From Wallemia ichthyophaga EXF-994 (Eukaryota; Fungi; Basidiomycota): a stretch of 32,000 nucleotides of DNA. The position numbers and the translations under genes were made by a program. The notes below the pieces were generated by a model, which saw only the letters and a program-made list of their open reading frames with translations, was not told the DNA's origin and did not search any database. The stretch covers positions 240,001 to 272,000 of the forward strand of contig NW_008806284.1 of NCBI RefSeq assembly GCF_000400465.1. The letters are read 5' to 3'. Position 1 is the stretch's first letter; each line of letters starts with the position of its first letter. Shown here in pieces: positions 1 through 32,000 of this stretch.

Positions 1-368
1 GAAATGAGGAGGAGGCGGGAGCAATTAAGTAAAGTAGTGGGATGGAAAACTAGAATGACACTGCAACTATTTTTAAGCACTTAAAAGTGATTACGTGCGT
101 AAAGTCACCAATACGTCAGCCAATCAGGGGCCACGAAAAAGGGAGACAGAAGAAGAGCAATAGGCAATGTATATGAAAACAGACGCGTAAAATATTATTA
201 AAATTAACATAATAAATCCGGTAAATTTTGATTTTTTTTTAAATCCCCAACAATTAAATTGCGGCGAGGAGAAATCTTTTTCTTCAACTTCCACATTGAA
301 ATAAAAAGTCCAGCCACCCTTTCACTTTAAACACATTTAAAAGCTCAAGCAGGGCAATTAAAATAAAG

Positions 369-3300
369 ATGTCTACCCATGATGAAAAACCAGTAAGAGA
401 GGGTGAAATTCCTTCAAAGGAGCAAGTGCCTCAAGAGGATGATGAATCACCTGGAGCTGAGTACTCGGCTTTGGTCAACTACATTCAAAATGTTGAACTT
501 AGAAAGGGTGATGACGAAGCCCAAGAGGAAGACGACGTTACTTACAAACGCGTAAGTTTTTTAGGTTTCACCTAAATGGTATTTTTAACACGCGTTTAGA
601 AATGGTATGCGCCTTGGAAAAAAGTTGAAATTAGACAACAAGGCGCAACTGTTCCTCCCGATTGGCTTACTGCCACTCACGCTTCAGGTGGTTTAAAGTC
701 ATCCGACGTTGAACCACGCCGTAAGCGCTTTGGTTTCAACGAATTAGAATCTCCAGAAGAGAATCACTTCCTCAAATTCCTTGGTTTCTTCAGAGGCCCT
801 GTTCTCTACGTTATGGAAGGTGCCGTCGCTCTTGCGGGTGGTCTTCGTGAATGGGTCGATTTCGGTGTCATTATTGGTATTCTTCTCCTCAACGCTTTCG
901 TCGGTTTCTATCAAGAAAAACAAGCTGGTGATATTGTGGCCCAACTTAAAGCTGGTATCGCTCTGCGTACTACCGTTGTCCGCGACGGTCAAGAGACTGA
1001 AGTCGAAGCACGCGAACTTGTTGTTGGTGATATCGTCGTTATTGAAGAAGGTGCGACAATTCCAGGTGATTGTGAACTTCTTGCGGACTACAAGGATAAG
1101 GATGGCTCAAAAGCTGCCGACATCCTTCAAAAAGTCAAGGAAGACGCAAAGAGAGAAAAAACTGACGACGACGAAGAAAAGTTCGGCAAAGGTCCATCAA
1201 TTTTGGCCGCTGATCAATCCGCTATTACTGGTGAATCCTTAGCTGTTGACAAGTATGTTGGTGACATTGCTTTCTACACCACCATCTGTAAGCGTGGTAA
1301 GGTTTATGCACGTGTCAAGATGAGTGCACCAATCTCTTTCGTCGGTAAAACTGCTGCCCTTGTTTTAGGCTCGAACGACAAGGGTCACTTCGTTAAGGTC
1401 ATGAACATTATCGGTGGTACTCTCTTGGTTCTTGTCATTGTCTTCTTGTTCGCTGTCTGGATTGGTGGTTTCTTCCGTAACGTAGAGATCGCCCAACCAA
1501 GAGACAATAACTTACTTGTCTACACTCTTATCTTCGCTGTCATTGGTGTCCCAGTTGGTCTTCCAGTTGTTACCACCACTACTCTCGCCGTCGGAGCTGC
1601 TTATCTGGCTAAGCAACAGGCCATCGTTCAACAACTCACCTCCATCGAGTCTCTCGCCGGTTGTGATATTCTCTGTTCCGATAAGACTGGTACCCTTACA
1701 GCCAACAAACTTTCTATTCACGAACCATACACGGCTGAAGGTGTCGACATGGACTGGATGATGTGTGTTGCTGCTCTTGCCTCATCGCACAACGTCAAGT
1801 CTTTGGACCCTATCGACAAGATCACCATTTCTACCCTTAAGGAATACCCTCGCGCCACCGAAATGCTTAAGACTGGATGGATCACCAAGGACTTTAGACC
1901 TTTCGACCCAGTGTCCAAGCGTATTACTTCAATTGTTGAGCGCGACGGTGTTACCTACACTTGTGCCAAGGGTGCTCCAAACTCTATTCTCAAGATGTGC
2001 AACTGTCCACCACAAATTGCTCAAGCATTCCGTGACCAAACTATGGAGTTTGCTTCTAGAGGTTTCCGTTCCCTTGGTGTTTCAGTTCAAGAAAACAACG
2101 GTGATTGGCAAGTTCTTGGTTTACTTCCTATGTTCGATCCTCCACGTCACGATACTGCTGCCACTGTTGGTGAAGCGATTAAGCTCGGTGTTGGTGTGAA
2201 AATGTTGACTGGTGATGCCGTTGCTATCGCTAAGGAGACTTGTAAAATGCTCGGTATGGGCACTAAGGTGAGAAGTTTCTCTTCTTTTCAGTCCTTTCTA
2301 ACTTTTCGTAGGTTTATGACTCTCACAGACTTATTGGTGGTGGTTCTATGGCAGGTTCTGAAATGCACGACTTCATTGAATCCGCCGATGGATTTGGTGA
2401 AGTTTTCCCAGAACACAAGTACCAAATTGTTGAGATGCTTCAACATCGTGGTCACTTGACGGCCATGACTGGTGATGGTGTTAACGATGCCCCAGCCCTT
2501 AAAAAGGCCGATTGTGGTATTGCAGTCGAAGGTGCTTCAGACGCTGCTCGTTCAGCTGCTGCCGTTGTTTTCCTTGACGAAGGTCTTTCAACCATTATTA
2601 CTGCAATTAAGGTCGCTCGTGAAATTTTCCACCGTATGAAGGCTTACATTGTTTATCGTATCGCTCTCTGTCTTCATTTGGAAATCTACCTTACACTCTC
2701 TATCCTCATTATGAACGAAACTATTCGTGCAGACTTGATTGTCTGGATTGCATTGTTCGCTGATTTAGCCACAGTCGCTGTTGCATACGATAATGCCCCA
2801 TACGCACTTACTCCAGTTTCGTGGCAATTACCAAAGATATGGATCATGTCAACTGTTCTTGGTGCAATTCTCGCAGGTGGTACTTGGATTCTTAGAGGTA
2901 CGCTTTTCCTCAACAGCGGTGGTGTTATCCAAAATTGGGGTGGTATCGAGCACATTCTCTTCTTGGAGGTTTGTCTCACTGAGAACTGGTTGATTTTCTT
3001 AACCAGAACCGGTGCTGGTGAATTCAAGTGGCCATCATGGCAATTGGTTGGTGCTATTGGTGGTGTAGATATCCTTGCAACTCTCTTCACCCTGTTCGGT
3101 TGGTTCCACGCTGAAGATGACATGCACAACGGTCACACCGACATTGTCACTGTTGTTAAGGTTTGGTGTTTCTCTATCGCTGTTATGGTTATCTGTACCC
3201 TTGCGTACGTTATCATGAACAACTGGAAGTGGTTGGACAACCTCGGAAAGAGACAAGTTGGAAAGGTAGACAGACGCGTTGAGGACTTCATGAACGAGTT

Positions 3301-3388
3301 GCAACGTATCACTATCGTACATGAAAGATCTGATAGAGATGTCTACAGACTCTACGGTAGATCTCAAGGTCTTGATTCCGACAGTTAA
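369..3388 (+). CDS. PMA1: Plasma-membrane H+-ATPase (P3A-type); exons 369-551, 600-2267, 2312-3388
   Basis: The ORFs join via introns 552-599 (GTAAGT..TAG) and 2268-2311 (GTGAGA..CTAAC..TAG). Motifs TGES, CSDKTGTLT (phosphorylated Asp), KGAP, DPPR, MLTGD and TGDGVNDAP are all present. Confidence 0.97.
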
Positions 3389-3618
3389 ATGAGTTAATTA
3401 AATAGTGGTAAATTTTTAATTACTGGATTAATTACAGCAAATTCTAAACAATTCATTTTCAAGATTCTGACCTTATAGAAACATTTCTAGTTTTTTTTAA
3501 TTCTAATACTAACTTCAATCATTCATTAATTTGCTCTTTTGTGGCTACACCAAACTAGAAAATCTTTTTGTTAAATATAAATACATATTTGTTGTTTAAG
3601 TCAAGCAGTTCTTCGATT

Positions 3619-4249
3619 TCATAAGTTTTGTTGCATCTTTTTAATTGACTTTTCAAGTGACCGTAGTCGTGCGTCGTCTTGTTCGAGTAATGACGTCATC
3701 TTGTTCATGTGCTTCTTGAATGCCTCATTTTGATCTTCAAGCGTACTGTTATGTCCTTTGAGCTCTGTTACTTTCTTCTGTAGTCCACGTATCTTCTCGT
3801 TGTGCATCAGTATTAGCCCTTTCAGCTTTGCCATCTCTGAAACTGTTTTATCTTCTACATACGGCTCCGAATCACTCTGGCTATTTGGGTAAACAGAGAC
3901 GTTGCCAGAGCTCAAGTCAAGTGTGAATGTATTTCTAATGTGCTCCAATTCGTACGGCACGTCTTTGTACATCCTCCCCGCTAATGACTTGCAGCGATTA
4001 CATCTTAGCCAAACATACACTGCGCCGTAATCTTCAGATTTCTTACTCTGAAATCTATCTGCGGTGATCTCCAGATTATCGGTCACAGCTAATGATATCA
4101 ATATTTCGTTTCGTAGAGCTACGCGACGTACAACTCAGAGTAACACAGCTAAAAGCAATAGGCTGGCCAAATGGTGCAACGCCATCACCGAGAACCAATG
4201 CGCAGTGTATACATTGGAATAATTTTGTCCTGCCTTCGCTCTCGGCCAT
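3619..4249 (-). CDS. MIS18: Mis18 centromere-licensing (CENP-A loading) protein; exons 4249-4132, 4088-3619
   Basis: A 43-nt intron at 4131-4089 (GTACGT..TAG) joins MAESEGRTKLFQCIHCALVLGD..TLS to SVTDNLE..WLRCNRCKSLAGRMYKDVPYELEHIRNTFTL. This gives two CxxC motifs of a Yippee/Mis18 fold plus a C-terminal coiled coil, and it matches the S. pombe Mis18 pattern as I recall it. Confidence 0.85.
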
Positions 4250-4264
4250 CGTTGCACCCGTTCT

Positions 4265-6504
4265 ATGATGATGGTTCAAGATAAGGGCGAGACGCCTATG
4301 AAAATTGAGCAGATGGCTTCGCTCGCGCTGAGTATATTGACTCTGCTCATCATCTGCTCTCTCTGCTTGTCGTACTTCCTCCAGCAGAAGAAAATTAGGT
4401 CCGTACACGAGACTGTGATAGCGGTGTTTGCAGGTGATTATAGGTGCTTTGAGGTGGTATACGGTCTCTAAAAGTTTCCAGGTATGGTCGTCGGTCTGAT
4501 TATCAGGCTTAGTCCTGGTCATATCATTCGCGAAATGGTGGTCAGTTCATCCACTTCTTCAAGCATACGCTTACTCACACAATGAAAGACCTTCTCGCCG
4601 TCTCTCTTCTTTAACCTTCTTTTACCTCCAAGTTCGTTTCACTACGACACTCCTCCGACCCTAACACGCTTCTCGCACAGTTATACTCGATTCCGGCTAT
4701 AGACTACGTGAAGCGCATTTCTTCAGAAACATTATACCAATCCTCACTTTCGCATTGGCTGGCACTTTCATTTCGGCTGTCGTTATCGGGTAGGTTGCTT
4801 CAATCTATCAAGTCTTGAGCCACGCTCATTTATCCCAATAGTTTCGTCGTCTACGTCTTCTCTTTTTTACACATTTCCAGTCTCCAGATTAGTTTGGTGG
4901 AGTGTCTCATTCTCGGCTCAACGCTCTCAGCTACCGATCCAGTCACCATTTTGGCAATTTTTAACACTTTCAAGGTAGATCCAAAGCTCTACTCTGTTAT
5001 ATTCGGTGAAAGTATCCTCAACGATGCCGTCTCTATCGTCCTTTATGAAACTCTAAGCCAATTCCATGGCGCTGACTTGAAAATGTCTTCCTTCTTCAGA
5101 GGCGCTGGTATTTTCTTCCTTTCGTTCAGTGGTTCTATGGCTCTCGGTGTGACCTTTGCCTTGGCTTGTAGTCTGGGTTTAAAACACTCCAAAGTCGGCT
5201 CCTTCCCCGGTATTGAAAGCTGTTTGGTGTCACTTATCGCCTACACTTCCTACTTTTTTTCGAACGGTATTGGCATGAGTGGTTTGTCAGCCTTTCACAG
5301 CTTTATAATCCCATTCTCATTTCACTCCAGGTATCGTGTCTCTCATTTTCTGCGGTATCACTCTGAAGCACTATGCTTACCACAATATGAGTACGAAGAC
5401 ACAACGAACTACCAAATCCATGTTTCATGTCCTTGCGCAACTCTCCGAAAACTTCATTTTTGTGGGTTTAACGGTTACTTGAGACAATTTCAACTCAATC
5501 TTTCTAGATCTACCTCGGTATCACTCTTTTCACGCAAGATGCTACGGAATTCAAGCCTATATTCATCGTTGTTGCTAGTCTGGCTGTCGTCATTGGTAGA
5601 TATATGACAGTATTTCCACTCTCCAAAGCCATCAATATGGTATACAGGTCAAAAGGACAAAGAGCTCCCGAGCTGCCACATAGCCATCAAGTGAGAGAAT
5701 CGTTTTCTTGCAACTTTAGCGCTGACGTTTATCACCCAGATGATGCTCTTCTGGGCTGGCTTGAGAGGTGCAGTTGGCGTAGCCTTGGCAGCTGGCATCA
5801 CAGGCAAGAACGCAGCAGCGCTGCGCACAACAGTTCTGATCGTCGTCGTATTGACTGTCGTCGTCTTCGGTGGCACGACATCTAGAATGCTGGAGGTGAT
5901 GGGCATCAAGATGGGTGTTGAAGATGATGAGGCGTCAAGCGATGAAGAGGACGACTATCCAACGCCTTCAGGAGTCAGGGGAGGATTGAGCAACTATCAA
6001 TACTTTAATCACCAAACAGAAGCATTGTCTCCGCAATACCAAGACAATGATATAGAAGAGGGAATCAACTTAGTGATTCCGAAGCAGCAGGATGTAAATC
6101 TCAAACAGGCAACTTCCTCAGCATCCCTTCAAAAGTCAAATTCGCCTTCGAAACGTGGAGAATCTACAGATAGGCGATCTAAGAGTTTGAATGCTGGCAG
6201 TTCAAGCAAACAACCAGTGCTCGATCTCGAGGATGATGACAATGAAGTGTTGCCCGTAGCAAACACCTCGAAAATTCCAAACAATCATGACCATGAGGGT
6301 GATATGGATAACAGCAGATTTGTTTTCAAAGACGGAAAGTGGTTCACTGACCTGGACGAAAGATACCTACTGCCACTTTTTAGCAATAGCGTTGCCAGTC
6401 GGCGTCACAATGCACGCAAAACTAACTCCAGACGTAATCTGCAGGAAGCAGAATCCAGTCCGTCTAACAACTCTAATTTAAGTCTCAATGAAGGCGGCTT
6501 ATAA
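4265..6504 (+). CDS. NHX1: Endosomal Na+(K+)/H+ exchanger (CPA1/NHE family); exons 4265-4433, 4482-4540, 4589-4631, 4681-4789, 4842-5281, 5331-5461, 5508-5690, 5740-6504
   Basis: Seven 46-52-nt introns restore IRSVHET, FFNLLLPPII, SATDPVT, FGESILNDAVSIV, SGIVSLIFCGI, ENFIFIYLG and WAGLRGAVG. The start could be at 4265, 4268, 4271 or 4298. Confidence 0.95.
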
Positions 6505-9500
6505 TGTGCTGAATTAGTTGGTTATTTGCCTGTTTGTATTCTTGAATATGCATCAGTGCGCTTATCGAATTGTATACGTTGTAAAGGTCACCACAAGTGA
6601 TTCTCTTCTTCATTCAACTTACATCACTATGTGCGACGAGAAATTACGGGTTAGAGGATGTTGTGAGAGCCCTGAAAAGTATATTCTGATATATTGTACC
6701 ATCCTTGGATTTCGTTGTTGCCTTTGCTTAGTCACATATTAGCTGGAGAAATGGATATGTGAAAGAGATTAATACGCATTTTAATAGCTTATTGAATTTT
6801 TACATATATCATGACATCCATTCTCTTCAATACACCCCAAAAAAAAGTCAATCTGGGAAACTTCTCCGCATCTCTAATGATGTCAAGATTTGTTTTGGGA
6901 TGACAGGGTGATGAAAATGGTTCTTTTAGGACTATCAAACGCTTGCAGTAGTATGAGCTGTTTAATTGAATTGCGTATACTCAAGATTAAGTGAGAAGAC
7001 GAATGCAGAGATACAATATACGGACAAATTGGATAATTTAGCAAAGTCAGTATTTCGTGAAATTCCTGTTCTTTCGAACATCACCTCGTCTCAGCCTTAC
7101 TCTCAATAGCCCCTGAGTTGGATTCTCGACCACCACTATATCTCATCTCAGATGACTGATTTACGAGTTTTTATAATGTCCAAATAAAAAAGCTTCATAT
7201 ATAGCCCTACATGAGCTGTGCAAGATGTTGCCAGATATATGTCCCTGAGCATTTGTTCGCGCCCTGTAGACTCTTCGGAAGTTAGAATACAACGTCGTTC
7301 AGGAGCACGCTTTAGGTTAAATATAAAGGATTTCACTCGCTTCATTGATTTTAACAAAATTTATCAGCTAATACAGATTACAAGCACCCAAGATCTCATT
7401 TATTCGGCTGTACAAACGCGATTTACGTTTTCCGACTATTAGCGTCCCCAGGAATTAAGCTGGCTGCATGAAAAAGTTTTTAAACATGCAGGATCATCGC
7501 AACAATATTGAAACCACTTAATGCAATAAAAGTTGAAGGTATCTCAGTACTAAATTTGGGGCTTTGGCTCGATCGGGTGACTTTAGAAATATGGATAATC
7601 ATCGTAGAGAGGTTATCAATGCTGCTTTGGACCCTTGTTATTCGCGGCTTATTATGGTAGAGCCTTTTAAGCTACCACATTAGCTTTCCAGCAGCAAGTC
7701 ACATCTGACTAAAAGAGTACAAAGTTATCACTACGCTATTCATGAAAAACTTACCTTAATTTTCTTTTCGATTTCACTAGCTACCGAATGATACCGATAT
7801 CGCTCATGTTATCACTTGTTTTGGTGCTATCATGGACAGACTGAACATGCTATCGTAAGACTACCGAAGCATACCAATTCCTTCAACTGGCAAAATTCAC
7901 AGAAGCTCGTGTGCTCTAATGATACATTTTGCTTTTTAAAGCGAAACATAGACCACAATCACCCAAGTTGCACAAGTACATACCTTTCAAAACGCGTGTT
8001 ACAAAGTCAGACGCACTGACTTTAGCGATTTCGACAAAAATCAATTTTGTTGTCAGGAATAACTTATTACCACTACGTAATTTCAGAAAAGAAGGAGTAG
8101 ATGTCACTCCAACTTTGAAATCGGGCGTTTAGCTTCTGATCAGTGCATTTCAAATTTTCATAAAATAGGGTGAATAGAAAGGTGGTTAAGACAATATGGA
8201 ATTTTATATGTCATGATTATAGGAATGTATGTTTTTGGATGCCAAGTCGCACTTAACCCCCACCGGCCTCAATTCCTGTACTTGCTGGTAACACGCCTTA
8301 GCAGCCATCGCACCTCAACGAGCTGACAACATCATTCGTTTCTGTAATACCAGGAAATACTTCTGGTGTGTCATTTGGAAGAGACGCTAGGATTTCAAGT
8401 TGCAGGGGAACTAGTTCAGGCTGCAAAAAAATGACTTGTTCAAATTTCGAAGATCAAAATGACTACGCAGGGAACGAGACCTAGACAAAATTAAGCTAAT
8501 AAGTCATTGCCTTTAATTACAATTAACGCTTTGTCTTATCAATTAATTTAATCTGCCCGTCCTAAAACTGTGAAACCCATGGGTAAACGTCGTATTCTAA
8601 CTCTGTGTTGATTCTACGACGTATGAGTCAAAAAATAAAGAAAGCCATATGCTTGATTCACTAACGTATAGCCTATATATGTCAGGCTTCCATCTCCTAA
8701 AAACGAAATGAAGGGAGATATGGTTATTTCCAACGAATGGTATGTAAATGCTTACGTTATCGCAACAAAAATCGTGAGCAAACGGAAATAATAATTAACG
8801 GGATTGTACGAACGTCTTTAAAAGACACCTGAAGAGGCATCTACATTACTCATTTTGTCAAATATATGTTGATTTCAAAATTTGTATTAATTTTATCTCT
8901 TTTAGGTGTACAGGCCATTCCCCAACCAAACAAACTGAAACTTAAGAAATTAAGGATTTGTAATCTGTGAGTACTGAAGAGCCACGATACCTTGTACTAC
9001 ATATTGTATTTTATGGCTGTAAAAGCCAATTCTCAGGCAATTAAAGCAGATATGTTAGTTGATGGACCCTTTCTTTATTCCACATACTTCTTACCATCTT
9101 AAATTACCATACATGAATCTGTGACTGCTTTATTAGTTGACTTATTTTATAATTGAACCCTTATCGGCTAGTGTTCTCAGAAAATATCCATATTGTAGAC
9201 TACGAAGGCCAAGCTGCTTTCCCACAGTTGTAATATTGCAATATTAGCTTACAGTTTTTGCTGTGAAAGCTATTTATCAAGTTAAAATCCTAGGCTTGAC
9301 AGTGCATTCTCAACAGATAAAGTGAAATTAGTTTGAAAACTTCGATAAGTAACGAAAACAAATCGAAACGACTCCTGCGTCACAACGTAATGCAGGACAT
9401 ACCTGTAATATAAAATCTGTTAAAAGCTGCAGGCTGTCAATAGCACAAGAGTAGAAAAAGATAAAAATTAAGCAGAAGACAATTTTATAGTTCAACATCT

Positions 9501-12500
9501 AGTATTGTTGTCCAAAACCTGAAAAAATATAAACAACGAATATTACTTAAGGTATACTTAAAAGAATACAGGCCATTAAAAAGACATTTGACTTTAACCC
9601 TTATAAATTCAATTATTGTTAAGGCAGGCTTTTGTCCGTTAAGTTAGACGTCTTTTGTTACTCCTACATCTTTTTAAAACGGATGAAACTGTATTTATCA
9701 TGAATATTCACTCTAGCTTAACCATGAAAAGATAATTTAATAACAAAGGCTTAGACGTTATAGTTTTCAAGATCACTGAAACATTTAAGAGCCAAGTCAA
9801 CAGCCTTGAATCTAATATGGTAAAAGTATTTTCAAGTATACCGAGAACAACTTATGACAATTAATAGTTTTGATTCATTGCGATAAGTTGGTATTCTTCC
9901 GTGTTCGACAAATTTTGTATATTCATTTCAAGTTTACATCTGGTTTTAATGCGAATTAAAAGCTATGTCTTTGATTGACTATGAGTCACCCATGATTCTA
10001 ATCTTTACAAAAATGCAATCAATATTGCATTCTCTTGTAAGAAGTAGTCAAACTTAGCGATTGTGATTTCCTTCATGTGAATTAATATCAAAAAAATAAC
10101 AGTATGATCGTTGTAATCCATAATTTTTAAGATTTAGCATTTATTGTGGTTACAAATATCAACACTGCAAAGTCTGAATGAGATTGAGATTGGTTTAGAG
10201 AAATTTACGTTGGAGACTCTATTGGCATGGGTGATCTTTAAAAAGATGTTCGACTTCATGGATTAAAATTAACCTTATAAGAATGTTTTGAATCATAAAG
10301 TGCTTTCGAGAGACTTGCACAACACCTAATGTTGTGCGGCTAACCAATATTTGTCAATAATGAACATGTAGAACTTTTTAATTAAATTTGTGGATACAAA
10401 CTGAAAAAGTCTGATACGGTTTCACGGGATTCACTTTTCAAATTATGAGATTACTCTCTTTCATGCGAAGTTTAAAAGTATTTTCAATTCTACCTCTTCA
10501 GCTACCATGGCTAAGCTGGTGTATATTTATTATATATTTTCAGGAACTTTATTCACAGTAGGGCCTTTTTCACCAAAGGTCAGTTTTATTGAACAAATTT
10601 ACGAGATAATCCCCCATGTATTATACTATGAGTGGGGTTCAGTATGGATTCAGAGTAACATGTATTAAGATCGTAGACTTATTTTTACTACTTTCAAAGT
10701 CATACCACTAATCGCAATCCGAAAGCTTTTGTGTAAAAAATTAGGCAAAAACATAAAGTCGTTTTGTGGTTTGAACGCAATAAAACGGTCGTAAATAAAC
10801 AATTATTTGTTACGGTTGCCATGGAATTAACAATAAGAAAGTAAACAGTATATAAGGTTTCATTCGCTCTCAGCATGAAGTTGTTAGTGAGCATATACCA
10901 GGGAGTTGCTAAGCATTCAAAGAACATATATTGTTTTGAATAGAAACATTAATGACATGTAATGATGGTTGTTCTTACTAACTTGAAACCATCATGCGAT
11001 TCTGAAGATGTACTAGCAAAGCAAAAAGTCTAGCTCAAGTTTACCAAGAGCCTTTAATTACTCAGCAGGAAGAGTACAGATATATCTTCTTGTTACAGAT
11101 CCTAGTGCTCATAATTAGGCAATTTAAATATGCGTTGAAGTATGATCCTCATAGTGTGTACAAGGCGAAAGATACGATCAGATGATTTATCGGTTCGCTT
11201 TTCTGTTACTTTAAAAATATCTTACCCACGTTAATGCAAAGTAGCATACTAATGGAGAAAATTGATCTCCTCGTTCTTATTTATGCGATCATGGCATTTC
11301 TAAATTGGAATCCTAATAAATTTCAGTTGGTCCATTCTTGTTTGTTTAGTTATTTTTTTTTTCAAATGTCACTCTTAGCTCACGCCACTTTTAAGTTATT
11401 TTGTGCGGAAAAGTGTGGGGCGCTCCACAAAAAGTGCAGAGTTTTGCGTGGACCATTGAAAAGTTATGCACTCGTCTGATACAGTATAAGAATTTCTATT
11501 CGTTTGAATGGAGCTAATACACCACATAATGTGTCTTTATCGCATATCAACTACAGGTGCTTAAGTAGCATAGCCATTCTCACCCTCAAGGATACCTTCA
11601 AAGTAATGGTTTAGTAAAATCGGACTATGAGCCTTTATTGAACCGCAAAATACTGCCAAATACTTTAAATTCAGGTTCAATCGTGTCAAAGGCTCGAAAT
11701 AATGAGAAATACATGTTGTTATCATTGACATTCTGTCTAATTTAGGTAGAAAATGGTTGACAATAATTAAGTCAACGTGTTTTTTTTTTTTTTCGGACAC
11801 GGATATCGCATCTTCGCTCAATCTTAGGACGTCAAGAGCTTTCGACTTGGCCAGCGAGTTCAACAACGATTGTTTATGCAATTCGTGCCATTATTGCGCC
11901 CAGGAAAGCACAATTTCGTCAAGTCTCAACTTATCAAGCATCTCACCTCCACTTAATTTGTATTATAGAATATCGCCGACCGCGGACCATCAGGGTAACT
12001 TCACATTTTCTCCTAAAGTTAGCCTTACCAGTGCACTCATTTGGCAGTTTTATGAGCAGGTGTGTTGCGACTCTGATCAGTGCATGATCTTCCTTTATAT
12101 TGTTGAACTCATTATGGCTTAAGCGCTCTTGGGCGTTCTTTTATTAAATTGACCTGCTGGTTTTCAGAATTTAGTAAATGTAGGTATATCTGTATAATTC
12201 GCAATTTTTTCAACAGTTTTTGCACCTATTTATGATATATAGCTATATTTGCTCAATTTTTATTGATGTTATGTCTTATCATATTACTTCCATCGCACAA
12301 CGAAGTATTTAGCAAATCTTGCAAGTGACAGGCTGCAGGATTGCGGATTGGCTTCTAAGCGAATAAGCAGATAGAACATGTGAAATTAGTGAAATAAATT
12401 TAGAGTCGTCGTGAGAAATGGCGCGTGATGACAATTGGATAAAAATGTTTGGATTACATTCGTTGATTTACACTGATGAAATGGAATATGAAGAAATATG

Positions 12501-13101
12501 GACGTGAATTCGGCGGTATGGGTGGCGTACGAAGCGTTTAACAGCAAGGATTTTGATATCTACCTCACGCCTTTCGTCAATGCTTTTAATTTTTATCTTC
12601 AACTTAATGCTTATAATATTTAAAGGTCTCATTGACTTGAGAAATAATTTGGGCCCAGCCAATTATTCCAATAATAGTGGTTTTATTATGCACTCACAAT
12701 ACTCAGGACATGTCTTTTTTTAGTTGCCCCGAAGAAAGCTAATTGAAAGACTTCCATGACGAACATTATTTCAACTCAAAGTAGAAAAAATGTAAGACAA
12801 CTGGTATACTTCTTTATCGAGCTTTTGCAATGATATTTTGAGAACTGAATGAATATCCTGGAGATTATGGTTATCATTGAATAACTAATTTCCCTAAGGA
12901 GATCTTTAGCCCAATAATCATAGATCAGCTTCATTTGCGCCATCACCAACTAACACTCTGCGCAAATCTTTCGCCTGTCACCCAATTCCCTTACTCCTTC
13001 AAGTTCAAGCGTGTAAAAGTATTCTAATTTTTAAAGATTTGCTTTTAGCTCATGCATTCATACTGTAAAACAAATTTTCTAAAACAACGCGATTTAATAA
13101 T
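6505..13101. other. 6.6-kb gene-free, AT-rich interval (candidate regional centromere)
   Basis: No recognisable protein in six frames. Hand-counted 60-nt lines give ~20-35% GC at 9.4-10.9 kb versus ~45-50% in flanking CDS. All other spacers in the window are 521 bp or less. The centromere call is inference. Confidence 0.45.
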
Positions 13102-14265
13102 CTAATAATCACCTATCATAATCTTAATAGCGGGCCTTCCATTCTCATCTTTGCCATTTGAAAGTGTCTCGAAGGCGTTTTTGCTGTCGCTGAGTTTAAA
13201 TTTGTGAGTGACGAGCGAATCAGCCGATGCGAGCTTGTTAGCAGCGAACATTTCAAGAGCATCGTCGTACGTGTTTGAATACCTGAAAACGCCAACTAAA
13301 TCGACTTCTCTAAATGCTGCCGCCGATACCGGCAATGTGGCATTTGGGGTTCCCATACCGATGTAAACAACTTTTCCACCGGCTTTGGCTGCATAAATCG
13401 CAGCTTGCATACATGTTTCCACACCTGTACACTCAAACACTACATCGTAGCCATCACTACTGGACTGTCCGAGTATGCTATCAGCTGTGTTCTTTGAAAT
13501 TTCAAGCGATTCCGCGGGCGACGAAGGACGTGGTCCAAGAGGGAGCAGAACAGTGTTATCAGCGAAGCTCTTTTCCAATGCGAATTTAAGTCTGTTCTCA
13601 TCAATATCTATTACCGTGACCTTAGTTGCACCCTGTGCCTTGACGACCGAAGCAGCCAGTAAACCTACGGCACCAGCGCCAAAGATGGCAACATGGTGAC
13701 CTGCTCTAACCCCAGAACGTCTACTTCCATGCAAGACGACACTCAATGGCTCCACCAGCGAAGCTTGCTCGAACGACACATTATCAGGCATTTTGTGCAA
13801 GAGTCTAGCAGGATGAGTGAAACACGTCTGGAGAGTTCCATCCAAGTGCGGATATGTTTTGGCCGATGAAGCAAACCTCAACCCCGGACAGAGGTTGTAT
13901 CTGCCACTCTTACACAGGCTGCAACTCGAGCAGTAAATACCGGCTTCAATGGCCACCCTGTCACCTGGCTGGATGTGCGACACGCCTTTACCGACAGAGG
14001 TGACGATTCCGGCAGCCTCATGTCCCATAGCGAGTGGCTCCCGTATCACGAAGTCCCCGTTGCGGCCATGACGGTAGTAGTGCAGATCTGAGCCACACAG
14101 CCCAGTTGCTTTGACGTCTACTTGGGCGTCGAGCTCTCCAACTTGCACAGCTGGACGTACTTCCTAAAGATCATCAGTGTCTTGGAGAACAGAGCCGGCG
14201 TTACTCACGAGTCGCAAGTCCTTTGCGCCGTGAAGTGTAGCAATAAGATTTGTTTGGGTGGACAT
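13102..14265 (-). CDS. Zn-dependent polyol (sorbitol/xylitol-type) dehydrogenase, MDR family; exons 14265-14209, 14163-13102
   Basis: Intron 14208-14164 (GTGAGT..CTGAT..TAG). Motifs: GLCGSDLHYY, GHE, structural-Zn CSSCSLCKSGRYNLC, GAGAVG Rossmann motif and GVFRY. The exact substrate cannot be determined from sequence. Confidence 0.92.
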
Positions 14266-14652
14266 GATGAGTTTATTGAAGAAAGGGAGGCATAGTGGTC
14301 AGTTTTACCGACTTGATGGAGTTCGTCCCGGTAGTACGAGAATGTCGGACATGACAATTCATTGAAAGGGTTTCAAAAGTTGCTTGCAGGACGCCGCGTG
14401 GTCAATTTATGTTACGTTGAAATTTATACTATTTTTAAAGAATTACCTGTAATCTTTGGCTGTCGTCATCTTCCGGGTTTATCGCAGATAGGATGAGCTC
14501 AGCTACTTGGGCGAAATCATCTAGCTCGGCAGTATTTATTACGTTAATCTTATCACATCGAAGCTATACAGTACAATACAAAACTGTTTTCAGCTGCAGC
14601 TTTCGTAAAGAAATGAATAGAGTGAAATGAAATACTGCAGGATTGCAGACTT

Positions 14653-15738
14653 TCAAAGGCCATCACCAACGTACCTAGCAATACAGTTAGCTTCATACCC
14701 TAAAAAACACACACAACTCACCATTTCTGGGTCCATCTTCTGTCAAAGTCATCGTCTGGATTAACAAAACGCAAATCAGTGCTGAGTCTGATCTTCTCTG
14801 TTTCGTTCACAGACGACGCGTGGATCATGAATGGCTGGTGGAATACCACGTCCCCGTCCTCGAAGTTGGTCATAAGCCACTTCCTTCCGTACACCTTACC
14901 GAAGCCCTGTGCATCGTCTGAGAGGATACCTCCGCGCATCATATTGCTGTTGAAAGCTGACAGACGTTCTTGTGGTGTGAAAGATTTAGCTCTTTCGCTA
15001 AAGTCATTCTCAATTTCCCTGCCAATCTCGTGTGACTTGTCCAGGTAGATCAAGCTCCCACCATTAGCTGCACATGAGCCAATCGGGACCCAGGCGGTCA
15101 AGCTAGTTGGGAGAGCGCCGCGCAGAAATATCTGATCATAATGCACTGCCGTAGCCTCAGAGCCCTTTATGTTTGTCCTGAGCATCTGGCGCTGCAGGAG
15201 GAGAATATTCTCCCAGTCCGTAATCTTACGTACAAAATTATAAAGCTCTGTAAGATTGTCTATTAGAAAGTCAATGCGCGCCGTAAGTCAACCTACCTGG
15301 TATCTTCTGAAATTCTTCGTAGAAATCCGCGTAATGAGCTTCAGTGGCTTTAGTTAAGAACTCGATCTGTTGCGGATCAAGGGTGCCCTCGCCCGTAGCT
15401 GCTGATCCCGGTCCACCGTACTTCTTGGGATCGCCACCTACAAAGATGCCATCAACTGGATCGGTACCCTCCTTGAGCACGCCTGTGCACTTAACAAAGT
15501 CGAAGTACGCTCTCCTCATGTTCTTCACTGCCTCGACCGGCAGCAGCCCCTTCACCAGTACATATCCGTCCTTTATGTACCTCTCCTTGATCAACTCAAC
15601 GGGAGCATCCTTTGAGGTCTCCTTTAGCCAACCAATATTTTCATCTTCGATTGCTCCACCGTTGCTCGTTAATTTAAAGCCTTTTTCCGGTGGTGTGTAT
15701 ACAGGTAAATCGACGCTACGTGCTACTTCTACTGACAT
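14653..15738 (-). CDS. PhyH-family 2-oxoglutarate/Fe(II) dioxygenase; exons 15738-15297, 15259-14722, 14674-14653
   Basis: Introns 15296-15260 (37 nt) and 14721-14675 restore the frame. Fe-binding HYD plus distal H (FHQPFMIHAS), LTAWVPIG, GGSLIYL, 2OG-binding RLSTDLRF, and C-terminus WYVGDGL. Confidence 0.88.
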
Positions 15739-15832
15739 TGTGATACTATGTACTTGATGAGATTAAACGCAAGAGCTATTCATCACACTTAAATACCGTT
15801 TAAGCCCATCCAAATCGGTTTTTCAAATTCGC

Positions 15833-15840
15833 TGACGTCA
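15833..15840. promoter_or_regulatory. Perfect CRE/ATF palindrome TGACGTCA ~95 bp upstream of the PhyH ATG
   Basis: Exact 8-bp palindrome inside the 182-bp spacer between SEC3 and the PhyH gene. Function is inferred, and the same 8-mer also occurs inside the MIS18 CDS. Confidence 0.35.
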
Positions 15841-15920
15841 CGAGATAGAATAATCGGATCTTTAACAAAACCTACATTGTCGGTTCGGAATTTTAGATAA
15901 ATTGCAATAATGATACAAAT

Positions 15921-18900
15921 TCAGTTTTTATTCTTAAATCTGTGATGAATAGTGGTCAGTTAATACTTTAAACAAGTATAAAAAAAAAACCCACGACAAT
16001 CGGATATCAGTTTGGGTATAGTGTAATCCTTCAAGACCGGCAAAACATGCGGCAATCAGCTGGTTCCAGTCATTAGACCAGGCAACAAGGTAGTCTTCTA
16101 GCGCTTTCCACACGATTTCGATGACCTTAAAGACCTCATTATATCCGACTTCGTCTTCGATGTTAACGTCAAAGTGCTTTTCAACTCGCTTGCGCAAAGC
16201 TTCTGTTGACTTTCTTAGATCTTTGGCTGTAAAGTCTCGCACTATTCTCTTGTACACACTTTTACCAAACGTGGGATGACTAATCATTTCGGACGCTTTG
16301 GTTGTCTTGAGTGCCTTCTCCAGACCCTCAAAGTAGTCTATTTGTTTGTGCAGATGTCTTTTCCATAGCAGCTTCACGTACGATTCCATGTGTGAGCTAT
16401 AGAGCGACTCGGCTGTCACCATGAACGAAGAGAGTGGTTTCATTGGCTTAGCTTTGAACGATTGCAGGAAGTGATGGGAATTTGCTATCATAATGACCTG
16501 CAAATGTTTCAGTCAGTGAACCACCTCCGAAAAAACCCCCACCCACATGCAAATTGAGTGCACCTTTATCCTCGCCATTGACATCTACACTTTCCTCCTC
16601 CTTGGCAATTTGCTTGAGCGAGTCAAACACTTTGCCGATAATCTTATCATAAGCGTCGTTGACGTTCTGGCGTATTTCCATATTGTCGCCCACTATAGAG
16701 AGCTGAGCTTCAATCCTGCCCACAAAAGAAGGTATAATCCGAATGAACGGTGCTACACCCATGCGCTTCTTTGTCGTCAGTTTTGTGTTCTCAATCGCTC
16801 TTATCTGCTCCGAAATGTACTTGGAAAACATATTGTTCAGTCGCATTTTTTGCTTTTTGAGAAGTGAGTGGAGGTAAGGCTGATCTTTGTTGTAAGCATC
16901 CTTCATTGATTTCTCAAGCTGTACAATTATGCCGACTATTTGCCTGTAGCCCAGGTTTTAGAAGAGAAGTGAGTGTAAAAAAACTTACATATTGTCTTTG
17001 ACAAGTGCACCATCTATCCACGATTGCAGGGCCGGAGATAAGAATGAGAATATCGCTTCAAATGCACTCTTGAGGTCAGAAAGCGGTCCAAAGTTAACAG
17101 CACTGAGTGAATCTCTTGCTTTACGTTTGAATGCATCTTCCAAATCGACATATTCCGCGAATGTGGGCGGTGTGTCGAGAATAGCGAGCAAGTCTTGTAA
17201 AAAAACCTCTTCATTCTTCATTTGGGTAGAGATTTGCGTAAGTATTTTTGCTAGCGATTCGTGTGCAGGTATATCGCCCTTTTTGTTATTTTTGGTATCT
17301 AAGCGCTTCTCAGGACGCTTACGACCAGGCTGACTATTGAATCCGTCAATTGGATTGGAAAAGTTAGCATCACTCTCCTCATCTGTGGCTTTGTGGTTGA
17401 GATTTTCATATACCTTCAAAAGTTTGGACATTTCTCTATTGTGTAACTCAGCCGCCGAGCTAAAATAGTTATCACATACTTCCTTGTAGCGATTTTTATC
17501 CATCTCCCTTAGAAAAAGCACCAGACCACAATACCTTCCGAGGTACGATTCCATCTTTTCATGCGATTTAATGATAGGCTTGGCTTCAGAGATTTGTCTT
17601 CCTGCGTCGTTGAGGAGATTGTCGACTTGGAACTTGAACATGATCGAAAGATAGTCGAGCATACGTTTGGCGAATTGCAGAGTGATAGTTCTATACTCGC
17701 TGACACGCTTCTCGTCAACGTCGGGTTGGTCATCATTTGCTTTAATGGCTTTGTAGAGAGTAGCAGCAGCTCTCTCCAGCGCCTCAATACCCTTGTCATT
17801 CTCAAGACTCTCCTTGGTCAACACTATCAAATCGGCCTGATCGACGTCAACATTTGGTGGAGATAATTGGTCTAGTTTTTCAATTTCATTGAGTAGCGCT
17901 TGCTCGTTGTTTATTTGCGTTTGTTTGCCTCGTTGTGATTCAATGTAGCTGATATCTTCACCAACGAGCATAAGATGTGCTCTAAATTTACTAACCAATG
18001 CATCCATATCATCCAGCTCTGCAAGATTTGAGTCGAGGTAATCAAATAAGTAGTCGATGGTATCAACCTGGTCAGAAACAATCGACCTGATCATCGCAGC
18101 TTCGGCGTTGTTGATTTCGTTTGTGAGGGATTGTTCATCTTGTTGACTAATTGCAGAGGAGTCAATATGTGCAGCACTTCTAAGAGATCTCCAGTTTGCA
18201 CCGCCCAAAGCTTCATCAATTTGTTGTATGTCGTTGTACGATTCTGAGGTCGAAGTGTGAGAGTTCTTTCTTGCGAGCGAAGAAAAAGCATCGCCTAAAG
18301 AAGTGTCCGAAGGTCTTGAGAACTTTCTTTTATGAGAACGTTTCTGGATGATTGGGGAGGGAGAGTTATCGAAAGACTGCCTTGGGGTGAGTTTGCTGGT
18401 ATTGAGGCTGAGTTGAGGAGGGGGGACAGGTGGAGAAGGAGGAGTTGGGGAGGCTGCGATAGGGGAAGCAACAGCTGGAGAAGATTGTTTCTGTAAGGGA
18501 GGTATTGGTGAAGATTGTTGGGGTTTTGGTGGCGGTGATACTTGTGTCTGTGGTGATACTTGCTGATGCTGAGGAATTGGGGATAATCGATGTTTTTGTG
18601 GTTGAGAGAGAGTTGGTGGAGGTTGCTGTTGTGGCTGGGGTGGCTGTTGTGGCTGCTGTGGTGGTGAATTTGGTTGCTGAAGCGACGGTTTGGGTTTTTG
18701 CTGTGGTTGTTGTGGTTGCTGGAGTGGTTGGTAAGGTTGCTTGTGCGATTGTTGTGACTGCTGCGACTGCTTCGATTGTTTTGGCTCAGACTGCTGGTGA
18801 ATAGGTGGCTGTTGACGTTTTCTATGTTGTGTATGTTGATTGTGCTGTGTGTTATGTGTGTTATGTGTGTTATGTGTGCTACCTGTGCTTTGTGTGTGCT

Positions 18901-19357
18901 CTGTGTGCTGTCTGCTGTGAGAATTGTCTGAGACATCCGGTCTACTTGGTTTTAAACTAAGAGGTGTGGTTGAATTGTAATGATTTAGAAGTGAAATCTT
19001 ATTATCATAATGAGCATTGTAGTTATTTACTATCGCATCTAAAAAAGGTTTTAATTCAGTAACCCTTTCTGCTTTCCACTGATAAGACTTAGATAAAGTA
19101 AGCTTAAAAGTGTCATAATTGAGCAATTCAACCTTTAAAAGTGCATTTAATAGCCAGAATTTTCCAATAGAGAACGTCCCATTAGAGTTTCTCTTTGATT
19201 TATAGAGAACTGGATGATTCTGGTGAGTATCAAAGGCTAGAAGGAGGTAGCGTGGCTTTGGTGGATCGCCGGGCTCTATAATTTTACAGTGGCTCAAATA
19301 TCTATCCTTGCTGAGACCGGAAAACAGAGAAGATTTAATTTGATCAGATATTTCCAT
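15921..19357 (-). CDS. SEC3: Exocyst subunit Sec3; exons 19357-16989, 16943-16547, 16497-15995, 15939-15921
   Basis: N-terminal PH-like domain (KPRYLLL..KSKRNSNGTFSIGKFW), Gln/Pro-rich linker, coiled coil (SYIESQ) and helical C-terminus (KKRMGVAPF, LNLHVIMIANSHHF, DFTAKDLRKSTEALRKRVEKHF). Three introns of 45-55 nt. An alternative in-frame ATG lies at 19399. Confidence 0.92.
18410..18915 (-). repeat. Low-complexity coding repeats in SEC3 (His-Asn-Thr tandem, poly-Gln/Pro); includes (TGTGTGTTA)x3 plus one degenerate copy at 18846-18881
   Basis: Read directly; translates as THNTHNTHNTQHNQHTQH and QQPQQPQQ..PPQQPQQPPQPQQQPPP. Confidence 0.85.
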
Positions 19358-19389
19358 TTCCACGATGACTGTCTGCTTGGAACAGTCAG

Positions 19390-20010
19390 ATGCAATCATC
19401 AAACACTCACTTAGCAAGGCAGTTACAGCAACTCAAAAAATATCCAGTTCAAGGATTTAGCGCTGGATTGGTTGATGACAATAATTTATATGAATGGGAG
19501 ATTATCCTAATAGGTCCTGTAGATACTCTATATGAGGGTGCAATATTGAAGGCAAAATTATACTTCCCAGAGGTTAGTGGGGGAAATCTATGAGTCTATG
19601 TGTACTCAAAGAGTCCCAGGAATACCCATTGCTCCCTCCAAAAATGAAGTTCTTGTCTGAATTGTGGCATCCATCGAGTGGGTTGAGACATATATGTGTA
19701 AAAACAATACTAATAGCATTAAATCAAAGTCTATAACACTCCAGATAGAAAAGGGGAAGTTTGTATTTCAATTCTACACCCACCTGGTGATGATGAATGG
19801 GGTTGGGAGGATGCCTCAGAGAGGTGGTTGCCAGTCCACTCAGTTGAATCAATTCTAATCTCAGTTATTTCCCTCTTGTCTTCAGATACACCTTGTACTG
19901 ACTCACCTGCAAACGTAGACGCTGCAAAACAAGTTAGAGAGGATTTAACTGGATATAGAAAAACAGTACGTAGATTGGCAAGAAAGTCAGCAGAGGATAT
20001 TTGGGAGTGA
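19390..20010 (+). CDS. UBC15: Ubiquitin-conjugating enzyme E2, Ubc15/UBE2G1-type (acidic-loop class); exons 19390-19572, 19620-19677, 19730-20010
   Basis: Spliced product reads [89 protein letters not shown]. Catalytic Cys is in VCISILH; close to S. pombe Ubc15 as I recall it. Confidence 0.9.
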
Positions 20011-20093
20011 ATTTGGTACACCAAGTATCAATATTTATATCTCAGTTGAATATAAATCACGTTAAATCAAGTTTGTTTAAAACTGTCGTCATC

Positions 20094-20563
20094 ATGAATT
20101 CTGCATATATATTAGTTTCTGTGTTAGTTTGGATTTTAAGGTTGTAAATTAGTCTAATCAGTCACCACCAGACAGCCACTCTCCCCCAACGCTCAAATAA
20201 CAGACACAGGATTCAAACAAATCTTAAACTCATCTTTAATTTCTTTATATGGGGTTGTAAATGGAAGTATACACGTTGATGTCATTGCAGTTACAGATAA
20301 ACTATCAAATGGCTTACAGAAAGTTGGACTCAAATGTGCGCAGGAGTGAGTGACATCGGAGTGTCTAGGAGTAAAAGTCTTATCCCCCTCTCAGACACGC
20401 TCAGCAGGTCAAGAATAGCCTCAGTACTGCTTCAACCACTTCTACGAGATTCTTCGATGACTCCTTCAAGATAAGTGTTGTTGATTCTGGCAATACACCA
20501 ACTATACTCCAACCAATAACAGAATTTGAATACAAGCAAGCACAATTAGCACAATTCAAATGA
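20094..20563 (+). CDS. Rpp14/Pop8-like RNase P/MRP protein subunit (123 aa; not in the ORF track); exons 20094-20122, 20172-20345, 20395-20563
   Basis: Two 49-nt introns (GTTAGT..CTAAT..CAG; GTGAGT..CAG) give MNSAYILVSVQPLSPNAQITDTGFKQILNSSLISLYGVVNGSIHVDVIAVTDKLSNGLQKVGLKCAQEHAQQVKNSLSTAS..FKISVVDSGNTPTIL. The pattern parallels human Rpp14 (FKQLLISAVKDLFG..LDIL) as I recall it. Confidence 0.72.
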
Positions 20564-20840
20564 GCTTTGAGCTGTGCGATTTGGCGTGGTCAACTGATCA
20601 CACCACACCAACGATTCCTAAAGTCTCCGCACCGTCGGCATCAATTGAATTATATTAGACACAAATTAAACCCTCAAAATTAGTAAATGCACGCACTGAA
20701 CAATATTATTATAATTTTAATTACCCTGCCGCACATAATCGATGCGTGCCGCTGTAGCTGAGTGAAATGAAGACCCCAAAATTCGAATGTGACAGCTGCC
20801 ATAGAGATTGCGAGGGCGCTTAAAGGGCTAAGCGAGTTGA

Positions 20841-20849
20841 TATATAAAA
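20841..20849 (+). promoter_or_regulatory. TATA box (TATATAAAA) upstream of the 21085 gene
   Basis: Canonical TATAWAWR match ~235 bp upstream of the ATG at 21085. Confidence 0.5.
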
Positions 20850-21084
20850 CCCTCTGTCAGTGAGACAATTTTTGAGCTAGTAATTAATTTGGAACCTGTG
20901 TGCCTTCGGGCGTCGCGTGGCGTGCGTTAGTGGAGTGACAGGAGGTCGGAGCATTTACAGCGGATAAGAATATCCAGTGAGAATACTATGAAACTTCTGT
21001 CCCAGACAATTGCAAGCGTCGCTTGCTCGGTTAACGTAAGATCCGTGTTTTGGGGAGATTTATCATGCAAATTAAATTGATCGT

Positions 21085-21790
21085 ATGTCTCCCACAACCA
21101 ACACGATGATTGTACATCTCCCAAGCAGTTATCATGTACATAAAACGAAAGACGGTGACGAGGTAGAGCTCGTTGATAAACACAAGGGTGGCCATTGGCT
21201 GTTGAAGAGTTTAAGCGAAAAGAACACTTTAAGCTTGATAGATCCAGCAGAAAGACTGTATGCACACTCGAAGCAGCATGGATTCGATTATGAAGTTAAC
21301 TTATCAAATGGTCGCGTCAACATTGATAGGGATAGTTACTTTAACAGTTTGAGCTACTTGTTTGCGTTGCCTTCTGGAGTAAATTGCTCAGTAAAGTCAA
21401 GTGATTTTTACAATCTTAGAGTGGTTGACTTGGAAACGGATAAGACACTGGCTACCTATTCGAAGCATAAGCACGGATTATCACTTCACAAGTACTCGAC
21501 GTTGAAAATAAATCCTGATTTGTCAGATCACGATAAGTTGCTGCTTATTATGGTTTGTCTGCAGGTGAGTGAAGTAAACTGAGACATTCTACATTAATGC
21601 TTACAAAGATGAACAGATGAGCAGAATTGAAAGGCAACCAAAGTCAAATCATCATCATCACTTGAAGCAGCTATTGCCACTATCTTCATCTACTAGCTCA
21701 CTGAGTTCCTTAACATCACTCAATAACTTTCTCCATTCTCATACGTCGAGTCCTTCTAGCTCACCTAAGCTACACAAAAACTCAATATGA
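21085..21790 (+). CDS. Uncharacterised protein, possibly DUF6593/LURP-one (Tubby C-like) fold; exons 21085-21564, 21617-21790 (second exon tentative)
   Basis: 165-aa ORF with a beta-rich pattern ending LRVVDLETDKTLATYSK..STLKINPDLSDHDKLLLIMVCL. A GTGAGT donor at 21565 and CAG acceptor at 21616 add a Ser/His-rich tail. An earlier AAG acceptor at 21608 would end the protein three codons later instead. Family call is from memory only. Confidence 0.55.
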
Positions 21791-21931
21791 AAAACATTCA
21801 AGAAAAACTTGATATACCCAACTGATGCTGATTTCAACTTACGATATAAACTCATGACATATGCAATTTGTAACAGAACTGTATAACTTATTTTGTAGCA
21901 AATATTTGAATAAAAATAGATGAAAAACAAT

Positions 21932-22693
21932 TCAAACAATAGTTTCAAGTTCTTTAGCGTAATTGAGGGAGTGAGATATCATGTTATGAGAAGGAAGTGA
22001 GAACTTTTGCTTTTCAATGCCAGTTATGCTGTTTAGGTCTTTGAAGATGACGTGTTGGGTGGAAGGGGAAATGGTCCAACCTCTGGAAGTAGCGAATTGA
22101 GTTAGTTGAGCAGGGGAGTTGAAGAAGAGGAGAGTAGCAGCGTCATTGATTGGTAAAGAATCGTAAGCCTTCTCTTCACAGGAAGCGATTTCATTTCTAA
22201 TAGTTTCCAAGAAGGCCAACCAAATCCAATGGCCAGCTAACTCAATTTCAGGCTTTGAATCCCAAACTTTGCTGTAAGAACCTTCCATGATCCATCTTTC
22301 TAATTTAATGGGAGTTTGAATGTGAAAGTTGGATAATAAGTGGATAGGGATAGACTCAAGGAGGGTGTGGAAGTCAGAGATTCTATTTTGAGTGAGATAT
22401 ATGAGTAATTGTAGGGCAATGATCTTTGGTTGATTGGTGGAGTCGTTTGTAAGTGACCAGAAAGGGTTCAATAGGTTTATATAGCGTTCGAAAGATTTCA
22501 AATCTTGTGAGGTGATTGAGTGGAGTGCACCAACTTCTAATATATCCCTAGAAACTTGTAAATCGACCATATCACTTCTAGTTGAGGGGATAAGTAGATT
22601 CGACTGTGACATTAGAAGTTTTGCTTCGTTTAAGCCCTCAACAACACGCTCTCCTTTTTCTATTCTCTGTTTTATTTCAAATAATTTTGACAT
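21932..22693 (-). CDS. RPN12: 26S proteasome lid subunit Rpn12 (PCI domain), intronless
   Basis: SRDILEVGALHSI, LLIYLTQNRISDFHTLLE, IKLERWIMEGSYSKVW, TIRNEIASCEEKAYDSL and C-terminal YAKELETIV. Confidence 0.95.
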   Translation of the reverse strand: MSKLFEIKQRIEKGERVVEGLNEAKLLMSQSNLLIPSTRSDMVDLQVSRDILEVGALHSITSQDLKSFERYINLLNPFWSLTNDSTNQPKIIALQLLIYLTQNRISDFHTLLESIPIHLLSNFHIQTPIKLERWIMEGSYSKVWDSKPEIELAGHWIWLAFLETIRNEIASCEEKAYDSLPINDAATLLFFNSPAQLTQFATSRGWTISPSTQHVIFKDLNSITGIEKQKFSLPSHNMISHSLNYAKELETIV

Positions 22694-22776
22694 GATGGTT
22701 GTGCTAGTCCAAGATTACGATTACGTATACCCAGCACTCAGACAGCCATCAACTAAATTATAATTTAATATAAAAA

Positions 22777-23566
22777 ATGGATTTACGCAGCGCTATGACA
22801 CATGCAGACGCCCAAAGATTAAAGAAGGGTGAAGTAAACCTTGGTACATCGATTATGGCAGTTGAATTTGAAGGTGGAGTTGTCATCGGTGCTGATTCAA
22901 GGACTACGATGGGCAGTTATATCGTGGGTTTTGATTGGTCAAACGTTATCCACGCCTTACGCCTCCTCTCTACAGGCTAACAGAGTCACCGATAAACTGA
23001 CTCACATTCATGATCGCATTTATTGCTGTAGATCTGGTTCAGCTGCTGATACTCAAGCGGTGGCTGATATCGTTGCATATCACTTATCCATGTTCTCGGT
23101 TCAACAAGGTGAAAGACCAAATACACACACCGCTGCTGCATTATTCAATCAACTCTGTTACGGCAATAAGGATAGGTTATCTGCTGGTATCATTGTTGCT
23201 GGTTATGACAAGGAAAATGGCGGTAGCGTCTACAATATACCCCTCGGTGGTGGTATGTTTAAGCAACCATGGGCAATCGGTGGTAGTGGCTCTACTTACG
23301 TTTACGGTTATTGTGATGCAACCTACAAAGATGGAATGAACAAAGATGAAACTGTTCATTTCGTTAAGAACACTCTCGCTCTCGCCATGTCTAGAGATGG
23401 TAGCTCTGGTGGGACTATTAGAATGTGTGTCATTACTGATGATGGTGTACAACGCCTATTCGTACCTGGAAATGAATTACCTCAATTCTGGGAACCTCAA
23501 GTAAATGTAAACAAACCGGCTCATCAACTAGCCATGGAAGCTGAAGGTGATATTATGGTTCATTAA
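22777..23566 (+). CDS. PRE3: 20S proteasome beta1 subunit; exons 22777-22923, 22976-23566
   Basis: Propeptide ends at [12 protein letters not shown] (catalytic Thr1). [20 protein letters not shown] spans the 52-nt intron; also [18 protein letters not shown] and RDGSSGG. Confidence 0.96.
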
Positions 23567-23668
23567 AATGGCTCAATTTATCTTTTTGTAAGAATACACG
23601 TAGTTTTTATATTAAGATTCTTTTAATACGCTTTTCAACCACGCTTTCTACCATTACATGCCTCATAT

Positions 23669-24539
23669 ATGCCTGCATACGCAGACAATTATCCTGCATC
23701 TACAAACAATGGCCCTGTTATTCTCACTATAGACGGTTTAAATGAGGAGTCTTGTGAAACTGAATATACCATGGAATTAGATGCTATGGATACCGAAACA
23801 GACTCATTAAACGTCGTTGACAACCAAATTGATGATATAATGGCTGTTGATGTACATACCGTGTGTTTGCCCATTTAATGTTCTGCACTTTGTAATTCTT
23901 CTTATTCCCTACAGGACACCTTCCCTTCAAGTGTACTCATCCTCGATACGAACATTCTGATATCCAATCTGGATTTCCTCAAATCTCTCCACTCTCTCCT
24001 TCGCTCAAACCTCTGTCCACCATTCGGTATCGTCGTACCTGATATCGTCATACGCGAACTCGACGCACAGAAAGATAGCAATCGTGGTATATCTCATTTA
24101 TCACGCGCAGCACTAAGTTGGTGTCTTGATTGTGCTAAATCGAGCAATAGTCTGGTTAAATTTGAGAGAAGCAGTCTAATTGATGCTGTGGGTGAGGTAC
24201 ATTACAAAGCTAATAAAGATAACAATAATAAAAATAGGAGAATGATGTGAGCGTAAATTCACACTCTCGAACTTCTCTCACAAGTCCCCTCTCAACCTCC
24301 ACAGGATAGAATCATCGGTTGTGCAGCTCATCTTCAATCTAAAATCGTTGTCTTGCTCTTTACGAATGATAAATCTCTGGCTATCAAAGCCGAGAGTGTT
24401 GGTGGGTAGGTTACCCTCCTTTAACCCTCTCACAACTCTCCCAGGCATTCAAACAATCTCGACTTCAGAAAGTGAAATTTCTCACCTACGTGAGATAGCA
24501 GGTGACAAGTCTTCTCAGGCGTCTAGATATTCAAGCTAA
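23669..24539 (+). CDS. Swt1-like PIN-domain endoribonuclease; exons 23669-23860, 23915-24187, 24238-24246, 24305-24401, 24445-24539
   Basis: Splicing restores the four PIN acidic motifs: VLILDTNILI, VPDIVIRELD, ENDDRII and LFTNDKSLAIKA. Mostly missing from the ORF track. Confidence 0.82.
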
Positions 24540-24647
24540 CACTAGGTGCTAAATACTTAAAAAAGTAGACTAAACCGTTTATACAAGTCAAATACAAAGA
24601 AAAAAACAACAGTAACACGTGTATTATAAAAATAAGTAGATTATAAA

Positions 24648-26548
24648 TTATAAACGTTGCGATTCTATATACGTCCCCACAGCGCGCACTTCATCACCGT
24701 TAGCCTTCTTCAAATGATTCCTTAGATCACTTTTCGCCGCCTGGGGGAGAAGGTTCTCAAGTCTATTCAAACTTGCTTTGAAAGCCGGGCTCATTTCTTC
24801 TGCAGGTTTCTTACTCGATTGTCTCACAGGTGCAGGTGTACTAGCTCGCAACTCGTATTTACTAGGCGGCTTGAGATTAGCCAATCCAGGAAATGGTTCT
24901 GGGTTGAGCACGTGAGTTAAATTAAAAATACTACTGTTGCGACTCTTGCTAGGTTTAGCACGTGGTCCAGTGGGTGCGCGCTCAAGGCCATCTAAATTTA
25001 TATGTGATGTGGACGCTGCTGAGACGTGTCTAGGGGTTTTGTGTGAAGATCCACGAGCTGGTACTGTCACCTCCTTATTATCCTTCCCGCTTATAGTCGT
25101 AGGTGTTGATGTAGTTGTACTTGCTGTACTCGTGCTTACGCCAGTAGCCGGTGTATCCCGCTCCACCATCTCTTCGCTGCGATTAGGGCTCCGAGGGGGA
25201 GTCGTCCCGGGCGTTGTCGTGTAGAGTGGCGGTGATATGGATGAAATTGATGAAGGTAGGTCTGCATCTTTGCTAATAGGTGATGGATGTCCAATTTGCA
25301 GCTTCTTCGGTGGTGATTTTGCACTCGTCCGTCGACCAAGATTGGCAAAGAAACCAGCAGCACGACTAGCCTTAACGGTAGCTGTACTCCGTGGTGAGCT
25401 GATAGCGCTGCTAGTGCTACCAGTTTTTTTTACCATAGCCGCTGCGCCAGGATAAGGGAGATGCTCAGGTATTTTATCAGGCGGGCTATCGCCAGCAACA
25501 GCTTTAGTGAGATCGTGGGCAACATTAATATCACTGCCTGGACGAAGTGGGAAGGTTGAGTTAGTAGCAAAGGACGCAGAACTATGTTGGCGATCTTGAA
25601 TGCTGGGACGTTCTTGGTGATAAGGGACGACTGGAGTGGACATGTAAGGACTATTAGAAGTTTGGGCATTACTTGAGTGTATACTTGGAGCATTTGATGG
25701 TGATTGAGTAGCTTGGCGGTTGATTTCGTCATTATTTTCCATAACATCTGTCTCGCCTGCGTCAGATTGAATACTCTGTTGACTTTTCTCGCGCTTATAG
25801 CGTTCACTATGAAATACGAGAGGTGGTGGGCTGTAGCTGCGTGGCCTGCCTTCACCACCGACGCAACGAAGCCAGACTTGCAAGCCGCTCGCAGCTCTAG
25901 CAAGAGCGTTAATAGCCTCTGCGGTGCGCATAACACGGTCAGATGTAGACGAGGCACCGTTATAGGTAGCCTTAGAAGAGAAAGCATTAGGAAGGGGCAT
26001 ATCACGGGTGATTGAAACAGGGTCACAGTTGTCTGTGGGTGAGGGGAGGTCGATAGTGCTGTCAGAAGAGCGAGAGGAGCGAGAGGAGTGAGAGTAGACT
26101 GAATGAGCGTCATTTAGAGCAGCAGTTGACATTTGGCTAATCGCACTGCCTCTTCTCTTAAGGAGAATATCTGAAGGGATATGACCAATGCTAGTGCCGT
26201 GACTGTCAAATGTGTTCAGAAATAGGATAATGGTGAAGAAGAAGCCACGCACTCAACATCCACGCCGTGATAACTGCCAACTTTTACAGGGCCTTGTTCA
26301 CCACCGCTCGTGTACACATTCAAATGAGGATAATCACTGCTGTCCATACGCTCCATAACAGATATCTGTCTATTCGATTTGTCTACATCGTTCAATGTAC
26401 CACCAGAACTGTATTTACTCGATGGAGAAGACGAAGAAGAGGCATCGCCCGTTTCAGCGATGTAAGCGTAGTAATCAAGTACGCTGGCATTTGTATAGCG
26501 CTTATCATTATCCCCGTTGAAATCTCTGTTTTCTGTATTTTCTGTCAT
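24648..26548 (-). CDS. Ser/Pro/Thr-rich, largely disordered protein with a C-terminal CUE/UBA-like helical domain; exons 26548-26253, 26202-24648
   Basis: A 50-nt intron at 26252-26203 (GTGCGT..CAG) joins the two ORFs in frame. The C-terminus SLNRLENLLPQAAKSDLRNHLKKANGDEVRAVGTYIE fits CUE spacing. Confidence 0.7.
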
Positions 26549-26983
26549 GATGGTTTACGCAAGAGAAGGCCAGGCTAATCCTCAGCAAGTTACACAATTT
26601 GGTCCAGTTACAGGTACTTGGTGGACTTAAGCGGACGGTGCGAAATACTCCACCAGTGTATGTAAATCACTTGAATTAATTTTGTTTTAATTGAATTTAC
26701 CTGATTAAATTTCAAAGACAATGCACCTCCACTTGGCTGTGTGGCTATGGGTGGCTTTGAATCTATGGATATACTTGAATAATTTCAAATCCACATCTAT
26801 AAAGTATTTCCGCAAATTAATTGTAAAAACTTGTAAACACTTGCTTACTCACGCACGGATCACTATAAGCAGTAACACAAGGGTCATGTAATTGGGGTTT
26901 TATATCAAAATACAAATACTTTTCATTCATTATTTGTACTTATTCTTTACTACGCGTATCTCCGATGATCTGCACTCACTCTC

Positions 26984-27882
26984 ATGACATCTCTCAATCT
27001 ACCCCATAAATACGCGTATCTGCGTAGATTGCTTGATAGAGCCATTAAATACTATCGAGATCTAAGCACCTCCTCCAAATTACTCCTCTGTTTCGCTATT
27101 GGCGTACATCAGTTATTCGCTTTGGTTGTCTGGTACTACGGACCAAAGGAAATATTCGGATACATTGCAAATACCGCTCTCTCTCTTCAGCAACTCAGCT
27201 TCGGCTGGCTGATTCTCGTTATATCCCTCGTCATTGCCTCTTTCCCTCCCATGATTGGCTATGGCATGCTTATATCTGTATGTGGCTTCGTTTATGGTTT
27301 CCCCTTGGGTATTCTCCCTGCTGGAATCGGCTCACTTGTGTGTCTCACACGTCACCCACATTCCTCACCCACTTACTCCCCTAAAAACAGTCAGGCGCAA
27401 GCTCCGTCTTCTTAATTAGCAGACAACTCCAAAAGACCCGTCTTTTCGGGAGCAAGTTGAGAGCTCTCTCTGTCTCTACAAAGTTTCAGGCGATAAGCAC
27501 CGCGATAACAGATCGCGGCATTGGTTTGGTCGTTCTCCTCAGACTCTGCCCTATTCCTCCCTGGGTATACAGCAATCTCGGCTTTAGTCTCCTTCCACCT
27601 GATAAACTCACCTTCACTCAGTTTTTCTTCGCTACCATTCTCAGTACACCACGCCTTTTCCTCCATGTCTTTATCGGTTCACGCGTATTTGCCCTTTCTG
27701 ACCCAAATAATCAACTCGATAGCACCACCAAGATTCTCGATATTACTGGTATTGTCGCAGGTATGGTCCTCTCCACCCTGCTAGGATGGTATGTGTATAG
27801 GGTTACAATGCACAAAATCAGTCAAAGCGTCGATGAAGAGTATAACATTGATAATGAAAGTCTATTATCTGAATTGAGGTGA
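26984..27882 (+). CDS. TVP38: Tvp38/TMEM64 DedA-family (SNARE-associated Golgi) membrane protein; exons 26984-27337, 27391-27882
   Basis: SFPPMIGYGMLISVCGFVYG, GSLSGASSVF across the 53-nt intron, and LLRLCPIPPWVYSN. Confidence 0.88.
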
Positions 27883-28006
27883 ATATTAACGCATTCGCAT
27901 TATTTTCTACTTGGATTCCTGATGTCTTTGTCTATGTCCTTATTTGTGATCTCTTTTTGCTTTCTTAAGCTTGATATTTGGTATTAAGTGTATATGACAA
28001 GTCAGC

Positions 28007-29306
28007 CTAATTGAACTCTCTCAAAGACTTGTTTTTATCCCGTCTGCTGATGTTTCCACCTCCGCGCAACAATTCTGGTAGGACTTTTCCGTGTTTGATC
28101 GTTTGTTGGACCTGTGTGGGGTGTTAAATAGAGTTTGCGAATAACTACACACCCACTATAGCCGGCACTTCACGTGCAGAAACCCTCCCGTAACAAATAC
28201 TTGCACCAGTTGGGAAGTGAATGATTACGTTTCCAGCAAATTTGTGACCACCGACGTGACTTACTTTGAACAATCCAACCGTACTGCCTTCTTCAACATT
28301 CACATCTCTCAATCTCTCTGAAATTTCATTGACGTCTTTCGTAGTGTCGGTTTCTTCGGGGGATATTTTAATTTTAGGGGAGGTGTATGGCGTAGCAGAC
28401 ATTGAAAATCCCCCTTGAGGCAGTTGGACAGGTTTGTGATCGAGTGAGATTGAGTCTCCACGCTTATCTATACTCCAACCTTCAGCTTCAATGCACTTGA
28501 TCATTTCACGTTCAATAATTGGAGCAGAGATTGCGCACTTCTTATCCCTAGATTTGTGTGAGCATATCAGAACAGTTGCAATGTATGGAAGTGGGTAAGT
28601 GCGTATAGACTTTTCAGAAGCGACGAGGTGATTTACTGCAAGATGAGATTTGAAAAAGTCCTCGGCGGTTTCTCTATTGACGCAGATATTCTCAGCAAGT
28701 ACGTAGTCAGGGAAAACAAGAGCACTTTCTCTGTCTTTCTTTGTAGAGGGTGAAATATGTGAACCGTTTAAAATCTGAATTGTACCATTACCGTCAGTGC
28801 GTGTATCAAATACACCTTCACATTTGCTAGTATTGTTGGTAGATTGCTGAACCTTCTGGGTCTGCTGAGCTGTTCTCTTTGCGATGATACGCTGCATCAA
28901 GCCCGGGTCATCCTTGAGTTTGAAGGTATCTTGAGTACGATCAAGCATACCAGCGAGTGTGAGCTCATTATCAGTTATATCATGCTCCCAATCAGTTTTA
29001 CCTGTCGAAATAACGACTTGCTTTGAAAATGGTTTGTAAGATCCAAGCATATTAGACGTGAGATCGACTGAAGCATGTTATTAGACCTATGCGCTCCCCA
29101 ATAGCACTCCACAAACCATCAAAATTCTTGGGTAAATCCTCAAAGTCACCGATTTGATCGCATGGAGCTGTACAGCTATGGCAATCAACATCTGATACGG
29201 GTACATGAACCGTTGAAAGTGAATTAGCATTATTGTCCGCTGGTTTATTCGTTGGCTTATTAACGCCACCCATTCCAGAAATTGTCCTCTTTAAGAAAGC
29301 TGACAT
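28007..29306 (-). CDS. APD1: Apd1/Aim32-like thioredoxin-like [2Fe-2S] protein (sucrase/ferredoxin-like family); exons 29306-29117, 29067-28157, 28111-28007
   Basis: N-terminal CHSCTAPC, STGKTDWEHDI, ICSHKSRDKKC (C-X8-C), SHVGGHKFAGNVII (H-X3-H), YGRV and VLPELLRGG. Introns of 49 and 45 nt. Confidence 0.85.
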
Positions 29307-29382
29307 GATTGTGTGTTGGTGGTTGAACTTTTACAGTCTACAAGCCATTTTCAAGGGGAGGCTTGTCCATTTCAAGCTTAAA

Positions 29383-30704
29383 ATGGATTTTAATAGGAAT
29401 AAGCAAATTAGAGACTCTTTCGCTCCTGCGCCTTCACCTACACCAAGTTACCCTCAAACTTCTTCTGCCGATTCTCCGCGCAAAACTAGCACTCTAAAAC
29501 TTGTACTCTACAGCTTGCCTTCTTTGCAGCCAACAGAGCTACCAAACTCAAGCCGTACCCAGGTTTGTAAATCAGCTGCCATTCCCTATAGAGACTTGAG
29601 AGTGTTGGATAACCCAATCACCGATGACGAGCCTTCTATTCTCATTAGGGATAGCTGTATCGTGTATACTGGTGAAGGTATCAGAGGTATCGTTCGATCT
29701 GATCGTTTACTCATCATTAGAGGTGAAAATGATGTCGGTATTGGTCATAATCCGGTCCGTGCCGAGTGTTTCACCCTTTCTTCACTCACAAATTAAAAAT
29801 TGCAGGCAACAATCGATATAATTCATACCATCCTTATCAGTCTTGAGAATAGACTGTCTACAAATGATTTCACTAAACGCACTTATCCATTCGAGTTCAA
29901 GTATGTCTTTCTTTTCAACTCACTTTGATGGACTAACAAGGAAATTAAAGCGCTTTAGAGGCACTCCTTATGCACTCATTCAGTCTTTTGGAAAAGCGCG
30001 TCGCTAGTCTCACCCTTTCAACTGATACTCTTCTCGAAACACTACGAACAAAAGGTATCGAGCATGATCAATTGCTAGATATGCTCGATCTTTCCACCGC
30101 GGTTGACAAAGCTAACAGAAAGGTACGTGGAATGCACAAGGCGATTGAAGAAGTATTACGTGAAGAGGAAGATATGGCTGCAATGTACTTGACAGCTAAA
30201 CATTTTGGAAAACCACGTAATGAAGGTGAGGATGATGAAGTGGAATTATTATTAGAAGCATATCTCAAGCAATCATCAACACTTTGCTCAGCTGTATCTG
30301 CATTAACAACTCGCTTGCAATCAACAAGTCGTCATGTTGATTTGGTTATGGCTGCAACAAGAAATCGACTACTTCACCTAGAAATTCAACTTGCAGTAGT
30401 CACAGCAGCTTTAGGATTAGGATCATTCTTTACAGGAATATTTGGAATGAACTTAATGAACCATTTCGAAGAGCATTGGAGTGCTTTTTACATATTCACG
30501 GCATTTCTCGCGGTAATAGTAACATCAACAATGAAATATGGTATAAACATATTAAACCATACGCGCTGGTCAAGAATCCAAGCTTCAAAGACAGAAAATG
30601 GTCAAGACAGCGGCTATCTCAATGATCTCGTCAGAAGGAACTTTGTCAGCAATCAAAAGCACGTAAGATTAGAGAATGATAGTGATGTAGAGGAAAGTGT
30701 ATAA
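29383..30704 (+). CDS. Mrs2/Lpe10-like CorA-family Mg2+ channel; exons 29383-29754, 29806-29900, 29951-30704
   Basis: PYRDLRVLD, PSILIR, YPFEFNALEALL, EVELLLEAY, TRNRLLHLEI, and the GMN selectivity motif (IFGMNLMN) between two TM helices. Confidence 0.9.
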
Positions 30705-30812
30705 TATAAATTAATTTTATGAAATTGAAATAACAATGGATTCTTAATTACATCTAGCTCGTACTCTTTGACTCAGACAACCAACAAAGGCTTAAATTCC
30801 AATGAATTGAGT

Positions 30813-32000
30813 ATGATACGCAATGAAAATCCACGCGTATACGATTTCGTGAAACCCCTTGGCGAAGGATCATTTGCTGAGGTTTACCTCGTTGGATGGA
30901 GATCGCCCAAACTCAGGCTAAAAACGGGCGAAGCGGCTCCAATTTCCCAAATGCAAATGTGAGTGTAGCTGATATTAGTGTTTAGCGTACAATTGAATCC
31001 ATGAAAGCAACAACAACCGCCCAGAATACTCGTCGAAGCACCTCGTCGCAATCAAGCGCATGAAAAAGTCATTTAAAGACTGGAACGAATGCGAGAAGCT
31101 TAAAGAGTTGAAGGTGGTTAGAATGCTTGTATATACGCCCATGCTCACCCTACTTACAGTCTTTACTCGCTATCCCTCAACACCCAAACCTTATCCCTCT
31201 ATATGACGCCTTCTTACATCCATCCACAAAGGAGCTCTACTTTGTCTTCGAATCCATGGAAGGTAATCTATATCAACTCACAAAGTCGAGACGTGGAAGA
31301 CCACTTGCTCAAGGTCTTGTTGCTTCTCTTTTCCGCCAAACTATCGCCGGTTTAGCCCATATACACAGCTCGGGCTATTTCCATAGAGATATGAAGCCCG
31401 AAAACCTTCTTATTACCACTACTGGTTTGACAGATTACCCTTCGCTGTCAAATAGCGTCGAGAGAGACGTAACCGTCATCGTTAAGCTTGCTGATTTTGG
31501 TTTAGCTAGGGAGTCTAACAGCAAGCCTCCCTACACTGAGTATGTTAGTACTCGTTGGTACAGAGCTCCTGAAGTTCTTCTTCGTTCAAAAGGCTACGGT
31601 GCTCCTGTTGATCTTTGGGCTTTAGGTACTATTTTAGCTGAAATTGTTAACCTAAAACCCCTTTTTCCCGGTCAGAGTGAGATCGATCAGATTTACAAAA
31701 TCTGTCATATCCTAGGAAGCCCTGCGCCTCATACCATAGCCCATCCCAACACCAACCAACCAATTGGGGGTGGCGATTGGCAGCAGGGTTTGAAGTTGGC
31801 TTCGTCAATTGGTTTCCAATTTCCTAAGGTTTGTGCGCGTCTTTTAAACACACGTTACTAACACCGATCCCAGTTACCCGTTCAGCCACTCGATAATTAC
31901 TTTGATACACAAAGAGTCCCTCACCAATTCATCATACTCATCCAAGACCTTCTGCGTTTTGATCCAAAGAATAGAATAGACAGTATGGGCTGCTTCGAGT
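30813..32000 (+). CDS. Ime2/Crk1 (MAK/ICK/RCK family) Ser/Thr kinase, 3'-truncated by the window edge; exons 30813-30958, 31008-31113, 31160-31828, 31874->32000
   Basis: LGEGSFAEV, VAIKRMKK, LKELKSL, HPNLIPLYD, FHRDMKPEN, DFG, and activation loop YTEYVSTRWYRAPE. The start codon is tentative. Confidence 0.9.

Follow-up and report, generated by a model that had tools for sequence, protein, structure and literature searches.

The window analysed here, a 32-kb stretch of DNA, corresponds to bases 240001-272000 of scaffold KE007234.1 from the halophilic fungus Wallemia ichthyophaga EXF-994, with 0 differences across the 21 kb compared, in agreement with an earlier sequence-only reading that had suspected a Wallemia lineage. 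A gene-free, repeat-free gap, the candidate centromeric region, spans positions 6505-13101 and is delineated by annotation together with ORF, Pfam, Rfam, tRNA, repeat and coding-potential scans. Its limits are two stop codons: on the left that of an NHX1-like Na+/H+ exchanger gene (4298-6504, + strand; PF00999; annotated in all strains), and on the right, at 13102, that of a zinc alcohol/sorbitol-dehydrogenase-like gene model (13102-14265, - strand; 372 aa), whose protein is 100% identical to W. ichthyophaga E3P92_03187. The two flanking genes are convergent, each with its 3′ end towards the gap. The gene desert proposed in the earlier reading holds in all seven (7/7) strain assemblies that were annotated independently and cross the gap, with no gene called there; an eighth contig stops ~640 bp inside the gap and is not among the seven.

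The W. ichthyophaga genome (9.6 Mb, 4,884 genes) has about three-quarters of its sequence covered by genes (PMC6738226), which implies a mean spacer of ~0.5 kb, and the 6.6-kb gap probably lies far in the tail of spacer lengths. The other annotated spacers measure 32-542 bp (n = 9, in the 21 kb covered by annotation); among the 15 spacers to which the sequence-only reading assigned 15-521 bp, these nine are supported by annotation, over the range given here. No ORF-free stretch longer than ~1.1 kb occurs elsewhere in the 32-kb window, and no second such gap is present in the window or in the 6.4 kb past its right end. Several similar gaps had been named in advance as evidence against a centromere; the gap is single in this span, and its uniqueness holds for the ~38 kb inspected of the 9.6-Mb genome.

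The gap is devoid of coding potential, with six-frame codon-usage log-odds of at most 5.8 versus 10-38 in most genes. Its ORF pieces of at least 25 aa contain no Pfam domain, RVT, rve and gag included, and no tRNA is detected. The longest ORF (121 aa) has one match among 1.8 billion representatives, composed of 16 copies of a ~30-bit similarity to a 280-aa tandem repeat in an L/S-rich, 6,400-aa protein; a hidden protein gene is rejected here, this sole match being a summed artefact on a tandem-repeat protein. Repeats amount to one 20-bp tandem array (score 31); direct and inverted repeats do not exceed 29 nt, so the gap holds no LTR or TIR. A tblastx search of the gap returns nothing from the rest of the window, the sister-species gap described below or the W. 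mellicola neighbours. Filling by a transposon or pseudogene, which had likewise been listed as an outcome against a centromere, is ruled out by the Pfam and tblastx results, the lack of LTRs and TIRs and the lack of a RIP signature. The ORF, Pfam, coding-potential and repeat scans thus bear out the earlier statement that no recognisable CDS, LTR or TIR is present, while its denial of tandem repeats stands except for the single array.

Unannotated transcription units, whether lncRNAs, greatly extended 3′ UTRs of the convergent pair or a gene of tiny exons specific to the lineage, are a very improbable account of the gap. Such genes can escape gene callers and ORF scans, and the coding-potential score is low for the Mis18-like gene (3619-4249) as well; against this stand the seven spanning assemblies without a gene model, the weak summed match of the longest ORF to a tandem-repeat protein and the lack of tblastx conservation with the sister species. 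The absence of any Rfam match, even at E ≤ 1, and of any telomerase-template-like motif argues in the same direction and speaks against a non-coding RNA gene or telomerase RNA.

The base composition of the gap is mostly that of ordinary non-coding DNA. GC content is 0.353 across the whole gap, near the 0.371 of pooled short spacers, and 0.435 in genes, and a 230-bp convergent spacer at 3389-3618 (GC 0.239) is more AT-rich than the gap core. Only the central ~1 kb is lower than expected of non-coding DNA here: the 500-bp GC minimum of the window (0.30) sits mid-gap, and 200-bp windows resolve a trough of 0.29-0.30 at 9500-10300, centred in the core defined below. The AT-richness argument of the sequence-only reading is therefore weaker than implied there, the gap as a whole being barely below the short spacers and this central trough alone standing out. 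No GC-skew switch occurs at the gap, where skew tracks gene orientation.

Polymorphism across seven W. ichthyophaga strains divides the gap into three parts. The hypervariable core (8251-11750) contains 133 SNP columns in 3,500 bp, or 38 per kb, and is flanked by a left outer, non-coding part of ordinary polymorphism and composition (6505-8250; 4.6 SNP columns per kb; GC 0.375) and a right outer, non-coding part of ordinary polymorphism (11751-13101; 5.2 per kb; GC 0.362). Set against neutral proxies of 4.3 SNP columns per kb at codon position 3, 7.3 in short spacers and 4.6-5.2 in the outer gap, the density of the core is 5-9 times that of every local proxy, so that within these strains the core evolves faster than neutral flanking DNA. 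The flank-level polymorphism of the outer gap would suit transcribed sequence, whereas a functional RNA would lead one to expect the reverse of a hypervariable core.

The excess reflects mutation rate and not old haplotypes, since it persists at 6-8-fold between near-clonal strain pairs (p 0.002-0.035); it is alike at all depths of the strain tree. Sequencing error is ruled out as the source of the SNPs, more than half of the variable core sites being common to at least two independent assemblies, in nested patterns. The mutation spectrum (ts/tv ~0.8, RIP indices normal) is not RIP-like, and the core is therefore not a mutated repeat. The core may also be non-recombining: 69 of its 71 informative sites fit a single tree, and the flanks carry an incompatible pattern (seven strains, 3.5 kb only). 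The LD decay distance of the species is ~1.3 kb (PMC6738226). The Wallemia MAT locus comprises SXI1, HMG, STE3 and pheromone genes beside BAP31 and CAF1 (PMC6738226), none of which is among the annotated genes around the gap, and core divergence scales with tree depth without forming two idiomorphs; a mating-type locus or balanced haplotypes are ruled out by this gene content and by the equal excess in near-clonal strains.

The variability profile is bell-shaped and centred on the GC minimum. Such a local rise in mutation rate, in a gap where no sequence-specific element was found, might also arise in a heterochromatin island, a late-replicating or termination zone or a fragile site, where repair or replication raises mutation and no kinetochore function is involved. 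We consider this distinctly improbable. Replication-timing effects on mutation rate in yeasts are much smaller than 5-9-fold, fungal heterochromatin islands normally form on repeats or silenced genes, neither of which is in the gap, and a feature of this kind predicts by itself neither a conserved position nor a synteny break. Centromeres, in turn, evolve faster than neutral DNA in Saccharomyces and Candida.

The position of the gap is kept in a sister species while its sequence is not. Logan SRR25399871 contig 2585 derives from a relative with ~78-80% nucleotide identity in genes and has a 10.3-kb gap between the same Mis18-like/NHX1 and dehydrogenase/PhyH/Sec3 flanks. This gap is likewise featureless, with no domain in its ORFs and no repeat, and its GC dips to 0.28 in a ~0.5-1-kb trough close to the midpoint. 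Neither blastn (word size 7) nor tblastx nor a k-mer comparison finds any similarity between the two gaps, and the absence of any common k-mer beyond chance leaves no shared centromere motif between them. Homology between the species stops 49 bp past the NHX1 stop and restarts 50 bp before the dehydrogenase stop, a limit so close to both stop codons that it counts further against unannotated transcription. Some ordinary spacers, such as 20564-21041, are likewise unalignable, so the loss of homology attests a lack of constraint and not acceleration. Given the shared flanks and the dissimilar gaps, two very compact genomes have kept a large spacer, free of constraint, at the same position with its sequence wholly replaced. 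The synteny check proposed in the earlier reading thus yields the pattern expected of a centromere, a kept position with sequence turnover.

Extension of this check to W. mellicola places a synteny break exactly at the gap. Collinearity extends along the right flank for more than 10 kb, as far as the dehydrogenase, beyond which 0.9 kb is followed by unrelated genes found nowhere in the window; seen from this side, W. mellicola has no gap. Protein searches with NHX1 and PMA1 return no W. mellicola proteins among the matches, and the best contig candidate for the NHX1 side, at ~51% GC, does not belong to Wallemia. In Malassezia, synteny breaks are documented at lost centromeres (PMC7025860). Viewed from the dehydrogenase side, the break could equally be an ordinary rearrangement.

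A rearrangement junction is part of a further explanation, in which the gap is a non-functional spacer, a fully decayed old insertion or junction inherited from the common ancestor with the sister species and not yet deleted. The W. mellicola break fits it equally well, as do a composition near that of ordinary non-coding DNA and the lack of conserved sequence, motif or structure of any kind. It nevertheless appears unlikely, because it accounts neither for the 5-9-fold higher mutation rate of the core relative to the outer gap and third codon positions, which are just as unconstrained, nor for the survival of 6.6-10.3 kb in two genomes whose other spacers are below 0.6 kb until all homology was erased. 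No relic of any transposon or gene domain is left.

The best explanation, which we hold at about even probability from comparative sequence data, is that the gap is a small regional centromere of unique sequence on a W. ichthyophaga chromosome. This centromere would lack transposons and satellites, and its identity would be set by chromatin and not by a DNA motif. We infer that the ~3.5-kb AT-rich core (~8.25-11.75 kb) carries CENP-A nucleosomes and the kinetochore, with the ~1.5-kb outer parts, free of transcription, buffering the core from the 3′ ends of the convergent flanking genes. If function is tied to position and chromatin state, the sequence could drift freely. The core mutates faster than nearby neutral DNA, a behaviour also known from centromeres in yeasts. 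A Mis18-like CENP-A loading factor is present in the genome, in keeping with chromatin-defined centromeres.

The tests run against a centromere, namely transposon fill, a second gap and synteny, failed to refute the sequence-only reading, which is partly supported and additionally gains a 3.5-kb hypervariable core that it could not have seen. A literature search found no mapping of any Wallemia centromere, and the gap is a good candidate, as yet unproven, to be the first one described from this lineage of fungi. Alternatively, the centromeres of Wallemia might be rich in repeats and fall within gaps of the assembly. The fuller proposition, to which we give slightly less than even probability, is of a first Wallemiomycotina centromere that is free of transposons and motifs, has a ~3.5-kb core mutating at 5-9 times the neutral rate in a recombining species, keeps its position but is rewritten in the sister species, and coincides with a breakpoint relative to W. 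mellicola.

Few basidiomycete lineages have mapped centromeres, which are repeat-rich in Cryptococcus and Ustilago and short and AT-rich in Malassezia, and Wallemiomycotina is an early-branching group with one of the smallest basidiomycete genomes. A true short, unique-sequence centromere here would place the origin or retention of short epigenetic centromeres at the root of the lineages related to Agaricomycotina, in parallel with genome compaction. It would offer data from natural populations with which to measure centromere-associated mutagenesis, would supply anchors for reconstructing karyotype change among W. ichthyophaga, W. hederae and W. mellicola, and would support the link between genome compaction and centromere type discussed in PMC7025860. 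Should the gap prove not to be centromeric, a sharply delimited zone of 5-9-fold raised mutation within featureless DNA would still call for explanation.

Among known systems, Cryptococcus possesses transposon-rich regional centromeres of 20-100 kb with Tcn1-6 retroelements. The Wallemia gap resembles these in being the largest ORF-free region of a basidiomycete chromosome (here of the ~38 kb inspected) with syntenic genes on both sides. It differs in being 5-15 times smaller, in lacking any fill of retroelements (neither a retrotransposon nor a relic of an LTR, reverse transcriptase or integrase turned up in the gap) and in its mutation signature, which is not of the RIP/methylation type.

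Malassezia sympodialis and relatives (Sankaranarayanan et al. 2020, PMC7025860) are comparable, as basidiomycetes with very compact genomes of 7-10 Mb whose centromeres are unique sequence without transposons or satellites, form an AT-rich GC trough in an intergenic region and keep their position between related species, with synteny breaking where a centromere was lost. Contrary to the sequence-only reading, which took the Malassezia centromeres to be gene-free over 3-5 kb, only a core of <1 kb is gene-free there, and the kinetochore-bound regions of 3-5 kb include active genes (PMC7025860). The gene-free core is thus <1 kb in Malassezia versus 6.6 kb here (10.3 kb in the sister species). The trough is deep relative to the genome in Malassezia and shallow here (0.29-0.34 versus 0.37 in ordinary spacers), and the Malassezia cores share a 12-bp AT-rich motif, whereas the two Wallemia gaps compared share no k-mer beyond chance.

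The centromeres of Candida albicans and C. dubliniensis have 3-5-kb CENP-A cores of unique sequence in 4-18-kb ORF-free regions. These yeasts are ascomycetes, some of their centromeres carry inverted repeats, of which the Wallemia gap has none, and the acceleration described here concerns within-species SNPs and not divergence between species, the level at which Candida centromere DNA outpaces other intergenic DNA. The likenesses are a core inside a larger ORF-free region of similar size, a position that is syntenic between sister species, and centromeres that are each unique in sequence, with no common motif and an epigenetic identity.

The gap at window positions 6505–13101, 6.6 kb in length, is bordered on the left by the annotated NHX1-like Na+/H+ exchanger gene (plus strand, stop at 6504) and on the right by the annotated zinc-dehydrogenase gene (minus strand, stop at 13102). 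Because the two genes are convergent, no promoter is required within the interval. The window shows 0 differences over 21 kb from scaffold KE007234.1 (346,931 bp) of the reference assembly GCA_000400465.1, where it occupies bases 240001–272000, and the dehydrogenase ORF (13102–14148, minus strand) shares 100% identity with W. ichthyophaga E3P92_03187 and 85% with its W. mellicola orthologue. The sequence-only reading was right in guessing Wallemia. None of the seven annotated W. ichthyophaga assemblies spanning the gap carries a gene call between NHX1 and the dehydrogenase; at a further locus, L008 (GCA_004918755.1, contig SPOI01000130.1), the short-read contig stops ~640 bp past the dehydrogenase stop, in the right outer gap.

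The longest ORF within the gap measures 121 aa, and a six-frame codon-usage log-odds scan reaches at most 5.8 there, versus 10–38 for most genes. Searches of the gap returned no tRNA, no Pfam match for any ORF piece of at least 25 aa, and no hit to Rfam with the cutoff relaxed to E ≤ 1. The only tandem array is a trivial one of 20 bp, and no direct or inverted repeat exceeds 29 nt. The gene-free, repeat-free character claimed by the sequence-only reading is thus confirmed. That the gap contains unannotated transcripts is, in our judgement, very improbable. Across the 21 kb for which annotation is available, the nine other spacers are 32–542 bp long, and the 4884 genes occupying about three-quarters of the 9.6-Mb genome (PMC6738226) imply a mean spacer of ~0.5 kb, against which 6.6 kb would be an extreme outlier; the sequence inspected amounts to ~38 kb of that genome.

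At the 500-bp scale, GC content reaches its window minimum of 0.29–0.30 at ~9500–10300. The whole gap has a GC of 0.353 versus 0.371 for the pooled short spacers, and most of its trough is mere lack of coding sequence, with distinctly lower values only in the central kilobase. The convergent PMA1/Mis18-like spacer (3389–3618, 230 bp) has a GC of 0.239, below any part of the big gap, so short terminator regions here can be very AT-rich and AT-richness alone is not diagnostic. The weight that the sequence-only reading placed on AT-richness should be reduced accordingly.

Alignment of seven full-length W. ichthyophaga strain loci reveals 22 SNP columns per kb in the gap versus 3.2–3.5 in the flanks. 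The excess is limited to a core at ~8250–11750, where each 250 bp holds 8–15 SNPs and the profile is bell-shaped, with its centre at the GC minimum; the outer gap stays at flank level. The core carries 38 SNP columns per kb, and the neutral proxies taken from the same alignment give 4.3 (third codon positions), 7.3 (short spacers), and 4.6–5.2 (outer gap); core pairwise divergence is ~2% between the main strain groups, and genome-wide SNP density is 0.13–0.40% (PMC6738226). Sequencing error is ruled out, as over half of the variable positions recur in at least two independent assemblies, in nested patterns. The excess is present at every tree depth, 4.5–14.5-fold in distant pairs and 6–8-fold among three near-clonal strains (3–6 SNPs in the 3.5-kb core versus 2–4 in the other 17.6 kb; binomial p 0.002–0.035), which indicates an elevated mutation rate rather than introgression or balanced haplotypes of long standing. 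The core mutation spectrum, with ts/tv of ~0.8 and many A<->T changes, is near compositional equilibrium, and neither it nor the dinucleotide indices show a RIP signature. We consider it distinctly unlikely that the gap is instead a chromatin or replication feature of some other kind that mutates faster.

A single tree accommodates 69 of the 71 informative core sites, and a pattern incompatible with it occurs in the right flank. This is consistent with suppressed recombination, at the little power that seven strains provide; linkage disequilibrium in this species decays over ~1.3 kb (PMC6738226). The product of the CorA/MRS2-like ORF at 29970–30704 has an identical counterpart encoded on contigs from two other public sequencing runs, Logan SRR25394091 and SRR25394065 (L019, L020), so these samples hold W. 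ichthyophaga or something very close to it and might yield further gap haplotypes.

Contig 2585 of Logan SRR25399871 (40,878 bp), whose genes are ~78–80% identical at the DNA level, may derive from W. hederae, the sister species of W. ichthyophaga (PMC6738226). Its gene order matches both flanks, with Mis18-like and NHX1 genes on one side and dehydrogenase, PhyH, and Sec3 on the other, around a gap of 10.3 kb. Homology ends 49 bp past the NHX1 stop and returns 50 bp before the dehydrogenase stop; between these points, neither blastn at word size 7 nor shared k-mers detected similarity. The relative's gap contains no repeats and no domains in its ORFs, and a ~0.5–1-kb trough with a GC of 0.28 lies near its middle. 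The sole tblastx match between the two gaps (window 11331–11420 versus contig 13648–13737; 30 aa, 40% identity, E 0.003) adjoins the dehydrogenase stop in the relative, lies 1.7 kb inside the gap in W. ichthyophaga, and is probably due to chance. Ordinary spacers can also be unalignable with this contig (e.g., 20564–21041), so the lost homology reflects absence of constraint, not acceleration. Other spacers in both genomes are below 0.6 kb, yet both have kept a multi-kilobase unconstrained spacer at the same place over a time sufficient to erase all similarity. This speaks for maintenance of the spacer's presence or length rather than of its sequence.

In W. mellicola, where the comparison rests on the dehydrogenase side, Sec3, PhyH, and dehydrogenase are collinear, followed after 0.9 kb by a WD40 gene, a steroid dehydrogenase, a CMAS methyltransferase, and others. 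Homologues of these neighbours are absent from the window and from the 6.4 kb past its right end, placing the synteny break exactly at the gap. Flank synteny, proposed earlier as a check in relatives, is thus kept in the closer one and broken in the more distant. A rather unlikely alternative is that the gap is junk DNA decaying where an old rearrangement took place; this reading accounts for neither the hot core nor the gap's persistence.

Two neighbouring loci have features of their own. The 195-aa protein encoded at 3619–4249 (minus strand), annotated by name only as "Yippee-Mis18", begins with a Yippee/Mis18 zinc domain (PF03226, E 8e-18) and has a coiled coil in its C-terminal part. Among solved structures it matches S. 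pombe kinetochore protein Mis18 (5hj0, E 1e-9) and human Mis18-alpha (7sfz, E 3e-7) best, and its probable identity is the CENP-A loading factor Mis18. The gene lies 2.3 kb from the candidate centromere, a proximity that is probably coincidental. Within Sec3 (minus strand), 18300–18950 shows a strong GC skew of +0.31 to +0.57, overlapping imperfect tandem repeats of 7–27 bp, and 54 indel columns between strains, marking a length-polymorphic low-complexity coding segment. Sec3 and PhyH, separate in the reference annotations, are fused into one 1256–1459-aa model in strain loci L002 and L005–L008 and W. mellicola loci L009–L013 (~locus 4.4–9.6 kb), probably a gene-model artefact.

We give roughly even credence to the gap being a small, unique-sequence, epigenetically defined regional centromere. 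The sequence-only reading of a centromere is partly supported, strengthened by the comparative and population evidence. As a set, the findings agree with descriptions of such fungal centromeres: the region is featureless and gene-free, its modestly AT-richer central core evolves faster than neutral DNA, a sister species keeps the position but with rewritten sequence, and synteny is broken there in a relative further removed. It may also be that the centromeres of Wallemia are rich in repeats and fall in gaps of the assembly; the literature searched contains no mapping of one, and conservation of both CENP-A and the KMN network throughout the basidiomycetes is reported (PMC7794384).

The nearest basidiomycete example for the candidate is the Malassezia centromere, whose kinetochore-bound regions of 3167–5143 bp have an AT-rich core of <1 kb at a trough in GC. 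A 12-bp motif is present there as well, the flanking genes are syntenic between species, and breakpoints occur where centromeres were lost (PMC7025860). The retrotransposon-rich Cryptococcus type is unlike the Wallemia gap, which has neither Pfam domains nor long direct or inverted repeats. In its ORF-free size and lack of a motif, the Wallemia locus looks closer to the centromeres of Candida albicans and C. dubliniensis.
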